Shown here: positions 1-64,000 of the stretch, piece by piece
Numbering within the stretch: the first letter of the stretch is position 1
How the letters are laid out: each line of letters begins with the position of its first letter
Assembly: GCA_964640575.1 (NCBI GenBank)
Contig: CAZXGV010000001.1
Coordinates: 6,815-70,814 of the forward strand
DNA: 64,000 nt
Source of the DNA: an uncultured Dysgonomonadaceae bacterium
GTDB lineage: Bacteria > Bacteroidota > Bacteroidia > Bacteroidales > Dysgonomonadaceae
Reading direction: 5' to 3'
The notes under the pieces: model-generated
The model's database searches: none
What the model saw: the letters and a program-made list of their open reading frames with translations, nothing else
What the model was told of the DNA's origin: nothing
Program-made: the position numbers and the translations under genes

Positions 1-1178
1 TCTATCTCGTTTGCTGTGGGGGCGGTGTTGGTTACCACTGTGAGGTCGCTTGCTGTTTGCGTGCTGGTGTTCTTTTGTTCTGCCAACACTCCATTCAGCA
101 ACGAGCGGTATTTATAGCTTCGTCCACTTTCTGTTTGTTTTTGTTCTAATATGATTCTGTTTTTCTTTTGCTTCAACACCTCCAACGCTTCCTGGCTGTA
201 TGAGGGTGCAATTATTATTTCGAAAAACAATTTGTCTATCTCTTCTGCAACTTCTTTGTCTATTTCTCGGTTAGCGATAATTACTCCTCCAAATGCCGAT
301 ATTGGATCTCCTGCCAAAGCGTCTTTCCAAGCTTGTAGCATATCATTGCGCGAAGCCATGCCGCAGGCATTATTGTGTTTGATGATTGCAATAGAAGGTT
401 CTTCGAAGTCTACCATCAATTCTGTTGCAGCTTCTATATCAAGTAGGTTGTTGTATGATATTTCTTTACCATGTAGCTGTGTGAATACTTCAGTAATATC
501 TCCGTAGAAGTATCCTTCTTGATGGGGGTTCTCACCATATCTTAATTTTTTCCCTTCGCTGGCAACCACTCTAAAAGAGCTCAAATCATCCTTGTCAGTA
601 AAGTACGAAAATATAGCGCTATCATAAGCGGACGATACTCCGAATGCTTCCTTTGCAAACCACTTGCGGTCGCTCATATCTGAGTAGTTGTTCTTCTCTC
701 TCAATAAGTTGAGCAAAGCTCCGTATTGGTTCTTAGAAGCCACCATTAGAACGTCTTTGTAGTTCTTCGCCCCTGCCCGAATGAGAGATATACCGCCTAT
801 ATCAATCTTTTCTATTATTTCGTCGTGCGATGCATTTGAGTCCACGGTTTTTTCGAAAGGATAGAGATCAACAATAACCAAATCAATTGAAGGGATATCG
901 TATGATTTAACTATTTTCCTATCGGATTCGTTTTCTCGTCTGTACAAGATGCCCCCAAATATTTTTGGGTGTAATGTCTTCACTCTCCCACCCAAGATAG
1001 GCGGATAGCTTGTTACATCTTCTACACTCTCGCATTCATATCCAAGTTTTTCGATATACTCTTTTGTTCCTCCAGTAGATATAAATGAGACGTTTAGTTG
1101 GTCTAGCGTCGAAAGGATTTCATCCAACCCTCCTTTGTCATAGACGGAAATCAGGGCGTTACTTATTTTTCTTGACAT
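1..1178 (-). CDS. purH: bifunctional AICAR transformylase / IMP cyclohydrolase PurH, first ~392 codons (3' end lies beyond the window start)
   Basis: Absent from the ORF track because it runs off the window. Manual minus-strand translation from the ATG (complement of 1176-1178) gives MSRKISNALISVYDKGGLDEI..STGGT..GGRVKTLHPKIFGGIL..DLVIVDLYPF..GGISLIRAGAKN (IMP cyclohydrolase domain). It continues with YGENPHQ..SYNNLLD..IIKHNNACG (AICAR transformylase domain). The frame stays open to position 1. Confidence 0.9.
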   Translation of the reverse strand, partial: MSRKISNALISVYDKGGLDEILSTLDQLNVSFISTGGTKEYIEKLGYECESVEDVTSYPPILGGRVKTLHPKIFGGILYRRENESDRKIVKSYDIPSIDLVIVDLYPFEKTVDSNASHDEIIEKIDIGGISLIRAGAKNYKDVLMVASKNQYGALLNLLREKNNYSDMSDRKWFAKEAFGVSSAYDSAIFSYFTDKDDLSSFRVVASEGKKLRYGENPHQEGYFYGDITEVFTQLHGKEISYNNLLDIEAATELMVDFEEPSIAIIKHNNACGMASRNDMLQAWKDALAGDPISAFGGVIIANREIDKEVAEEIDKLFFEIIIAPSYSQEALEVLKQKKNRIILEQKQTESGRSYKYRSLLNGVLAEQKNTSTQTASDLTVVTNTAPTANEI

Positions 1179-1206
1179 AAATAGTTTCAAAAGTTTTAGA
1201 AAGATA

Positions 1207-1214
1207 CAAAGGTA
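1207..1214 (-). promoter_or_regulatory. candidate Bacteroidota -7 promoter box for purH
   Basis: The plus strand reads CAAAGGTA, which is TACCTTTG on the minus strand and matches TAnnTTTG. It lies about 30 nt upstream of the purH ATG. Confidence 0.35.
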
Positions 1215-1402
1215 TAAAATCTATCTCTATTTTGCGGGTGGGAAGCAATAAGAATTAGAAAAAAATTGTAAGAAGACAAAATCTATAAGTCTCTTTCTTA
1301 GAAAGAAGAAGAGGTGCTGAGGTTTTTGTCATATACAGCCTTCTCGCAAAACAAAAATGAGATGGTTTTGCGCCGTTCTGTTATGTTTTAAGCTGTAAGG
1401 AT

Positions 1403-1435
1403 AAAAAAGTCCTGAGTTTTATCACAACCCAGGAC
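1403..1435 (-). terminator. rho-independent terminator after the glucokinase gene
   Basis: The minus strand reads GTCCTGG..13 nt..TCAGGAC followed by TTTTTT, about 35 nt after the stop at 1471. Confidence 0.55.
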
Positions 1436-1470
1436 CTTCATGCAATGGTTGTAAAACCATTTTTATTCTA

Positions 1471-2439
1471 TTATCTTACTTCCCATCCAAGAGCACTTGC
1501 TCCAAGAACAGCTGCGTCACTCTCTTTTAGTTGAGAAAACAGCAACTTCACTTTGTCTTTATAGATAGTAAGAAGATTATTTTCCATACTTTCCCTAATG
1601 GGGTTCATAATGAGATCTCCGGCTTTTGCCAGTCCACCAAACAAGATAATAGCTTCGGGACTAGAAAATGCTATGAAGTCAGCGAATGCTTCTCCTAAAA
1701 TGTGTCCTGTAAACTCAAAAACTTCTTTAGCTAACTCATCTCCTTCCATCGCAGCATCAAAAACATCTTTTGATGTTATGCTCTCAATAGGAATGGTGCG
1801 TAGTCGTGAGTTTACATTGGGTCTCATGTCTAGATATTCGCGTGCAGTTCTTGCTAACCCTGTAGCAGAGCTGTATGCTTCTAAACAGCCTGCACGGCCA
1901 CAACCACAAAGTCTGCCGTTATTGCGACGCATAATTACGTGTCCTAATTCTCCTGCAAAACCATCATGTCCATATACTAACTCTCCATTCACAACAATAC
2001 CACTTCCAACCCCTGTTCCTAAGGTAACAACAATGAAATCTTTCATCCCTTTAGCACAACCATATGTCATTTCACCAATAGCGGCTGCATTAGCATCGTT
2101 TGTTAGTGCTATTGGAATTCCTATTCTTTTTTCCAACATTTCCACAAAGGGTATTACACCTTTCCATCGCAAGTTAGGTGCAAATTCGATGCTACCAGTA
2201 AAGTAGTTCCCATTTGGTGCACCCACTCCAATACCTTTAATATCTTCTTTAGAGCCAACTTCCTCTATAAGATTTTCAAGGGCTACTGAAAGTTCATCTA
2301 AGAAATCTTCTATTTCAGCATGCTTAGCTGTTAGGATACTTCCGCTTTTTAAAATTTGTCCTCGTTTATCAACGATACCGAAAACAGTGTTGGTTCCGCC
2401 TACATCTACGCCTATCGCATAGGGTTTATCAGTCATCAT
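1471..2439 (-). CDS. ROK-family glucokinase
   Basis: ORF 1471..2547. Motifs are AIGVDVGGTN (ATP-binding), GFAGELGH and the ROK zinc motif CGCGRAGCLE. I prefer the start at MMTDKPYAIG (2439) because the 36 upstream codons look like non-coding read-through. Confidence 0.85.
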   Translation of the reverse strand: MMTDKPYAIGVDVGGTNTVFGIVDKRGQILKSGSILTAKHAEIEDFLDELSVALENLIEEVGSKEDIKGIGVGAPNGNYFTGSIEFAPNLRWKGVIPFVEMLEKRIGIPIALTNDANAAAIGEMTYGCAKGMKDFIVVTLGTGVGSGIVVNGELVYGHDGFAGELGHVIMRRNNGRLCGCGRAGCLEAYSSATGLARTAREYLDMRPNVNSRLRTIPIESITSKDVFDAAMEGDELAKEVFEFTGHILGEAFADFIAFSSPEAIILFGGLAKAGDLIMNPIRESMENNLLTIYKDKVKLLFSQLKESDAAVLGASALGWEVR

Positions 2440-2744
2440 GTTTTTAGTTTTATAAATTATGCAACTTGATCTATTTGTAAAGGCAAATATACTGAAATTT
2501 TGATAAAACTGTTCTGTTAAACCATTTATATTTGGGACTATGTTCAAATGCGTTATGCTTTACTTGATTTTAATGGTATGTATCCTTAGTTCATTGTTGA
2601 ATAATCATGTTTTCTAATCTCTTTTTTTTAATCTATCTTTAATTCTTTTGTTTACTTGATTTTAACACGTCGTATAATAGTGTTTTTGGATTTATCCACT
2701 ATATTTGTTCTCTAATAGATTAACCATTAAGATTAAAACAGATT

Positions 2745-3515
2745 ATGAAATTTAAAAACTTACTTGTTATTGCACTTCTAGTAGCCGGCTTTCACTTACA
2801 AGCTCAAACACAAACTATCGCTCATCGAGGGTTTTGGAAAACAGAAGGTTCGGCTCAAAACTCTTTGACAGCACTTAAGAAAGCTAATGAAATTAAGGCT
2901 TATGGCTCGGAGTTGGATATATGGCTCTCTTCTGATGGAATTCCAGTAGTGAATCATGATGCACACGTAACATTAAATGGAGAAAAATTGATTGTTCAAG
3001 ATACTCCAGCAAGCGTTCTAACACAGGTGAAATTGAAAAACGGTGAGAATCTTCCTACACTTGAAGATTATTTAGACACTTTCGAAGATTGTCATGATAC
3101 AAAGCTTATTATAGAGTTTAAGAGTCATAGGACAAAATACCAGGAAGATGAATTAGCTGAAAAGGTATTGAAAATGATTCGTGATAGAAAGTTGCAAAAT
3201 CGAGTTGAGTATATTTCTTTTAGTTTAAACTTTGTAGTTAAGACTATACAATTGGATCCTTTAGCTTATGTATACTATCTCAGCGGAAATCTTTCTCCTG
3301 GATTCATAAAGCAAATCGGTGCAGCGGGCATAGATTACAATGTTCGTGTCATAAAAGACAATCCTCAATGGGTAAAAGAATCACATGATTTAGGTCTAAA
3401 AGTAAATGTTTGGACTGTTAATAAGCCAGAAGATATTCAACAAATGATTGACTTAAATGTCGATTTTATTACAACAGATGAACCTCTTTTGGTTCAAGAG
3501 ATGTTGAAGAAATAG
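2745..3515 (+). CDS. secreted glycerophosphodiester phosphodiesterase (GDPD family)
   Basis: The N-terminal signal peptide is MKFKNLLVIALLVAGFHLQAQ. GDPD motifs are IAHRGFW, QNSLTAL, GSELDIW and VVNHD. Confidence 0.8.
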   Translation: MKFKNLLVIALLVAGFHLQAQTQTIAHRGFWKTEGSAQNSLTALKKANEIKAYGSELDIWLSSDGIPVVNHDAHVTLNGEKLIVQDTPASVLTQVKLKNGENLPTLEDYLDTFEDCHDTKLIIEFKSHRTKYQEDELAEKVLKMIRDRKLQNRVEYISFSLNFVVKTIQLDPLAYVYYLSGNLSPGFIKQIGAAGIDYNVRVIKDNPQWVKESHDLGLKVNVWTVNKPEDIQQMIDLNVDFITTDEPLLVQEMLKK

Positions 3516-3523
3516 AGTTAACT

Positions 3524-3958
3524 ATGGATTTAAGAGAACAACTTTCTCATGCAATATACTTAGCTATCAAAGCTCATGGCAATCAGGTTGATAAAAATAG
3601 ACAACCCTACATTGGGCATTCTTTTAGGGTGATGAATGCAGGTCAGACATTGGAAGAGAAAATAGTTGGAGTATTACACGATGTGGTTGAGGATACTCGC
3701 TTAAATATAATAAATCTCACTGATGAAGGTTTTTCAGAAGTAATAATTGATGCAGTCCACACTCTGACTAAGCTTGAGAATGAAGATTACAATCATTACA
3801 TTGGCCGTGTTATGAGTAATGATTTAGCAATACGAGTTAAATTGAATGATTTGACAGACAATATGGATTTGCGGAGATTGCAAGAACTTACGGATGAAGA
3901 TGTTGAACGTATGCGTAAATATTTAGATGCATATAATCAACTTACCAATAAAGTCTAA
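3524..3958 (+). CDS. small HD-domain protein, RelA/SpoT-type (p)ppGpp hydrolase-like (small alarmone hydrolase candidate)
   Basis: 144 aa. The pattern A.KAHGNQ.DK...PYIGH..V....LHDVVEDT...GFS..V..AV..LTK matches the hydrolase half of RelA/SpoT and Mesh1. There is no synthetase domain. Confidence 0.6.
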   Translation: MDLREQLSHAIYLAIKAHGNQVDKNRQPYIGHSFRVMNAGQTLEEKIVGVLHDVVEDTRLNIINLTDEGFSEVIIDAVHTLTKLENEDYNHYIGRVMSNDLAIRVKLNDLTDNMDLRRLQELTDEDVERMRKYLDAYNQLTNKV

Positions 3959-5099
3959 AACTCCTATTCATTTGGCAGGTATATACATACATGTTCCTTT
4001 TTGCAAATCGCGTTGCATCTATTGCGACTACTTCACTTCAACCAATGAAGCCGAGATGGACAAATTAGTCCAAGCTCTCTGTAGAGAAATACTTTGTAGA
4101 AAGGATGAGTTGGCGAATGATAAAATAAAAACAATCTATTTTGGAGGAGGAACACCCTCACGTTTGCAGCAAAGTCATTTCGACCTCATATTTGATACTA
4201 TCCATGCCAATTATACTTTAGATACAGAGATAGAAATAACAATTGAAACAAATCCCGATGATTTATCACATGAATATGTAGATATGCTTCGGGGTTTACC
4301 TTTCAATAGAATAAGCATTGGAATTCAAAGTTTTAATGATCGTGAATTAAAATTCCTTAGCCGCAGACATAATGCTGCTAGAGCTAAGGAGGCTGTCAAA
4401 TATTGTCAAGATAAGGGCTTCAATAATATAAATATCGATTTAATGTATGGTTTGCCAAAGCAAACTGTAGTTATTTGGGAACACAGCCTGCAAGAAGCAC
4501 TTGAATTGGATATTCAGCACATATCAGCATATCATTTAATATATGAAGATAAAACACGACTATACTCTTTATTACAAGCAGGGAAAGTAAATCCACTTGA
4601 TGAGGACAGCAGCTTGGAGATGTTCGAAATACTTATCAATACTCTAACTCAAGCTGGTTTTGTGCATTACGAAGTTTCAAACTTTGCAAAGCCTGGACTC
4701 ATATCACAACACAACTCGTCTTATTGGACAGGTGAAAAGTATTTGGGTTTTGGTCCTGCTGCACATTCATTTGACGGTGAACATCGATGGTGGAATGTGT
4801 CATCCTTGCCGAAGTATATAAAAGGTGTCAATAGCTCGAAGCCTGATATCGAAATGGAAGAGATAGATATTACAACAAAATATAATGAGTATGTTATAAC
4901 AGGTTTGCGCACAATGTGGGGAGTCAACTCAGAAGAACTGAAGATAAAATTCGGAGACGAACTATATGACTATTTCGCAAAGAACGCTCAGAAATATTTC
5001 AACCTCAATTATCTGAAGAAAAAGGACTCCAATGTTACTCTTACGAACAAAGGGGTATTTATATCGGATGGAATTGTAAGTGACTTAATGAAGGTTTAG
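3927..5099 (+). CDS. hemW: radical SAM HemN-like protein (HemW-type heme chaperone / coproporphyrinogen III oxidase-like)
   Basis: The CxxxCxxC radical SAM motif is IYIHVPFCKSRCIYCDY, followed by GGGTPS and a HemN C-terminal-like domain. It overlaps the preceding gene by 32 nt. Confidence 0.85.
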   Translation: MHIINLPIKSKTPIHLAGIYIHVPFCKSRCIYCDYFTSTNEAEMDKLVQALCREILCRKDELANDKIKTIYFGGGTPSRLQQSHFDLIFDTIHANYTLDTEIEITIETNPDDLSHEYVDMLRGLPFNRISIGIQSFNDRELKFLSRRHNAARAKEAVKYCQDKGFNNINIDLMYGLPKQTVVIWEHSLQEALELDIQHISAYHLIYEDKTRLYSLLQAGKVNPLDEDSSLEMFEILINTLTQAGFVHYEVSNFAKPGLISQHNSSYWTGEKYLGFGPAAHSFDGEHRWWNVSSLPKYIKGVNSSKPDIEMEEIDITTKYNEYVITGLRTMWGVNSEELKIKFGDELYDYFAKNAQKYFNLNYLKKKDSNVTLTNKGVFISDGIVSDLMKV

Positions 5100-7315
5100 T
5101 TGTTAAGATTAACAGATATTCCTAATTTAAGCAACATGGGATTATGTGGATAGTCGGGCAGTGAGAAATAATTAGGCTTCATCACTAACTCAGCTATGTT
5201 GTACATCATCACAAAAAATCTAGTTTGTTTTAAATGCATGTTTGCATATCCCGTAACTATGGGATAGTTTCCAATCTTCTTCGACCGTTGATTATAAAAC
5301 TGCAACAAAGCAGCCTCATACCCTGGCGAGTAATACTTTGTATGAAAGTGTGCATCTAGTCCTAATTGCAATGTTAACTCATCGGCAATTTTAGTTCTTA
5401 AAAACATATTTGAATAAGCACTTAAAATAGGGACAGGGATTGCATGTTTATTGCTCGATGTTTGATATACAACAGAGTTGTTCCAATTGAATATTCCAGC
5501 TTTAAAAAACTGATCAAGTCGGGCAGAAACTATTTGAATATTATCACTTTCCTGAAAAGGCAGTTTGTTTTGATCAAAATATATAAAGTTTTGTATGTTT
5601 TCCACCCCTGCGCTTAGTGTTGTGTTAGTAAAAGGGATAAACATTTTCCCACCAACATATACCCTTCTTATGTCATTAAAGTCATTGTTCCACCAGAAGT
5701 ATTTAGAGTGATACTGTTGCTCTAAAAACTTTGGCTTTAAATTTTTGATATATGCCTGTCCACTCAAAGTTGTTTCCTTACCTGCAATATCTATCGTGGT
5801 TTCCACATCTCCTTCCAGTCTGAACTCTCCAATATTGTCGCCCAATACACCTAAATCTGCTTTTGCATTGAAGCGAAGATATTTGCCTTGCTGTTTGCTC
5901 AAAACACCACCGATTGTCGTTGCCTGTTCTCTATGTTTATAGCGTCCCTCACCAATTGTGTCAAGCAAATTAAAGTTACGTGTCTCGTGTTCAATAAGGA
6001 CTGTGAGACCAAATTTCACCCAATCTCTAAATCCTTCACGCATCGAAAGTGCCAAAGTATTTTTTAATGTGCTAAATCGAGTACTATCGTCTGGTGCTGA
6101 ACTGTAATATCTATTTTTATATAGCGTGTCAATTCTTTGAACTGCGTTTCCATTGGGTAGCGTGACACGAGCTGTATCATATGAAAGAAATCTTCTGTAC
6201 TGCTGTTTGAGTTGCGAAGTTAATATTACACTGGCTACTGGAACAAACTCCTTATAGCCTGGCTCAAGGCTTGGTTCGTTGTATCCCAAGTTATATCGAG
6301 CTGATAGATAAAACTGATCAGCTTTCATCCTATTCCATGTATTTTTGAATCGAGTGGGAATATCATGCGAATTAAAGCTTCGATCAATTAGTTCAGGATT
6401 TGTTATAAATGTTGAATCGGAGATTCCTCCGTTTTCAAAATTTGTCGCTGATAATTGTGAAATATAACCGTGTACTTCAATACGGTCACTTATATAATTT
6501 CCATAAGCTGTAAAATTATTTTGTTTTGCAGCCTGCGATGCATAAAACCCTTTGGCATTAATGAAATCAAGATCAAATCCAAAATTTAAATGACGATTGA
6601 AGTTCATTGTAAATCGTGTTTCAAATCGTTCTTCTTTATTAATGTTGCTTCCGGCGCGTTGATAGTTTATACGAGTGTAAGGTATACGAGTGTTGAAGAA
6701 TAGCTGTTTTTCAACATTCTTGTGATAAAGGTGATATGGGTCGTAAAACATAAAATGGCTGCCTTCTCCTCGCTCAAAGAAAAGTTTGGATATTGCAGGC
6801 GACCCTAAATTTCCGAGATATCCCATTGCTACAGATCCTCCATCAGATAAAGTTGTATGCTGATAGTTGTATAAAGTAGTGTCAGGTTTGGCTGTGTATC
6901 TTTCTCCAGTTCGTTCATCAATTTTCCATATATCAAAACGAGTATATTCTTTTAATGAGTCAATAGCTAATGGAGCGGGAACTGGTGGTCTAGCAGTCAC
7001 CGAGTCAGTGAGAAATGAGTCGGCGGTTAACGAATCAGTAACCAATGAGTCGACAGCTAATGAGTCAGTAATTAATGAATCGACACTTAATGAGTCAGTA
7101 ATTAGTGAGTCAAGAGCTAATGAATCGACAGCCAAAGAATCTATCTTTTCAGATATCAATGTTTGGCTCATTTTTGCTCGCCTCTTAATGATATCCAAAG
7201 AATCTTTCTCTGTTGTAATCAATGAAGAATCGGGCATGATGATATGCGCATGTTGAGCAACCGATAAAGTCGCAAAGAGACTTAATAGACACAGTATATA
7301 CAGTTTTCCTTTCAT
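5096..7315 (-). CDS. outer-membrane putative porin-family beta-barrel protein with an N-terminal DSL pentapeptide repeat tract
   Basis: ORF 5096..7345. The likely start is MKGKLYILCLLSLFATLSVAQ (signal peptide, 7315). The C-terminal ~600 aa are rich in alternating aromatic and polar beta-strand pattern and end in ...LLKLGISVNLNN. This resembles the Bacteroidota putative-porin family. The family call is from memory only. Confidence 0.6.
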   Translation of the reverse strand: MKGKLYILCLLSLFATLSVAQHAHIIMPDSSLITTEKDSLDIIKRRAKMSQTLISEKIDSLAVDSLALDSLITDSLSVDSLITDSLAVDSLVTDSLTADSFLTDSVTARPPVPAPLAIDSLKEYTRFDIWKIDERTGERYTAKPDTTLYNYQHTTLSDGGSVAMGYLGNLGSPAISKLFFERGEGSHFMFYDPYHLYHKNVEKQLFFNTRIPYTRINYQRAGSNINKEERFETRFTMNFNRHLNFGFDLDFINAKGFYASQAAKQNNFTAYGNYISDRIEVHGYISQLSATNFENGGISDSTFITNPELIDRSFNSHDIPTRFKNTWNRMKADQFYLSARYNLGYNEPSLEPGYKEFVPVASVILTSQLKQQYRRFLSYDTARVTLPNGNAVQRIDTLYKNRYYSSAPDDSTRFSTLKNTLALSMREGFRDWVKFGLTVLIEHETRNFNLLDTIGEGRYKHREQATTIGGVLSKQQGKYLRFNAKADLGVLGDNIGEFRLEGDVETTIDIAGKETTLSGQAYIKNLKPKFLEQQYHSKYFWWNNDFNDIRRVYVGGKMFIPFTNTTLSAGVENIQNFIYFDQNKLPFQESDNIQIVSARLDQFFKAGIFNWNNSVVYQTSSNKHAIPVPILSAYSNMFLRTKIADELTLQLGLDAHFHTKYYSPGYEAALLQFYNQRSKKIGNYPIVTGYANMHLKQTRFFVMMYNIAELVMKPNYFSLPDYPHNPMLLKLGISVNLNN
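6995..7141 (-). repeat. about 10 tandem 15-nt repeats encoding (x)DSL(x) pentapeptides
   Basis: The protein segment is DSLAVDSLALDSLITDSLSVDSLITDSLAVDSLVTDSLTADSFLTDSVT. The plus-strand DNA shows reiterated aatgagtcagtaat-like units. Confidence 0.85.
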
Positions 7316-7595
7316 CGAATGCAAACTTACATAAAAAAAAGTCATTCATTTCTATGTTACTGTAATTTTATGCCGTTTTTCATAATATTTAGGTGTTACT
7401 GACTCTTTTATTTTCTCTAAAAATTAGTTTTAATAATTGATTGTTTGGTTGAGTTAATAGTGATTTTTGATTTTCTAGTGAGGTTTTATTTGCATATCTT
7501 TGCTTATGAGTCATGGCTTTAAGATTTTAGTTACATTTTAGCCGTGTAAATGAATATAAAGTGTTAATTATTTCTTTTCTAGTTATTATAATAAC

Positions 7596-9026
7596 ATGAG
7601 AGTATTTCAATTTAAAACAACAGGCGAAACCCGTCGCGAGCATGATTTTTTGGGTGACAAGGAAATCCCTGCAGAAGCCCTTTTTGGTATTCAAACGTTG
7701 CGCTGTGTCGAGAATTTCGATATAAGTCGTCAATTGTTGTCAGAATATCCTCAGTTTATAAAAGCTTTAGGATTGGTAAAGATGGGAGCAGTAAAAGCGA
7801 ATAACGAGCTTAATCTTGTTAGTGATGACATTACGAATGCTATTGTTTGTGCTTGCCAAGAACTGATAGATGGAAAGCATACAGAGCACTTTCCGGTTGA
7901 TTTAGTTCAAGGAGGTGCAGGTACAAGTGTAAACATGAATGCAAATGAGGTAATCGCTAATCGCGCTTTAGAGATAATGGGTAAAAAGAGAGGCGAATAT
8001 CAATTTTGTCATCCTAATGACCATGTCAACATGGCTCAATCTACCAACGATGCTTATCCAACTGCAATGCAGTTAGGTTTATATATGCTGCATGATGAAC
8101 TTAAGGAGTCGTTAGAAAAACTAATTGAATCTTTAGAAAAGAAGACCATCGAGTTTGCTGATATCATTAAAATGGGACGCACACAGTTACAAGATGCTGT
8201 CCCCATGACTTTGGGACAATCTTTTGGTGCTTATATGGATGCAATGAAGAGTGAGTTGAAACGACTCAATAGAGCTTCGAAAGACTTTCTTACTATCAAT
8301 ATGGGTGCTACGGCTATAGGTACTGGAATTACTTCTGAGCCAGGTTATGCTGAATTATGCACTCAATATATAAAGAATATCTCGGGTTGGGACATTAAGT
8401 TGGCTGATAATTTAATTGAAGCAACTCACGATACATCCTCTATGGTTGCCTACTCATCATCATTGAAAATGATAGCCTTAAGGTTGTCTAAAATATGCAA
8501 TGATCTTAGGTTGATGGCTTCAGGTCCAAGAGCGGGATTAGCAGAAATTAAGCTGCCACCAAGACAGCCAGGCTCTTCTATCATGCCAGGCAAAGTAAAT
8601 CCTGTGATACCAGAAGTGGTAAATCAAGTATGTTTTAAAGTTATTGGAAATGATTTAACTGTTTCGCTTGCTTCTGAAGCAGCTCAACTTGAATTGAATG
8701 TGATGGAACCAGTATTGATACAAAGTATTATTGAATCTAGTACATGGTTGAAGCGTGCTTTCGATATTTTACGTAGTGGGTGTATTGAGGGCATTGTCGC
8801 CAACAAAGAACACTGTCGAGACATGGTTGAGCAATCAATTGGAATTGTAACGGCGCTCAAACCATTTATTGGGTATGCTAATAGTGCTGAGATTGCACAA
8901 GAAGCATTAAGAAGTGGAGGAAGCGTCTATCAGTTAGTACTTGATAAAAAGTTGTTGACCAAAGAGCAATTGGATAAGATTTTAGACCCAAAACATATGA
9001 TTCGTCCGTTTAAGGTTGAAATATGA
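7596..9026 (+). CDS. aspA: aspartate ammonia-lyase
   Basis: 476 aa and colinear with E. coli AspA as I recall it. Motifs include GGAGTSVNMNANEV, QSTNDAYPT, KMGRTQLQDAVPMTLGQ, the fumarate-lyase signature GSSIMPGKVNP and PEVVNQVCFKVIGND. Confidence 0.92.
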   Translation: MRVFQFKTTGETRREHDFLGDKEIPAEALFGIQTLRCVENFDISRQLLSEYPQFIKALGLVKMGAVKANNELNLVSDDITNAIVCACQELIDGKHTEHFPVDLVQGGAGTSVNMNANEVIANRALEIMGKKRGEYQFCHPNDHVNMAQSTNDAYPTAMQLGLYMLHDELKESLEKLIESLEKKTIEFADIIKMGRTQLQDAVPMTLGQSFGAYMDAMKSELKRLNRASKDFLTINMGATAIGTGITSEPGYAELCTQYIKNISGWDIKLADNLIEATHDTSSMVAYSSSLKMIALRLSKICNDLRLMASGPRAGLAEIKLPPRQPGSSIMPGKVNPVIPEVVNQVCFKVIGNDLTVSLASEAAQLELNVMEPVLIQSIIESSTWLKRAFDILRSGCIEGIVANKEHCRDMVEQSIGIVTALKPFIGYANSAEIAQEALRSGGSVYQLVLDKKLLTKEQLDKILDPKHMIRPFKVEI

Positions 9027-9095
9027 TTTCATCATTAGAAAATGTTTATAATAAAACTTTTTGCAGTTTTATTGTGTGTATTTTAAATAATTGTA

Positions 9096-9103
9096 TATCT
9101 TTG
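9096..9103 (+). promoter_or_regulatory. candidate -7 promoter box of the his operon
   Basis: TATCTTTG matches TAnnTTTG and lies 20 nt upstream of the leader-peptide ATG. Confidence 0.35.
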
Positions 9104-9122
9104 TTGTCATAATAGCTAAAAA

Positions 9123-9185
9123 ATGAAACTAAACAGACTACATCATCATCTATTTCACACTTGCAATCAGGCGAGCGGAAATTGA
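9123..9185 (+). CDS. candidate histidine operon leader peptide (20 aa, MKLNRLHHHLFHTCNQASGN)
   Basis: Found by eye, as it is too short for the ORF track. ATG at 9123 and TGA at 9183-9185. Three consecutive CAT codons sit at 9141-9149, with a fourth His (CAC) at 9156. It lies between the promoter box and an intrinsic terminator directly upstream of hisG. Confidence 0.5.
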   Translation: MKLNRLHHHLFHTCNQASGN

Positions 9186-9217
9186 TGTATGTATAACTGT
9201 ATATAATATATTTAAAC

Positions 9218-9246
9218 CCCGTCTGAATAATATCAGGCGGGTTTTT
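9218..9246 (+). terminator. attenuator terminator upstream of hisG
   Basis: CCCGTCTGA (9218-9226), a 6-nt loop, TCAGGCGGG (9233-9241, one G-U pair), then TTTTT (9242-9246). The 3' arm sequence ATCAGGCG is duplicated at 9166-9173 inside the leader ORF, which gives an alternative antiterminator pairing with 9220-9226. Confidence 0.6.
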
Positions 9247-9290
9247 GCTTTAAATCCCCTTTTATTCAGACACAACAACAATAAAAAAAG

Positions 9291-10145
9291 ATGAAACTAA
9301 AAGTAGCAATTCAAAAAAAAGGTCGTTTGAGTGAGAAGTCGCTCGAACTATTAAAAGAGTGTGGTATAAAAGTCTCTAACGGAGACCGAAAGTTGAAAAC
9401 TGAGGCTAAAAACTTTCCCATGGAGATATTGTTTTTGCGCGATGACGATATACCTCAATATGTAGAACAAGGTGTTGCAGACATTGGGATATTAGGTGAG
9501 AACGAGGTTTTGGAGAGAGACAAAAATGTTCATACAATAGAAAAACTGGGATTTAGTAATTGCAGACTCTCATTAGCTATTCCCAAAGATGATGTTTATA
9601 CTGATGTATCCTTTTTTGAAGGTAAAAAAGTCGCGACAAGCTATCCTAAGATATTACGCAACTTTTTTATTGAGAAAAATATAAATGCTGAAATTGAAGA
9701 AATTGGCGGAAGTGTGGAAATTGCTACCAGTATTGGATTGGCACAAGGAATATTTGATATTGTAAGTACAGGAAGTACGTTGATGATGAACGGACTAAAG
9801 GAAGTAGAGACAGTTTTGAAAAGCGAAGCTGTGTTGATATCCAATAAAAAACTTTCAGAAGAAAAAGCTGCAATCCTAGATAAGTTGATTTTTAGAATAA
9901 AAGCTTATAAAAATGGGATTAAAAGTAAGTATATTGTGCTGAATGCTCCCAATGAATCATTAGACAAGATATGTAAGCTTATTCCAGGAATGCGATTTCC
10001 TACAGTTTTGCCTTTGTCAGGTTCAAGTTGGTCAAGTGTTCACTCTGTAGTGGAAGAAGATGATTTTTGGAATGTGATTAATGCTCTTAAATCGTATGGT
10101 GCAGAGGGTATTTTAGTAGTGCCAATTGAAAAAATGATCCTTTAA
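9291..10145 (+). CDS. hisG: ATP phosphoribosyltransferase (long form)
   Basis: 284 aa starting MKLKVAIQKKGRLSEKSLELL. Motifs include DDIPQYVEQGVADIGILGEN and STGSTL, and there is a C-terminal regulatory domain. It is the first gene of the his cluster. Confidence 0.9.
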   Translation: MKLKVAIQKKGRLSEKSLELLKECGIKVSNGDRKLKTEAKNFPMEILFLRDDDIPQYVEQGVADIGILGENEVLERDKNVHTIEKLGFSNCRLSLAIPKDDVYTDVSFFEGKKVATSYPKILRNFFIEKNINAEIEEIGGSVEIATSIGLAQGIFDIVSTGSTLMMNGLKEVETVLKSEAVLISNKKLSEEKAAILDKLIFRIKAYKNGIKSKYIVLNAPNESLDKICKLIPGMRFPTVLPLSGSSWSSVHSVVEEDDFWNVINALKSYGAEGILVVPIEKMIL

Positions 10146-10234
10146 TATACGTTTGCTAGATGTGTGCACGAAAGAAGAGACGTTGCACACAACCTCTTTT
10201 ACACAATTGGAAACAGTAAGATATAAATAAGAGA

Positions 10235-11527
10235 ATGATAAAAACAATCATTAACCCAAAAGTTGACGAGTGGACTAAACTGCAAGAGCGTCCAGTCGTA
10301 AATCAAGGCAGTTTGTTTGAAGTTGCGGAAAATATATTTAATGATGTTCGGACAACTGGTGATATAGCTGTCTCCAAATACAGTCGACAGTTTGATGGTG
10401 TCAATTACAGCTTTTCACCACTTGGATTAAACTTTATTCGAGATGCAGAAAGTGAAGTCCCAACTTCATTGAAAGAGAGTATTGAGAAAGCCTATCACAA
10501 CATATATAAGTTTCATGCATCGCAAACCGAGTATGCAAAGAAGATTGAAACTACTCAAGGAGTAACATGTTGGCGCGAAAGTCGCTCCATCGACAAAGTA
10601 GGTCTTTATATACCAGGCGGCTCTGCTCCTCTATTCTCGACTGTGTTGATGTTGGGAATTCCAGCTAAAATAGCAGGATGCAAAGAGGTAGTTCTTTGTA
10701 CACCCCCCGACAAAAATGGAGAAATTAACCCTCTTATCTTGTATGCTGCCAACTTGGTGGGCATTCAAAAAGTTTATGCAGTGGGTGGCATTCAGGCAAT
10801 TGCTGCCATGGCATTTGGCACGGAGTCTATTCCCAAAGTAGATAAAATATTTGGTCCAGGCAATCAGTATGTTACTGCAGCAAAACAAATTGCACAACTT
10901 TATGGCACAGCCATCGATATGCCTGCTGGACCGAGCGAAGTGTTGATTATTGCCGATGATTCGTCTGATCCGGAGTTTGTATCTGCCGATTTGCTTTCGC
11001 AAGCAGAACATGGTCCCGATAGTCAAGTGATATTATTGTCGGACAACGAAACTGTTATTAATAATGTAAATTTTGCTTTGCAGAAACAACTGGAACAACT
11101 GTCTCGTAAGGAAATTACAGAAAAAGCTTTGGAGAATAGTAGAGCTATACTGTTTGAGTCTATTGATGCCTGTATCAACTTTAGCAACGGGTATGCTCCC
11201 GAGCATTTGATTTTAGCAATCCGCAATGCGGACGATAAGATAGGGAAAGTGCAAAGTGCTGGTTCGGTGTTTTTAGGAAACTATAGCTGCGAGAGTGTTG
11301 GCGACTATGCTTCGGGCACCAATCATACATTGCCAACCAATGGTTTTGCACGCTCATATAGTGGTGTATCTGTTGATAGTTTTGTGAAAAAAATTACCTT
11401 CCAATCTGTTTCAGAAGCGGGATTAAAGAATATTGGTCCGTCAGTAGAAATCATGGCAGAAGCTGAACAACTGATGGCTCATAAGGATGCGGTTACAATC
11501 CGTTTACGTAAAATTGATAAAGAATGA
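10235..11527 (+). CDS. hisD: histidinol dehydrogenase
   Basis: 430 aa. Motifs include GGIQAIAAMAFGTESIPKVDKIFGPGNQYV, SQAEHGPDSQ and GDYASGTNHTLPT. Confidence 0.92.
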   Translation: MIKTIINPKVDEWTKLQERPVVNQGSLFEVAENIFNDVRTTGDIAVSKYSRQFDGVNYSFSPLGLNFIRDAESEVPTSLKESIEKAYHNIYKFHASQTEYAKKIETTQGVTCWRESRSIDKVGLYIPGGSAPLFSTVLMLGIPAKIAGCKEVVLCTPPDKNGEINPLILYAANLVGIQKVYAVGGIQAIAAMAFGTESIPKVDKIFGPGNQYVTAAKQIAQLYGTAIDMPAGPSEVLIIADDSSDPEFVSADLLSQAEHGPDSQVILLSDNETVINNVNFALQKQLEQLSRKEITEKALENSRAILFESIDACINFSNGYAPEHLILAIRNADDKIGKVQSAGSVFLGNYSCESVGDYASGTNHTLPTNGFARSYSGVSVDSFVKKITFQSVSEAGLKNIGPSVEIMAEAEQLMAHKDAVTIRLRKIDKE

Positions 11528-12555
11528 ATATAAATATTAGTAAGCTGGTACGACAAAACATACTCAATTTGTCTCCCTACTCCAGCGCACGAGATGAGTT
11601 TTCAGGTACTGAAGGGGTTTTCCTCGATGCAAACGAAAATCCAAAGGGCAATCACAATCGTTATCCGGATCCACATCAATCGGAGCTTAAAAATGTGCTT
11701 GGTAAAGTGAAGTCTATTTCACCTGAAAATATTTTTATAGGCAATGGGAGCGATGAGGTTATTGATCTAATATTTCGCACATTTGCCAATCCTGGCAAGG
11801 ATAAAGCAATCGTTTGTCCGCCTACTTACGGCATGTATGAGGTGTCTGCAAATATAAATGATGTGGAGGTTGTTACTATTCCATTGCTTGCCAATTTTCA
11901 ACTAAACAAGCAAGCCATTTTTGAAACAATAGAGCAAGACGAATCAGTGAAGTTGATTTTCATCTGCTCGCCCAACAATCCTACTGGGAATTTGATTGAA
12001 GGAATTGAGGAAATTGTTGAGAAGTTCAATGGTATAGTGATTGTAGATGAGGCATACATCGACTTCAGCCCTGAGGATTCAAAAGCTCAACTCATTCATC
12101 ACTATAACAACCTCATTGTGTCTCAAACTTTAAGCAAGGCTTGGGGCTTGGCAGGAATTAGAGTGGGGTTTGCTTTTGCACAATCAGAAATTATCACACT
12201 GCTCAACAAAATTAAGCCACCTTATAATATTAGTGTGCTCAATCAACAGCAAGCTCTTGTAAGGTTATCGAAACCTGAAGAGTTTGAATCTGAAAGGACT
12301 GAGGTTCTTGCTGAAAGGGAGAGATTAGAAAAGGAGCTGTTGCAATTAGTAATGGTGCGGAAGATTTATCCTTCAAACGCCAACTTCCTATTAGTAGAAG
12401 TGGATAATGCAAACAAGGTATATAATGCTTTAGTAGGAAAAAACGTAATAATTAGAAATCGTGATTCGGTTATTAAAAACTGTGTACGAATAACAGTAGG
12501 CACAAAAGAAGAAAATGATATTTTACTGACAGAACTAAAAGATATTTCACAATGA
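11524..12555 (+). CDS. hisC: histidinol-phosphate aminotransferase
   Basis: 343 aa. Motifs include [15 protein letters not shown] and the PLP-lysine motif [15 protein letters not shown]. Its start overlaps the hisD stop by 4 nt. Confidence 0.9.
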
Positions 12556-13643
12556 AAAAAGTGTTGTTTATAGATCGTGATGGAACGCTAATTATTGAAC
12601 CTCCCGTTACTTATCAAATAGATAGTTTAGAAAAGTTAGAGTTCTATCCACATGTTTTTCAATACATGGCACGTATTGCTAACGAGTTGGATTATGAGCT
12701 TGTATTGGTGTCCAATCAAGATGGATTGGGAACTGACTCTTTCCCAATGGATACTTTTATCCCTGCTCACCAAAAGTTTATTCAAGCATTTGCCAATGAG
12801 GGGGTGGTATTTAAAGAGGAGTTGATAGATCCATCTTTTCCCGAAGACAATTCTCCGGGTCGCAAACCAGGCACTGCCATGCTCACACACTATATAAAGG
12901 GAAACTACGACCTCAAAAACTCTTTTGTGATAGGTGATAGAGAAACGGATGTAGAGTTGGCAAAAAACATGGGATGTAAAGCAATCTATTTAAATAAAGA
13001 GGTGCATCCTGATGCTGCTTTGAGTACAACAGAATGGTCTGAAGTATATTCATTTCTAAAGAGTGAACCACGTAAAGCAACTATCACGCGCAAAACTGCC
13101 GAAACGGACATCAGTATCACTGTCAATTTAGATGGAACAGGTAAAGGTAACATCAACACTGGGTTGCACTTCTTCGATCACATGTTGGATCAAATTGCCA
13201 GACATGGCAAAATTGACTTAACAGTTCAGGTTGATGGAGACTTAGAAGTGGATGCTCATCACACTGTTGAGGATACTGCAATAGTGTTGGGTGAAGCCAT
13301 TTTGCAAGCTATTGGGAGCAAAAAAGGGATTGAGCGCTATGGATTCCTTCTTCCAATGGACGATTGCTTGGCACAAGTTGCCATTGACTTTGGTGGGCGT
13401 CCTTGGTTGATATGGGATGTGGATTTTAAGTATGAAAAAATTGGAGATGTACCCACTGAGATGTTTTCTCACTTCTTCAAATCGTTTACCGATTCGGCAA
13501 AATGCAACTTGAACATCAAAGCCGAAGGTGAGAACCAGCACCACAAAATAGAAGCTATTTTTAAAGCTTTTGCAAAAGCTATTAAGAATGCGGTGAAGAT
13601 TGGCGATGACTTTCAAATTCCGAGTACAAAAGGTGTGCTTTAG
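12552..13643 (+). CDS. hisB: bifunctional histidinol-phosphatase / imidazoleglycerol-phosphate dehydratase
   Basis: 363 aa. The N-terminal HAD motif is FIDRDGTL with VSNQDG. The C-terminal IGPD motifs are [12 protein letters not shown] and [16 protein letters not shown]. It overlaps hisC by 4 nt. Confidence 0.92.
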
Positions 13644-13675
13644 TTCAAGTTTCTAATTCCTAAACAGATAAAACA

Positions 13676-14413
13676 ATGAGAATAATTCCAGCCATAGATA
13701 TAATCGATGGTAAGTGTGTTCGCTTGACTAAAGGCGACTACAACACAGAGAAAGTATATAGTACCAATCCGCTTGAAGTAGCAAAAAACTATGAAGCCAA
13801 TGGCATCAAGTACTTGCACTTAGTAGATTTAGATGGCGCAAAATCCAGCAATATCGTCAATCACAAAATATTGCATGATATTGCCACACAAACATCTTTG
13901 AAAATAGATTTTGGTGGTGGCATAAAAACCGATGAGGATGCACGCATTGCATTTGACAACGGAGCAACGCAGATAACAGGAGGCAGCATAGCTGTTCAAA
14001 ATCCTGACTTGTTTCAATCGTGGATTGAGAAATATGGTTCGGATAAAATAATTTTGGGTGCTGATAGTCTACACCGCAAAATTGCTACACATGGTTGGCT
14101 AAAACAGTCGGAGCTGGATGTAATTGATTTCATCAATGAATATCAAGGAAGAGGTATATCCTATGTTATTTGTACAGATATCTCCAAGGATGGTATGTTG
14201 CAAGGACCTTCTATTAATTTGTACAGTGAAATTTTGTACAATAATAAGGTGAAACTTATTGCTAGCGGCGGGGTGTCATCCATTCAAGATGTGTATGAAT
14301 TGGCAGAAATTGGGTGCGAAGGTGCGATTATTGGAAAAGCCATCTACGAAAACAGAATATCGATGAAGCAACTAAACAAGTTCATTTCAGTGTATAAGTC
14401 AACTAACATTTAA
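13676..14413 (+). CDS. hisA: ProFAR isomerase (1-(5-phosphoribosyl)-5-[(5-phosphoribosylamino)methylideneamino]imidazole-4-carboxamide isomerase)
   Basis: 245 aa. Motifs include [24 protein letters not shown] and ASGGVSS. Confidence 0.9.
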
Positions 14414-14425
14414 AACTTACTAGCT

Positions 14426-15175
14426 ATGGCTACAAAAAAAATAATACCCTGTCTCGACATCAAAAACGGTAATGTTGTAAAAGGGGTCAATTTCGTTAAT
14501 ATCAACGAAGTAGGCAACCCCGTTGAGTTTGCCAAGCGATATGAACAAGAAGGCGCCGACGAGTTGGTGTTGCTAGACATTTCAGCAACGGATGAAAACC
14601 GTGGGACCGTGTTGGAATTAGTCGCACAAGTATCGGAAGAAATAAACATTCCATTCACGGTTGGTGGAGGCATTTGCTCTGTGGATGGAGCGCAAGCAGT
14701 AATTGCATCTGGTGCAGACAAAGTGAGCATTGGCTCGGCAGCAATAAGGAATCCTGAATTGATTACACAGATTTCGAATAAGTTGGGTAGAGAAAGGGTG
14801 ATGCTTGCCATCGACTGCAAACTCGACAACAACGAATGGATGGTATATACTAATGGTGGGAAGAAGGCTACTCAGTTGCGAGCACTTGAATGGGCAGTAG
14901 AAGGTGAAGAGTTAGGAGCTGGGAGTATTCTGCTCACTTCGATGAACAACGACGGTGCTAAGAGTGGTTTTGCCATTGATATTACAAAAACGATTGCTGA
15001 GGCAGTGAATATTCCTGTTATTGCATCAGGGGGAGCTGGAATACAAGCGCATTTTTTAGATCTTTTCAAGCAAACAAATGCAGAGGGAGGATTGGCAGCA
15101 AGTGTGTTTCACTATCAAGAGATAAATATTGGCGAACTAAAATCCTATTTGCGTAAGAATGGGGTGAGCATTTAA
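14426..15175 (+). CDS. hisF: imidazole glycerol phosphate synthase, cyclase subunit
   Basis: 249 aa. Motifs include IIPCLDIKNGNVVKGVNF, ADELVLLDISA, PFTVGGGI and PVIASGGAG. Confidence 0.92.
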   Translation: MATKKIIPCLDIKNGNVVKGVNFVNINEVGNPVEFAKRYEQEGADELVLLDISATDENRGTVLELVAQVSEEINIPFTVGGGICSVDGAQAVIASGADKVSIGSAAIRNPELITQISNKLGRERVMLAIDCKLDNNEWMVYTNGGKKATQLRALEWAVEGEELGAGSILLTSMNNDGAKSGFAIDITKTIAEAVNIPVIASGGAGIQAHFLDLFKQTNAEGGLAASVFHYQEINIGELKSYLRKNGVSI

Positions 15176-15232
15176 TAAAAGGACATCGATAAAAAATATT
15201 CAATATGTCTGTATGTACACATTTCTAATATT

Positions 15233-15301
15233 TGTGTTGCGCCAGTAAAAAGCGTTTCATATTTCCCTTTTTGCTACGCAAACACACCGATTACAAATCG
15301 G
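15233..15301 (+). other. two stem-loops inside an inserted spacer between hisF and hisIE
   Basis: Hairpin 1 (15233-15286) is TGTGTTGCG-cc-AGTAAAAAG..loop..CTTTTTGCT-a-CGC-a-AACACA. Hairpin 2 (15287-15301) is CCGATT-aca-AATCGG. The spacer is flanked by the 14-nt direct repeat AAAATATTCAATAT at 15193-15206 and 15342-15355. Confidence 0.5.
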
Positions 15302-15360
15302 CGCGAGCGCAGACGAGATAAACATATAAGAAAACAACAATAAAATATTCAATATATATT

Positions 15361-15948
15361 ATGAAAGTAGATTTCTCGAAACACGATGGATTAGTTCCAG
15401 TAATTATTCAACACATACATACCGACCAAGTACTCATGTTGGGCTATATGAACCAAGAAGCGCTCGATAAAACACAAGCAGAAGGAAGGGTGACTTTTTT
15501 TAGTAGAAGCAAAAACAGGCTGTGGACCAAAGGTGAAGAGTCCAAAAATTATCTTTACTTGAAAGAAATTGCTGTGGATTGCGACAACGATACACTCTTG
15601 ATAAAAGCATTGCCACAAGGACCAACCTGTCATACAGGTAGCACTTCGTGCTTCAAAGAAGAGACTCCAAAAGGTTTCTTATATAAGTTGGAAAGTACTA
15701 TTGAACAACGCATAGCTGATGGAAGTGGTAAATCATACACGAGTTCTCTTTTCAAAAGAGGGGTAAACAAAGTGGCGCAGAAAGTTGGCGAGGAAGCTAT
15801 AGAGTTGGTTATTGAAGCAAAGGATGACAATCTCGATTTGTTTAAAAATGAAGCTGCCGATTTGCTGTATCACTATCTGATTCTGTTGAAAACAAAAGAT
15901 GTGAAGCTAAGGGATATTGAGGAGGTGTTGGAGGAAAGGTCGAAGTAA
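15361..15948 (+). CDS. hisIE: bifunctional phosphoribosyl-AMP cyclohydrolase / phosphoribosyl-ATP pyrophosphatase
   Basis: 195 aa. The cyclohydrolase half has PVIIQH..VLMLGYMN..CHTGSTSCF. The pyrophosphatase half has KVGEEAIELVIEAK..EAADLLYHYLILL. Confidence 0.9.
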   Translation: MKVDFSKHDGLVPVIIQHIHTDQVLMLGYMNQEALDKTQAEGRVTFFSRSKNRLWTKGEESKNYLYLKEIAVDCDNDTLLIKALPQGPTCHTGSTSCFKEETPKGFLYKLESTIEQRIADGSGKSYTSSLFKRGVNKVAQKVGEEAIELVIEAKDDNLDLFKNEAADLLYHYLILLKTKDVKLRDIEEVLEERSK

Positions 15949-15953
15949 TGTAT

Positions 15954-15972
15954 CCAAAGCTTCCAGCTTTGG
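15954..15972 (+). terminator. hairpin immediately after hisIE (terminator-like, no strong T-run)
   Basis: CCAAAGC-ttcca-GCTTTGG starts 6 nt after the TAA stop. Related hairpins occur at 17054-17073 and 22199-22233. Confidence 0.35.
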
Positions 15973-16174
15973 TCATATATGTATTAGAAGCAGAAGTATT
16001 TAGTATATCTTGTTTTGCTTCTCAATGCACAATTTGCGAAGCATAGTAGGTTAATTAATAGTAAAGCAGTCTAATTTAACACCTCCTTTCTTTTTTTTTG
16101 TTATGTTTGGGGTTTAATGGTCTGAGTTAGATTATCTAAATATTTTTTAAACGTGAATTAAATACCACAGCACT

Positions 16175-16903
16175 ATGAAGAATTTTTTAATTGTTGCACT
16201 ATCTGCTTTTATGTTTATTGCATGTGCTCAATCAAAAGAACAATCATCAACGACAGACTTTCACTCTGTTTTTGAAATCCCAGATTCATTACTTACTGTA
16301 GAACAAGAGTCGTTGAAAAGAGAGCTTGTTGACGTTGTAGTCAATCATCTGGATTATAAGGATGATAAGTTTATTTTTCAACTGACAGAAGAAGAGTTTT
16401 TAAAGAAAGGTTTTGCTCCAGAATATTATGATATTATTATCAAAGATACTGATGAAAGTAATCGAGTAATAGAATTAGATGATCACCTTGATTGGAGTGA
16501 ACTACTTAAAAATAAAATTGAAGAGTATAAACAAACAAAACTTCCTAAAACCGATGTTGCTGGAATAGATGATATTCCAAAAGACACTTTAATAGAGTTG
16601 GAATCTTTCGCTGGAAAGCCTGACAGTGAGTTGACAGAAAGTCAATTGGAGGCTAAAGTGAAATTTGCTGCTTTCTTGGAGAAACATTTGAACGTTGAAG
16701 ACAATCAATTTGTACTTAATGTTGAACCGCAAGATTTTGAAAAAGCTGGACTATCAAAATACTATTACAACCTTATGAAGGTGCGTATCGCTGAAGTTAA
16801 CAACTTGATAGATTCTTTGGGTGTAGAGGATTTAGCTGATAAATTCAAAAAGGGCTCTATAGAATATGGGTTTAGTTTGAATTCTTCAGAAGAAGGTGAA
16901 TGA
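16175..16903 (+). CDS. hypothetical lipoprotein with an internal duplication
   Basis: The lipobox signal is MKNFLIVALSAFMFIAC. The protein is acidic. Two related segments are DDKFIFQLTEEEFLKKGFAPEYYDIIIKD and EDNQFVLNVEPQDFEKAGLSKYYYNLMKV. No family was recognised. Confidence 0.7.
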   Translation: MKNFLIVALSAFMFIACAQSKEQSSTTDFHSVFEIPDSLLTVEQESLKRELVDVVVNHLDYKDDKFIFQLTEEEFLKKGFAPEYYDIIIKDTDESNRVIELDDHLDWSELLKNKIEEYKQTKLPKTDVAGIDDIPKDTLIELESFAGKPDSELTESQLEAKVKFAAFLEKHLNVEDNQFVLNVEPQDFEKAGLSKYYYNLMKVRIAEVNNLIDSLGVEDLADKFKKGSIEYGFSLNSSEEGE

Positions 16904-16917
16904 CATAAGTATTGAAG

Positions 16918-16952
16918 AGTAAAGAAATAAAACAATAATTGCTTTACTTTTT
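16918..16952 (+). terminator. possible terminator after the lipoprotein gene
   Basis: AGTAAAG..17 nt..CTTTACT followed by TTTT. The loop is large, so this is weak. Confidence 0.3.
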
Positions 16953-18060
16953 AAATTCTATATTTCTACTGTGTTTTATTGGTTTAGACAGTATTTATTA
17001 TACTTTTATGAAAGTCAACAGATGCAGCAAATCATTTGTAACACTGCCGAATGTATCCAAAGCATCCTCCTTTGGTTTCCGGAAGCTATAACCTTCCGAT
17101 ACATTGTTTCAGAGCTATAAGCTTTCAGTACATTATCTATGAATATAAATAAGTTGTATTTTGTTTTTAATTCCAAATTATTGTATAATATGCACTGTTT
17201 TTATTTGGTAAATGATTGATAAATCTTTATCAAAACATTTTGTTTGCGAACGAAATGCTTTAAACAGTTGAAACTTGCTTCCACGACGGGGGAAATGTTT
17301 GGGAACACATTATTTTCATTTTTTCGCCCTAAATTTTGCCATTTATGCCTTAAAAACTCAATTCCCAGTGTAGAATGCTCTTTTCATCCGTTGATTTTTC
17401 AATCTTAATCTGCTTTTTACTTTTTCAAGACGTTTTTCTTCCATATTTGCTCCAAAAAGCAACATTTTAGTGATTCAAAACATTTAAAAGACCGCGGATT
17501 GCGTTTTCAACAGATGATCGTCAAATCCACCGCCGCGGATTTGATTTCCAACTGTTTTCTGCCCTGCTTTATAATGATTTGTAAAAAAATATGCTCTATT
17601 ATTTACAAATCGACACTTGTGAAATCACAACTGCAATATGAGTGTCAGATAAAACTCCTCTTTTGAGCCGAAAATGCAATTTTTTAAGTAGATTTGAGGT
17701 TGAGGTTGATTGTAAAACTGTAAAATAGCTCCTTCGTTGCAGTTTGTAAACATCTGTACCATTAGCGATATTTAACACTTTGTTTGTTTCATTTTTCAAT
17801 CCCACACTCGCACCAAATTGCAATTTAAATCTCGCGCGTAGAAAAATAGAAGTATTTGTCGGCCGCAATACACAACTCAAAAACTTGCACCAACTGGAGA
17901 GTCAAAGTTGAAACAGATAGTTTTGCTTTGACTTCTGATTATCCCTTTTATTAATTCTATTATCTCCACTGTTCCAAACTAATCAGTCTAACTCTTTTTA
18001 TTCGCATGTTACTTTTTCTTTTATTTATTACAATCTTCACGGTAAAAAGAGGAAAAACAT

Positions 18061-18108
18061 TTGCTTAGTGAACAATAGTTCATTACCTTTGTCGTGAACA
18101 TTAAGCAA
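18061..18108 (+). promoter_or_regulatory. promoter region of the DUF134 operon with an embedded palindrome
   Basis: The -7 box TACCTTTG (18084-18091) matches TAnnTTTG, 26 nt before the ATG. The palindrome TGAAC-aata-GTTCA (18069-18082) lies between the -33 and -7 positions. GTGAACA is repeated at 18093-18099. TTGCTTA and TAAGCAA form an outer inverted pair (18061-18067 and 18102-18108). Confidence 0.4.
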
Positions 18109-18116
18109 AAAAGAAC

Positions 18117-18716
18117 ATGTCTGCACGTATAAGAAGACCTCGTAAAATATTAAGCCCCCCTCCCATAAAGGGTTTCAAGCCTTATGGAATAGATCCAGAT
18201 GTGAAGCCGTCAAAGAATTCTGTCAATTTGTTGTTTGAAGAATATGAAGCATTACGATTGAGTGATTATGACGGGCTCAATCATCACCAATCATCATTGA
18301 TGATGGATGTTTCGCGTCCTACTTTCACGCGTATATATGCAGCAGCACTGCAAAAAGTAGCCACTGCATTTGTTGAAGGGCGACAAATAGTTATTGAAGG
18401 CGGTAAAGTTTATTTCGATAGCGATTGGCATCAGTGCAATGCGTGTGAATGCTATTTTAGTCATCCACACAAACACTTACCTATCGAGGAGTGTCCACTG
18501 TGTGGTAGCGAAGATATTTCTGATTTCGATTTACCAGAAGAGGAGCACAATCATTTACGTGATGCTAGAAAACAATGTGTTTGTACTCATTGTCAATTAG
18601 AGCAAGCTCATCAGCCTGGTAAACCCTGCAAAGAGGAGGTTTGCCCAAAGTGTGGACACTTTATGAAACGAAAAGAGGCTCCAGGAAGACGAAACCGTAA
18701 AATGAAAGGAATATGA
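18117..18716 (+). CDS. UPF0251/DUF134-family predicted DNA-binding protein with a Cys-rich C-terminal extension
   Basis: The N-terminal ~100 aa are RRPRKILSPPPIKGFKPYG...LLFEEYEALRLSDYDGLNHHQSSLMMDVSRPTFTRIYAAALQKVATAFVEGRQIVIEGG. This follows the DUF134 pattern (RKxR, FKPxG, sigma70-region-4-like HTH, IxIEGG). The C-terminal ~95 aa hold 11 Cys arranged as CxxCxC..CxxC..CxCxxC..C..CxxC. Confidence 0.8.
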   Translation: MSARIRRPRKILSPPPIKGFKPYGIDPDVKPSKNSVNLLFEEYEALRLSDYDGLNHHQSSLMMDVSRPTFTRIYAAALQKVATAFVEGRQIVIEGGKVYFDSDWHQCNACECYFSHPHKHLPIEECPLCGSEDISDFDLPEEEHNHLRDARKQCVCTHCQLEQAHQPGKPCKEEVCPKCGHFMKRKEAPGRRNRKMKGI

Positions 18717-19039
18717 AAGTAGCAATAGCTTCAACTGGAAGCACGCTTGAATCGACTGTAGATAGTAGCTTTGGTCGCTGTGCTTGGTTCATTATAATTG
18801 ATACCGAGAGTGGTGGAATGGAATTTATTCCCAACACCAATCGCGATTTGGAGGAGCATGCTGGCAAAGCGGCAGTAGAGTTGGTGGCGACACGCAATGT
18901 GGAGATGATTGTGTCGGGTGAATTTGGTGCTAAAATCAAGCCATTGCTTGATAGCATGCACATACAGATGGTGGTGATAAAGGATTCGGAAAAAAGAATC
19001 AGTGATATCATCACATTATTAAATAATAGGAGAAAATAG
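18713..19039 (+). CDS. NifX/NifB-C-terminal-like (dinitrogenase FeMo-cofactor-binding fold, COG1433-type) small protein 1
   Basis: 108 aa with MKVAIAS...SSFGRCAWFIIID...HAGKAAVELVATRNVEMIVSGEFGAKIKPLL. This is the typical hFGR...f.i.D / G.G. architecture. An ATGA overlap links it to the upstream gene. Confidence 0.8.
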   Translation: MKVAIASTGSTLESTVDSSFGRCAWFIIIDTESGGMEFIPNTNRDLEEHAGKAAVELVATRNVEMIVSGEFGAKIKPLLDSMHIQMVVIKDSEKRISDIITLLNNRRK

Positions 19040-19042
19040 ATT

Positions 19043-19228
19043 ATGCCAAAATTAGATGGTACAGGTCCCGAAGGAAAGGGCAAAGGAACAGGAAGAGGAC
19101 TGGGAAAGTGTAGGGATGTTTCTGACGAAGAGAAACTCGCAAAACTAGGTAAAGGAATGGGTAAGAGACGCAATTCATGCACAGAGGAAGGTCGTGGTAA
19201 GCGGCTGAATGCAGGGTTGAGAAAATAA
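19043..19228 (+). CDS. DUF5320-like Gly/Lys/Arg-rich mini-protein 1 (61 aa)
   Basis: The N-terminus is MPKLDGTGPEGKGKGTGRGLGKC, which fits the MPxxDGTGPxGxGPxTGRGxGxC head I associate with DUF5320. It starts 3 nt after the previous stop. Confidence 0.7.
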   Translation: MPKLDGTGPEGKGKGTGRGLGKCRDVSDEEKLAKLGKGMGKRRNSCTEEGRGKRLNAGLRK

Positions 19229-19256
19229 TTTAACTAACTTAAAATAGGAGGGCACA

Positions 19257-19574
19257 ATGCCAAATTTAAATCAAAGAGGTCCGATGGGAGAAGGTCCCAT
19301 GACAGGGCGCAAAATTGGTCGTTGCACCAATATGGGTGCGAGACGCAGAAATCAAATAATAGAAGAGAACGAGAATGTTGAAAGTTCAATGAATGATGAT
19401 TACCGTGGACAGGGTTTTGGAAGAGGTCGTGGACGTGGACGTGGAATGGGGCGAGGCTTAAGAAACGCTATGAGTTTCAATCGTGGTGGTGGTCGCGGAA
19501 TCGGGCGAAACCGTGGAAGCGATGGTCGTGGGATGGGAATGGGTCGCAGATTTCGTGACGGCATTCAAGAGTAA
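19257..19574 (+). CDS. DUF5320-like mini-protein 2 with an Arg-Gly repeat tail (105 aa)
   Basis: The N-terminus is MPNLNQRGPMGEGPMTGRKIGRC. The tail is GQGFGRGRGRGRGMGRGLRN...NRGGGRGIGRNRGSDGRGMGMGRRFRDG. Confidence 0.7.
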   Translation: MPNLNQRGPMGEGPMTGRKIGRCTNMGARRRNQIIEENENVESSMNDDYRGQGFGRGRGRGRGMGRGLRNAMSFNRGGGRGIGRNRGSDGRGMGMGRRFRDGIQE

Positions 19575-19609
19575 CTTTCAATAGGATTATCAAACAACTA
19601 TAATAAAAT

Positions 19610-19637
19610 ACAAGCTTTATTTAGAAATAAGGCTTGT
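19610..19637 (+). other. 12-bp stem-loop in the 91-nt intra-operon gap
   Basis: ACAAGCTTTATT-taga-AATAAGGCTTGT (one G-U pair). It is followed by gttacttt rather than a clean T-run. Confidence 0.45.
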
Positions 19638-19665
19638 GTTACTTTAAAACAAAACAAACTTAACT

Positions 19666-20034
19666 ATGACAAAGAAAAGAATCGCAATTCCGATGGTCAA
19701 CAACTTGTTATCGGAACATTTTGGACATTGCCAAGCATTTGCATTTGTGGATGTCGAAAACGACATCATCACAGAAATTACAACGTTAGATCCACCCGAA
19801 CACACACCAGGGTCTTTCCCCAAATGGGTGGCTGCAAATGGTGCTACTGATGTAATTGCCGGAGGCATGGGAGGCAAGGCTATCGCTCTGTTCAACCAAT
19901 ATGGAGTAAATGCTTTTGTGGGTGCACCAGTGGATACACCAGCCAATTTGGTGAATAAGTTTATTGCAGGCGAATTGACATTGAGTGCCAACTATTGTAG
20001 TCATGATGAAAACCATAGTTGTGGTGGTCATTAA
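19666..20034 (+). CDS. NifX-like (COG1433-type) small protein 2 with a Cys/His tail
   Basis: 122 aa with RIAIPMVNNLLSEHFGHCQAFAFVDVEN...TDVIAGGMGGKAIALFNQYGVNAFVG. The C-terminus is NYCSHDENHSCGGH. Confidence 0.8.
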   Translation: MTKKRIAIPMVNNLLSEHFGHCQAFAFVDVENDIITEITTLDPPEHTPGSFPKWVAANGATDVIAGGMGGKAIALFNQYGVNAFVGAPVDTPANLVNKFIAGELTLSANYCSHDENHSCGGH

Positions 20035-20067
20035 GTTAGCTGTATCACTATCAGAGAATTTAAACAC

Positions 20068-20952
20068 ATGACTAACCAACAAACATTCAAGATAGCGATT
20101 GCTAGCGGAAAAGGGGGGACAGGTAAAACAACCCTCTCTACCAATTTAGCTGCATATATTGCCGAGCGCGAAGCGGTGGTGTTGGTTGATCTTGATGTGG
20201 AAGAACCCAACTCTGGTCTGTTTTTCGATGGCACTTTGGTGCACGAAGAGGATAATCATAACATGACACCCAATTGGGACTCAAGTAAGTGCACCCTTTG
20301 TGGGCTTTGTGAAGAGGTGTGCAATTTTAATGCAATCATCCAACTTGGTGATTCAATAATGGTTTATCCAAAATTGTGTCATAGCTGTTATGCATGTTCC
20401 GAATTATGTCCCGAAAATGCATTGCCCATGGAGCCAACCAAGATTGGGAAGTTACTCGACTTCAAATGGGGCAAGTTGCATTATGTAGAGAGTCGTCTCA
20501 ATGTTGGCGAAGAGCAAGCGGTGTCGAGTATCGCCAAAACTAAACGATATATTGCAGAGAAATATCCACACCTTTCGTTTGCCATTTTCGACTCTCCACC
20601 TGGCACATCGTGCCCCGTGATGGAGGCAACCAAAGATGCAGATTATGTGATATTGGTTACCGAGCCTACACCCTTTGGGCTGCACGACCTGAAACTGGCT
20701 GTTGAAACTATGCGCAAACTTGAAAGAGATTTTGGCGTAGTTATCAATCGTGACGGAATAGGTGATGAAGAGGTAATCAACTATTGTAGTGTAGAGGGCA
20801 TTGAGATATTGTCTAAAATACCCAACAACCGAAAGATAGCAGAGCTATACTCCAAGGGGCATCTTATATATCCTGAGTTCCCAGAAGTGGAAACAGCATT
20901 GAGAGCTATTTTGGAGCACTGCATATCTATAAAGGAAGGAGCACACAAATGA
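20068..20952 (+). CDS. MinD/ParA/NifH-class P-loop ATPase with an inserted 2x[4Fe-4S] ferredoxin domain (COG1149-type), copy A
   Basis: The deviant Walker A is IAIASGKGGTGKTT. Cluster motifs are CTLCGLCEEVC and CHSCYACSELCP. The Walker B region is AIFDSPPGTSCPV. Confidence 0.85.
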   Translation: MTNQQTFKIAIASGKGGTGKTTLSTNLAAYIAEREAVVLVDLDVEEPNSGLFFDGTLVHEEDNHNMTPNWDSSKCTLCGLCEEVCNFNAIIQLGDSIMVYPKLCHSCYACSELCPENALPMEPTKIGKLLDFKWGKLHYVESRLNVGEEQAVSSIAKTKRYIAEKYPHLSFAIFDSPPGTSCPVMEATKDADYVILVTEPTPFGLHDLKLAVETMRKLERDFGVVINRDGIGDEEVINYCSVEGIEILSKIPNNRKIAELYSKGHLIYPEFPEVETALRAILEHCISIKEGAHK

Positions 20953-21872
20953 AAGAGATTGTAGTAATATCAGGTAAGGGTGGAACTGGCAAAACATCGC
21001 TCACAGCTTCGTTTGGCATGATGGGGGCAAAAGATGTAGTGCTAGCCGATTGCGATGTGGATGCTGCAGACATGCATCTATTGATGCAACCAGATTTTGA
21101 GTCTTCTGAAGATTTCTTTAGTGGTGAAGTTGCTTACATCGATCAGAGCAATTGTATTAGTTGTGGTATATGTCAAGATGTGTGCAGGTTTGATGCCATT
21201 TCTGTACACAACGAGCAGTATATTGTCGCACCATTAGATTGTGAAGGATGTGGCTATTGTGCTCGTGTGTGTCCAACGGAAACGATTATTAATAAAGACC
21301 TATTGGTCGGACAACTTTTTATTTCCAACGTAAAAACAAACAGTAAAATGGTGCATGCTCGTCTCGGTATTGGAGCAGACAACTCTGGTAAGTTGGTAGC
21401 CAAAGTGAAAGATGAAGCCAAAGTGCTTGCTCAAAAACATCAGAAAAATTATGTGTTGGTAGATGGTTCGCCAGGCGTTGGTTGTCCAGTAATTTCATCG
21501 CTTTCAGGCGCTAACTTTGCTGTGTTGATTACTGAACCAACCATATCGGGCATCCACGATTTGAAGCGGGTGTATGAATTGGTGAAGAAGTTCAATATCA
21601 AAGCGGGATGCATTATCAACAAAGCCGATGTAAATGTTGAAAAGCAGGCAGAGATAAAACAATTCTTATCGGATGAAGGTATTGAACATTTAATAGATTT
21701 GCCCTACAATGAGGACTTTATCAAAGCTATGACGCTTGGTCAGACTATTGTAGAGTATGATAATGACAATAAAGAATTGACCAACCTGTTAGAACAGGTT
21801 TGGGAGAAAATAAAAGAATTAACAAACAAAAAAGAAGAAAATAATGAAAATAGCTTTTACTGCTGCGGGTAA
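20949..21872 (+). CDS. MinD/ParA/NifH-class P-loop ATPase with an inserted 2x[4Fe-4S] ferredoxin domain (COG1149-type), copy B
   Basis: The deviant Walker A is VVISGKGGTGKTS. Cluster motifs are CISCGICQDVC and CEGCGYCARVCP. The Walker B region is VLVDGSPGVGCPV and the protein ends ..FYCCG. An ATGA overlap links it to copy A. Confidence 0.85.
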   Translation: MKEIVVISGKGGTGKTSLTASFGMMGAKDVVLADCDVDAADMHLLMQPDFESSEDFFSGEVAYIDQSNCISCGICQDVCRFDAISVHNEQYIVAPLDCEGCGYCARVCPTETIINKDLLVGQLFISNVKTNSKMVHARLGIGADNSGKLVAKVKDEAKVLAQKHQKNYVLVDGSPGVGCPVISSLSGANFAVLITEPTISGIHDLKRVYELVKKFNIKAGCIINKADVNVEKQAEIKQFLSDEGIEHLIDLPYNEDFIKAMTLGQTIVEYDNDNKELTNLLEQVWEKIKELTNKKEENNENSFYCCG

Positions 21873-22182
21873 AGATTGGGATGCAATGATTGACCCACGA
21901 TTTGGCAGAACAGAATACATTGTAGTTTTTGATGAGGCAACAGAAGAGTTGTCAGTAATTGATAATAGTGCAGTTAAAAACGAAGCACATGGTGCAGGCA
22001 CTGCAACTTCGAAGAAGATATTTGAACTCAACCCCGATGTGTTGATAACAGGAAATGGTCCGGGTGATAATGCTGCAATGGCATTGGAGAAGATGAATAT
22101 GAAGATATTTGTGGGTGCGCAAGACTTGACGCTGAAGCAGGCGTTGGAGAAGTACCGCAATGCAGAGTTGAAAGAGATATAA
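21844..22182 (+). CDS. NifX-like (COG1433-type) small protein 3
   Basis: 112 aa with MKIAFTAAG...PRFGRTEYIVVFD...HGAGTATSKKIFELNPDVLITGNGPGDNAAMAL. It overlaps ATPase B by 29 nt. Confidence 0.8.
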   Translation: MKIAFTAAGKDWDAMIDPRFGRTEYIVVFDEATEELSVIDNSAVKNEAHGAGTATSKKIFELNPDVLITGNGPGDNAAMALEKMNMKIFVGAQDLTLKQALEKYRNAELKEI

Positions 22183-22198
22183 TACAACTCTTGATTTA

Positions 22199-22239
22199 CT
22201 GGAAGCTTCTACAAATGTACAAGAAGCTTCCAGCTTTTT
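22199..22239 (+). terminator. strong rho-independent terminator closing the eight-gene operon
   Basis: A perfect 12-bp stem, CTGGAAGCTTCT (22199-22210) and AGAAGCTTCCAG (22222-22233), with an 11-nt loop, followed by CTTTTT. Confidence 0.8.
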
Positions 22240-22301
22240 GATCCTGTAAATATAGATTGCCAAAGCAAGGTGCTTTGGGTGCACTGCACACACACTATAA
22301 A

Positions 22302-22799
22302 TTATACTATCTCGGCAAACAGTTCTCTGTTGTAGTCAACATACTTGGCAATGATTTCTGTTTGCGCTTTCTCTATTTGATAATACTGTTCTTCAATTTC
22401 GTCAAACTCTTCAAAGTCTACATACATGGAGTGAAACTCCTCGTCTGTTGTGTCTCTTTCCAACTCTTCGCGGTTGGCATCGAATATCTCTTTGGCTCTA
22501 TAGATAAGCTTTGCTGTTCCATTGGCTCCAAATAGTTTTAAAGCTTTTGCAGTAGGATTGTCAAAGATATAACCGCCATATCCGTTTTGTATCAACTGTA
22601 CAAAACCTCCGTGATTTACTTCTTCCCAAAAGAATCGATAGGCAAGCAGAGCATGTTGGTGACCGTTGAGTTTTTGCATATTCTCTGCATTTAATTCATT
22701 GTCAATTTTGGCAAGGTATGCATCGGTGTATAGATTGATATAATCAATTGGCTCCTTCTTGAGGCTATCGGCAATTTGTTTTTCTGTAATTTGTATCAT
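22302..22799 (-). CDS. DUF4375 / DMP19-like protein
   Basis: ORF 22302..22838 with the likely start at MIQITEKQ (22799). The core FFWEEVNHGGFVQLIQNGYGGYIFDNP resembles the NGGFxQ core of the DMP19 C-terminal domain family. The call is from memory. Confidence 0.6.
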   Translation of the reverse strand: MIQITEKQIADSLKKEPIDYINLYTDAYLAKIDNELNAENMQKLNGHQHALLAYRFFWEEVNHGGFVQLIQNGYGGYIFDNPTAKALKLFGANGTAKLIYRAKEIFDANREELERDTTDEEFHSMYVDFEEFDEIEEQYYQIEKAQTEIIAKYVDYNRELFAEIV

Positions 22800-22875
22800 A
22801 ATAGTAGGTATTGTTTTGTTTCGGCAAATATAGAACATTTTTAATGAAAAGGAACTATTATCGGTTTGGTCTAAC

Positions 22876-23766
22876 TTATCTTTCTTTTCTCCATAGTTGA
22901 TAACTATTTACTATGTTTTGCCATAATACATAAGCGCCAGGTCCTATAGATGCAACGGGGTTAAGGTATGTTTGGGTGAGCCATATAGCAAGGATTGTAT
23001 TCTTTTGTCCCAAACCTTGTCCGCCAGAAACAGTTCTGTTGTATTTTCTCCCAATTCGTCGTCCAAACCAAAACTGTAACAAGCAAATAATTAATGTAAC
23101 TCCAGCAATAGTTATTTCTAATGTATAGGATTTGCTGTCTTGCATGCTGATGAACATGGCAACACGGCTGATGACAATTGTAAGTGCTATAGCCCAAAGA
23201 TAGAAGGACACTATTTGTGCTGAACGCACCATGTCGTGTAGCTTGGGACTTATCTTCCTTAGCGTCAAGGCAAAAATGAAAGGAAGCAACAACACGGGAA
23301 ATACTTTTTTTAAAATGATAAGTACCGAAGCACCAAAAGAGATTGTTTCAGCTGAAGCATTGCCCATTACGGCTAGAAACAGAGGTGATAAAAGTGCAAC
23401 TGACAAATTGCTAATGAATGAGTAAGCAGCTATTGAAGAGATATTACCTCCTAAAAGTCCTGTGATAACTGGAGCAGAGGCTGCAGTAGGTGCAAGCACA
23501 CAAATCATGGCGGCTTGTGCCAATGTGGTGTTGAACTTAAAGAAAAGTAGGTATACTAAAATGCTTCCAATATATTGAATCCCCAAAAGAATGTAGTGAA
23601 ACTTTGTGAGGCGAATATCACGTAATAATATACGACTATACGTGATGAAAAGCATCACAAAAAGCAGATAGGGAATAAGTGGTGCAAATAGTGCGAGTTG
23701 TTTGTAGAAAACAATACCAACAACCATGGCTATTGGCAGCATATACTGTCTTATGAATTGTTGCAC
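22876..23766 (-). CDS. polytopic membrane transporter, possibly bile acid:Na+ symporter (BASS/SBF-like) family
   Basis: 296 aa with about 9 hydrophobic segments. The LAPTAASAPVITGLLGGN segment is reminiscent of BASS or Acr3-type transporters. The family assignment is tentative. Confidence 0.5.
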   Translation of the reverse strand: MQQFIRQYMLPIAMVVGIVFYKQLALFAPLIPYLLFVMLFITYSRILLRDIRLTKFHYILLGIQYIGSILVYLLFFKFNTTLAQAAMICVLAPTAASAPVITGLLGGNISSIAAYSFISNLSVALLSPLFLAVMGNASAETISFGASVLIILKKVFPVLLLPFIFALTLRKISPKLHDMVRSAQIVSFYLWAIALTIVISRVAMFISMQDSKSYTLEITIAGVTLIICLLQFWFGRRIGRKYNRTVSGGQGLGQKNTILAIWLTQTYLNPVASIGPGAYVLWQNIVNSYQLWRKER

Positions 23767-23769
23767 AAT

Positions 23770-24690
23770 CTATTTATTGTAATAGTCGGAAGGACTATCT
23801 GATTTTTCGGGAACTCTGTTTTTATCTCGGTAGTTAATATCGATGAGCAACTGTTTCTTGTCGAAAACATAATCTGTTATGAATTGCTCTATCTCTGGTA
23901 GGAAATCTTTCATTGGATATTCGGCTACTTCGTGCCCGTTGTCTTCCATAGAGTAGAAAAGATAGGGATATTCATTTTTTCGAAACTCTTTAGCAAGGGT
24001 GTTAGACCCGAACATACCGATGCGAAAGAAACGACTGTTATTGTAGGGTACTAACTTATCGGCACTACCATGAAACAGTAGGGTAGGAGCAGGTGTAATT
24101 TCGTAAGAAGGTGCACCCTCACGACTAAAGATACTACCTGAAAAGGCAATTACTCCTGCGTATTGAAATTCGAGAGGCAAAATGTCTGCAGACTCAAAGC
24201 TATTTCGTTTTTCGTAATCTGCCTGTAGTACTGCTATTGCGCCAGCACTCGAACCACTTATTATTATTTGAGTGGTGTCGATATTCAATTCATGAGCATT
24301 CTTTAACAAGTAATTGGTAGCAGTGTACAAATCTTCTACTGCCAACTCTATTGCGTTTTGCATTGGTTTATAGTTTAACATTGAAGGAGCTTTCTCATCC
24401 TTCATTCCTAAACGATAGTCGATTGAAACAACAGTAAAGCCTTTGTCGGCAAAATAATTGAAGTAGTCACTGTATGTTTTTGAATCACGTGTCCCTTCCT
24501 TAAATCCACCGCCAAACACAAACATCAAACACGGCTGCGCTTCACCCGTATAGGCTGAGTATAAATCCAATTGTAATGTTTGCGAGTCTCTACTTGTATA
24601 AGTGTAAGTTTGCTTTTGTGGTGTTGCTGCAAGTAATAGAATAGGCAATAACCATACAGCAAGCAGTATGAGTCGATTGTGTAGTTTCAT
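23770..24690 (-). CDS. secreted alpha/beta-hydrolase (esterase/lipase type)
   Basis: It has a signal peptide, an oxyanion-type motif VFGGGFKEG, the nucleophile elbow GSSAGA and a late HGSADKLVP .. GHE triad region. Confidence 0.75.
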   Translation of the reverse strand: MKLHNRLILLAVWLLPILLLAATPQKQTYTYTSRDSQTLQLDLYSAYTGEAQPCLMFVFGGGFKEGTRDSKTYSDYFNYFADKGFTVVSIDYRLGMKDEKAPSMLNYKPMQNAIELAVEDLYTATNYLLKNAHELNIDTTQIIISGSSAGAIAVLQADYEKRNSFESADILPLEFQYAGVIAFSGSIFSREGAPSYEITPAPTLLFHGSADKLVPYNNSRFFRIGMFGSNTLAKEFRKNEYPYLFYSMEDNGHEVAEYPMKDFLPEIEQFITDYVFDKKQLLIDINYRDKNRVPEKSDSPSDYYNK

Positions 24691-24733
24691 AAATCTATTT
24701 TATTGATTAGTAGAAAAATGGATATAAATATGA

Positions 24734-25300
24734 TTAACTTTTTCCTGTAAATTCTCTAATAAGCTTTACTGTATCTCTTTTAGCTTTATCGAAGTCGTCG
24801 TTCATTATTATCGCATCAAATTGGGGGGCAAAACTCATTTCGTGTGTTGCTTTGTCTAAGCGATTTTGAATAACGTCGGGGGTATCTGTTCCTCGTTTTT
24901 CTAAACGATTTCGCAATTCATCCACAGATGGAGGCATAATGAAAATTGCAAGTGCTTTATCTCCATAAATTTTCTTTATGGCTAACCCACCTACACAATC
25001 AACATCGAAAACTACATTGTTCCCAGCTGCTAATATGCGATCTACTTCACTTTTTAGTGTGCCGTAGAAGTTGTCTTCATATACTTCTTCGTATTCTAAA
25101 AACTCTTCATTTTTGATACGAATTTTGAATTCATCGGGAGAAAGAAAGTAATACTCCACTCCATGTTTCTCTTTACCCCGTGGTTCTCTACTTGTTGCCG
25201 AAATTGAAAATTGAAGATTCAGGTTTTTATTAAGAAGGTAACGTACAATAGTAGATTTACCTGTTCCTGAAGGTGCAGAAAATATGATCAACTTTCCCAT
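24734..25300 (-). CDS. gmk: guanylate kinase
   Basis: 188 aa. Motifs include the P-loop SAPSGTGKST, SATSREPRGKEKHGVEYYF and GNNVVFDVD. Confidence 0.92.
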   Translation of the reverse strand: MGKLIIFSAPSGTGKSTIVRYLLNKNLNLQFSISATSREPRGKEKHGVEYYFLSPDEFKIRIKNEEFLEYEEVYEDNFYGTLKSEVDRILAAGNNVVFDVDCVGGLAIKKIYGDKALAIFIMPPSVDELRNRLEKRGTDTPDVIQNRLDKATHEMSFAPQFDAIIMNDDFDKAKRDTVKLIREFTGKS

Positions 25301-25326
25301 AATACTATATCCTTTCTTTTTGCTAT

Positions 25327-26199
25327 TTATAAAACATTTAATATTTGCTCTTTAATTTGTTCCATTTCATCTTTCATTTGCACCACTATGCGTTGCATAT
25401 TCGAGTCATTTGATTTAGAGCCCAATGTATTTACTTCACGTCCAATCTCCTGAACAATGAATCCTAGTTTTTTTCCTTGTGAAGTGTCTGATTCAATTGT
25501 TTCTAAAAAATAATCTAGATGATTGAGTAAACGAGTTTTCTCTTCATTCACATCCAGCTTTTCTATATAATAGATTAGCTCTTGTTCAAGTCGATTGCCA
25601 TCGTAGGTCACATTCTCTAAGTTGTTGAGTGCATCTGTGATACGAGTTTTCACTTTTTCTAGTCGCTCTGCTTCAAATTTTTCAAGTTCAAGAGTAAGTT
25701 TTTTAATATTGGAGATATTGGTAAGCATTGTTTGCTTTAGTGCTTCGCCCTCTTGATGACGGAATGAGATTAAAGTAGCCACAGCGCCATCAACTGCTTT
25801 TTCAACTACCGACCATTCCTCTTCATTCAGTTTTTCTGGCTCTTGTTTGAATACATCGGGAAGTTTAAAAAGAATTTCTAACCAATTGGTCGGTTCCTCA
25901 ATGTCGAGTGCAGCAGCAAGCTGCTTTACTTCATTGTGATAGTTTTTGAGGCGTGCTTCATCAATCTTAACAGCAGAGTCATTATCTGACTCTTCTACAT
26001 TGATAAATAGCTCAACTCTACCACGTTCTAAAATCTTCGATAAATCGTTACGCAAGGCTATCTCTTTTTCTTTATAAATATGCGGAATGCGTGTAAATAA
26101 ATCAAACTGCTTGCCGTTGAGTGATTTTATTTCTACAGTTATTTTCTTTCCAGGAAGTTCAGCTGTAGCTTTACCATATCCTGTCATTGAGTGTATCAT
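25327..26199 (-). CDS. yicC: YicC-family protein
   Basis: ORF 25327..26493, but the YicC homology starts at MIHSMTGYGKA (26199) and ends ..GFIVQEIGREVNTLGSKSND..KEQILNVL. The 98 upstream codons are low-complexity read-through that overlaps the neighbouring gene and a terminator. Confidence 0.85.
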   Translation of the reverse strand: MIHSMTGYGKATAELPGKKITVEIKSLNGKQFDLFTRIPHIYKEKEIALRNDLSKILERGRVELFINVEESDNDSAVKIDEARLKNYHNEVKQLAAALDIEEPTNWLEILFKLPDVFKQEPEKLNEEEWSVVEKAVDGAVATLISFRHQEGEALKQTMLTNISNIKKLTLELEKFEAERLEKVKTRITDALNNLENVTYDGNRLEQELIYYIEKLDVNEEKTRLLNHLDYFLETIESDTSQGKKLGFIVQEIGREVNTLGSKSNDSNMQRIVVQMKDEMEQIKEQILNVL

Positions 26200-26384
26200 C
26201 TTCTTTTTTATACAAATGTAAGTAAAAACTGTCGTATTCTGATAGTTAGAGTGGGGAAAGTGTGGAATAAGTTCTTTTTTTGTGTTGATGTGTAAGGGGA
26301 AATGTAAGGGATGGGTACAGAAAAGCTGTGAGATTGATGCAATAATAATAATCTGAATGCGGTGTGGGCGTTGTGTGTATATAC

Positions 26385-26419
26385 AAAAAAAGCTACTCTT
26401 AAAAGAGCAGCTTTTTTTT
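26385..26419 (-). terminator. terminator after the response-regulator gene
   Basis: The plus strand reads A-run, AGCTACTCT, taaa, AGAGCAGCT, T-run. On the minus strand the hairpin is followed by TTTTTT. Confidence 0.55.
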
Positions 26420-26458
26420 GTGTGCGAATTTATTTGTATTGCTACAATATACTCACTA

Positions 26459-27172
26459 TTATTCATTTTCATTATCCTCTTCAGTTGGTACAATCAATTT
26501 GTAACCTTTACCGTGGATATTGATGATTTCAATGTTTGGTTCTGGTCTCAATAGCTTACGTAGCTTCGTGATGTAAACATCCATGCTTCGTGCATTGAAA
26601 TAAGTATCTTCCTCCCAAATTTCCTTTAACGCATGATTACGTTCAAGAATCTCATTGCTATGCGCTGACAATAATGTCAACAACTCTGATTCTTTAGTTG
26701 TAAGCTTGGTTTGGATATCACCAATGGTTAGAATTTGCTTTTGAGTGTCAAAAGTCATATTACCAAACTTGTAAAACTGTTGTTCTTTTATTTTTTTACC
26801 TTTCACTCTGCGGATGATAGCTTCAATACGAAGCACTAACTCTTCCATGCTGAATGGTTTGGTGATATAATCATCAGCACCTGCTTTAAAACCTTCAAGA
26901 ATATCTTCTTTCATATTCTTTGCAGTTAAAAAGATTACAGGAATTTCAGTATTAATTGTTCTGATTTCCTTTACCAATGTAACGCCATCTTTCTTAGGCA
27001 TCATTACATCTATTATACACAGGTCGTACTTTGTTTTTACGAATCCTCTAAAACCTGCTTCTCCATCTGGGAAAAGATCGGTTTCATAACCTTTTGCTTG
27101 GAGATATTCTCTGAGCAACATGCCAAGATTCTCGTCATCTTCGCATAAAAATAATTTTAATTTTTCTTCCAT
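26459..27172 (-). CDS. OmpR/PhoB-family response regulator
   Basis: 237 aa. The receiver domain has LFLCEDDENL..DLCIIDVMMPKKDG..LTAK. The C-terminal domain is a winged helix (LTTKESELLTLL..DVYITKLRKLL..IHGKGYKL). Confidence 0.9.
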   Translation of the reverse strand: MEEKLKLFLCEDDENLGMLLREYLQAKGYETDLFPDGEAGFRGFVKTKYDLCIIDVMMPKKDGVTLVKEIRTINTEIPVIFLTAKNMKEDILEGFKAGADDYITKPFSMEELVLRIEAIIRRVKGKKIKEQQFYKFGNMTFDTQKQILTIGDIQTKLTTKESELLTLLSAHSNEILERNHALKEIWEEDTYFNARSMDVYITKLRKLLRPEPNIEIINIHGKGYKLIVPTEEDNENE

Positions 27173-27173
27173 A

Positions 27174-28760
27174 TCAATTTTGTGTTATTAAGGGTAAACT
27201 AATTATAAACTTTGTTCCTTTACCTAAATCGCTTTCTGCACGAATTGTGCCTTTATGATCGGTTACTATTTTGTGTACGTAAGCCAATCCTAATCCAAAT
27301 CCTTTTACATCGTGAACATTGCCAGTTGGAATTCGATAGAATCGTTCAAAAACCTTTTTCACATATTCTTTTTTAATACCAATTCCATTATCTTCAATCG
27401 ATATAAACAATTTTCCTGCATCGTTCCATGTCCTCATCATTAGCTTAAGAGGGACATCTTCTTTTCGATATTTCAATGCATTGTCCAATAAATTGAACAG
27501 TACATTGGTGAAATGCATTTCATCTATGTTTACCATAGATTCATCTGCTTGCAAATCGATGTCGAGCTCACCTTCAAATTTTTGAACTTTCAGTTCGTGT
27601 GTGTTGGCAACGCTAACTACTAAATCGTTTGCATCTTTCTCTTTCAGCTTCAGCGTAGCTCTTTGTTTGTCAAAGAGCGACATTTGTAATACTTTTTCTA
27701 CTTGAAAACTTAAACGCTTCGTCTCATCATTAATCACACCCGTTACATGTTTAAATACTTCGGGCGATTTAGCAATTGATGCATCTTTTAGCATCTGTGC
27801 TGCTAGTGAAATTGTTGAAACTGGAGTTTTCAGTTCATGTGTCATATTATTGATGAAATCGTTTTTCATTTCCGACAAACGCTTTTGTCTGAAAAGTGTG
27901 ATTATCGTAAAAATAAACGTTATCAAAAGAATAACTGTAAATATTAATGACGGCACCACAAATGTTATCTCACTAAAAACGTATTCACCCTTTGTAGGGA
28001 AATAAACCCTCAGATAATTTAATTTTGCTGGGGGATCATTTGGGAAAAGTATTTGCGTATATATAGCTTTTTCACTTTTATCAGGATATCCGGGAGAAGA
28101 ATAGACCACTTGATTGTTCGGATTTACTACCTGAAAGCTAAACGGAATACTTAAACCTGCATTGCTAAGCAATTCTGAACGGATATATGAATTAATTTTA
28201 CGAAAGTCAACACGATCCTCAATCGGTTTTGTACTTGCACGGTTCATAATCTTTAGAATCACTTCATTTAGTAATGCTTTTTCGTGTAAATAACGTTTCG
28301 AAAAAGCCTGTTGCAACTCGTATGAAGTTTTGGATATTGTATTCAATCCGTGACCAGGTGATATAAATACACCTTGTTGTTGAGGTCTTTCGGTTGATTC
28401 CGTTGTTATATCATAATCTATTATTGTCTCGCTCCCGTCTGGGTTTGTTGTTGTCCATCGCTCTTTTCTTCTTGTTGTAACAGATGATGTTGCAGAAGAA
28501 GAGGAAGAACTTCCTTGATGAGGTTGATTATATTGTGAATACTTTTCTTCCGATTCAGCAATATCCTCTTCGATGAATTGCAAAGTTTGATCGATTTCTA
28601 AACTTTGCGCCACTTGGTATAAGCTTCTCTTGACAGATTCGTCGAATTGCTCGTTTCTTGTATCTAATGTAATTTGTATATATTTTACTTGAAGAAACAA
28701 TAATCCCACAAATGCAATAATCATTACACTAGCAAGCAACCAAATAGTTGATTTTTTCAT
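27174..28760 (-). CDS. sensor histidine kinase
   Basis: 528 aa with two TM segments flanking a periplasmic region that contains a Ser-rich tract. It has the H-box NMTHELKTP, the N-box LLDNALKY and G-boxes DNGIGI and GFGLGLA. Its stop lies 1 nt before the regulator start. Confidence 0.9.
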   Translation of the reverse strand: MKKSTIWLLASVMIIAFVGLLFLQVKYIQITLDTRNEQFDESVKRSLYQVAQSLEIDQTLQFIEEDIAESEEKYSQYNQPHQGSSSSSSATSSVTTRRKERWTTTNPDGSETIIDYDITTESTERPQQQGVFISPGHGLNTISKTSYELQQAFSKRYLHEKALLNEVILKIMNRASTKPIEDRVDFRKINSYIRSELLSNAGLSIPFSFQVVNPNNQVVYSSPGYPDKSEKAIYTQILFPNDPPAKLNYLRVYFPTKGEYVFSEITFVVPSLIFTVILLITFIFTIITLFRQKRLSEMKNDFINNMTHELKTPVSTISLAAQMLKDASIAKSPEVFKHVTGVINDETKRLSFQVEKVLQMSLFDKQRATLKLKEKDANDLVVSVANTHELKVQKFEGELDIDLQADESMVNIDEMHFTNVLFNLLDNALKYRKEDVPLKLMMRTWNDAGKLFISIEDNGIGIKKEYVKKVFERFYRIPTGNVHDVKGFGLGLAYVHKIVTDHKGTIRAESDLGKGTKFIISLPLITQN

Positions 28761-29202
28761 ACTTTTCTGTTTTACTTACCTCCTAGTTTTTTAAAAACAT
28801 TTTAAAGAACGTTTCTCATTATCCATTTTAACAAATGAGACTGCTAATTGTTTAACATTTATCATAAAATTTCAACAAAGAGATGAACTTTTCTTCAGAA
28901 CACTATATTATACGAGTGATTAAATCAGAAATAGTTTAATTTTTGCGACTCATAATGTTTAATTTTTCACATAAATCAGTCTCATTTTTGCACCTTCGTG
29001 CCAAAAATATTATACTAATTATTTATTGCAACCGTAAAAATAGTAATAATAGTTTGATTTATTCACTTTTTAGTCGATTAAAATATAAAATGTCGGTTTT
29101 GGGCTTTGTTTTTTATTAGAAGATATTTGGTTATTTCTCATCGAAAACCCAAGTTTTTAGCTTAACTTCTTTGTATAATGTACAAGGTGTCATTTTTATT
29201 TC

Positions 29203-29210
29203 TAAATTTG
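29203..29210 (+). promoter_or_regulatory. candidate -7 promoter box for the proline dehydrogenase gene
   Basis: TAAATTTG matches TAnnTTTG, 27 nt upstream of the ATG. Confidence 0.3.
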
Positions 29211-29236
29211 TATAAATCTTTTATGCCAATAGGAGT

Positions 29237-30457
29237 ATGAGAAACAATAAAGAACAACTTATTAATTTCAATGATACTGAAATTGCATTTAGGGATAAAT
29301 CGAATAGCGATTTAAGAGAAATGCATCTTTTATTTAAAGTTATGAATAGCCCTACTTGGGTTAACGTTGGGAAGCGGTTAGTAAACATTGCTTTTGCAAT
29401 TCATTTTCCAATAGAATGGATTGTCAAACGTACTATTTACAGGCATTTTTGTGGAGGAGTCTCTATTGCAGACAGCTCTAAGTTAATCGAAAAACTTGAT
29501 TCAAGAAAGGTGAGAACCATCTTGGATTATGCAGTTGAAGGCGAAGAGAATGAAGATATGTTTGACGAGACTCGCAATGAGGTGATGCGTACCATAACTT
29601 TTGCTCATAACAATAAAAAGACTCCTTTTAGTGCGTTTAAGGTAAGTGGAATTGGATCAATTGACTTGATGACAAAAGTTAGTAACAATGAATCGTTGAA
29701 TGAGACTGAAACCGAAAGCTACAAGTTGCTTTTACGCAGATTCGATGAAATATGTAAATTGGCTCATAAACTAAGTGTGCCCGTGTTGATTGATGCGGAA
29801 GAGTCTTATATCCAACCCATGTTAGACGATTTGATTATGGACATGATGCGAAAGTATAACAAAGCGAAGGCTATTGTTCAAAACACGTATCAAATGTACC
29901 GTCATGATCGTTTGGCCATAATAAAGCAGCATCACGCAATTGCTCAAAAGGAAGGTTTTTATCTGGGTTTAAAAATTGTGCGTGGTGCCTATATGGAAAA
30001 AGAGCGAGAACGTGCAAAAGAAATGGGTTATCCTTCTCCCATACAGCCCAATAAAGAGGCAACTGACAGAGACTTTAATGAAATTACTCGTTACTTTGTA
30101 GAGAATGTTGATACTATTTCGTTTATGGTTGCCACGCACAACGAAGAGAGCACACAGCTTTTGGTTACACTCATAGAAGAGCATAACCTGCCTCGCAACC
30201 ATCCACGCATCTATTTCTCGCAACTGTATGGGATGAGCGATCACTTAACCTATAACTTAGCGGAAGGCGGATACAATGTTGTAAAGTATGTGCCTTATGG
30301 TGAGGTGAAAACAATGGTTCCTTACTTGATTCGTAGAGCCGAAGAGAATAGTTCGGTTGCTGGGCAATCCAGCAGAGAGTTGTCGTTGATACAACAAGAG
30401 CTAAAAAGAAGGAAACTAACGAGACAAAGTGAAAAACAAAAAAGTCCAAGAAGATAA
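29237..30457 (+). CDS. monofunctional proline dehydrogenase
   Basis: 406 aa. PRODH barrel motifs are LDYAVEGEE, VLIDAEESYIQ, LKIVRGAYMEKER, ATHNEES, FSQLYGMSD and VPYLIRRAEENSS. Confidence 0.85.
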   Translation: MRNNKEQLINFNDTEIAFRDKSNSDLREMHLLFKVMNSPTWVNVGKRLVNIAFAIHFPIEWIVKRTIYRHFCGGVSIADSSKLIEKLDSRKVRTILDYAVEGEENEDMFDETRNEVMRTITFAHNNKKTPFSAFKVSGIGSIDLMTKVSNNESLNETETESYKLLLRRFDEICKLAHKLSVPVLIDAEESYIQPMLDDLIMDMMRKYNKAKAIVQNTYQMYRHDRLAIIKQHHAIAQKEGFYLGLKIVRGAYMEKERERAKEMGYPSPIQPNKEATDRDFNEITRYFVENVDTISFMVATHNEESTQLLVTLIEEHNLPRNHPRIYFSQLYGMSDHLTYNLAEGGYNVVKYVPYGEVKTMVPYLIRRAEENSSVAGQSSRELSLIQQELKRRKLTRQSEKQKSPRR

Positions 30458-30505
30458 CTTCTCAGACTTTCTCATGTTGTTTCGCTATATTTTTTACTAT
30501 AACAC

Positions 30506-31555
30506 CTATTTTACTTCCCACACATTGTCAGAATTCATCAGAAATTCTTCAAAGCTTACCTTCGGTTTTTTTGCTTGAACCTCTTCTATTTGCCTTTCTT
30601 GTTCTCTTTCGTAGGTTGGTGCTTCCACATCACGAATAACTCCTAATGCTACTGGGAGATTGTCATACACTTCTGTACCCATCAATGCTAACTTTTGATG
30701 CAATACATTGTCTTTAGTGTCGGTGTGGTGAACAAGCACGTCGTCAAGTGTATAGCCATCTTCTCCAATGGTTATTGCTTTTAGATTCCATCCGTCAATA
30801 ACAATTCCTTTGTTATCATCCGTGCCAAAAATCATTTTCTCTCCATGTTGAAGCAAAATTGTATTCTCTTTTCTCCAAGCTCTATCTGAGAATTTACTAT
30901 GGACTCCGTCATTAAAGATAACGCAGTTTTGCAACACCTCCACTACAGCAGCTCCCTTGTGCTTAGAAGCTGAAACCAGTGTATTGGTCAGATTTTTCAT
31001 ATCTATATCTATACCTCTGCCAAAGAACTTGCCCCTTGCCCCAAAGCATAGCTCTGCGGGTCTAAATGGATCTTCCACAGTTCCATAAGGTGCAGACTTG
31101 GCTACAAAACCTCGATCGGAAGTGGGGGAGAATTGCCCTTTGGTCAACCCATAAATCTTGTTGTTGAAAAGAACGATGGTTAAATCCACATTCCTACGAA
31201 TGGTATGAATGAAGTGATTGCCACCAATTGCCAACGAGTCACCATCTCCTGTTGCTACCCAAATGTTGAGATCAGGATTGGCTACTTTCATCCCTGTTGC
31301 AATAGGCAATGCACGTCCATGAATACTGTGTATTCCGTAAGTGTTCATATAATAGGTGAGTCGCGATGAGCAACCAATGCCCGAAACCATTACAGTGTCA
31401 TCGGGTACAAGGTTCAACTCAGCCATTGCTCTTTGTATGCAATTCAAAACAGCATGGTCGCCGCATCCAGGACACCAACGAACACTGTTCGTGCTTTTAA
31501 AATCTTTGGGATTGTATGTTATATCTTCAGCTTTTATACTTGTTGTAGTTTCCAT
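30506..31555 (-). CDS. korB: 2-oxoglutarate/2-oxoacid:ferredoxin oxidoreductase, beta (TPP-binding) subunit
   Basis: 349 aa. Motifs include WCPGCGDHAVL, SGIGCSS, the TPP motif GDGDSLAIGGNHFIH and NNKIYGLTKGQ. Confidence 0.88.
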   Translation of the reverse strand: METTTSIKAEDITYNPKDFKSTNSVRWCPGCGDHAVLNCIQRAMAELNLVPDDTVMVSGIGCSSRLTYYMNTYGIHSIHGRALPIATGMKVANPDLNIWVATGDGDSLAIGGNHFIHTIRRNVDLTIVLFNNKIYGLTKGQFSPTSDRGFVAKSAPYGTVEDPFRPAELCFGARGKFFGRGIDIDMKNLTNTLVSASKHKGAAVVEVLQNCVIFNDGVHSKFSDRAWRKENTILLQHGEKMIFGTDDNKGIVIDGWNLKAITIGEDGYTLDDVLVHHTDTKDNVLHQKLALMGTEVYDNLPVALGVIRDVEAPTYEREQERQIEEVQAKKPKVSFEEFLMNSDNVWEVK

Positions 31556-31558
31556 GTT

Positions 31559-33418
31559 TTATGCCTCTTTTTCAATAATGTTTATAAATTCTTCCACTAA
31601 TCGCCACACTAAGAATGGTTGTCCAGTAATGCGATTCAATTTGTGAATGGTGAGCCCCTTTATTTTGCTCTCAAGATAATTGGCGAATTGCCCCAAGTTT
31701 TGTTCTGCCACTATAATGCGAGAATACCGCTTCAACACTTCCTCAGTGTTTTTAGGCAAGGGAGATATAAATTTGAATTGAGTGAATGCAACTTTATAGT
31801 TCTGTTGTTTCACCTCACGATAAGCTTCGAGCAGATGACCAAATGTGCCACCCCAACCCACAATAAGCGTATCTGCATCATCGTCACCTATGACCTCAAG
31901 CTCGGGGACGTAGTTTGCAATTCTATCAATTTTTGCTTGGCGGGTTTCTACCATCAACTGATGATTTTCTCCATCCGACGAAATCACTCCTGTTTCGTAA
32001 TCCTTTTCTAATCCTCCCACTCTGTGGGCATAGTCAGCCATTCCGGGGAATGCCCAATACCTTGCTTTTGTTTCTTCGTTACGTGTATAGGGTGTCCACT
32101 CTTTGTCGCCCTTGTAATTTTCTACATAGTTAGGTTTTATTTCAGGGTACTCATCCATCTTCGGTATCTTCCACGAAGAAGAACCATTAGCAATATATCC
32201 ATCTGTCAATAAGACCACAGGTGTCATGTGTTCTAATGCTAATTTGCAAGCCCAAAAAGCACTATCGAAACAATCGGTGGGCGAGAGTGCGGCAATAACT
32301 ACTGCGGGACTTTCGCCGTTGCGACCATAGAGTGCCTGATTCAAATCAGATTGTTCGCTTTTTGTGGGCAATCCTGTTGACGGTCCACCTCGCTGAACAT
32401 CGATTACTACCAAAGGTAGCTCTGTCATAACAGCCAATCCAAGTGCCTCTCCTTTAAGAGCCAGTCCTGGTCCTGAAGTTGTGGTGACTCCCAAGTGTCC
32501 CACAAAGCTTGCACCAAGTGCAGTACAAATACCCGCAATTTCGTCTTCCATTTGAAGAGCCTTTATTCCAAAGTCTTTTCGTTTTGCGAGTTCGTGCAAG
32601 ATATCAGTGGCAGGTGTTATTGGATAGGTACCGAGTAGAAGCTCAACATTAGCTTTTTCAGCAGCAGCAATCAATCCGTAAGAGGTTGCCAAGTTGCCAT
32701 TAATGTCGGTATAGAAACCTTTGTCGAGTTCCAATGCTTCAATTCTGTAGGTCGAGACTGTCAAGTGTCTATTGTTACCATAGTTATAGCCATCATTCAA
32801 AACCCTTACATTGGCTTCAACAATCTTTGGGTTCTTTACAAATTTCTCTGCCAGCAACTTGTCTGCAATTTCTATCGGTCGGTTAAATAGCCAACAAACC
32901 AATCCTAAAGCAAACATGTTTTTGCTACGCAACATAGTTTTGTTGTCCAGTCCCATATCTTTCAAGCTATCTTTTGTCATCGATGTGATGGGAACAGGCA
33001 CGAGCTGTAGATGTGGCATCTCTAGTTCTTCAAAAGGATTTTCAGTGGCGAACAGCGCTTTCTCCAGGTCTCTTTTATTAAAAGAATCGGTATCGAAAAT
33101 AACGATAGAGTCTTTTCTGAGGTGATGAGCATTCACCTTCAATGCTGCCGGATTCATAGCAATCAGCACATCCGTTAAGTCGCCCGATGTGTGAATGTTT
33201 TTAGAACCAATGCGAACTTGAAACCCTGAAACACCATTCAGTGTTCCTTGGGGTGCTCTAATCTCTGAGGGATAATCGGGAAAAGTTGCTATTTCATTTC
33301 CGAAGATTGCAGAGAGAGTCGAAAATAGTGTGCCGGTAAGTTGCATCCCATCCCCCGAGTCGCCGGACAATCTAATTGTTACTTGATTTAAATCTTTGAC
33401 TACAGTTGTTTTATCCAT
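31559..33418 (-). CDS. korA: 2-oxoglutarate/2-oxoacid:ferredoxin oxidoreductase, alpha subunit
   Basis: 619 aa. The N-terminal gamma-like domain has GDSGDGMQLTG and the pyrimidine-binding domain has YPITPATDILH..TTTSGPGLALK. Its stop lies 3 nt before korB. Confidence 0.88.
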   Translation of the reverse strand: MDKTTVVKDLNQVTIRLSGDSGDGMQLTGTLFSTLSAIFGNEIATFPDYPSEIRAPQGTLNGVSGFQVRIGSKNIHTSGDLTDVLIAMNPAALKVNAHHLRKDSIVIFDTDSFNKRDLEKALFATENPFEELEMPHLQLVPVPITSMTKDSLKDMGLDNKTMLRSKNMFALGLVCWLFNRPIEIADKLLAEKFVKNPKIVEANVRVLNDGYNYGNNRHLTVSTYRIEALELDKGFYTDINGNLATSYGLIAAAEKANVELLLGTYPITPATDILHELAKRKDFGIKALQMEDEIAGICTALGASFVGHLGVTTTSGPGLALKGEALGLAVMTELPLVVIDVQRGGPSTGLPTKSEQSDLNQALYGRNGESPAVVIAALSPTDCFDSAFWACKLALEHMTPVVLLTDGYIANGSSSWKIPKMDEYPEIKPNYVENYKGDKEWTPYTRNEETKARYWAFPGMADYAHRVGGLEKDYETGVISSDGENHQLMVETRQAKIDRIANYVPELEVIGDDDADTLIVGWGGTFGHLLEAYREVKQQNYKVAFTQFKFISPLPKNTEEVLKRYSRIIVAEQNLGQFANYLESKIKGLTIHKLNRITGQPFLVWRLVEEFINIIEKEA

Positions 33419-33597
33419 AATTTTTTAGTGGAATATTTTAATTTATGAGGATTGTGTTAATTTGATTGTTTTTGGCAATTTATGCTTACAAAGTAATGGA
33501 AATATTCGACAATTAACAAGTTAATTCATATAAAAAAGCATTTATAGTAGCTTTTCGTTAGAAGTTAAATCATTTTCTCGCTAAACCATTTGTCGGT

Positions 33598-34902
33598 TTA
33601 CACTCTCTTTATTCGTGCACCCAATCTACTTAAACGTATATCTATATCTTCATATCCTCTATCTATTTGCTCAATATTGTGAATCTCGCTTTTGCCTTCG
33701 GCACCCATTGCTGCAATCAGCAGAGAAATACCTGCTCGGATGTCGGGTGAACTCATTGTCATGCCTTTCAGTTTAAATTTATCGCCCATCCCAATCACTG
33801 TGGCGCGATGTGGGTCGCACAATATTATTTGAGCACCCATATCTATTAGTTTGTCAACAAAGAAGAGGCGACTCTCAAACATTTTCTGATGTATCAACAC
33901 ACAGCCTTCGGCTTTTGTAGCCAACACAAGCAATACGCTCAATAGGTCAGGAGTTAGTCCGGGCCATGGTGCATCGGCAATGGTGAGAATCGAACCATCT
34001 AGAAAAGGGTCGATGGTGTATTTGTCATGTTTGGGAACAAGTATGTCATTGCCCTTCTGCTCCACGGTGATGCCCAATCTTGCAAATGTTTGTGGAATGA
34101 TTCCCAAGTCATCTAATGAAGCCTCCTTTATTGTAATTTCCGAACCCGTCATAGCAGCTATGCCAATGAAGCTACCAATTTCTATCATATCGGGCAATAA
34201 TGTATGTGTGCAACCTGACAATTGTTTCACTCCCTTCACACGAAGTAGGTTAGAACCAATACCTTGTATATTTGCCCCCATTCTCACCAACATTTTGCTT
34301 AGTTGCACCACATAGGGTTCGCATGCTGCATTAAAGATTGTGGTTTCTCCTTCCGCAAAAACTGCAGTCATCAGTATGTTGGCTGTACCCGTTACAGAGG
34401 CTTCGTCGAGAAGCATATAGGTTCCTTTCAGCTTTTTTGCAGAGAGGAGGAAAAGCTGTTTCCCTTCGTCAAATATCAGGTCTCCACCCAACGATATGAT
34501 TCCATTTAGGTGAGTGTCCAATCTTCGTCTGCCAATTTTGTCTCCTCCAGGGGTGGGCACAATGGCTTTGCCAAAACGTGTGAGTAATGGTCCAATCAGC
34601 ATTACAGACCCACGAAGGGCTCCACACTGTTCCACAAAACGAGGCGATTGGGTGTATTCATAATCAATCTCGTTGGCGCAAAATGAATAGCTCCCTTTGC
34701 CGAGTTTTTTCACTTTCACTCCCATTTGCTTCAGCAAATCGATAAGATTATTTACGTCTAATATATTGGGGATATTATGAATAACTACCTCTTCGTCCGT
34801 TAGCAAAGTTGCACAAATCACTTGTAGGGCTTCGTTCTTGGCTCCTTGTGGTGTAATTTCTCCGTGCAGTTGATGACCACCTTCTATGATAAATGAAGAC
34901 AT
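33598..34902 (-). CDS. murA: UDP-N-acetylglucosamine 1-carboxyvinyltransferase (Asp-type active site)
   Basis: 434 aa. Motifs include GAKNEALQ, LRGSVMLIGPLL and PGGDKIGRRRLDTH, where E. coli has PGGCAIGARPVD. The C-terminus is RGYEDIDIRLSRLGA. Confidence 0.92.
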   Translation of the reverse strand: MSSFIIEGGHQLHGEITPQGAKNEALQVICATLLTDEEVVIHNIPNILDVNNLIDLLKQMGVKVKKLGKGSYSFCANEIDYEYTQSPRFVEQCGALRGSVMLIGPLLTRFGKAIVPTPGGDKIGRRRLDTHLNGIISLGGDLIFDEGKQLFLLSAKKLKGTYMLLDEASVTGTANILMTAVFAEGETTIFNAACEPYVVQLSKMLVRMGANIQGIGSNLLRVKGVKQLSGCTHTLLPDMIEIGSFIGIAAMTGSEITIKEASLDDLGIIPQTFARLGITVEQKGNDILVPKHDKYTIDPFLDGSILTIADAPWPGLTPDLLSVLLVLATKAEGCVLIHQKMFESRLFFVDKLIDMGAQIILCDPHRATVIGMGDKFKLKGMTMSSPDIRAGISLLIAAMGAEGKSEIHNIEQIDRGYEDIDIRLSRLGARIKRV

Positions 34903-34924
34903 GTTTTGTGTTATATTTTTAGTT

Positions 34925-35923
34925 CTAATATATTCTAACTTCTGGTTCTAACCAAATGTTGAATTGCGAATAGACGTTCTGTTGTATCTCTTTCATGAAC
35001 TCTAAAATATCTTTCCCCCTCTTTGTCCCATAGTTCACGATGATAAGAGAATGATACTTGTAGGTTCCAACCATCCCATTTCGTTTGTTGTTGTATCCTG
35101 CCTTGTCTATTAAGAAAGCAGATGAGGTTTTGAAGCAATCTTCATTCACGTGGTGAACCGTTGCATTGGGCAACAGTTTAATAAGATTCTCTTTTTGACT
35201 GTAAGTGAGGAAAGGGTTTTTGAAAAAACTCCCTGCATTGGGCAATAAATTATAGTCGGGTGTTTTGCGCGTCCTTATTCTTATAATAGCATTGCGCACC
35301 TCCATTATTGTTGGGTTTTCGATGTCTTTTAGCTCATTGGTTAGGTCAATATATTTTTGTCGGTAGGTAAATGATTTACTTAATCGGAACACTACTGAGG
35401 TTATTATATATTTGTTTGTTCTCTTGAAGAGACTGTCTCGGTATTCAAAATCACACATTTCATTGGTGAAGTCCTTCTGCTCTCCGGTTTCAATATCCAT
35501 GGTTCTCACAAGAGTTATCACATCCTTCACCTCAGCACCATAAGCACCAATGTTTTGGATAGGTGCAGCACCCACAGTACTGGGGATTAAAGAAAGATTT
35601 TCAATTCCAGCATACTCCTTTTCCACGCAATATGCTACAAAATCATCCCATTTCTCTGAAGCATGAGCCTCTATTTCTATCACATCTTCATCTTCATACC
35701 AGATGTTCACCCCCTTCATTTGAAGATGAATAACCAAACCATCGAAGTCTTCAGTGAAAAAGAGATTAAAGCCACCGCCCAACACCAATTTCTTTTCATC
35801 GGGGTAGTGTCTTATTATTTCGGACAACTCGTCTATTGATTTTGGTTCACAAAAAAGCTTTGCAACAGCTTCGGTGCGAAAAGAGTTGTAGGGTTTGAGT
35901 TGTATGTTGTGTTGAATGTTCAT
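34925..35923 (-). CDS. murB: UDP-N-acetylenolpyruvoylglucosamine reductase
   Basis: 332 aa. The FAD-binding domain has LKPYNSFRTEA..LVLGGGFNLFF, followed by GAAPIQNIGAYG and AGSFFKNP. Confidence 0.9.
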   Translation of the reverse strand: MNIQHNIQLKPYNSFRTEAVAKLFCEPKSIDELSEIIRHYPDEKKLVLGGGFNLFFTEDFDGLVIHLQMKGVNIWYEDEDVIEIEAHASEKWDDFVAYCVEKEYAGIENLSLIPSTVGAAPIQNIGAYGAEVKDVITLVRTMDIETGEQKDFTNEMCDFEYRDSLFKRTNKYIITSVVFRLSKSFTYRQKYIDLTNELKDIENPTIMEVRNAIIRIRTRKTPDYNLLPNAGSFFKNPFLTYSQKENLIKLLPNATVHHVNEDCFKTSSAFLIDKAGYNNKRNGMVGTYKYHSLIIVNYGTKRGKDILEFMKEIQQNVYSQFNIWLEPEVRIY

Positions 35924-35965
35924 TTAATCTATGTTGATATGTTTATTTTATCTTTTCTGCCGTGT

Positions 35966-36673
35966 CTATTTGTAAAATAGAAACACACAGGGACGTTTAT
36001 GCATATTCGGTAAATTTCCTCTCCATGCACCAATCTTTTTAGTAGCAATATACTCATCCTCGCAGGTAATGTCCATTGCAATGCAAAGTTTGGTTTGTGG
36101 TTTGCAATGCTGCAGAATATCTTCGCCCATTTTGTTGTTTCGGTAGGGTGTTTCAATAAAAATCTGAGTCTGGTTTTCATTATAAACCTTCATTTCCAAC
36201 TCCTTTAGTTTTCTCACCCTCTCATTGCCATCGATGGGCAGATAGCCATGAAAAGCAAAGCTTTGCCCATTGAAACCCGATGCCATCAGCGACATTAAGA
36301 TGGACGATGGTCCCACCAGTGGCGTTACCTTATATCCATTTCGTTGAGCAATTCCTACCACATCAGCTCCGGGGTCAGCAATGGCAGGGCAACCCGCTTC
36401 AGAAATCACCCCGATACTCTCCCCTTGCTTCATCGGATTCAAATACGCAGCAATATCTTTTTGCTGGGTGTGTTTGTTAAGTTCGAAAAAAGTGAGCGAG
36501 TCTATATCAATCTTCTGATTGCATTTTTTGAGAAACCTTCGTGCCGATCGTACATTCTCTACAATAAAGTACGATAAGCTATTGATGATTTCTGTGTTGT
36601 ATTGTGGCAATACTTTATCGATGGGTGTGTCGCCCATTGTAACGGGAATTAAATATAGAATCGGCTCTTTCAT
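35966..36673 (-). CDS. tetrapyrrole-methylase-fold SAM-dependent methyltransferase (RsmI-like)
   Basis: 235 aa. Motifs include LYLIPVTMGD, VISEAGCPAIADPG, PLVGPSSILMSL and FHGYLP. Confidence 0.75.
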   Translation of the reverse strand: MKEPILYLIPVTMGDTPIDKVLPQYNTEIINSLSYFIVENVRSARRFLKKCNQKIDIDSLTFFELNKHTQQKDIAAYLNPMKQGESIGVISEAGCPAIADPGADVVGIAQRNGYKVTPLVGPSSILMSLMASGFNGQSFAFHGYLPIDGNERVRKLKELEMKVYNENQTQIFIETPYRNNKMGEDILQHCKPQTKLCIAMDITCEDEYIATKKIGAWRGNLPNMHKRPCVFLFYK

Positions 36674-36780
36674 TTTCGTCTAACGTTTTTTTTTGATGCT
36701 CTGTTCACTGGCATCAAAGTTATAGCTTTTGCTTACACTCGATTGATGGTGTTAAAGTGCAAATATACTTATTTTTATCT

Positions 36781-37512
36781 CTACATCGATTCATCATCCT
36801 TTTTTCTCATTCGCTGCTGTACCTTTTCCACATATTTTTGCATCAGTGTGTTCAGAAGTAGTTTTATTTCTTCATATTTCTCCTCTCCCTCCACAATGGC
36901 TAACGCATTTATTAATTCCATCAATTCCAAAAAATCTTTTTGAGCATCCATTCGTGCACTTTTTGTTACACCTGGCACAAAATTGGCTCTAAATTTGTTG
37001 CGAGCATCTAGTTCATCTAAAAAAACCGAGTTGTTCATTTCCAAAGCTTGCACAGCATCGGTCAGGTTGAGGGTGGCTATGTGTTGTTTTGGCAAGTTTC
37101 TCGATAATTCTTGCAATAGATTGATGATGATTGCCGTTTTGCTGTCTTGGGGTTTACGAGCTATTTCTCGACCACTTCCATACGATTTGAAAATAGTGAG
37201 TAAATAGTTGGAAGCATCTTGCTTTTCGGGGGAGTATTTGTAATTTTTGTAAGTATGCAACACCTTATACATAGTGCGAATGGCATAATTGCATTCCTTT
37301 TCCGCTTCAATCAATTGATTAATGTCGGGACGTCGCTCTTGCACAATCTCTATGTCATAAATCTCGAATGATGCATGTGTTTGCGATAGCTTTTCGATGA
37401 AAGAATCGGGCATATTTGCCGACTTTTCTTCCATTAACGACAATGCAGCCGCTGTCAGTTGGAAAAACTCCCACCGATTGAGTCGTTCAAGGGTGTACTG
37501 GGGTATATTCAT
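36781..37512 (-). CDS. hypothetical, predicted all-helical cytoplasmic protein (243 aa)
   Basis: ORF 36781..37548 with the likely start at MNIPQYTLERLNRWEFFQL (37512), 34 nt downstream of a -7 box. There is no signal peptide or TM segment. I cannot confidently name a family. Confidence 0.65.
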   Translation of the reverse strand: MNIPQYTLERLNRWEFFQLTAAALSLMEEKSANMPDSFIEKLSQTHASFEIYDIEIVQERRPDINQLIEAEKECNYAIRTMYKVLHTYKNYKYSPEKQDASNYLLTIFKSYGSGREIARKPQDSKTAIIINLLQELSRNLPKQHIATLNLTDAVQALEMNNSVFLDELDARNKFRANFVPGVTKSARMDAQKDFLELMELINALAIVEGEEKYEEIKLLLNTLMQKYVEKVQQRMRKKDDESM

Positions 37513-37545
37513 GTCATAGTTGTTTTGAAATGTATGAATCTGACA

Positions 37546-37553
37546 CAAATATA
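37546..37553 (-). promoter_or_regulatory. candidate -7 promoter box for the 243-aa hypothetical gene
   Basis: The plus strand reads CAAATATA, which is TATATTTG on the minus strand (TAnnTTTG). A CAAA (TTTG on the minus strand) sits at about 37578-37581 in the expected -33 position. It overlaps the palindrome TGTGACA-N6-TGTCACA (37573-37592). Confidence 0.4.
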
Positions 37554-37598
37554 ACCATTAATTTAGAAAGAATGTGACAAAACTGTGTCACATTGCAC

Positions 37599-37910
37599 CT
37601 TTGTCACGCGACAAAGCACCATTGTGCAATAACATTACAACTTTGTCACGCGACAAAGCAGTGTTGCAACTTCATATTACACCTTTGTCACCTGACAAAG
37701 TAGTGTTCTGCTATAATAATATGCCTTTGTCACCTGACAAAGTAGTGTTGTGCTCTAACATCATGCTTTTGTCACCTGACAAAGCAGTGTTGTGATTCAA
37801 CATTATTGCTTTGCCACCTGACAAAGTATGCTTGCGATATAACATTGCTCCTTTGTCATCTGTCAAAGCTACAATGTGCTATCACAACGGTGTAATGTCA
37901 ACTGGCAGAG
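37599..37910. repeat. tandem array of 7 good copies plus 1 degenerate copy of a 42-bp unit, each carrying the 18-bp palindrome CTTTGTCAC(C/G)(T/C)GACAAAG
   Basis: The palindromes start at 37599, 37641, 37683, 37725, 37767, 37809 and 37851, with a degenerate copy (13/18) at 37893. The period is exactly 42 bp every time. The stems CTTTGTC and GACAAAG are almost invariant, while the 24-nt linkers are only loosely similar (AGTGTTG..AACAT). Confidence 0.95.
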
Positions 37911-38110
37911 CATCTAAATTGAACAGTATTGGTTGTTTTCTGCGTTAAAATAGTGCATTGTGTCAATATGTTGCTTTTGCCCAGCGCTTTTTAAGCATTA
38001 TGTTGAGAAGTAAGTCATCAATTTTGATTTGGCGAGCGGGCATTTGTGAAAGCGAAAGCAGAAAAGAGCAATCAATGGTACTCGTTTTACAATTGGGCTT
38101 CCCCCACCAT

Positions 38111-38890
38111 CTAATTCCTCTCACTTGCTCTTACTTTGTTCGCCTTTTTGAGTTTTGCAAATTCATCTTTTGCTTTTTTCAATTGTTTCGAAAAGGCTTT
38201 GTCAGCATGCAGTCTTGCCACCACGGCACTTGCCACAAGACGGGCAGCATCCACATCACTCTGATAGTGGTATCCGCAGATTACTCTACTTTGCCCTATT
38301 TCGAATCCGCGTTCCAATATTTCATTCTGTCTGTCTGGGTTTATTTCGCACAACACGAGAGCCGAAGCCCAGCCAATGGAAGTGTGTCCAGAAGGGTAGG
38401 AGCCATTGGTAGAAAGTCCTTTTTCGTGATGAGGTGTGCAGGTTGGTTCTTCAAAAAAACTAAACGGGCGAACACGCATATAGTGCTGCTTGGCATCGCG
38501 AGTAGCCAAATCTCCTGCATCTTCAATCATGTTTGTGAGCAATTTGTAAATGTGTGGTGTTTTCTCTTTGGTTATATGTGTGCCAAAAGATTCGGAGAAT
38601 GCTTCCGAAATGCCATTGCCTCCTAGGGAAGCATCGCGTACAGCTTGTTCGCCTCTTGGTGTGTTTCTTATCATTTTGCCCATTTCGTATTGAGCTTTGT
38701 CATACAAAAACAGGATGTCGGTAGGTTGGGGCGGTGGGGGCAATAGGTCTAAGCTATTGGCAACATCTGTGTCTTGTAGATAATATAAATCGGGTCTTGT
38801 TCTTCTGTCTTTTATTTTTTTCTCTTGTGCAGTAGTGCTGAAGGAGATTAGTGTAGAGAGAATGATAACTAATGTAAATCTTATTTTCAT
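38111..38890 (-). CDS. secreted class A (PAP2-type) non-specific acid phosphatase
   Basis: It has a signal peptide and the three PAP2 motifs [13 protein letters not shown] and [14 protein letters not shown]. Confidence 0.88.
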
Positions 38891-39025
38891 CGTAATTTGA
38901 ATTGTTTAATTGTTGATATAAATAGTTTGTTTTTTTGTTATGTAAATTAATTATTGATTCTGCTCCCGAAGGCACTGGTCAGAGACAGCACCAGCAGTTT
39001 CGTGTTGTTAGAGAGAGTGCATTCA

Positions 39026-40399
39026 TTATTCGATATCTTCATAAGCTAAGATGGCTTGGTCAAATCTGCCAACCACATCGCTAAATTTGTAAAGACCAAA
39101 TTCGTTTGTTGACACGCCCGATAATTTCAAAGAGTAGCTCGCCGGAGGATTGCTCAGCGTCAACATCTCTAAATGTCTGAGTTGGTTTGTTGTTTGATAC
39201 ACTAAATTGATAGAGACATACTCCTCTTTTGTCTGTTTGTCTTGCCATTTTTCAAAAACAAGTTTGCTTCCAATAGGGGTTTTCTTCTCAATTGTATTGG
39301 GCAGTGAGTACTCTTCTATTCCCAGAGCACTCGTTATGGAGGCAATGTTTGAATCGTGTCCCACAAGGAAGGTGAATTTTCTGTGTTTCGATTGTAGCTC
39401 ATCTTTCATATACATCAATAAGGGATGTGCAACATTAACCGCCACTATTGGAGCTGAAAAAAGCATGTCTCCATACACATCTTTCACTCTCGATATATTT
39501 TCCCAATCTTTTAGCGATAAATCGTGACCAAATGCAGCTTCTTTATCATTCGCTACTTCAAAGTATTGTAAAATAAGGGCATCAGCTATCGTATTTGCTG
39601 TTTTCAACGAGCCTGCAAGGTTGGGTTCTTCTCCAAGTTTAAATATCAATTGTGTATTGTAGTCATCAAAAGAGCTGTATTTACTATCCTCTTTGCTAGC
39701 AGCAGAGTTTTTCATGTTTGTAATTTTCTCGATGATGGCATACGATGGTTTCAATGATTCATTGATGCCTACAATGCCTCTCTCACCACCCATGGCTCCA
39801 ATTTCTGTCATAGCTTGTTGTTTGAAAGCTTCGCTCACTTTGGTTAAACGAGGAAAAAAGAGAGGGTCCATTTTACTCGACGAGAATCGGTGGTGAAAAT
39901 TTTGGTTACAGGTTGGTAAAAAACCAGCCTGAAAGTATTCGGCTGTAGCAATAGTGCGTTGCATGCTGTTGGCGTAGATGTTTACTTCATCGGTGCTAGG
40001 ACAATGACCCTCTTCAAACAGACCTTCATCTTCCAACCATTTTCTGAAATACTGTCCCATCATGGTTTCCAGCACACCCCCTTTGAGGGTCAGTTCACTA
40101 GCATTGGCTGTCCAGTCAGTCCACTCGTGTGTGGTTATCTTTCCTAATATACTATTCTTTCCAGACAAGGGAGCTCTAATGTTGTGTCTGCTTAGCACAA
40201 CAACTTCAGTCAGTGCATACTTTTCTTTGAATTGAGCCGATTTTTCGGTCTGAGCTGATAAGGAAACAGCCGATAGTGTCATTATAAAAAAGAGAAGCAC
40301 TGCAGTTAGGGAGTATCTGTTTGTCCTTTCCTTGCTCAGCAATTTATTTTCTGTTTTGGAGTTCATTGTGATGGTTTTTAAAATAAACATTGAATTCAA
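39026..40399 (-). CDS. secreted histidine acid phosphatase (AppA/Agp-like, possible phytase or sugar-phosphatase)
   Basis: 457 aa with a signal or TM segment. It has the catalytic RHG-type motif LSRHNIRAP and the C-terminal HD motif LVGHDSNI. The start could instead be the internal MNSKTENK (40366). Confidence 0.8.
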   Translation of the reverse strand: MNSMFILKTITMNSKTENKLLSKERTNRYSLTAVLLFFIMTLSAVSLSAQTEKSAQFKEKYALTEVVVLSRHNIRAPLSGKNSILGKITTHEWTDWTANASELTLKGGVLETMMGQYFRKWLEDEGLFEEGHCPSTDEVNIYANSMQRTIATAEYFQAGFLPTCNQNFHHRFSSSKMDPLFFPRLTKVSEAFKQQAMTEIGAMGGERGIVGINESLKPSYAIIEKITNMKNSAASKEDSKYSSFDDYNTQLIFKLGEEPNLAGSLKTANTIADALILQYFEVANDKEAAFGHDLSLKDWENISRVKDVYGDMLFSAPIVAVNVAHPLLMYMKDELQSKHRKFTFLVGHDSNIASITSALGIEEYSLPNTIEKKTPIGSKLVFEKWQDKQTKEEYVSINLVYQTTNQLRHLEMLTLSNPPASYSLKLSGVSTNEFGLYKFSDVVGRFDQAILAYEDIE

Positions 40400-40523
40400 T
40401 CAAACTCTACTTTGATTAAATAATTGGATAAAAAACGTTGTTTTGGATACCAAAGATATAAACTTTTGAAGGCAATTCACAATCAATCTTATTCTTTTGG
40501 GTAAACACTACCGCCTCACACCC

Positions 40524-40565
40524 AAAAAAAGCTACCTCCATATATCAATAGAGGCAGCTTTTTTT
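40524..40565 (-). terminator. bidirectional-looking terminator after the EF-G paralogue
   Basis: A7, GCTACCTC, a 12-nt loop, GAGGCAGC (one mismatch), then T7. On the minus strand the hairpin is followed by TTTTTTT. Confidence 0.6.
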
Positions 40566-40608
40566 GATTGTTTGAAAAACTGCAAGACTTTTTTTTTGAA
40601 TCGATAGA

Positions 40609-42765
40609 TTAGTCTTTGTCTTTGCTTTCTTCGTATTCTTTCAATAGCTTCTCTTGAATATCAGCTTGCAGCAATTCGTAGCTCGCCAGTTTCATAGAGA
40701 ATGATCCGCGACCTCCTGTAATAGAGCTCAGCGATGTAGAATAGTTAGACAATTCTGCTAATGGAACTTTTGCCTTAATCTTTTCGAATCCAGCTTCGCT
40801 GTCCATTCCCATTATCATTGCCCGTCTGCCTTGTAAGTCGCTCATAACATCACCCATAAAGTCAGCCGGTACCGACACAGTTAAATCGTATACAGGTTCA
40901 AGAATCTTTGGTCCTGCATTTCTAAATGCGGTGCTAAATGCGTTGCGTCCAGCAAGCATAAACGAAATCTCGTTAGAGTCAACTGCGTGCATCTTCCCAT
41001 CATACACAATCACGCGCACATCGCGAGCATACGACCCTGTGAGTGGTCCTTGTTCCATGCGTTCTGTTATTCCTTTTAATATGGCGGGTAGGAAGCGCGT
41101 ATCTATAGCACCCCCTACAATGCTATTGATGAATACTAATTTTCCACCCCAATCAAGGTCTATAACTTGTGTGTCGCGCACTTGTATTTTAATTTCTTGA
41201 CCATTGAACTTATATATCGGAGGTACAGGTTCGCCTTCTACGTAAGGTTCTACAATTAATTGTACTTCTCCAAACTGTCCAGCACCACCAGATTGTTTTT
41301 TATGTCTATATTCTGCACGGGCAGTTTTGGTAATAGTTTCGCGATAAGGAATTTTGGGTTCAATAAACTCCACTTCTATTTTATCATTGTTCTCCAATCT
41401 CCATTTCAAGGTTCTTAAATGAAATTCGCCTTGTCCCGATACTATTGTTTGCTTCAATTCCTTAGACACCTCCACTACCCATGTTGGGTCTTCTTGGCGC
41501 ATTAGGTTAAGTGCTTCGCTCATTTTTTCAGAGTCTGATTCATTCAAGGGTCTAATTGCACGGCGATAGCGAGGTTCAGGATATTGTATGAGGTCAAACT
41601 TTTGTTCAATTCCTCTTTCATTCAGAGTATTGCCAGTCCTCACATTTTTAAGTTTCACAGCGGCACCAATGTCACCAGCTTCTAGCTCTACCACCTTTGT
41701 GCGTAGTTGTCCAGCAACCGAATATATTTGTCCGAGTCTCTCCCTCGATTGACGATTGACATTCATTAGGTCGTCGCCCTCTTTCAATCTTCCAGACATT
41801 ACTTTAAAATAAGAAACCTCTCCAATGTGTGGTTCAATGGTTGTTTTGAAAAAGAAAAGACTAGTGGGTGCTTCCGAGTCAGGTTTCACCTCTTCGGCAT
41901 CGGTGTTGAGGGGCGCATCCATTTCATCGGGTGAAGGTGCAACAACACTCAAGAAGTTCATCACGCGGTGCACAGCCATGTTTTTCTCTGCCGAGGTGCA
42001 AAAAACTGGGAATAGGTCACGATTAATCATCCCTATTTGGATACCATCTCGCATTTCCTCTTCGGTTAAAGTGCCTTTGTCGAAATATTTCTCCATCAAG
42101 TCTTCATCATTTTCAGCTGCCGCTTCCAATAGTGCTTGGTAGTACTCTTCTGCTCTTTCTTGTTCGCTTTCAGGAATTTCCAATACTTCGGGAGCAGTTG
42201 CGCCAGGAGCCCATTTATACATTTTTCGTTTCAGCACATCGATGATGGCGTCAAACGAAGTCCCGCTTGTGATAGGATATTGTACAGGTACTACTTTGTT
42301 TCCAAATACTTCTTTTAAGTTGGTTAGGGAGTTTTCATAGTCTGCTTTTTCATGGTCAAGCTGGTTAATTACAAATACCACAGGTGCATTAAGCTTTTCT
42401 GTATATCTGAACTGATTCATCGTCCCAACTTCTACTCCATTTGATGCATCAATCAACATCAGAGCCATGTCTGATACATTTAGAGCTGAAATAACGCCTC
42501 CGACAAAGTCGTCTGATCCAGGACAATCTATAAAGTTCATTTTTTTCTCTTTCCACTCAATGGAAAGCAGTGTTGAAAACACAGAATATTCGTATTCTTT
42601 TTCTACTGCATTGTAGTCACTTACAGTATTTCCGGCATCAATGGTGCCACGTCGACTTATAAGACCACTCTCGAAAAGGATTGCCTCGGCGAAAGTGGTC
42701 TTACCTGTTCCTGAACCGCCAAGGATGGCAATGTTCTTAACATTATTGGTTTTATAGACTTTCAT
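40609..42765 (-). CDS. elongation factor G paralogue with degenerate GTPase motifs (EF-G2 type)
   Basis: 718 aa with the full EF-G five-domain length. G1 is GGSGTGKTT and G3 is DCPGSDDF (canonical DTPGHVDF). G4 is NQLD (canonical NKMD). The switch-I RGITI segment is replaced by EYEYSVFS. Confidence 0.85.
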   Translation of the reverse strand: MKVYKTNNVKNIAILGGSGTGKTTFAEAILFESGLISRRGTIDAGNTVSDYNAVEKEYEYSVFSTLLSIEWKEKKMNFIDCPGSDDFVGGVISALNVSDMALMLIDASNGVEVGTMNQFRYTEKLNAPVVFVINQLDHEKADYENSLTNLKEVFGNKVVPVQYPITSGTSFDAIIDVLKRKMYKWAPGATAPEVLEIPESEQERAEEYYQALLEAAAENDEDLMEKYFDKGTLTEEEMRDGIQIGMINRDLFPVFCTSAEKNMAVHRVMNFLSVVAPSPDEMDAPLNTDAEEVKPDSEAPTSLFFFKTTIEPHIGEVSYFKVMSGRLKEGDDLMNVNRQSRERLGQIYSVAGQLRTKVVELEAGDIGAAVKLKNVRTGNTLNERGIEQKFDLIQYPEPRYRRAIRPLNESDSEKMSEALNLMRQEDPTWVVEVSKELKQTIVSGQGEFHLRTLKWRLENNDKIEVEFIEPKIPYRETITKTARAEYRHKKQSGGAGQFGEVQLIVEPYVEGEPVPPIYKFNGQEIKIQVRDTQVIDLDWGGKLVFINSIVGGAIDTRFLPAILKGITERMEQGPLTGSYARDVRVIVYDGKMHAVDSNEISFMLAGRNAFSTAFRNAGPKILEPVYDLTVSVPADFMGDVMSDLQGRRAMIMGMDSEAGFEKIKAKVPLAELSNYSTSLSSITGGRGSFSMKLASYELLQADIQEKLLKEYEESKDKD

Positions 42766-43039
42766 GTGTTAAAGAATTTATATAATAATTATTATGAAAC
42801 TGCATGCTAAAAAGACTTTGCTTTAACAGGAAAACCCTCCCTTATTTCTAAAGCTTGCGCAAGTTATCAAAAACAATTGAAAACCTTGCTTTGGCAATAC
42901 ATGTTATAAAACATATAATTGTCTTGAAATGATTCTTCGATAAATTGAGAATTCATTGAAACATTAATGATAAATTAGTTGTTTAGATTAAATTGAAATT
43001 AGCAACAGCCTCATTTATCTTCATATTAATTAATAGTAG

Positions 43040-45724
43040 ATGGAACAATTTTACAGGTATTCAATCAAAGAAGTAGAGCGTGAAATGAATGTTGCGCTTG
43101 ATAGCGGGCTATCGTCCAGCGAGGTTGAGAAGCGACTCATAGAGTTTGGCGAAAATCGTTTGACATCGAAAAAGAAGAAGTCATTGTTGGCATTGTTTTT
43201 TGAGCAGTTCAAAAGCTTCATGGTGTTGATATTGTTGATAGCAGCGGCAGTTTCTGGTGTCATTGGCGTGATTCATGGTGAGGGCTTGCTCGACACATAT
43301 ATTATATTGGGTATCCTGGTGGTGAATGCCATCATCGGTTTGGTGCAAGAGCGAAATGCAGAATCCTCATTAGAGGCATTGAGCAAAATGAGCTCACCCC
43401 ACTCCAAAGTGTTTAGAAATGGAGAGGTGACTGAAGTTTCTGCAGTTGATATTGTACCAGGGGATATTGTAGTGCTTGATACGGGGGATATTATTCCGGC
43501 TGATTTAAGGTTGATAGAAACATCAAACCTCAAAATACAAGAGTCATCACTAACAGGAGAGTCTATACCAGTGCTTAAAAATACAGAACAGTTAGTGGGT
43601 GATAACATTCCTCTGGGCGACAGAGAAAATATGGCTTTCTCCACCGGAATGGTCACTTATGGAAGAGGGCGAGGCATTGTCGTTGCCACTGGAATGCAAA
43701 CTGAGGTGGGTAAGATTGCCGATATGTTGCAACATACCGAATCTACAGAAACGCCCATGAAAAGACGCTTAGAAGAACTGGGTAAGATATTGGGATATGC
43801 AGCACTTGCCATTTGTGCGTTGATATTTGTGGTGGGTATTTTATATGGCAATGATGTGTTAGATATGTTCATGATGGCTGTTAGTTTGGCTGTTGCAGCA
43901 ATTCCTGAAGGATTGCAAGTTATTTCGACAGTGGTTTTAGCAATGGGTGTAAAGCGTTTGGTTAAATCAAACGCCATTGTGCGCACATTGCCATCAGTAG
44001 AGTCATTGGGGAGCGCCACGGTTATCTGTTCCGATAAAACAGGCACACTCACACAAAATAAAATGACAGTCGTGGAGGGATGGACAACTGCTGGTGAGGT
44101 TGACTTTAAGGGTGGCTCACAATCTGAATTGTCATTTGAAAAGATGAACGAACAGGAAAGAACACTTCTTATGTCGGGGTTGCTTTGCACTGATGCTCAT
44201 TTAAAATTGCTACCCGACGGCACGGCTGAGAATAGTGGAGATCCTACTGAAACAGCCATTGTGAATCTTGCTTTGCTATATGGAGTAAACAAAAATGAGG
44301 TTGAAGAGAAATATAAGCGTATCGACGAAGTCCCCTTCGACTCGGACAGAAAAAGAATGGCTACAATCAATAAACATCCCAACGGAACTTTGATTGTAAA
44401 TGTGAAAGGTGGTTTGGACGAGGTGTTGAGTGTTACTTCAAAGATACTTGTTGATGGCGATGTGCGTGCTATAACTGGTGTTGATATTGAGAACATAACA
44501 GAACAAAATAACAACATGGCGCAAAGAGCACTGCGTGTCTTGGCAGTAGCTCAAAAAGGAATTAGCGAAGTTCCATCAGAAGTGAATGCTGAATCTATTG
44601 AAACTGACCTCATCTTCATCGGTCTGTTAGGGATGATTGACCCTGCACGACCCGAAGTGATTGAGGCTGTAAAGAAATGTCGTACAGCGGGCATTCGACC
44701 CATTATGATAACGGGCGATCATAAAGTAACGGCTGTTGCTATTGCCGAGGAGATTGGTATGTTTGACGAAGGTGATGAAGCTCTTACTGGTTCAGAGCTT
44801 GAGAAAATAAGCGATGATCAACTATTCAAAGATGTGCATAGATATTCAGTGTATGCGCGTGTCGCACCCGAGCACAAAGTGCGCATTGTGAAAGCGTGGC
44901 AATCGCATGGTGAAGTGGTATCTATGACAGGTGATGGGGTGAATGATGCTCCCGCACTAAAGCAAGCCGATATTGGTACTGCCATGGGAATTGTGGGCAC
45001 TGAAGTGGCAAAAGATGCTTCCGATATAATTTTGACCGATGACAATTTTGCAACCATAGTTTCAGCAGTAGAGGAGGGGAGACGTATATATGACAACATG
45101 TTGAAATCGATTCAGTTTTTGCTTTCATCAAATGTGGGCGAAGTATTAGTCATTTTTATTGCCTCCATCTTTAATTTAGGAAATCCGCTCTTACCAATCC
45201 ATATTCTTTGGATTAACTTGGTGACAGACAGCTTGCCTGCATTGGCTTTAAGTGTCGATCCTGCAGAGAAAGATATTATGACGCGTAATCCGCGTGATAC
45301 ACGACAAGGTTTTTTCTCAAAAGGAATGACTTGGCGTATTGCTTACCAAGGTGTAATCATTGGATTGATTTCACTTTTTGCATATTTGTTGGGTCGTCAC
45401 GACGGAGGACAACAATTGGGACAAACCATGGCATTTGCTGTGTTGGCTTTTGCACAATTGTTTCATGTGCGCAATTTGCATTCAAACAGGCTCTCTTCGT
45501 TCCAAACAAGCATATTCAAAAACAAAGCACTTATAGGAGCCATCCTTATCTCCGCAGTCATGATGTTGGTGATTCTTCTTTATCCTCCATTTATGAAAGC
45601 GTTCAAATTGGTTGAAATGGATTCAATTCATTGGTTGTATGTTTTAGGATTATCATGGGTGCCTATTGTAGTAGTCGAGGTGTTCAAACTATTCAATATT
45701 AACAGCTTCAAAGATGAGTATTAA
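43040..45724 (+). CDS. P-type cation-transporting ATPase, P2 (Ca2+-type)
   Basis: 894 aa. Motifs include TGES, AIPEGL, the phosphorylation site CSDKTGTLT, MITGDH and TGDGVNDAPAL. There are about 10 TM segments. Confidence 0.88.
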   Translation: MEQFYRYSIKEVEREMNVALDSGLSSSEVEKRLIEFGENRLTSKKKKSLLALFFEQFKSFMVLILLIAAAVSGVIGVIHGEGLLDTYIILGILVVNAIIGLVQERNAESSLEALSKMSSPHSKVFRNGEVTEVSAVDIVPGDIVVLDTGDIIPADLRLIETSNLKIQESSLTGESIPVLKNTEQLVGDNIPLGDRENMAFSTGMVTYGRGRGIVVATGMQTEVGKIADMLQHTESTETPMKRRLEELGKILGYAALAICALIFVVGILYGNDVLDMFMMAVSLAVAAIPEGLQVISTVVLAMGVKRLVKSNAIVRTLPSVESLGSATVICSDKTGTLTQNKMTVVEGWTTAGEVDFKGGSQSELSFEKMNEQERTLLMSGLLCTDAHLKLLPDGTAENSGDPTETAIVNLALLYGVNKNEVEEKYKRIDEVPFDSDRKRMATINKHPNGTLIVNVKGGLDEVLSVTSKILVDGDVRAITGVDIENITEQNNNMAQRALRVLAVAQKGISEVPSEVNAESIETDLIFIGLLGMIDPARPEVIEAVKKCRTAGIRPIMITGDHKVTAVAIAEEIGMFDEGDEALTGSELEKISDDQLFKDVHRYSVYARVAPEHKVRIVKAWQSHGEVVSMTGDGVNDAPALKQADIGTAMGIVGTEVAKDASDIILTDDNFATIVSAVEEGRRIYDNMLKSIQFLLSSNVGEVLVIFIASIFNLGNPLLPIHILWINLVTDSLPALALSVDPAEKDIMTRNPRDTRQGFFSKGMTWRIAYQGVIIGLISLFAYLLGRHDGGQQLGQTMAFAVLAFAQLFHVRNLHSNRLSSFQTSIFKNKALIGAILISAVMMLVILLYPPFMKAFKLVEMDSIHWLYVLGLSWVPIVVVEVFKLFNINSFKDEY

Positions 45725-45986
45725 TCAATCCTGACGATGATGCTTTCGGATACAAAGACGAAAGTACTGCAAGCTTTGACAGAAGATGTAATTAAGAAAG
45801 TGAATAATTAGTAAAAATGATTTTTAAGCAATCTTTGTTTGCTCATTATTTCATTTTTTGTGTAATAAATGATTTATTTTTGTATTTTTGCAGCTTATAA
45901 TATCACTCTGGTGTTTAAATAGCCCTATTTCTTTCATTTTGGTCTTAGATGGGTTATCTTTTATTGGAGTAAAAAAACAGTTGGAT

Positions 45987-46226
45987 ATGGAAAATATGAA
46001 TCAGGCGTTAAGTCTTTTGTTGGTGGGGATGATTATGGTTTTACTCATCCTCTTTTTGGTTGTAGCAATAGGTAATCTTGTGATTCGGCTCACCAACCGC
46101 TACGTAACAGTTGAAGAAGGAGAAGCCATAAAGAGCATAAATCCTAAAAAGATGGCTGTTATTGCAGCAGTAGTCGATATGGTTACTCGGGGCGAAGGAA
46201 GAGTGAATTCAGTACAGAAAAAATAA
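45987..46226 (+). CDS. oadG: Na+-translocating decarboxylase gamma subunit (OadG-like)
   Basis: 79 aa from MENMNQALSLLLVGMIMVLLILFLVVAIG, with a single N-terminal TM helix. It sits directly upstream of the alpha and beta subunits. The upstream part of the track ORF (45888) is probably not translated. Confidence 0.7.
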   Translation: MENMNQALSLLLVGMIMVLLILFLVVAIGNLVIRLTNRYVTVEEGEAIKSINPKKMAVIAAVVDMVTRGEGRVNSVQKK

Positions 46227-46240
46227 AACAAAAAAAGTAT

Positions 46241-48142
46241 ATGAAAAAAGAGATTAAATTTGGTCTTCTTTACAGAGACATGTGGCAATCTTCGGGTAAA
46301 TATGTGCCCACCGTAGAGCAACTTACAGAGGTGGCTCCAGCGATAATAGATATGGGTTGTTTTGCCCGAGTAGAAACAAATGGTGGTGGTTTTGAACAGA
46401 TTAATCTTCTGTTTGGTGAAAATCCTAACAAAGCAGTTCGTGATTGGACAAAACCTTTTAACGATGCAGGTATACAAACACACATGCTTGAGCGTGGATT
46501 GAACGGAATTCGTATGAATCCAGTTCCTGCCGATGTGCGAAGGTTGATGTTTCAGGTAAAGAAAAAACAAGGTACAGATATTGCACGTTCGTTTGATGGG
46601 TTGAATGATATTCGCAACTTGAAGAATTCTATCGTGTTTGCCAAAGAGGCTGGCATGATTTCGCAAGCAGCTCTTAGCCTTACAGTTTCACCAGTTCACA
46701 CAGTGGAGTATTACACTAACTTGGCAGACTCTCTTATCGAGATTGGTGCAGATGAAATCTGTATTAAAGATATGGCTGGTATTGGCCGCCCTGCATCGAT
46801 TGGTAAGATTATTAAAAACATCAAAGAGAAACATGCCGATATACCTGTAACCTATCATGGTCATGCAGGTCCTGGTTTTCAGATGGCTTCTATCCTTGAA
46901 GCAGCTTATGCTGGTGCAGAGTACATTGATGTTGCTATGGAACCACTTTCGTGGGGTACAGGACACGCCGACCTATTGGCGGTTCAGGCAATGTTGAGGG
47001 ATGCTGGTTTTAAGGTTGCCGATATCAACATGAAAGCTTATATGAAGGTGCGAGCACTCACACAGAAGTATATGGATGATTTCTTGGGATACTACATCAA
47101 TCCTCGAAACAGACTGATGAACTCATTGTTGATTGCTCCTGGTTTGCCTGGAGGTATGATGGGTAGTTTGATGTCAGACTTGGAAAACAATCTCGCATCA
47201 CTAAATAGATGGAAAACGAGAAACGGACAAGAGGAGCTAACACAGGATGAGCTGTTAATTAAACTTTTCGATGAGGTTGCTTATGTATGGCCTAAAGTAG
47301 GTTATCCTCCATTGGTAACTCCTTTTAGTCAGTATGTGAAAAACCTTGCATTGATGAATGTGTTGCAGCTTGAGAAAAACAGGGAGCGCTGGTCGATGAT
47401 TGCCGATAACATTTGGGATATGATTCTTGGCAAATCGGGTAAATTGCCTGGTGAGCTTGCACCTGAAATTGTTGAGATGGCAAAAGAACAGAATCGCGAG
47501 TTTTATACTGGCGACCCACAAGAGTTATATCCCGACAAGCTCGACGAGTTCCGTGCAGAGATGAAGGAAAACAATTGGGACCTTGGTCAGGATGATGAAG
47601 AACTGTTTGAGTTAGGCATGCATCCCGAACAATATAGAGCCTATAAATCGGGTGAGGCTAAGAAATCTTTTGAAGAAGACTTGGCGATGAAGAAAGCGGA
47701 AGAAAGTGCTCCTGCTGTTTCAACAGCTCCTGCAGCCTCTGCTGCTACAACAGCCCACAACTTCCAACCCAAGAGATTGGTAGTGGATGTTGACAATGAG
47801 TCGTTTGTAGTAAATATCTCATATCCCGATGCTGATGGTGGAGTAGATCAGCCTGTTCAGAAAGGACAAGTTGACAAGCCTGTAGCTGATGCACCATCTT
47901 CAAGTGGCGAACTTAAGGAGCTTCTCTCACCGTTGGAAGGCAAGTTTTTCCTTACCAAAGAGAGTACAGAGAAACCTTTGCAAGTAGGCGATAACATTAA
48001 AGAGGGTGATTTAGTAGGCTACATCGAGTCGATGAAAACCTACAATGCTATAACAGCCGAAGAGAGTGGAACAGTAAAAGAAATCTGCTTTGCCAACGGA
48101 GAGTCCGTAGACGAAGATGACATACTTATAAAAATAGGGTAA
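46241..48142 (+). CDS. oadA: oxaloacetate decarboxylase alpha subunit (carboxyltransferase plus C-terminal biotinyl domain)
   Basis: 633 aa. The TIM-barrel carboxyltransferase has LYRDMWQS, KDMAGI and YHGHAG. An Ala/Pro linker (SAPAVSTAPAASAATTA) precedes the biotinyl domain, which has GYIESMKTYN (biotin Lys). Confidence 0.85.
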   Translation: MKKEIKFGLLYRDMWQSSGKYVPTVEQLTEVAPAIIDMGCFARVETNGGGFEQINLLFGENPNKAVRDWTKPFNDAGIQTHMLERGLNGIRMNPVPADVRRLMFQVKKKQGTDIARSFDGLNDIRNLKNSIVFAKEAGMISQAALSLTVSPVHTVEYYTNLADSLIEIGADEICIKDMAGIGRPASIGKIIKNIKEKHADIPVTYHGHAGPGFQMASILEAAYAGAEYIDVAMEPLSWGTGHADLLAVQAMLRDAGFKVADINMKAYMKVRALTQKYMDDFLGYYINPRNRLMNSLLIAPGLPGGMMGSLMSDLENNLASLNRWKTRNGQEELTQDELLIKLFDEVAYVWPKVGYPPLVTPFSQYVKNLALMNVLQLEKNRERWSMIADNIWDMILGKSGKLPGELAPEIVEMAKEQNREFYTGDPQELYPDKLDEFRAEMKENNWDLGQDDEELFELGMHPEQYRAYKSGEAKKSFEEDLAMKKAEESAPAVSTAPAASAATTAHNFQPKRLVVDVDNESFVVNISYPDADGGVDQPVQKGQVDKPVADAPSSSGELKELLSPLEGKFFLTKESTEKPLQVGDNIKEGDLVGYIESMKTYNAITAEESGTVKEICFANGESVDEDDILIKIG

Positions 48143-48145
48143 AGA

Positions 48146-49354
48146 ATGGGTGATATCTTTTCTAATTTGACGGAAATGACTGGTTTCAGCACCATGGGGT
48201 GGGAGACTGTCCTTATGTGGTTGATTGCATTCGTGCTATTGTATCTCGGTATCAAGAAAGGATACGAGCCTCTGTTGCTTGTCCCTATCGGTTTTGGGGT
48301 GCTGTTAGCAAACCTTCCTGGGGCTGGACTAAGCGTTGTAGATGCTTCGCTAGTGGTGAATGCAGATGGCACCTATATGAGCCTGTTGGATATTGCCGAT
48401 AAACATGGCATTATGAACTTGCTCTATTTCTCACTAATCAAAACTGGTATTCTACCGCCCATCATTTTTATGGGTGTGGGGGTGTTGACAGATTTTGGTC
48501 CAATGTTGAGAAACTTGAGGCTCTCGCTATTTGGTGGAGCTGCACAGCTCGGTATTTTTTCTGTGTTGATAGGAGCGGTTTTGATGGGTTTCACATTGCC
48601 TGAAGCTGCCTCACTCGGTATTATTGGAGGAGCAGACGGACCAACAGCCATCTACACAACTATTAAGCTGGCTCCACATCTTCTCGGTCCCATCGCTATT
48701 GCGGCTTACTCCTATATGGCGTTAGTGCCCGTGATTATTCCTTTTATAGCAAAGCTAATGATGAGTGAAGAGGAGTTCAAGATTCACATGAAGAAGATGG
48801 ATAGACAATATCCTCCGAAGCATGAAATTAAGCACCTCAAGACGGTTAAAATCATATTCCCTATTGTGTTGGGTGTGGTTGTGTCGGTGTTAGTACCTTC
48901 GTCGGCTCCACTGTTAGGGATGTTGCTCTTTGGCAATCTAGTAAAGGAGATAGGCACCAGTACAAGTCGCTTAGCAGATGCTGCTTCGGGACCCATTATG
49001 AATACAGCCACTATCTTTCTTGGGCTTACTGTGGGAGCTACTATGCAATCGGATGTATTCCTCACGACCCAAACACTGGGAATTATTGTAGGCGGATTGC
49101 TTGCTTTTGGTGTTTCTGTTGCAGGAGGTATTCTGGCGGTGAAAGGCTATAATCTATTTTCTAAAAAGAAAATCAACCCTCTTGTGGGTGCTACTGGTTT
49201 GAGTGCGGTTCCTATGGCTTCGCGCGTAGCAAACGAGGTGGCGTTAAGGTATGACAAGTCGAATCACATTCTTCAGTACTGCATGGCAAGCAACGTCTCT
49301 GGCGTGATTGGCTCGGCAGTGGCTGCTGGCGTGTTGATCTCTTTCTTGGGATAA
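48146..49354 (+). CDS. oadB: Na+-translocating decarboxylase beta subunit
   Basis: 402 aa and polytopic. Motifs include GILPPIIFMGVGVLTDFGP and GIIGGADGPTAIY, typical of OadB, GcdB and MmdB. Confidence 0.88.
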   Translation: MGDIFSNLTEMTGFSTMGWETVLMWLIAFVLLYLGIKKGYEPLLLVPIGFGVLLANLPGAGLSVVDASLVVNADGTYMSLLDIADKHGIMNLLYFSLIKTGILPPIIFMGVGVLTDFGPMLRNLRLSLFGGAAQLGIFSVLIGAVLMGFTLPEAASLGIIGGADGPTAIYTTIKLAPHLLGPIAIAAYSYMALVPVIIPFIAKLMMSEEEFKIHMKKMDRQYPPKHEIKHLKTVKIIFPIVLGVVVSVLVPSSAPLLGMLLFGNLVKEIGTSTSRLADAASGPIMNTATIFLGLTVGATMQSDVFLTTQTLGIIVGGLLAFGVSVAGGILAVKGYNLFSKKKINPLVGATGLSAVPMASRVANEVALRYDKSNHILQYCMASNVSGVIGSAVAAGVLISFLG

Positions 49355-49385
49355 AAAGAAGAAGGATTAATAATATATATAATAT

Positions 49386-49420
49386 AAAGAGGGTGTCACA
49401 AATAATGGCACCCTCTTTTT
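49386..49420 (+). terminator. rho-independent terminator after oadB
   Basis: AGAGGGTG (49388-49395), a 13-nt loop, CACCCTCT (49409-49416), then TTTTT. Confidence 0.7.
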
Positions 49421-49854
49421 ATATGTTTAAACAAACAAATGATTACTGTGTTGAGCAAAATTTTACTCCCAATTCTTCAGCACATTACATATGTTAGTAC
49501 CTTAAAGTCTACTGTTTGTGGATTTAGATAGTTTTTCTTTGATTCCATTTTGAAGGCATTGTCGCTACAGTTTGTAGAGTTGTTACGCATCTACCGTGCC
49601 AGTCAACAGTCCTTCAAACCCTGTTATCCTTTAAGTTTGATGGCTTGCACTCCATTTCTCCACCGAAGATTATCGATTCAACAGATGGTAATTGCGAACT
49701 CTCAGACAAGATTGCTGTGGCAAGAATGGATTGTTGCAGAATAAAGAGATTATGCTTCATTTATCGATTGAAATTTGCATCTACGGTATAAATTTGCCAC
49801 ATAAAGAGCTTTCTCTTGCAGTCTATAACAAAAATAGATCATATTAGTGATAGA

Positions 49855-50169
49855 AAACATTTCTTCCGTCGAAGATTTGACGAACAACAGATGAAAATGC
49901 AATCTTCCATCGAAGAAATGTTTAGAAAAGCACAAATGCGCATTTATTTCAAAAAGATTGGAGTTTTGGGAGATAAATGGAGGAGAAATTGAAGAAAATC
50001 CGGGTTTCTTCTCTAATTCGTCAAATTTTTCACAGAAGATTTGAATTTTGACTCTCTTTGCAGAGAAAATTCATCGCAGATTTGAAATTCATCTGTTGTT
50101 TTTCAAAAAAACCGTGGTAGATTCGATTTTCAACAGTCTTTCGTCAAATCTTCGACGGAAGAAATGTTT
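49855..50169. repeat. perfect 30-bp inverted repeat pair bounding a 255-bp segment (candidate inverton or MITE)
   Basis: AAACATTTCTTCCGTCGAAGATTTGACGAA at 49855-49884 is the exact reverse complement of 50140-50169. Similarity continues inward for about 20 nt (14/20). Further degenerate copies of the motif lie inside the segment. Confidence 0.9.
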
Positions 50170-50337
50170 AGAAAAGATTTTTGGTAGTTGTTCACTTTTA
50201 TCTTTACTCTTTGCTTCGCCATCAAGTTCCTTGAAGTAGTGAACTGTATCGCTAGAATTCGATACCCTGTTTCTGCGTAAAGTTGAGAACGTGAATGGTG
50301 AGAGTTAGATAGTTTTCAAATTAAATGGGGCAAAGCA

Positions 50338-50370
50338 CAAAAAAAAGTGTCCAAGTTACTTGGACACTTT
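50338..50370 (-). terminator. rho-independent terminator after pnp
   Basis: A 12-bp stem, AAAGTGTCCAAG and CTTGGACACTTT (50343-50369). On the minus strand it is followed by a T-run (the complement of the A-run at 50338-50345). Confidence 0.75.
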
Positions 50371-50396
50371 TCATTATAATAAGTAGATTGCTTTAA

Positions 50397-52529
50397 CTAA
50401 TCACGTCTTTTAGGTCTTTCGAGCAACACTTTTCGTGAAAGTTTGAATTTGCCAGAACGTGGGTCAATATCAACAAGTTTAACCATTATCTTATCACCTT
50501 CTTTAAATCCTGCATCTTCAATGTTCTCTATACGTTCCCACGCAATTTCAGAGATATGGAGTAATCCATCTTTCCCTGGAAGGAATTCGCAAAACAGGCC
50601 ATAAGGCATAACCGATCTCACCGTTGCCTCATACTCTTCGTTCACTTCGGGAATTGCAACAATCCCTTTAATTATGTTCATGGCTGCATCAATAATATCT
50701 TTGCTTGATGCTGATACTTGAATGTGTCCATGACCATTTTCTTCTTCAATGGTAATGGTTGCGCCAGTCTCTTCTTGTATTCCTTGAATAATTTTTCCGC
50801 CTGGTCCGATGATAGCTCCTATCAAGTCTTTAGGTATGTTCATAGTTTCGATACGTGGAGCATGAGGTTTGAAATCAGCTCTTGGCTCGGCTATAGCTTC
50901 TAGCATCTTGTCTAAAATATGCAGTCTTCCGTCGCGAGCTTGTGTAAGTGCTTGCTCTAAAATTTCGTATGATAGACCATCTACTTTAATATCCATTTGA
51001 GCCGCAGTAATACCATCTTTAGTTCCACACACTTTAAAGTCCATGTCGCCTAAATGATCTTCGTCTCCTAAAATATCTGAAAGTACAGCAAATTTCTGTC
51101 CTTTATTTTCAGAGATTAGACCCATTGCAATTCCCGAAACAGGCTTTTTAATTTTTACGCCAGCATCCATCAGTGCGAGTGTTCCCGAACATACTGTAGC
51201 CATAGACGATGATCCGTTTGATTCTAGAATGTCTGAAACTACACGTATCACATAAGGATAGTTCTCAGGTATTTGTCCTTTCAGAGCGCGATGCGCTAAG
51301 TTTCCATGTCCTATTTCTCTACGTCCTGTACCTCGATAGGGTCTAGCATCTCCTGTTGAGAAGGGTGGGAAGTTGTAGTGAAGCAAGAAGCGGTCTTTGC
51401 CTCTGTTTAGAACTTCGTCAATAATTTTTTCATCCAACTTAGTTCCCAAAGTTGCTGAAGTAAGTGCTTGGGTCTCTCCGCGCGTAAAAACTGCCGAGCC
51501 GTGAGGTCCCGGGATATAATCAACCTCCGCCCAAATAGGACGAATTTCATTTGTAGCCCTTCCATCTAATCTCTTACCTTCGTCTAAGATTGAGCGACGC
51601 ATAGCTTCTTTCTCTACAGCATGGTAATATTTACTCACTAAGGGAGCTTTCTCATTACGCTCATCTTCGTCTTCAATAGCCGCTAAGTATTCTTCTTTAA
51701 TTGCTTCAAAAGATGCAATTCTTTCGTGTTTGTTAGGATTTTGGGCTGTTGCTACTTCATAAGCTTTTTGGTAACATTTGTCCCAAATGTCTTTCTCAAG
51801 CTCTTCGTCTACATCTTCGTGACTGAATTCGCGTTTCTCTACAGTGTTGCAAGCTTCCATCAGTTTGATTTGTGCTTCGCACTGATTTTTTATTACTTCA
51901 TGAGCAATTTTGATAGCTCCCAAAAACTCAGCTTCGCTTACTTCATCCATTTCTCCCTCTACCATCATCACATTGTCTATGGTAGCTCCTACCATAATGT
52001 CTATGTCGGATTTTTCATTTTCTGAAAAAGTGGGGTTTACAACAAACTTCCCATCAATACGAGCAACTCGTGCTTCTGATATTGGTCCATTGAAAGGAAC
52101 ATCAGAAACAGCTAAGGCTGCTGAAGCTGCCAAAGCAGCTAATGCATCGGGCATGTCCTCGCCGTCTGAAGAGTATAGGGTAACGTTGACGAAAACATCG
52201 GCGTGATAGTTGTCAGGAAATAGAGGGCGTAGAACCCTGTCAATTAGTCTACTTGTTAGTATTTCGTGTTCGGAAGGTCTTCCTTCTCTTTTCATAAATC
52301 CGCCAGGATATCTTCCGAAAGCGGAGAATTTTTCTCTGTACTCAACCTGTAAAGGCATAAAATCAACTCCAGGGCTTGCATCTTTAGCAGCAGTAACAGT
52401 AGCCAAGAGCATGGTATTGCCCATTCTTAGAACAACAGCACCATCGGCTTGTTTTGCTAACTTCCCTGTTTCGAGCGTAATTGTGCGGCCATCTGCCAAC
52501 ATTATGCTCTGAACAATTGGATTAATCAT
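50397..52529 (-). CDS. pnp: polyribonucleotide nucleotidyltransferase (PNPase)
   Basis: 710 aa with two RNase PH domains, a KH domain ([21 protein letters not shown]) and an S1 domain ([29 protein letters not shown]). Confidence 0.93.
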
Positions 52530-52750
52530 AAATTTTATTGTTTTATTTTATATCTAATAATCATACAAAGTTACATATTAATTTTAACTTTAAGACTCTG
52601 TTATGTATTAATTTATAGAACAAAAAGAGAAAGAGGGAGCTAACAATGCAAAACATTTTCTGTAGTTGATAGCTCTTTATGTGCTAGAATGCGAAAAAAT
52701 GTATAAATTTGCACACTCTAATTATAACAAGTATACTTTAAAAATTGAAT

Positions 52751-53914
52751 ATGAACAAGTTGATATCATCCACACTGTTTTTAATAGTAACCTCCTTGCT
52801 ACTTTTGTCTTCGTGTGACTCTAAAGGAAAATCATTTCGTATCGAAGGGACAATTTCCTCTGCCGAAGATAAAGTTATATATCTTGAACATAGAAGTTTG
52901 GGGGGTATCCAGATGTTGGATTCTGTGAAAATAAAGAAGAACGGCAAGTTTGTCTTTAAGCAAGATGCTCCTGACAATCCTGAGTTTTATCAATTAAGAT
53001 TGGACAATCAGTCTATTGTTTTTGCTGTTGATTCTGTTGAATCCTTAAAGATAGAAGCCGATGGTTTAGATTTATACAATACATATACGATAGAGCCCGC
53101 CACACTTAACGAGCAAATAAGGAAGGTTATTGATCTACAGCACGATGCGAAGAGTAATATCTCTAATTTGGTCGATCAACATGAGAATAAAGAGATAGAA
53201 GATGTAGCTTTTATGGAACGAGTTGACTCTGTTTTGTCGGTGTATAAAACACAAGCAACCAAACTCATATTAGGAAATCCAGCAAGCGCAGCGGCTTATT
53301 ATGCAGTTTTTCAGAAAATAGACGATTATCTAATTTTTGATCCGTACAGCAAACAAGATTATCCAATGTTTGGTGCTGTTGCCACTTCTTGGACTCGGTT
53401 TTATCCAGAAACACAACGAACAAAACATTTGTACGAGTTTACGATGAATGCATTGCGAGTACGCAAACAGCAAGAAAAGCAAAGTGACTTTATGAGTAAC
53501 ATTACTGTTACTGACACTCAACTACCGGATGTCTCACTTAAAAATGTGAAAGGACAAAGAGTTAACTTGTCTTCTTTCAAAGGAGAATATGTTTTACTTG
53601 ATTTTACTGCATATAAGTCAGAGTTTTCGTTGAAGCACAACGAGATTATAAATCGAGTTTACAACAAGTACAAATCGAGAGGGTTTACAGTATATCAAGT
53701 GTCATTAGATTCTGATGCTCACTTTTGGAAAAATGTGGCTGTTGAATTGCCTTGGACAACTGTGTATGAACCTCAATCGGTAAACTCTACACTGTTGAGA
53801 AATTATAATGTGCGTGAATTACCCACAGCTTATGTGCTAAATAAGGAAGGAGATTTGATAAAAAGAATCGAAAACTACGATGAATTAGATAGTTATATTA
53901 GTCAATTGCTATAA
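52751..53914 (+). CDS. lipoprotein with a DUF4369-like N-terminal domain and a TlpA/AhpC-like thioredoxin fold lacking the CXXC motif
   Basis: The lipobox is LLLLSSC. The C-terminal fold ..FKGEYVLLDFTAYKSEFSLKH..FTVYQVSLD..LPTAYVLNKEGDLI is thioredoxin-like. The CXXC position reads YKSE, and the only Cys is the lipobox Cys. The ATG at 52751 is preferred over the TTG at 52745. Confidence 0.7.
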   Translation: MNKLISSTLFLIVTSLLLLSSCDSKGKSFRIEGTISSAEDKVIYLEHRSLGGIQMLDSVKIKKNGKFVFKQDAPDNPEFYQLRLDNQSIVFAVDSVESLKIEADGLDLYNTYTIEPATLNEQIRKVIDLQHDAKSNISNLVDQHENKEIEDVAFMERVDSVLSVYKTQATKLILGNPASAAAYYAVFQKIDDYLIFDPYSKQDYPMFGAVATSWTRFYPETQRTKHLYEFTMNALRVRKQQEKQSDFMSNITVTDTQLPDVSLKNVKGQRVNLSSFKGEYVLLDFTAYKSEFSLKHNEIINRVYNKYKSRGFTVYQVSLDSDAHFWKNVAVELPWTTVYEPQSVNSTLLRNYNVRELPTAYVLNKEGDLIKRIENYDELDSYISQLL

Positions 53915-54087
53915 AAAGCATTGAAATAGTTGCTATTTATATTAAGAAATATTATCTTTGTGGGTATAATAGAGGTAAAAGAAGGGATTCTGGTCTGCAG
54001 GAAAATAACTGACCAGAATTTTTTTTCTTACTTCTAACTATGTCTATACATGAATAAACGAATATCAACTAATTAAAATAATTAATT

Positions 54088-54558
54088 ATGTCAATCACAT
54101 ATATGACCGAAGACGGTTATAATAAACTAAAAGAAGAGATAGCGCATCTTGAATCTGTGGAAAGGCCAAAGATTTCTAAGCAAATTGGAGAGGCTCGCGA
54201 CAAAGGCGATTTGTCGGAAAATGCAGAGTATGATGCTGCAAAAGAAGCACAGGGAATGTTGGAGGCAAAGATATCTCAACTTAAAACTGTGATGGCTTCA
54301 GCAAGGCTAATTGACGAAAGGACAATTGGCACAGATACGGTTAAGATTATGAATCGTGTAACAATGAAAAACCTCAAAACTAACAAACTAATGACATATA
54401 CGTTAGTTTCTGAAACAGAAGCTGATTTCAAACAGGGTAAAATTGCTGTTAATACCCCTATAGGTCAAGGTTTGATGGGTAAAAAAGTGGGGGATGTTGT
54501 TGATATTACTATCCCTTCGGGAGTGCTGAGTGTAGAAATTATAGAGATTGCAATTTGA
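54088..54558 (+). CDS. greA: transcription elongation factor GreA
   Basis: 156 aa with ..GYNKLKEEIAHLE..RPKISKQIGEARDKGDLSENAEYDAAKEAQ.. and a C-terminal FKBP-like domain. Confidence 0.92.
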   Translation: MSITYMTEDGYNKLKEEIAHLESVERPKISKQIGEARDKGDLSENAEYDAAKEAQGMLEAKISQLKTVMASARLIDERTIGTDTVKIMNRVTMKNLKTNKLMTYTLVSETEADFKQGKIAVNTPIGQGLMGKKVGDVVDITIPSGVLSVEIIEIAI

Positions 54559-54618
54559 GATTGAATCACTGATACATTACTATATGAATATATTTTTATA
54601 TTAAAAAACTAATAGAAT

Positions 54619-55011
54619 ATGGCTACCATTTTTACAAAAATAGTAAAGGGCGAAATCCCATCGCACAAAGTTTTTGAAGATGAAAAGTTTTATGCTTTTC
54701 TCGATATTAATCCTTTGGCGAAAGGACACACTTTAGTAATTCCAAAGCAAGAGGTGGATTATTTGTTTGATATCGATGATGAGCTCCTATCAGAAATGAT
54801 TGTAGTGTCAAAGAAAGTAGCTAAGGCTTTGGAGAAGGCTGTTTCATGTACTAGAGTGGGGATGATGGTTATTGGCTTAGAGGTTCCTCATGCACACATT
54901 CACTTAATCCCTATACAAACCGAAAGAGACATGAATTTGTCAAATAAACGTGTAAAATTGTCGAAAGATGAATTTGAGAAGGTTGCAAGTGATATAAGTA
55001 GCTTCATATAA
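54619..55011 (+). CDS. HIT-family (histidine triad) nucleotide hydrolase/transferase
   Basis: 130 aa with IFTKIVKGEIPS, FLDINPLAKGHTLVIPK and the triad HAHIHLIP. Confidence 0.88.
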   Translation: MATIFTKIVKGEIPSHKVFEDEKFYAFLDINPLAKGHTLVIPKQEVDYLFDIDDELLSEMIVVSKKVAKALEKAVSCTRVGMMVIGLEVPHAHIHLIPIQTERDMNLSNKRVKLSKDEFEKVASDISSFI

Positions 55012-55098
55012 AAGTACAATCACAAAAATATAACAAACGATGAGTTCTGTAAGAAGGGATTCATCGTTTTTTTATTGTGTGTAAAGGTGCAATCCTAA

Positions 55099-56067
55099 TT
55101 AAATTTTTCTGATTCGCACCCCTCTGACAAAATGGCACTCTCCTTTCTCCAAAATAAGATCGGCTCTGAATCGAGTTGGCAGAATATTTTGCTCTAAATT
55201 AGGTGAGTTGATATTGTCCCATATTTGATTTGCAAATTTAAGGCTCTCCTTTTCCGATGAATGTGCAAATTGATGGAAATAGGAATCGGGGTTTAGAAAA
55301 GCAGTTTTTTTAAGTTTCAAGAATCTTTCGATAAACCACTGGCGTAAATCTTTGTGGCTAGCATCTACATAGATGGAGAAGTCGAAAAAGTCGGATACAA
55401 ACACTCGCTTCTTTCGCCTTCCTTCAGCACTTCTAGGCACTTGCAAAACATTGACTCCCTCTACAATCAAAATGTCAGGTTGCTCTATCTTTTGTGTCTT
55501 ATTAGGTATAACATCATAATACAGATGCGAATATACTGGGGCATGCAATATTTGTCTGCCAGATTTTGCAGCCGAAAGGAAAGCTATCAAGCTTTTTGCG
55601 TCATAGCTTTCTGGAAAACCTTTGCGGTTAAATATTCCTCGTTTGTTTAGTTCTTCATTTGAGTATAGGAATCCATCGGTTGTTACTAACTCTACATTTA
55701 GTCGCTCGGGAGTTAGTGATAGTAGCTTTTGTAAAACTCTTGCAGTCGTACTTTTACCTGCTGCCACACTTCCAGCAATTCCGATGATATAGGGTACACT
55801 TTTGCTTCTGTTTTTGAAAAACTCGTCTCGTTCATTGTGAAGTCTGCGATAGTGAGTTATGTGTATTTGCAACAATCGAATCATTGGAATATAAACCTCT
55901 TCTATCTCTTCGAGGGTCAGCGGCTCGTTTAGACCTTGTAGCTTTGTCAAGTCTAAATCAGAGGTTGATATAGGAAATTCAGGATGATCTTCAAGTTTGC
56001 TCCACTCGCTTCGTGTGAAGCTTCTAAAGGGGGAGTATGTAGCCTGATAGGGAGTAGTTTTAGTCAT
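55099..56067 (-). CDS. coaA: type I pantothenate kinase
   Basis: 322 aa and colinear with E. coli CoaA as I recall it. Motifs include IIGIAGSVAAGKSTTARVLQ, TTDGFLY, KGFPESYD, PVYSHLYYDV, PDILIVEGVNVLQ and FVSDFFDFSIYVDA. Confidence 0.9.
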   Translation of the reverse strand: MTKTTPYQATYSPFRSFTRSEWSKLEDHPEFPISTSDLDLTKLQGLNEPLTLEEIEEVYIPMIRLLQIHITHYRRLHNERDEFFKNRSKSVPYIIGIAGSVAAGKSTTARVLQKLLSLTPERLNVELVTTDGFLYSNEELNKRGIFNRKGFPESYDAKSLIAFLSAAKSGRQILHAPVYSHLYYDVIPNKTQKIEQPDILIVEGVNVLQVPRSAEGRRKKRVFVSDFFDFSIYVDASHKDLRQWFIERFLKLKKTAFLNPDSYFHQFAHSSEKESLKFANQIWDNINSPNLEQNILPTRFRADLILEKGECHFVRGVRIRKI

Positions 56068-56199
56068 TGGATTGTAGTTGTGATTATTAATGCAAAGTTA
56101 TAGTGTTTGTTTGTAACTATCACTATTTTTATATGAAAAAGCCGATGGATATGAATATCCATTGGCTTTCGCATAAATTTATCCTATTTTTTACATCAA

Positions 56200-58101
56200 T
56201 TATTCATTTGTATTCAGACCTTCGTAGTTGCGCTTGATAAAATCATTGAGAGATTCACCTTTTAGCATGCCATTTGCAAGCAATGCTAAATCAATTAATT
56301 GATGTAGTGTTTTATTCTCATTAGCATATTGTTGAAGGTCTTCTTCTCCTTTTGATTCCGCTTCACTAATCATTTCTGCTATAATTGGATGATCAATGTT
56401 GAGTGCTACTTGATAAGTGTCGGGCATCTCTCCATAAAAAGCCATACCTGGCTGCATTTGCGACATCTCTTTCATTCGTCTCGAAAACTCATTTTGTGTA
56501 ATCTGAATGGGTCTTGAGTTTTTACCAAGAGATTTATAGTCAATTGTAAATTCAGTCTTTTCTATTTTCGGTAGTTGCGATTTAACTACTTCTTCTATGT
56601 TCTCTTTTTGCTTGTCGGTTAAATCTACTTTGGCAGACTCTTCTTTTACAATTATATTTTCCGCTGTTTCACTATCTACTCTAATAAAACGGCTTTTCTC
56701 CATTTTTTGCTCTAATAGACCTACCCAATGTGTGTCAAGCTGTCCGTCCATTAGCAAAACGTCATATCCTTTTTCTTTTGCACCATCTATAAAGGTAAAC
56801 TGGTCCTCTTTGTCGTTTGTATACAAGTAGGTCACATTGCCATCTTTGTCTGTTTGGTTTTCTTCGATAAGAGTTTTGTACTCATCCAGTGTGAAATATT
56901 TACCCTCAATATTCTTCACTAAAGTAAACTTCTGTGCTCTATCGTAAAACTTTTCATCCGAAAGCATTCCGTATTCCACAAATAGTTTCAAACTATCCCA
57001 TTTCTCTTCAAGCTGACTACGATCTTTCCTGAAAATTTCCTCCAATCTGTCAGCCACTTTCTTGCTGATGTGGTTGGATATCTTCTTTACATTATGATCG
57101 CTTTGTAAATATGATCTAGAAACGTTGAGTGGAATGTCGGGTGAGTCAATTACTCCATGTAGCAATGTCAAAAACTCTGGCACTATTCCCTCCACAGAGT
57201 CTGTCACGAAAACCTGATTGCTATAGAGTTGAATTTTGTTTCGCTGTAAATCAATATTGCTTTTTATGCGAGGGAAGTATAGAATACCTGTCAAATTGAA
57301 TGGATAATCAACATTGAGATGAATCCAGAAAAGTGGTTCTTCACTCATTGGATATAACTCTCTGTAGAAGTTGAGGTAGTCTTCTTCTTTCAAATCACTT
57401 GGCATGTGAGTCCACGCTGGGGTAGTATTGTTTATTACATTGTCCTCGTCTGTTTCTACACTTTTACCGTCTTTCCACTCTTGTTTTTTACCAAAAACAA
57501 TCGGTATAGGTAGAAATTTACAATACTTATTTAATAGAGTAGTGATTTTGTCTTTTTGCAAAAACTCTTTGTTCTCGTCGTCAATGTGAAGCACAATGTC
57601 AGTACCGCGTGTTTTCTTTTCTATTTTTTCAATAGTGTATTCAGGAGAACCATCACACGACCATTTTACTGCTTCTGCATCCTCTTTATACGATAGAGTT
57701 TTAATTTCTACCCTCTTAGCTACCATAAAGGCTGAATAAAAGCCAAGTCCAAAGTGCCCGATGATTGCATTGGAGTTGTCTTTGTACTTATCCAGAAAGT
57801 CGTTTGCCGACGAAAGCGCAATTTCATTAATGTACTTGTCGATTTCCTCGGCTGTCATGCCGATACCACTATCTGAAACTGTAAGTGTGTCAGCTTTTTC
57901 ATCAATAGATATGCGAATTGAAAGATCGCCAAGCTCACCTTTGTACTCTCCAACGGAAGAGATAGTTTTCAGTTTTTGTGTTGCATCTACCGCATTTGAT
58001 ACAAGTTCACGCAAAAATATTTCGTGATCGCTGTAAAGAAACTTTTTAATAATGGGGAATATGTTATCTGTTGTAACCCCTATTTTACCTTTTTGTGTCA
58101 T
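56200..58101 (-). CDS. htpG: molecular chaperone HtpG (Hsp90)
   Basis: The start is at MTQKGKIGV (58101). Motifs include IFLRELVSNAVDA, SDSGIGM, GHFGLGFYSAFMVA and IDSPDIPLNVSR. Confidence 0.92.
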   Translation of the reverse strand: MTQKGKIGVTTDNIFPIIKKFLYSDHEIFLRELVSNAVDATQKLKTISSVGEYKGELGDLSIRISIDEKADTLTVSDSGIGMTAEEIDKYINEIALSSANDFLDKYKDNSNAIIGHFGLGFYSAFMVAKRVEIKTLSYKEDAEAVKWSCDGSPEYTIEKIEKKTRGTDIVLHIDDENKEFLQKDKITTLLNKYCKFLPIPIVFGKKQEWKDGKSVETDEDNVINNTTPAWTHMPSDLKEEDYLNFYRELYPMSEEPLFWIHLNVDYPFNLTGILYFPRIKSNIDLQRNKIQLYSNQVFVTDSVEGIVPEFLTLLHGVIDSPDIPLNVSRSYLQSDHNVKKISNHISKKVADRLEEIFRKDRSQLEEKWDSLKLFVEYGMLSDEKFYDRAQKFTLVKNIEGKYFTLDEYKTLIEENQTDKDGNVTYLYTNDKEDQFTFIDGAKEKGYDVLLMDGQLDTHWVGLLEQKMEKSRFIRVDSETAENIIVKEESAKVDLTDKQKENIEEVVKSQLPKIEKTEFTIDYKSLGKNSRPIQITQNEFSRRMKEMSQMQPGMAFYGEMPDTYQVALNIDHPIIAEMISEAESKGEEDLQQYANENKTLHQLIDLALLANGMLKGESLNDFIKRNYEGLNTNE

Positions 58102-58534
58102 GTCTTTTAATTTATATAATGTTGTTTGATAAATACCATGCAAAAAAGGTGCCAATCTACTCGCGTTGTTAAAATAGAATCCATTAAAGACTAAATCACA
58201 ACTATATTAACAACTTTAGAAACGTAGATTTAGAAAGCCTGTTTGTATATATTATATCAATTAAGTCCTTATTATTATGCAGTTATATGTTTCTGTTTAT
58301 CTGTGCATAGATACTATCAATGAGTAGTTTTACCACTAAAACAGTGCGCAAATACATTTATATTAACTGACAGTCAACGAATTAAATGTTTAACATATTT
58401 ATATAACACCTTTTAACTAAACAAATTTGCTTTTCTGTATAACTGTCTCTCATGTTTTAATTATCTTTGTTAGCAACAAGTGGAAAAAGAAATGGAATTA
58501 TTCATTTGTTTGTTTATTTAAAAAGAACACAATT

Positions 58535-59053
58535 ATGAAAAAAAACAATTTATTTGAAACTAATCTTCTCGGATTACAAGACAACATGCTAAATTTTGCG
58601 CTGTCACTTACCGCAGACAGAGAAGCTGCCAAAGATTTGTTACAGGAGACAACTCTAAGAGTTTTGGACAATAAAGAAAAATATTACGAAAATGTAAACT
58701 TTAAGGGTTGGGTGTTTACTATAATGCATAATATATTTGTAAACAACTATCGCAAAATTGTGAGAAGTCAAACTATTATTGATAGGACAGAGAATCTGTA
58801 TCATCTAAATCTACCTCAAGATTCGGGTTTCGACACCCCAGATGGTGCATATACTATTAAAGAAATAAATAAGGCTATCAATAGTTTTACTGATGAGTAC
58901 AAAGTGCCATTTTCAATGCACGTTTCTGGATACAAGTACGAGGAAATAGCTCAACATTTAGGGTTGCCAATTGGAACTGTAAAGAGTAGAATATTTTTTG
59001 CGAGAAAAAGACTACAAAAAATGTTGAAAGATTTTAGACATTATGCCGAATAA
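58535..59053 (+). CDS. ECF-type RNA polymerase sigma-70 factor
   Basis: 172 aa from MKKNNLFETN. Region 2 is DLLQETTLRVL..FKGWVFTIMHNIFVNNYRK and region 4 is YEEIAQHLGLPIGTVKSRIFFARKRL. No adjacent anti-sigma gene is seen. Confidence 0.85.
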   Translation: MKKNNLFETNLLGLQDNMLNFALSLTADREAAKDLLQETTLRVLDNKEKYYENVNFKGWVFTIMHNIFVNNYRKIVRSQTIIDRTENLYHLNLPQDSGFDTPDGAYTIKEINKAINSFTDEYKVPFSMHVSGYKYEEIAQHLGLPIGTVKSRIFFARKRLQKMLKDFRHYAE

Positions 59054-59087
59054 TATTTTTTTGTATTTAAATATATAATCAAAAAAA

Positions 59088-59117
59088 GGAGCTTCACAGT
59101 GAAGTTCCTTTTTTTTT
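59088..59117 (+). terminator. terminator after the sigma-factor gene (A-run/T-run flanked, potentially bidirectional)
   Basis: A7, GGAGCTTCA, cag, TGAAGTTCC (one G-U pair), then T9. Confidence 0.7.
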
Positions 59118-59335
59118 GTTTAATCTTTGCAATACTCTGCTTCACTTTGAATTATTATCAATGCTTGAGTTAGTATTTAATAATATGGACTATCACAACT
59201 TTCGAATTCCACTTTTAGCCCTCCTTGTTTATACCTCTACATTTCAATCTTCTTGATTTGGTTGTTGTTGTCATCAGCCAGAAGTGTATCTACAAGAGTA
59301 GATTTTAAAAATTTGAAATAGCAATCAAATTCAGC

Positions 59336-61816
59336 TTATTTGTTTTCTGTCTTTTCTTTTGGGATAGAAAACTTTCTTGGTCTTTTCACTTTTTGCTTCA
59401 ATAGGGCTATTTCCAGCACATCTCTAATATCTTTTACATAATGAAATTTCAATCCCTTTAAATAGGAATCTTTTATTTCATTGATATTTTTCTTGTTCTC
59501 TTCTGAAAGTATGATCTCTTTGATACCAGCACGTTTCGCTGCAAGTATTTTTTCTCGTATACCTCCCACTGGTAGCACTTTGCCTCTTAGCGTAATTTCG
59601 CCTGTCATGGCTAAATTGCTTTTCACTTTTCGTTGTGTTAATGCTGATGCCATTGAGGTAATCATTGTTATTCCAGCAGATGGACCATCTTTGGGTATAG
59701 CTCCTTCAGGCACATGAACATGAATGTTCCAATGTTGGAAAACTTCTGGATTGATTTCCAATTCGTCTGCATGCGACTGCAAATACTCTTTTGCTAGCAT
59801 GGCAGATTCTTTCATCACATCGCCCAAATTTCCTGTCAATGTAAGTTTTCCACCTTTACCTTGGCTCAATGAGGTCTCTACAATTAATATTTCGCCTCCT
59901 ACAGAAGTCCAAGCCAATCCTGTAACTACGCCAGCGTATTCATTGCCTTGGTATTTGTCTTTGCTATATTCTTCTACACCTAAATATTCGTGTAGGTCTT
60001 TTATACGCAAAGATTTTGGATATTCCTCTTTCTCAGCAATTTTTCGAGCAACTTTGCGCAATATTTTTGCAATTTGCTTGTTCAACTCACGTACACCAGA
60101 CTCCCTTGTGTAGTTCTCAATTATTTTTCCTAAAGTCGCTTTTGGTATCGAAAAATCTGTTTGCTTAATGCCATGGTTTTTCAATTCTTTTGGAACCAAG
60201 TGTCTACTTGCAATTTCAACTTTTTCCTCTAATATATAACCACCTACATCTATTAATTCCATTCTGTCAAGTAGTGGTTGAGAGATAGTGTTTAGGTTGT
60301 TGCCAGTAGCAATAAATAGAACCTTCGATAAGTCGTAGCTGATTGATAGGTAGTTGTCGAGAAAAGAGTCGTTTTGCTCTGGGTCTAACACTTCAAGCAA
60401 TGCTGAAGATGGGTCTCCCTTGAAATCTCTGCCAATCTTGTCTATTTCATCTAATACAAAAACAGGATTTGATGACCCTGATTTTTGAATGTTTTGAATA
60501 ATTTTTCCTGGCATCGCTCCTATATAGGTGCGGCGGTGTCCCCGTATTTCAGATTCATCGTGCAATCCTCCCAGCGAAACCCTGATGTATTTCCTATTCA
60601 AAGCCTCAGCAATGGATTTTCCTAACGATGTTTTCCCAACTCCTGGAGGTCCGTGTAAGCAGATGATAGGTGCTTTTAAATCTCCTTTAAGTTTCAACAC
60701 TGCCAAATGTTCTATGATGCGTTCTTTTACTTTTTCCATGCCAAAGTGATCGCGATCTAATACTTTTTGAGCATTTTTCAAGTTGAAATTATCTTCTGTA
60801 AACTCGTTCCATGGAAGCTCTATTAAAGTTTGTAGGTAACCAAACTGAACAGAATAATCAGGTGATTGAGGATTTAATCGCTCAAGTTTGCTAATCTCTT
60901 TTTCAAATGTTTTAGCTACATCCTTACTCCATTTTTTGTCTTTAGCTTTCTCTTTAAACTCATCAATTTCTATTTGCTGTGCATTGCCACCACCAAGTTC
61001 TTCTTGGATGGTCCGAATCTGTTGTTGCAGGTAATACTCTTTTTGTTGCTGATTGAGATCTTCGCGCGTTTTCATCTGAATATTCATCTTCAGTTCCAAA
61101 ACCTGTGTCTCTCTACTCATAATAGTCAACAGCTCCATAGCTCTTTGCTTCTCTTCGTCAATGTTTAGCAAGTCTTGTTTTTCTTTGCTGTCAATTGGCA
61201 GGTTGGTGGCACTATAGCTCACCAACATTTCAGAAAATGAATCACTGTTGAGTGTGTTTAAAAGTTCTTTAGGGGGCTCGCCCAGCATGTTGAGCATTTG
61301 AACCATGCTTTCGCGTATCGAGCCTAAAATGGCTTCATACTCTTTGTCATTTTTCTTGGGCGGTATACTCTTTTTTATTTGAAACTTGCCTTTGAAAAAA
61401 GGCTCTGTTTGAGTCATTTCAGACCATTCAAACCTTTGTTTAGCTTGTACGATGAGGCTAAAGTTGTTTTCGGAAAGTTCAATAACTCTCAATACTTCGG
61501 CAATAACTCCCACTTTGTATAAATCGTCTGCTGTTGGATTATCATTGCTCGTCTCTTTTTGACACACCATACCAATGTACTTTGTCTTTTTATCAATAGA
61601 TTTTATCAACCTGATTGATTTCTCCCTGCCTACAGATATGGGCAAACTTGAGCCAGGGAAGACCACTGTGTTTCTTAAAGGTAGTATTGGTAATTCGTCG
61701 GGGAGCAAATCTAAATCAAGATCTAGATTTCCTTCCATAAAATCTCCCGCAATAAATGATATCACGTTCGGATCGTTTTCTTCTAAAGCAAGTTTATGTA
61801 TTTTTTTTTGAAGCAT
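59336..61816 (-). CDS. lon: ATP-dependent Lon protease
   Basis: 826 aa with an N-terminal LON domain, Walker [10 protein letters not shown] and the protease Ser motif [11 protein letters not shown]. Confidence 0.93.
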
Positions 61817-62009
61817 ATTGTTTTGTTCAATCGTATATTTCTGATTTTATCCTCTTTTCATTTTAATAAAGTAAGAGGTTACTTTGTTAACGGAATATTC
61901 GCTATGTTTGTTTTAAAGTTTATTTATCGAGTTAATTATTTTGGAATTGTGCGAACAACCATATTAACTCTCCAAATTCCGTGCCAAACTACATATTAAT
62001 TTCCGTATT

Positions 62010-62723
62010 ATGTCAAATACCTTCTTTAAATTCAAGAATTTCACCATATATCAAGATCAATGCGCTATGAAAGTTGGTACAGATGGAGTCTTGTTAGGAG
62101 CGTGGACAAAAGTGGATGGGTGTGTAGATATCCTAGACATTGGAACTGGAACTGGACTCATTGCTCTGATGGTAGCACAACGAAACCAAAAAGCTACAAT
62201 TGATGCCATCGACATTGATGAGCAATGTGTGGTGCAAGCGCAGCAAAATATAGCTAAATCAGCTTTTGCTAATCGTGTGTATGTTCAGAACAGTTCTTTT
62301 CAAGAGTTTTTGAAAAATAAAATCAAAAAGTATGACTTGATTGTGTCTAATCCTCCCTTTTTCCACAATTCATTAAAGTCGCCCAGTCAATCACGCAATC
62401 ATGCTCGCCACACTGATTCTCTTTCTTTTTTTGATGTAATATCATTGGGGGTGAAACTTCTAGGAGAGGGTGGGCGAATAGCTTTGATTTTACCTCATGA
62501 GTTGAAGCAGACTGTAATCGAACACGCTGGCACAGTAAATCTTTTTGCCAACCGTATAACCAATGTGTTTCCATTGCCCCACAAACCAGCAAAGCGTTTG
62601 TTGATAGAGTTTGGGAAAACTCAAATTGAAAGGATCGAAAATAATCTAATCATAGAGCAAAATCGTCACCAATACACCGATGAGTTTAATGCTCTGACAA
62701 ATGAGTTTTATCTCGATCGATAA
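62010..62723 (+). CDS. tRNA1(Val) (adenine37-N6)-methyltransferase (YfiC/TrmN6-like)
   Basis: 237 aa with FKFKNFTIYQDQCAMKVGTDGVLLGAW, the SAM motif ILDIGTGTGLIALM and the catalytic SNPPFF. Confidence 0.8.
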   Translation: MSNTFFKFKNFTIYQDQCAMKVGTDGVLLGAWTKVDGCVDILDIGTGTGLIALMVAQRNQKATIDAIDIDEQCVVQAQQNIAKSAFANRVYVQNSSFQEFLKNKIKKYDLIVSNPPFFHNSLKSPSQSRNHARHTDSLSFFDVISLGVKLLGEGGRIALILPHELKQTVIEHAGTVNLFANRITNVFPLPHKPAKRLLIEFGKTQIERIENNLIIEQNRHQYTDEFNALTNEFYLDR

Positions 62724-62966
62724 GCAAGATCTGCACTATCGCTCAATCTATTGAAAACTTATTATTATCATACTCACTATTTCTATTTGTAGTGTAGATA
62801 AAATCGGAAAGCATACAGATAAAAGTGTGACAAGATGACACTATCCCCCTTTTTTACATTTGTCGCCGAAAGAGATTGCTTAAACCAGAGATTGAGAAAT
62901 AGGTAGCTTTTCGAGCTTTAACTCTCTTTTATTTGCCAATCTTTTTCAAGTGTGATTGAATTTATG

Positions 62967-62974
62967 TAAGTTTG
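62967..62974 (+). promoter_or_regulatory. candidate -7 promoter box upstream of the permease gene
   Basis: TAAGTTTG matches TAnnTTTG. Confidence 0.3.
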
Positions 62975-63051
62975 TTTTTATTGTTTTCGAGCCACTGCAT
63001 TTATGAAAATGTATGTGAGCGTAAAAGTGTTTTATAACAACATAAAAGAAC

Positions 63052-64000
63052 ATTACTATCAACTACAAATTAAACGATAAACCTGCCCTCCTTCCTTTTG
63101 CACTCTATGGTTTGCAATGGTTGGCAATTTCTGTGCCAACTATTTTGATTTTAGGTCGTGTACTTGGTGAAATTCATTTTGATGATGCACCTTCTCAAAT
63201 ATTTTACATGCAGAAGCTTTTTGTATTGGCAGGAATTTTTTTAATTGTTCAGATTGTTTGGGGACATAAATTGCCGCTAATTATTGGTCCCGCCTCAGTG
63301 TTGCTCATTGGCATCGTCTCTTCGCTTAGCTTCTCATATTCTATTATTTACACTTCCGTTGCTGTTGGCGGACTCTTTTTGCTCCTCTTGTCGGTGAGTG
63401 GTTTGTTGACTAAGATTAGCTTTTTGTTTACTCCGCGCATCATTGTTGTTATATTGTTACTTATTGGATTCACTTTAGCTCCCGTAATATTGAACCTATT
63501 GTTCGAAAATTCAGCAGGATTTGAGAGTTTCCATTTGTGGTTTGCTATTGCATTGGTGTTAGTCATGCTTATCATGAATAAATGGTTTGTAGGAGTTTGG
63601 AAGTCAATTGTAGTGTTGCTTGGCTTAGTTTTAGGCACACTTGTTTCTCTTCAGTTTGGCAAACCCATGGAGCCATTCATGGCAACAACGTTATCAGACA
63701 TATTATCATCCAATAGCACTTCATTTTTCATCTTCCCGCTTCAGTTTGACTTTGGGGTATTCATAGCATTTATGTTTTGCTATTTGGCGCTGCTTATCAA
63801 TGAATTAGGTTCGATACAGTCGATGGGAGGGTTTTTAGATGTTAAGGATATGGACCATCGCACCCAGCGCGGAGTGGCAGTTACCGGAGTTTCGAATATT
63901 TTTGCGGGTATAAGTGGTGTTATCGGGCTGGTTGACTTCTCTTTTAGCCCTGGCATTGTATCGGCTACCAAATGTGCTTCGCGTTTTGTGTTGATTCCTG
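63052..64000 (+). CDS. nucleobase:cation symporter-2 (xanthine/uracil/vitamin C permease) family transporter, 5' portion; start codon uncertain
   Basis: Absent from the ORF track because it runs off the window. Manual translation of the frame containing 63076 gives ..INYKLNDKPALLPFALYGLQWLAISVPTILILG...PLIIGPASVLL...LINELGSIQS...GISGVIGLVDFSFSPGIVSATKCASRFVLIP. The frame is closed by TAA at 63043-63045 and has no ATG, GTG or TTG before TM1. The listed start is the ATT at 63052. Confidence 0.7.
   Translation, partial: MTINYKLNDKPALLPFALYGLQWLAISVPTILILGRVLGEIHFDDAPSQIFYMQKLFVLAGIFLIVQIVWGHKLPLIIGPASVLLIGIVSSLSFSYSIIYTSVAVGGLFLLLLSVSGLLTKISFLFTPRIIVVILLLIGFTLAPVILNLLFENSAGFESFHLWFAIALVLVMLIMNKWFVGVWKSIVVLLGLVLGTLVSLQFGKPMEPFMATTLSDILSSNSTSFFIFPLQFDFGVFIAFMFCYLALLINELGSIQSMGGFLDVKDMDHRTQRGVAVTGVSNIFAGISGVIGLVDFSFSPGIVSATKCASRFVLIP

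Follow-up and report, generated by a model that had tools for sequence, protein, structure and literature searches.

A described system relevant to this locus is the orange-protein (ORP) complex of Desulfovibrio vulgaris. Two of its components, Orp3 and Orp4, are P-loop ATPases that are paralogs of each other and contain two [4Fe-4S] ferredoxin motifs each, and Orp5, Orp7 and Orp8 each consist of a single NifX-like (Di-Nase) domain. Orp3, Orp4 and Orp8 are purified together, show an Fe-S spectrum and obtain clusters from MrpORP (PMC6345978). Expression of orp is under redox control (PMC8359166), and co-elution of DVU2103 with DnaK has been described. The molecular function of the complex is termed unclear even in D. 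vulgaris, and the published hypothesis is one of cell division, not cluster handling (PMC8359166).

The stretch of DNA analyzed here (64 kb, referred to as the window) contains eight co-directional ORFs at 18117–22182 on the + strand, with spacings of −4, +3, +28, +91, +33, −4 and −29 nt. Both the coordinates and the spacings agree with the initial annotation, and each of its family assignments scored above the Pfam gathering threshold in an HMM check. The locus encodes the ORP core, consisting of two ferredoxin-containing ATPases and three NifX-like (Di-Nase) proteins, and this core gene content is what it has in common with the D. vulgaris complex. Unlike orp of D. vulgaris, it contains neither an Mrp P-loop protein nor a sigma54/OrpR regulator, and instead begins with the gene for a DUF134 HTH protein that also contains a zinc ribbon and an uncatalogued 6-Cys module. 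The earlier view that these families are catalogued only as domains of unknown or predicted function is thus incorrect for the core. The related statement that no role has been demonstrated for the module holds for its molecular function, but for the ORP complex there are publications on composition, on Fe-S binding, on regulation and on a morphology phenotype. No literature was found describing the DUF134, DUF5320 or 6-Cys components of such operons.

We interpret the locus as an orp-type operon (ORP complex), with the metal-sulfur mechanism and DUF134 regulation proposed below, and assign this reading a probability of roughly 0.55. The ORP identity is supported by the set of Pfam families, the relationships of two of the NifX-like proteins to ORP and MrpORP, the ATPases adjoining MrpORP genes elsewhere, and the presence of OrpR-type activators in related loci. 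The three NifX-like proteins scored 56.4, 59.6 and 49.3 bits against Nitro_FeMo-Co (Pfam cut-off 26.3). NifX-like protein 1 (108 aa, 18713–19039, 56.4 bits) is of the TM1290/MTH1175 type, with 1RDU (2.6e-9) and 1EO1/MTH1175 (8.4e-7) as its top PDB matches. NifX-like protein 2 (122 aa, 19666–20034), for which TM1816 (1T3V/1O13) is the top PDB match, aligned with positions 264–365 of the 365-position NCBIfam MrpORP model (104.7 bits, E 6e-30). Its motifs SEHFGHCQ, DPPEHTPGSFP and C-terminal YCSHDENH match the CxHFGHCE, TPPPHxPGxxP and CDH motifs published for the MrpORP Di-Nase domain (PMC6345978). Judged by its sequence, it is a stand-alone counterpart of the C-terminal Di-Nase domain of MrpORP (Orp9). 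NifX-like protein 3 (112 aa, 21844–22182), encoded by the last gene, is a homolog of ORP/Orp8; among PDB sequences it matches the D. gigas orange protein best (2WFB 'ORP', E 1.3e-14, residues 2–108 of 112).

ATPase A (294 aa, 20068–20952) has a MinD/ParA-type P-loop fold into which a 2x[4Fe-4S] ferredoxin domain is inserted (Pfam CbiA, ParA and Fer4), and its AF2 model has a pLDDT of 85.8. ATPase B (307 aa, 20949–21872) is its paralog (31% identical), with the same motifs and CbiA/ParA and Fer4 matches. The two are ancient paralogs among the SIMIBI-class ATPases (P-loop NTPases of the SRP/MinD/BioD group), carry a deviant Walker A motif and are of the Orp3/Orp4 type. Alignment of A, B and six homologs showed SGKGGTGKT, two CxxCxxCxxxC motifs and D-x-PPG-xx-C-P to be invariant, in agreement with the Walker A, ferredoxin and post-Walker-B Cys motifs annotated initially. 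Each protein has one invariant switch-II cysteine. Seven loci fetched by homology to ATPase A contain fused MrpORP proteins scoring 502–557 bits against the equivalog cut-off of 450. In one of these, L036, the ATPase pair lies directly 5′ of the MrpORP equivalog and its first member shares 46% identity with ATPase A, and ATPases from other phyla that adjoin true MrpORP equivalogs show 44–48% identity to those of the window. Orthology of A and B to D. vulgaris Orp3 and Orp4 is suggested by architecture and by synteny with MrpORP and ORP homologs.

To examine conservation of the gene set, counts were made over 48 loci with enough flanking sequence, and over a broader set of 80 related loci. NifX-like genes were present in 48/48 of the former, the ATPase pair in 42/48 and DUF5320 in 31/48, and co-occurrence of the four families is strongly conserved across phyla. 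In all 63 ATPase pairs of related loci, an A-type gene is followed by a B-type gene. OrpR-type PAS-sigma54 activators are encoded in 10 related loci, and in four of these a sigma54 promoter stands at the start of the cluster.

A role in Fe-S handling is suggested by the published clusters of Orp3-Orp4-Orp8, by Mrp/NBP35 genes in 31 of the 80 related loci, and by J-domain genes in seven related loci together with the DVU2103-DnaK co-elution. By analogy with the D. vulgaris work, an A/B heterodimer would bind the orange-protein homolog and carry Fe-S clusters. ATP binding and hydrolysis in the dimer would gate electron flow via the ferredoxin domains, and this flow would assemble, reduce or release an anionic inorganic metal-sulfur species (Fe-S, thioferrate-like or thiometallate) sitting non-covalently on the acidic NifX-like carriers. 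With their positive charge, Gly/Arg-rich composition and single Cys, the DUF5320 proteins would serve as electrostatic partners, comparable to the cationic tail of IssA. The earlier proposal of a metal-sulfur module dependent on ATP and electrons, in which NifX-like proteins are carriers and DUF134 the regulator, fits all findings, except for its NifH/Nbp35-like scaffold. As a statement of family membership the latter is unsupported, since A and B lack the CxxC motif of Mrp. Given this lack, and a single additional conserved Cys in each ATPase, a bridging cluster is not evident, which counts against our reading. It also counts against the mechanism that no client enzyme or metal transporter is linked to the operon in the window, and that none is recurrent in related loci. 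The flanks comprise a his operon upstream and unrelated genes downstream; nif, hydrogenase and other client genes are absent nearby, consistent with the initial annotation of a locus that is not a nitrogenase locus.

The DUF5320 proteins bear on an alternative in which they and the NifX-like domains nucleate thioferrate-like polymers for Fe-S storage, as IssA does, with the ATPase pair reducing and releasing the polymers to supply Fe-S clusters. DUF5320 a (61 aa, 19043–19228, pI 10.2, 23% Gly; Pfam 41.2 bits against 27) begins 3 nt after the gene of NifX-like protein 1, and has the N-terminal motif MPxLDGTGPxGxGxGTGRGLGKC. DUF5320 b (105 aa, 19257–19574, pI 11.8, 25% Gly; 35.8 bits against 27) has an RG-repeat tail. 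In IssA a NifX-like domain (IPR003731; modelled on MTH1175, which NifX-like protein 1 also matches) precedes a cationic, Gly-rich, single-Cys tail, and the IssA clade is defined by compositional criteria (PMC5524996). Across 57 examples, DUF5320 proteins (median pI 9.8, 24% Gly, one Cys) fall within these criteria, and in one locus (L029) a NifX-like domain and DUF5320 are joined in one ORF in the IssA domain order; a second "fusion" (L083) looks like read-through. In positive charge and glycine content the DUF5320 proteins resemble the IssA tail, but the likeness is compositional only, and those of the window, unlike that tail, contain almost no aromatics. The sharply conserved N-terminal motif suggests a specific interaction over simple charge, and an iron- or sulfide-responsive regulator is absent. 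We consider storage unlikely.

The hypothesis published for D. vulgaris would have A and B act like MinD or ParA in placing the septum or segregating cargo, with Fe-S serving only to sense redox state. Consistent with this, the top Foldseek matches of the ATPase were MinD, McdA and FleN. To our knowledge MinCDE is missing from Bacteroidales, as from D. vulgaris, which also favors such a role. In D. vulgaris, mutation of orpR leads to morphology defects, MrpORP localizes to a pole, and Orp3/4 reportedly have a C-terminal amphipathic helix (PMC8359166, PMC6345978). However, the ATPase was not separable by Foldseek from MinD, ParA, Mrp, HypB and NifH (all TM about 0.5–0.6), with matches to Mrp, HypB, NifH and BchL about equal to that of MinD. 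MinC, MinE and ParB partners are absent, and all conserved partners are of the metal-cluster type (NifX-like, Mrp/NBP35 and Cys-rich modules). The cluster is moreover common in Planctomycetota and Phycisphaerae, many of which lack FtsZ, and it occurs in archaea. A role in cell division or positioning, which we rank next, thus appears quite unlikely.

Ranked lower still, and improbable in our estimation, is the handling of Mo/W-Cu thiometallates, in which a sulfide cluster of Mo-Cu (or W) would be bound by the ORP homolog, with the module buffering or delivering thiomolybdate or thiotungstate. The closest relative of NifX-like protein 3 is D. gigas ORP, which, as cited in PMC6345978, holds a non-covalent [S2MoS2CuS2MoS2] cluster, and a link to molybdopterin enzymes was proposed by the authors of work on A. 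fulgidus (PMC3949148). Against this, mod, tup, moa, moe and copper genes were not found in the operon flanks surveyed (5.1–33.4 kb of the window) or among the ten most recurrent neighbor families, which are those that were identified, and the recurrent radical SAM protein scores about 61–64 bits against MoaA/W-maturase cut-offs of 284–380. Nucleic-acid or protein modification, with RG-rich DUF5320 proteins binding RNA or being methylated and the Fe-S ATPases supporting radical or redox chemistry, is very improbable: the RG-repeat tails are present and genes for SAM methyltransferase (17 loci), ARMT1/DUF89 (16), radical SAM (13) and TrmO-like (7) proteins recur in related loci, but these enzymes are all absent from the window and accessory (each ≤17/80), the universal partners being the NifX-like carriers.

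The orp-type reading further includes regulation by the first gene product, a DUF134 protein (199 aa, 18117–18716; 70.9 bits against 27). It comprises an HTH (aa 1–98), a zinc-ribbon-like CxxC...CxxC (C107–C129, nt 18435–18503) and a 6-Cys module, CVCxxC-x11-C-x4-CxxC (C154–C179, nt 18576–18653), for which no Pfam family was matched. The 6-Cys module is present in 35 of the 80 related loci, in many of them as a separate gene of 65–80 aa, and the DUF134 HTH is present in 36.

The operon is preceded by 1.2 kb of DNA (16904–18116), described initially as non-coding, in which no ORF exceeds 93 aa, and a search of this region against Pfam and Rfam gave no match. Bacteroides promoters have an established −33/−7 consensus. 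A putative −7 box, TACCTTTG (TAnnTTTG, 18084–18091), lies 26 nt before the ATG, and a putative −33 TTTG (18059–18062) lies 21 nt upstream of it and is kept in 4/5 aligned Bacteroidota loci. The TAnnTTTG promoter of the initial annotation is thus present, but the pattern by itself shows no enrichment across the window (89 matches, 78.5 ± 8.1 expected); the box is credible because of its conservation in four other Bacteroidota loci, GTTCATTAnnTTTG being invariant across all five. In the spacer, between −33 and −7, lies the palindrome TGAACAATAGTTCA (TGAAC-N4-GTTCA, 18069–18082), conserved in the same alignment and present as a single exact copy in the window. An isolated TGAAC half-site follows the −7 box (18096–18100), and a second palindrome occupies its position in three other Bacteroidota loci, L003, L007 and L029. 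The L003 copy has two mismatches; those of L007 and L029 are exact, and in these two loci a pair of exact palindromes flanks the −7 box. At the other end of the operon, the perfect 12-bp-stem terminator annotated initially is present (22199–22239, + strand; arms 22199–22210 and 22222–22233, 11-nt loop, then CTTTTT), with a folding energy of −18.8 kcal/mol (z = −4.95; 0/200 shuffles fold equally well); an automatic hairpin scan missed it because of its 8-nt loop limit.

Three observations suggest that DUF134 is an operator-binding regulator. A profile of 19 DUF134 HTH regions matched the DeoR DNA-binding domain (7BHY, E 3.9e-6). All 16 exact palindromes in 1,153,507 bp of related loci lie at cluster starts (−250 to +120 around the DUF134 or first-gene start; ≤3.7% of the DNA). 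DUF134 (36 loci) and sigma54 activators (10 loci) are mutually exclusive (overlap 0, P = 0.0015). The DUF134-palindrome link is statistical, and two loci (L023 and L033) count against it, as they have the palindrome but lack a DUF134 gene within the flank retrieved. The motifs of Bacteroidetes SOS regulators differ from the palindrome (PMC8565304). The DUF134 HTH protein probably binds the candidate operator and acts as an autorepressor of the operon. Sensing of metal, clusters or redox state may fall to its zinc-ribbon and 6-Cys modules, and the protein may thereby stand in for OrpR, the Fe-S-sensing sigma54 activator of Desulfovibrio. The operon is a variant of a known system, the ORP system, and one that is widespread.

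Eight ORFs lie on the + strand between positions 18117 and 22182, in the order DUF134, NifX1, DUF5320a, DUF5320b, NifX2, ATPase A, ATPase B and NifX3, and their spacings of -4, +3, +28, +91, +33, -4 and -29 nt are those described in the initial annotation. The family assignments made there were borne out by Pfam searches, in which every protein scored above the curated cut-off: gene 1 as DUF134, genes 2, 5 and 8 as Nitro_FeMo-Co (NifX-like), genes 3 and 4 as DUF5320, and genes 6 and 7 as CbiA/ParA plus Fer4. The operon ends at a terminator that had also been described before, a perfect 12-bp stem on the + strand (22199-22210 / 22222-22233) followed by CTTTTT, with a folding energy of -18.8 kcal/mol (z = -4.95). 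The 1.2 kb 5' of the operon contained no credible ORF and no Pfam or Rfam match, in agreement with its earlier description as non-coding. Rfam scans of the window at the gathering threshold, and of 16850-22400 by E-value, returned only one chance match to HOTAIR, and a sigma-70 promoter scan and an automatic terminator scan were uninformative. The flanks hold no nitrogenase or other client enzyme, as had been noted, but a histidine operon on one side and unrelated genes elsewhere.

The histidine biosynthesis operon (9291-15948; hisG, hisD, hisC, fused hisB, hisA/hisF and hisIE) lies directly upstream, and its synteny is the same in L083, an 85%-identical syntenic relative. A 242-aa ORF (16175-16903) carries what looks like a lipoprotein signal (MKNFLIVALSAFMFIAC), matches no Pfam family, and seems by eye to be internally duplicated. 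The spacer at 16904-18021 is AT-rich, 1.1 kb long and ORF-free, lacks Pfam and Rfam matches, and contains an imperfect 32-nt inverted repeat (17262-17293 / 17526-17557). It is not homologous to its counterpart in L083, where the same position holds a Y1 transposase fragment and a DUF6261 gene, and conservation is confined to the ~95 nt that immediately precede the DUF134 gene. The possibility that the upstream 1.2 kb is a relic of these neighbouring genes was rejected, as it has no similarity to either of them.

The NifX-like proteins, which are acidic (pI 4.8-5.7) and score 49.3-59.6 bits for Nitro_FeMo-Co (IPR003731) against a gathering score of 26.3, gave the first indication of the identity of the operon. 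The best match of NifX3 (21844-22182) among solved structures is 2WFB, the orange protein of D. gigas (E 1.3e-14, near full length), and the operon encodes two further Di-Nase type proteins (56.4 and 59.6 bits), of the kind of Orp5 and Orp7. NifX2 (122 aa, 19666-20034) matched the last 102 positions (264-365) of the NCBIfam model MrpORP at 104.7 bits, the only NCBIfam match for the NifX-like proteins, and it carries SEHFGHCQ, DPPEHTPGSFP and a C-terminal YCSHD, the three Di-Nase motifs of the MrpORP paper. The match to the MrpORP model pointed to the orange-protein (ORP) complex of D. vulgaris. NifX1 matches MTH1175.

In D. vulgaris, the P-loop ATPases Orp3 and Orp4 are paralogues with two [4Fe-4S] ferredoxin motifs each, Orp5 and Orp8 each consist of a single NifX-like (Di-Nase) domain, and in Orp9 (MrpORP) a Di-Nase domain is joined to a Mrp/NBP35 domain; the genes form two divergent sigma54 operons, DVU2105-DVU2103 and DVU2107-DVU2109, under the control of OrpR (PMC6345978, PMC8359166). 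Orp3, Orp4 and Orp8 co-purify and show an Fe-S spectrum, MrpORP hands clusters over to them (PMC6345978), and the orp genes are expressed at low redox potential (PMC8359166). Comparison of the window operon with that of D. vulgaris Hildenborough (DVU2103-DVU2109) shows that both encode two paralogous P-loop ATPases with two [4Fe-4S] ferredoxin motifs each and several Di-Nase/NifX-like proteins of one domain, among them a homologue of the orange protein, and that both hosts are anaerobes. However, the window has a single operon in place of two divergent ones, contains two DUF5320 genes, and has the Di-Nase half of MrpORP alone, as a separate gene, without the Mrp/NBP35 P-loop domain. No Mrp-type ATPase was found anywhere in the 64 kb. 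The window also lacks the sigma54 promoter, OrpR and IHF control, and instead has DUF134 and a palindromic candidate operator; no TGGCAY-N5-TTGCW was found on the + strand upstream of the operon, and no sigma54 activator among the flanking genes.

The 2WFB match, the MrpORP Di-Nase motifs and the synteny tie the window to the ORP system. In seven related loci, a fused P-loop/NifX protein adjoins the ATPase pair and scores 502-557 bits against the MrpORP equivalog cut-off of 450, and ATPase A shares 46% identity over 283 residues with the ATPase next to the fused protein in one of these seven. From their architecture and their synteny with MrpORP and ORP homologues, we infer that ATPases A and B are orthologous to Orp3 and Orp4 (DVU2103/DVU2104). 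By analogy with the D. vulgaris work, the window proteins would be expected to form a complex and to bind Fe-S clusters. The locus has the core orp features and lacks two, the MrpORP fusion and sigma54/OrpR control. The earlier reading of a coherent metallocluster-type module is partly supported: its anatomy and general idea hold, and its statement that the module has no demonstrated role is right only in part. The locus fits best as a widespread variant within a known, functionally unsettled system and not as a new kind.

To place this variant among its relatives, 80 loci were collected by scanning one genome per species with the ATPase alignment. They come from Bacteroidota, Marinimicrobia, Calditrichota, Spirochaetota, Campylobacterota, Cloacimonadota, Planctomycetota, Chloroflexota, Desulfobacterota, Ignavibacteria and archaea. 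Families were mapped with our own ORF calls, single-round HMMs and, for DUF5320, a regular expression; iterated HMM searches were discarded for drift (DUF5320 from 22 to 365 matches, NifX from 136 to 389). DUF134 was counted with an HMM of the HTH region alone, as an HMM including the C-terminal 6-Cys part also caught 6-Cys mini-proteins. Among the 48 loci with enough flank, all contained a NifX-like gene, 42 the ATPase pair and 31 DUF5320, and the DUF134 HTH was found in 36 of all 80 loci. The four families do recur together across relatives, as the module reading had anticipated, and about a third of the loci with enough flank (16/48) contain all four. The ATPase pair is ordered A-type then B-type in 63 of 63 pairs. 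A and B are the products of an ancient duplication, which fits an obligate heterodimer.

Other orp-type clusters are surrounded by accessory genes that are absent from the window, including those for a SAM methyltransferase (17 loci), ARMT1/DUF89 (16), radical SAM proteins (13), a CoA-disulfide-reductase-like protein with a rhodanese domain (12), Zn_ribbon_8 (9), and MBL-fold, TrmO-like and J-domain proteins (7 each). Co-elution of DVU2103 with DnaK has been reported (PMC3125180), and together with the J-domain genes it recalls, as a hint only, the HscA/HscB chaperones of the ISC pathway.

In an alignment of ATPase A (20068-20952) and ATPase B (20949-21872) with six homologues, the deviant Walker A motif SGKGGTGKT, the eight ferredoxin Cys residues (C75/78/81/85 and C104/107/110/114-P) and D175-x-PPG-xx-C182-P are invariant, in line with the motifs first read from the sequence (GKGGTGKT, two CxxCxxCxxxC(P) and PGxxCPV). 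The switch-II C182 is the sole invariant Cys outside the ferredoxin insert. The two ATPases are 31% identical to each other. A protein search with ATPase A returned at least 8000 candidates, with homologues in more than a dozen phyla, archaea included; its closest named relative among the matches listed is from Dysgonamonadaceae (82% identity). The AF2 model (pLDDT 85.8) has a MinD-like core with a ferredoxin domain inserted after switch I (residues ~55-125). A Foldseek search of this model against the PDB found MinD, McdA, FleN, ApbC, Cfd1, HypB, NifH and BchL to be similar (TM about 0.5-0.6), and because the scores are alike across families, the fold does not decide the function of the ATPases. 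ATPase B ends in a C-terminal tail (...NSFYCCG) whose coding sequence runs 29 nt into that of NifX3 (21844-21872); ATPase B of L083 has 291 aa and no such overlap, so the tail seems to be specific to the window lineage.

Three ATPase families were compared with the pair. The Mrp/NBP35/ApbC carriers, including MrpORP/Orp9, share with it the deviant Walker A motif GKGGxGK[ST], present as SGKGGTGKT in both window ATPases, and the DxPPGT switch-II motif. Their genes also associate with orp clusters, with Mrp/NBP35 (PF10609, about 300 bits or more), fused or stand-alone, in 31 of the 80 loci and none in the window. [quoted passage not shown] Their switch-II sequence is DSPPGTSC, compared with DSPPGTGD in a cluster-linked Mrp, a Cys replacing the Asp/Glu of Mrp. 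The NifH/BchL reductases (Foldseek TM about 0.57-0.61) are, like the pair by analogy, dimeric ATPases of the SIMIBI class (the SRP/MinD/BioD group of P-loop NTPases) that couple to Fe-S electron transfer. From the Walker B Asp to the invariant Cys the distance is seven residues, presumably the same spacing as Asp125-Cys132 of NifH. Unlike NifH/BchL, the window ATPases lack the second cluster-ligand Cys (the Cys97 equivalent), their predicted electron carriers are two ferredoxin-type clusters inside each subunit, and no NifDK/BchNB-like partner is present; Fer4_NifH scores were 19-23 bits against a cut-off of 25, with one candidate Cys per subunit. MinD/ParA proteins share the deviant Walker A motif and gave the best Foldseek matches, but the window ATPases differ in their inserted Fe-S domain and in their partners, all of which are cluster carriers. 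The minD models scored 40-59 bits against cut-offs of 202-213, and no MinC, MinE or ParB partners were found in the operon flanks. By defining motifs or scores, then, the pair belongs to none of Mrp/NBP35, MinD and NifH, and the NifH/Nbp35-like scaffold role proposed initially for the pair finds no support at the level of family membership, given the missing Mrp CxxC.

The predicted regulator is the second point at which the window departs from D. vulgaris. The DUF134 (UPF0251) match of gene 1 scored 70.9 bits against 27, and the protein consists of three modules. The first is an HTH core (residues 1-98); a profile of 19 such HTH regions matches the DNA-binding domain of DeoR (7BHY, E 3.9e-6) and, less strongly, Fis and sigma-70 region 4. 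The second is a zinc-ribbon-like CxxC...CxxC segment (C107-C129) common to many cluster-linked DUF134 proteins, and the third is a 6-Cys module (C154-C179, CVCxxC-x11-C-x4-CPKC). The 6-Cys pattern, usually of the form C[VI]CxxCG-x4-H-x6-C-x5-CPxC, is present at 35 of the 80 loci, at many of them as a gene of its own of 65-80 aa, and Planctomycetota have it in fusion with a DUF5320-like N-terminus. The pattern matched no Pfam family above threshold, and it effectively amounts to a fifth conserved component. A search of the representative library with the 60-aa 6-Cys segment was weak, with only 53 matches of mixed architecture. The segment also matches proteins of 700-1500 aa (library proteins P0122, P0123, P0126 and others) with 2-5 similar Cys patterns each.

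Alignment of five Bacteroidota DUF134 upstream regions revealed an almost invariant block, TGAAC-N4-GTTCATTAnnTTTG, a 14-bp palindrome abutting the -7 promoter box. In the window, this candidate operator (TGAACAATAGTTCA, 18069-18082) lies between TTTG (18059-18062) and TACCTTTG (18084-18091), and it is the sole exact copy in the 64 kb. The 1,153,507 bp of related loci contain 16 exact copies, where about one is expected from 4^10. All 16 lie between -250 and +120 relative to where DUF134 or the first cluster gene starts, in zones that cover no more than 3.7% of the DNA. A copy with no more than one mismatch occurs in 19 loci, 17 of which encode the DUF134 HTH, and symmetric variants such as TGAGCATATGCTCA and TGCACATATGTGCA are found at the same position in other phyla. 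At L023:9573 and L033:9706, two related loci, the exact palindrome (TGAACATAWGTTCA) lies upstream of a DUF5320-first cluster, and the flank retrieved contains no DUF134 gene; the gene for the regulator may lie in another part of the genome. We take the palindrome to resemble the Gram-positive LexA box. In Bacteroidetes, the SOS regulators recognize GGA-N5-TCC or CTAA-N5-TTAG (PMC8565304). A LexA (SOS box) reading of GAAC-N4-GTTC was therefore rejected for this phylum, as the SOS motifs differ and all exact copies lie at orp cluster starts. Confinement of the palindrome to cluster starts argues for a cluster-specific factor.

The location of the candidate operator in the promoter spacer suggests that DUF134 would act as an autorepressor, and it is probably a small HTH repressor at a housekeeping-sigma (Bacteroidetes-type) promoter. 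Like OrpR (DVU2106), the Fe-S-sensing PAS sigma54 activator, it would be a dedicated regulator of the orp cluster with a Cys-based sensor (predicted in DUF134) and a palindromic target at orp promoters (putative in DUF134), but the two differ in fold and mode of action and never co-occur. Ten related loci contain a PAS-sigma54 activator of the OrpR type and 36 contain DUF134, with an overlap of 0 (hypergeometric P 0.0015, ignoring phylogenetic non-independence). TGGCAY-N5-TTGCW was present at the cluster start in four of the ten activator loci. The simplest reading of this distribution would be a non-orthologous replacement of OrpR by DUF134. Sigma54-type promoters (TGGCAY-N5-TTGCW) at cluster starts were located at L037:6685, L059:6036, L065:2607, L075:7152 and L051:4230; four of these five loci carry the PAS-sigma54 activator, and none has the DUF134 palindrome. 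Literature searches on DUF134, DUF5320 and COG numbers returned nothing relevant, and no paper was found on a DUF134 operator, the 6-Cys module or a DUF5320 component, within a coverage that leaves out the 2011 orp synteny survey by Fievet, reportedly the founding orp paper.

The DUF5320 proteins invite comparison with IssA, an iron-sulfur storage protein of Pyrococcus furiosus. IssA has a NifX-like domain modelled on MTH1175, and C-terminal to it a tail that is cationic, rich in Gly, has a single Cys and binds anionic thioferrate; its clade is defined by an IPR003731 domain and a C-terminal tail with pI >= 9, <5 Cys and >= 20% Gly in one polypeptide (PMC5524996). All 57 DUF5320 regex matches start exactly at Met-Pro, with the motif MPxxDGTGPxGxGPMTGRGxGxC, and in the median they have 112 aa, pI 9.8, 24% Gly, 10% aromatic residues and one Cys, the same composition by which the IssA clade was defined. 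DUF5320a and DUF5320b of the window have pI 10.2 and 11.8, 23-25% Gly and 1-2 Cys. Both systems combine a NifX-like (IPR003731) domain with a cationic, Gly-rich, single-Cys disordered segment, and NifX1 resembles MTH1175, the IssA template. They differ in that NifX1 and DUF5320a are separate adjacent genes in the window, DUF5320a starting 3 nt after NifX1, and in the sharply conserved N-terminal motif of DUF5320 and the near absence of aromatic residues from the window copies. In the related locus L029, NifX1 and DUF5320a form a single ORF (L029:8672-9181) with the domain order of IssA. An apparent DUF5320::NifX fusion in L083 (L083:7324-7968) was given less weight as a probable read-through, as it has a K/N-rich linker and keeps NifX2's own Met. 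The link between DUF5320 and IssA is thus an analogy.

Gene content, conservation, homology to ORP components and operator statistics are direct observations. The furthest-reaching reading of them, to which we give a probability of roughly one in four as a whole, is that the orp-type module is a widespread, anaerobe-specific fourth route of inorganic metal-sulfur handling, separate from ISC, SUF and NIF. In it, a heterodimer gated by ATP and wired with ferredoxins would place anionic Fe-S, thioferrate or thiometallate species on NifX-like carriers or take them off, and the cationic DUF5320 proteins would be detachable IssA-like tails. The Cys-rich DUF134 proteins would be a new class of repressors that bind TGAACATATGTTCA and exert control in many phyla, and the uncatalogued 6-Cys mini-protein would be a transferable sensor module. 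Whether or not this wider reading holds, the mechanism that we consider most likely is one in which the A/B heterodimer would use ATP to gate electrons through its own ferredoxin clusters, and these electrons would act on an anionic metal-sulfur species carried by the acidic NifX-like proteins, with DUF5320 supplying the cationic partners. DUF134 would keep the operon repressed as long as no metal, cluster or redox signal is sensed by its Cys-rich modules.

Rival readings would assign the module to IssA-like storage, to Mo/W-Cu thiometallate handling, to RNA or protein modification, or to cell division. For the last of these, the abundance of the cluster in Planctomycetota, many of which lack FtsZ, and its presence in archaea argue against a conserved Z-ring role.

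The ORP complex is recognizable at once to a specialist and is among the most widely distributed anaerobe-specific protein sets without a settled function; what it does is a long-open question, and Fe-S biogenesis in anaerobes is poorly understood. The same orp core is present here in Bacteroidales, kin of gut bacteria with genetic tools, as a single compact operon with a simple promoter, whose predicted autoregulatory operator is a tractable handle on the module. The compact operon and the predicted repressor-operator pair make the function of ORP more testable, and the signal that releases DUF134 from TGAAC-N4-GTTCA should show what the module responds to. The comparison also gives a first candidate function and a candidate binding site for the DUF134/UPF0251 family, a fifth component in the 6-Cys module, and, by analogy, a link between DUF5320 and IssA storage.

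Follow-up and report, generated by a model that had tools for sequence, protein, structure and literature searches.

Autoregulating ribbon-helix-helix systems (ParR-parC of plasmid R1, the omega heptads of pSM19035 and the metboxes of MetJ) place repeated short sites beside or over the promoter of the gene that encodes the binding protein. These sites, in units of 7-20 bp, are occupied cooperatively along a single DNA face, and a short N-terminal segment of the protein reads specificity. The ARG boxes recognized by ArgR are 18-bp palindromes spaced 21 bp centre to centre, and one pair of them overlaps the promoter. In sopC of the F plasmid, SopB binds a 16-bp inverted repeat present in each of 12 direct repeats of 43 bp (PMC3177203), and the type III toxin-antitoxin families have tandem repeats with lengths of 31-62, 40-48 and 39-57 nt (PMC3401426). 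Here we compare with these systems a tandem array of palindromes found in a 64,000-nt stretch of DNA from an uncultured Dysgonomonadaceae bacterium, hereafter the window.

The core of the array (37599..37868; neither the array nor its palindromic elements are assigned a strand) comprises seven units that fit the pattern CTTTGTCA-NN-TGACAAAG and step by exactly 42 bp, with a decayed eighth copy next to them. TRF reports a period of 42 and 6.7 copies, the autocorrelation at lag 42 reaches 0.81, and repeat finding in the window returns spacings of 42, 42, 42, 42 and 42. With up to three mismatches allowed, the pattern CTTTGTCACNNGACAAAG matches on both strands at 37599, 37641, 37683, 37725, 37767, 37809 and 37851. 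The window holds 15 such strand-matches, one of them a stray at 32719, where 0.89 are expected, and none of 100 shuffles scores as high, so that the seven 42-bp-spaced palindromes of the preliminary description are upheld. The palindrome, which we term element A, has the consensus CTTTG-N8-CAAAG with CG at the centre. It reads CTTTGTCACGCGACAAAG in units 1 (37599..37616) and 2 (37641..37658) and CTTTGTCACCTGACAAAG in units 3 (37683..37700) and 4 (37725..37742), all without mismatch, TTTTGTCACCTGACAAAG in unit 5 (37767..37784) and CTTTGCCACCTGACAAAG in unit 6 (37809..37826), each with one mismatch, and CTTTGTCATCTGTCAAAG in unit 7 (37851..37868), with two. The relic reported beyond unit 7 is also present: the sequence at 37893..37910 (minus-strand CTCTGCCAGTTGACATTA) retains 11 of the 16 specified consensus positions and lies in register, 42 bp from unit 7. 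Over 16 arrays the outer positions are near-invariant (C13 in 16 of 16; G30, T37 and A6 in 15 of 16 each) while the inner positions vary, a pattern that would be expected of a site contacted by a protein.

The 24-nt linkers had been described as having drifted. This is only partly right because, beyond some genuine drift, each linker holds a second, weaker dyad, element B, with the core TGT-N6-ACA and its centre exactly 21 bp from each A dyad. As read from the sequence, the core is exact in four of the seven linkers of the window, at 37623..37634 (TGTGCAATAACA, 21 bp to the adjoining A dyads), 37749..37760 (TGTGCTCTAACA), 37791..37802 (TGTGATTCAACA) and 37875..37886 (TGTGCTATCACA). It is partial at 37833..37844 (TGCGATATAACA) and weak at 37707..37718 (TCTGCTATAATA) and at 37665..37676 (TGCAACTTCATA), the last of which retains only the outer T/A pair. 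The fuller B consensus, TGTnA-N2-TnACA, is upheld over the 16 arrays.

The array is directly upstream of a minus-strand gene (36781..37512, ATG at 37512) that encodes 243 aa, as was first described. The gene is not the orphan it was taken for: its product is a DUF6261 protein (Pfam PF19775, E = 8e-21, 75 bits against a gathering cut-off of 27), no other Pfam family exceeds its threshold, and distant array-bearing homologues match the same model at E = 1e-38 to 1e-43. The family numbers 4,023 clusters at 50% identity (E <= 1e-3), and the exact window protein is absent from the contig index. DUF6261 members are frequent among Fibrobacterota of termite guts and among Bacteroidales of the mouth and gut. 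We found 41-43-bp tandem arrays with a palindromic core directly upstream of ~42 of the 44 DUF6261 genes that have enough upstream sequence. The array-bearing loci belong to Dysgonomonadaceae, Prevotellaceae and Fibrobacterota, and thus to two phyla, with Segatella oulorum, Prevotella nigrescens and oral metagenomes among their sources. Over the 270 kb examined, the lag-41/42 signal is upstream of DUF6261 at 34 loci and elsewhere occurs in two repeats only, one of them in the N-terminal coding region of ftsW (locus L030 was not examined); control lags over the same 270 kb give nothing comparable. One possible array beside a gene of another kind is L013 562-640. The gene neighbourhoods are unrelated, with PAP2 phosphatase, RsmI-like methylase (TP_methylase-like), His_Phos_2, MurB, MurA and POR genes in the window and murB/murA, ftsW-murG, hisE/hisD and lipoprotein gene contexts over the set of loci. 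Since the neighbourhoods differ by locus, the array, the promoter and the gene travel together as a single module, and since arrays precede nearly every DUF6261 member in two phyla, the array looks like a regulatory DNA element carried along with its gene. Individual genomes carry several differently sequenced arrays in housekeeping contexts such as ftsW-murG. Copy number shifts by whole units, with seven in the window versus five at orthologous locus L001, 5.2 versus 4.4 alongside an identical protein, and 2.7 to 9.7 inside one Prevotella array type. The preliminary description knew of no element already described with such a sequence, and we likewise found no description of the array in Rfam, a plasmid collection or the literature, where the one match for 'DUF6261' was irrelevant and repeats of 41 or 42 bp gave no match for either Bacteroidetes or Prevotella.

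A Bacteroidetes-type -7 box (TATATTTG; consensus TAnnTTTG as given in PMC7366714) is found on the minus strand at 37546..37553, about 41-42 nt from the ATG, and is invariant among orthologues. The entire array is therefore upstream of the core promoter. Among the sense-strand TAnnTTTG sequences within 800 bp upstream at 16 loci, the only consistently placed one sits between array and gene; upstream of the arrays, matches are few and scattered. A -33 TTTG ~19-21 bp upstream of the -7 box is absent in the window, where the nearest TTTG is 24 nt upstream and is replaced by TTTA in orthologues. Relative to the -7 box, the dyad phase that stands out most strongly is that of A or B in 20 of 21 Dysgonomonadaceae-type loci: the distance from dyad to box start, modulo 42, is 12 for A (11 in three loci) and 33 for B. 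A and B are thus 12 and 33 bp upstream of the box, each plus whole units, in arrays whose sequences nonetheless differ, and the lock is also seen in loci where the box is 125 bp, not 42 bp, from the ATG. In part, the phase lock could reflect common descent of the modules rather than continuing constraint. Between the proximal A site and the ATG, the alignment of orthologues (57-97% identical in protein) contains just one gap, of a single base and at the distal end, and its conserved blocks are the A site, the -7 box and a TTT. The unit 1 A element, nearest the promoter and with its dyad 54.5 bp upstream of the -7 box start, is the site best kept among orthologues.

A further palindrome, TGTGACA-N6-TGTCACA, does occur over the -33 region at 37573..37592, as reported, but its standing as a conserved related element is not sustained. 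It is 4 bp off register with the array (element B), is broken in the 97%-identical orthologue L001 (TGTGACGCAGTTTTGCTACA) and is absent in the more distant orthologues L002, L003, L004 and L017. At Prevotella-type and Fibrobacterota loci, where the arrays stop 30-90 nt before the ATG, no canonical promoter and no fixed array phase could be placed; the last dyad of Prevotella-type loci is at -44, -59, -79 or -92 from the ATG, without a canonical -7 box. A sigma-54 promoter with an enhancer was considered and rejected, as GG-N10-GC is found only in the L015/L042 type, where it doubles as a hairpin, and is absent from the other types and from the window.

We think it probable, with moderate confidence, that the array works as double-stranded DNA and presents phased dimer-binding sites that control the DUF6261 promoter. 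Each 42-bp unit would offer two dyad-symmetric sites, A and B, and with 42 bp corresponding to four helical turns and A and B 21 bp apart, all sites would fall on one face of the helix, with a constant spacing from the sigma-A -7 box. Cooperative occupation of the sites by a protein dimer, or by a dimer of dimers, would produce a phased nucleoprotein filament that touches or wraps RNA polymerase at the promoter and so sets DUF6261 expression; gain or loss of whole units would alter the number of sites and leave the phase unbroken. Binding of a protein to the array is putative. As to the sign of regulation, we lean towards activation because the promoter has a poor -33 and the sites all precede its core. 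Among the architectures first suggested, a cooperative operator or UAS array for a dimeric DNA-binding protein is the best fit, given the phase lock and the lack of strand bias in folding and mismatches. Little is understood of how Bacteroidota promoters are built beyond the -7 box, and an upstream element locked to that box at single-base precision, up to 340 bp away, is a rare natural case for the study of activation geometry.

The leading candidate for the binding protein is DUF6261 itself, which might read the array through a variable N-terminal segment. We advance this tentatively, on the evidence of the oral Prevotella-type paralogues. The proteins that accompany their five array types share 92-95% identity, and co-variation with array type is confined to the first ~16 residues, the only part with residues that are fixed within each type and different across types. 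The same co-variation could merely mark the edge of a gene-conversion tract. An AlphaFold2 model of the window protein is all alpha-helical with a mean pLDDT of 87; Foldseek searches with it against the PDB and a viral library gave nothing at E < 0.1, a sequence profile search of the PDB gave no match, and neither route revealed a recognizable DNA-binding fold. Searches of PADLOC, NCBIfam and PHROGs returned nothing significant. The pI of DUF6261 proteins ranges from 4.6 to 9.2, and their sole basic feature is a short C-terminal helix. A bolder and more doubtful proposal is that DUF6261 represents a new class of array-binding proteins, in which each paralogue would have a private, promoter-phased palindrome array read by a short hypervariable N-terminal segment and the constant helical body would polymerize along one DNA face, one unit per four turns. 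If so, the locus would be a self-contained module of a gene plus its own binding array, its dosage self-tuned by unit gain and loss, that spreads between genomic contexts and phyla and whose paralogues stay insulated while gene conversion homogenizes the remaining protein. DUF6261 is uncharacterized, and a cis-element that accompanies almost every member provides a first experimental handle. The five Prevotella-type array types amount to a natural specificity swap, with near-identical proteins that have different N-termini and different arrays.

In the window's clade we found neither a coding signal nor a strand-specific RNA signal. The 73-aa ORF that runs over the array on the plus strand (37574..37795) is, from frame comparison across arrays, an artefact of a 14-codon repeat and no gene. 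None of its frames is conserved across homologous arrays, those with a 41-bp period have stops in all six frames, and the open frame of the 42-bp arrays shifts strand and frame, which excludes a coding repeat. The original view that the element is non-coding and that selection acts on the palindrome and its phasing is supported. Gene callers are misled by the arrays into predicting spurious ORFs and over-extending gene starts, one RefSeq record included. A CRISPR array is excluded by the 24-nt linkers, which are mutually homologous (whole units are 62-76% identical) and carry the conserved second dyad.

The alternative that survives best, which we nonetheless regard as unlikely, is that the array is transcribed and acts as RNA. 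Its hairpins would be bound or processed by DUF6261, in the manner of a type III toxin-antitoxin system, a sponge or a scaffold, or would serve as serial partial terminators that meter read-through into the DUF6261 gene. The layout resembles that of type III systems, in which a same-strand protein gene directly follows tandem repeats of 31-62 nt (PMC3401426). Further support comes from the Prevotella-type loci. There, arrays begin 4-35 nt past the stop codon of the upstream gene and, as in Fibrobacterota, end near the ribosome-binding site, and a GC-rich hairpin stands between array and gene in some loci only. On the sense strand a T-run comes after every palindrome, and arm mismatches are almost all sense-strand G.T (~9 beyond one shared position, versus 1 A.C), features that favour a hairpin in RNA or single-stranded DNA. 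Moreover, the inner palindromes differ by array type and stay self-complementary while the proteins are nearly identical. For Prevotella-type arrays, an RNA or hairpin role may apply.

In the window's clade the evidence runs against an RNA. The canonical -7 box to which the array is phase-locked stands between array and gene, no promoter is consistently placed ahead of the array, and the window has no terminator between array and gene (37513 to 37598). Both strands of the array fold equally well as RNA (z = -8.5 each). Of 784 mirrored positions in the arms of A elements, 62 are G.T versus 97 A.C and 222 other non-pairs, so there is no sense-strand G.T excess, and 28% are neither Watson-Crick nor wobble pairs; a string of RNA hairpins is rejected on these grounds. 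Pairing of array RNA with its own translation start region is rejected too, as the duplex energies of an array with its own start region are no better than those of cross-array pairings. Rfam 15 gave no match at gathering score for the window and nine related loci, which rejects a known structured RNA; at E <= 1 only sub-threshold eukaryotic miRNA precursor models appeared. Finally, the period is held at 41-43 nt over two phyla, whereas repeat length ranges widely within type III families, and DUF6261 has no similarity to ToxN, CptN, TenpN or any PADLOC model.

Rather than phased protein sites, the array could be structural DNA without a dedicated sequence-specific protein, stimulating or insulating the promoter through planar curvature, through extruded cruciforms or by offering RNA polymerase or general nucleoid proteins a favoured path for wrapping. 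These options arise because the repeat length is a whole number of helical turns, and we consider them improbable. The 41-43-bp period, about four turns, is indeed the most conserved feature, with the sequence free to vary; element B is AT-rich in many arrays, and the palindromes could extrude as cruciforms. In a wedge model, the arrays of the window, L012 and L051 fall in the lowest 2-9% of predicted end-to-end/contour ratios. With the same wedge parameters, however, predicted static curvature is inconsistent, arrays lying anywhere from the 2nd to the 63rd percentile of background, and it was rejected as an explanation. CTTTG...CAAAG, TGT...ACA and the central CG are near-invariant in arrays that otherwise differ, which pure shape would not need, and the best-kept site among orthologues is the promoter-proximal A palindrome.

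A role in partition or replication, with the array as a centromere-like or iteron-like site akin to F sopC, R1 parC or plasmid iterons, had been allowed by the preliminary description but is very improbable. The unit length and the single palindrome per unit closely match sopC (PMC3177203), and the array adjoins a gene whose product could be the binder. Yet no Rep, ParA, ParB or ParR gene adjoins the array in the window, and the related loci that were read likewise lack an adjacent gene for a partition NTPase or a ParB/ParR-type protein; the window neighbours, among them the PAP2 phosphatase, RsmI-like methylase, MurB and MurA genes, are those of a housekeeping chromosome, and single genomes hold several differently sequenced arrays in such contexts. 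Iterons are direct, non-palindromic repeats of 17-22 bp beside rep, and the 42-bp units with palindromic cores and no rep gene exclude them. The plasmid collection contains no match to the array, which argues against a plasmid origin, and the only match to the protein there is on a 568-kb Prevotella nigrescens replicon. A phage origin is rejected as well, with one weak match among 2.9 million viral contigs. The strict promoter phase, in addition, is foreign to centromeres. That the array is a neutral, selfishly expanding repeat with incidental palindromes is scarcely credible: copy number varies among close relatives and distal units decay, but arrays are kept upstream of one gene family in two phyla and many paralogues despite complete sequence turnover, with a period fixed at 41-43 bp without indels, conserved dyad positions and a phase locked to the -7 box.

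Set against the known systems, the phased array that we favour has partial counterparts in several. With type III toxin-antitoxin loci (toxIN, cptIN and tenpIN; PMC3401426) it shares a tandem array that immediately precedes a same-strand protein gene and, in some Prevotella-type loci, a hairpin between the two. It differs in having no consistent promoter before the array and, in the window's clade, a promoter between array and gene; its protein is unrelated to ToxN/AbiQ, CptN and TenpN, its units are palindromic, without strand bias in the window's clade, and its period is near-invariant. Like the ARG boxes, whose sites are bound by an oligomer, A and B are 18-bp dyads two helical turns apart on one face. 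Unlike them, they form sets of 8-16 sites that are all upstream of the core promoter, in two alternating types and with a different consensus. The type-specific N-terminus of DUF6261 would parallel the N-terminal reading of specificity by ribbon-helix-helix proteins, whose arrays differ from the 42-bp units seen here, as does the ~240-aa all-helical DUF6261 protein, in which no ribbon-helix-helix domain was detected and DNA binding is putative. The array also resembles sopC in form, which likewise has several to a dozen tandem direct repeats of about four turns, one protein-sized palindrome per unit, and a palindrome better conserved than the remainder of the unit. But sopC belongs to a plasmid, where it follows sopAB, and its binder is a ParB-family protein partnered with a ParA ATPase, whereas the DUF6261 array is chromosomal, has no par gene and occurs as several paralogous arrays per genome, with a second dyad in each unit and a phase locked to the promoter just downstream.

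We located element A, the main palindrome of the array, by searching both strands with the pattern CTTTGTCACNNGACAAAG, which starts at 37599, 37641, 37683, 37725, 37767, 37809 and 37851. The window holds 15 strand-matches with at most three mismatches, against 0.89 expected, one being a stray match at 32719, and no shuffled sequence attained this number. The spacing from unit to unit is 42 throughout, and Tandem Repeats Finder reports a period of 42 with 6.7 copies. The seven evenly spaced palindromes of the preliminary description are thus confirmed, as is its relic, a decayed eighth copy of A found in register at 37893-37910. The array occupies the gap between two minus-strand genes. One, for a PAP2 phosphatase (38111-38890), faces it with its 3' end; the other, of 243 aa (ATG 37512), faces it with its 5' end and had been called an orphan but matches Pfam DUF6261 (E = 8e-21). 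The 24-nt linkers do differ among units, as described, but they keep a second, weaker dyad, element B, with the core TGT-N6-ACA (exact in four linkers, partial in the other three). Its centre lies exactly 21 bp from each A dyad, and dyads 21 bp apart place all sites on one helix face, in agreement with the earlier view. The supposedly related palindrome at 37573-37592 is present but stands 4 bp out of the array register, is broken in the 97%-identical orthologue and is missing from more distant ones.

After tracing DUF6261 protein homologues to their contigs, we wrote out the sequence before each gene in lines of 42; all Dysgonomonadaceae-type loci read show an array with a 42-bp period and 4-8 units. 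Among them are paralogues from one genome whose arrays have no recognisable unit sequence in common. Among cultured Prevotellaceae, Segatella oulorum ATCC 43324 has two loci (41 bp x 9.7 and x 6.8) and Prevotella nigrescens FDAARGOS_1486 has one (41 bp x 3.6); the many Prevotella-like loci from oral metagenomes have a period of 41 bp (42 bp in one), and several Fibrobacterota loci one of 41, 42 or 43 bp. By our count, an array precedes DUF6261 in about 42 of the 44 loci with enough upstream sequence, the exceptions being L052, where a divergent intergenic region measures 245 bp, and L044, whose gene start is uncertain. Autocorrelation over 270 kb picked out 34 loci with a lag-41/42 signal ahead of DUF6261. 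Away from DUF6261 genes only two repeats gave it (one in the N-terminal coding region of ftsW and one in L030), and control lags showed nothing comparable. The finding is real and more general than the sequence-only view, being family-wide, promoter-phased and present in two phyla.

The gene neighbours differ by locus (murB/murA in the window; ftsW-murG, hisE or hisD, or lipoprotein genes elsewhere), and the module thus comprises array, promoter and gene together. In L009, L012 and probably L024 this module separates ftsW from murG within the cell-division cluster; its place beside ftsW/murG or murB/murA may reflect chance or a cell-envelope link. The family comprises 4,023 clusters at 50% identity and is essentially not found on viral contigs. 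Copy number differs by whole units among close relatives, which preserves the phase. Examples are L053 2224-2446 and L054 2257-2446 (5.2 versus 4.4 copies, identical proteins), and the window and its orthologue L001 (7 versus 5 copies, proteins 97% identical), where assembly collapse is possible since the assemblies are short-read.

On the gene's own minus strand, TATATTTG at 37546-37553 matches the Bacteroidetes -7 box consensus TAnnTTTG (PMC7366714) and, judged by sequence, is a textbook example of it, which puts the whole array upstream of the predicted core promoter. We compared the strongest dyad phases with the box position in 21 Dysgonomonadaceae-type loci, and in 20 of them the top phase falls at the A or B position; box start minus dyad, modulo 42, is 12 for A (11 in three loci) and 33 for B. 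Loci with the box 125 bp from the ATG, instead of 42 bp, obey the same relation. What the array keeps step with, to within one base, is thus the promoter and not the start codon. At least eight paralogue lineages show this lock, and their repeats are too diverged to be aligned. Between the proximal A site and the ATG, orthologues whose proteins are 57-97% identical can be aligned with a sole one-base gap, at the distal end; conservation there is concentrated in the A site, a TTT and the -7 box.

A consensus unit built from 16 arrays registered on the -7 box reads.T.AcAt.A.t.CTtTg..aCg..gcaAAGC..ta.Tgt.A., with element A as CTTTG-N3-CG-N3-CAAAG and element B as TGTnA-N2-TnACA; outer positions are nearly invariant and inner ones vary by paralogue. 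With a box start near -12, the A dyads would fall at about -66, -108 and further out in steps of one unit, the B dyads likewise at about -45, -87 and beyond. The TTTG at -33 is off canonical spacing, and the promoter looks activator-dependent, with a long phased upstream region of putative sites; the sign of regulation is one we infer. At the distal array edge, about 440-455 nt upstream of the ATG on the minus strand (about window 37950-37967), lies a conserved TTGACA-N3-TG motif (for example ATATTGTGACACAATG or GGTTTGACAGTTTGTAAGG), independent of the array's own A sequence and found at equivalent positions in L002, L005, L007, L009 and L012. One Dysgonomonadaceae paralogue group (L009 3884-4003, L012, L013, L010, L024 and L026) has a leader of ~110 nt, in which TTAACAC and CTGTAAA-ACACAG-TG are conserved about 25 nt before the ATG; RNAalifold predicted no consensus structure for these leaders.

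In the window's clade the evidence favours action as double-stranded DNA, because of the phase lock, the conserved footprint, the strand, RNA and coding nulls and the want of a consistently placed upstream promoter. We hold it somewhat better than an even chance that the array in the window is double-stranded DNA carrying phased candidate binding sites that control the DUF6261 promoter. The main competing explanation, an RNA or terminator array, draws on the Prevotella type, in which a sense-strand T-run follows each palindrome, arm mismatches are nearly all sense-strand G.T (about 9, not counting one shared position, versus 1 A.C) and the inner stem varies yet remains self-complementary. Prevotella-type and Fibrobacterota arrays end 30-90 nt before the ATG, and neither a canonical promoter nor a fixed phase could be placed in these loci. 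For the Prevotella clade its features speak for a hairpin, whether of RNA or of single-stranded DNA, and the explanation is therefore retained, though we consider it unlikely. In the window's clade, however, both strands of the array fold equally (z = -8.5 each), no consistently placed -7 box was found upstream of the arrays, and the mirror mismatches (62 G.T, 97 A.C and 222 other non-pairs in a total of 784 positions) show no excess of sense-strand G.U. Testing each array for complementarity to the translation start region of its own gene gave a negative result, and the array has no Rfam match. Static curvature predicted from wedge parameters was inconsistent among arrays. Coding can be dismissed, as the preliminary description had it: the 73-aa ORF follows automatically from a repeat length of 14 codons, and arrays of 41-bp period carry stops in all frames.

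No regulator gene accompanies the module, and DUF6261 is its sole constant partner. AlphaFold2 models the protein confidently, at a mean pLDDT of 87, as wholly alpha-helical; structural and sequence searches gave no analogue, and defence, phage and NCBIfam libraries no match. Apart from a conserved C-terminal helix, the protein is not notably basic. Oral Prevotella-type loci fall into five array types, which share an outer GTTAG...CTAAT and differ in their inner sequences, each self-complementary. Their DUF6261 proteins share 92-95% identity, and positions that are constant inside a type but change from type to type are confined to the first ~16 aa; between types, nucleotide identity is 65-81% in the first 48 nt versus 93-99% in the rest of the gene. 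This type-specific N-terminus points to DUF6261 as a candidate binder of the array. Gene conversion may homogenise the gene bodies and stop at codon ~16, or the N-terminus may need to match the array; the data fit both explanations, which are compatible with each other. Concerted evolution is seen among oral Prevotella/Segatella-type paralogues (L015, L016, L032-L039, L042, L043, L045, L056, L060 and L061), with gene-body polymorphisms shuffled among array types while array, leader and first 12-16 codons remain type-specific.

Across the arrays, automated gene calls include spurious ORFs or starts set too far upstream (L051 1785-2504; L055 1816-2511). In P. nigrescens (L063) RefSeq leaves the 41-bp repeat unannotated and starts the DUF6261 CDS inside it, at 2473. 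The TTG start at window 37548 (255 aa) for the window's DUF6261 protein, P0001, falls within the -7 box and cannot be real. Prevotella-type DUF6261 genes also carry 48-bp tandem repeats at their 3' ends, duplicating the last codons and a TTGTTTTAAAACAA hairpin (L032 3255-3420; L033 3656-3775; L040 939-1086; L043 1681-1848; L061 2387-2506). A 42-bp x 1.9 repeat at L013 562-640, with palindromes TTGTAcccCTACAA and CAAGAAAcTTTtTCTTG about 21 bp apart, precedes a non-DUF6261 gene, apparently for an outer-membrane protein, so that other genes may be served by this layout too. In two Fibrobacterota loci poly-C tracts of 24-81 nt (L014 3385-3518, L051 1982-2004) immediately precede the arrays; in P. 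nigrescens the 41-bp array is closely preceded by a 120-bp x 3.3 tandem repeat, 98% identical and annotated as a hypothetical protein (L063 1823-2218). Two coding repeats are unrelated to the array, one of 15/30-bp period at window 7002-7132 in a 749-aa ORF (5096-7345, minus strand) and one of 42 bp at L009 1970-2286, PHPTPHTT-type, at the FtsW N-terminus.

The literature yielded no description of the element, as first supposed, and no function for DUF6261. The array is neither a CRISPR nor a set of iterons, and among the architectures first listed, phased operator sites are the best supported. ArgR boxes, 18-bp dyads 21 bp apart, have the same geometry, but differ in consensus, site number and position. 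Type III toxin-antitoxin loci (PMC3401426) likewise place tandem repeats upstream of a protein gene; the DUF6261 array departs from them in promoter position, terminator and toxin family. The nearest layout is F sopC, 12 x 43 bp with one 16-bp inverted repeat per unit (PMC3177203), although the centromere partners ParA and ParB or ParR are missing beside the array, whose context is chromosomal. We rate the array as kin to phased operator or centromere-like arrays.
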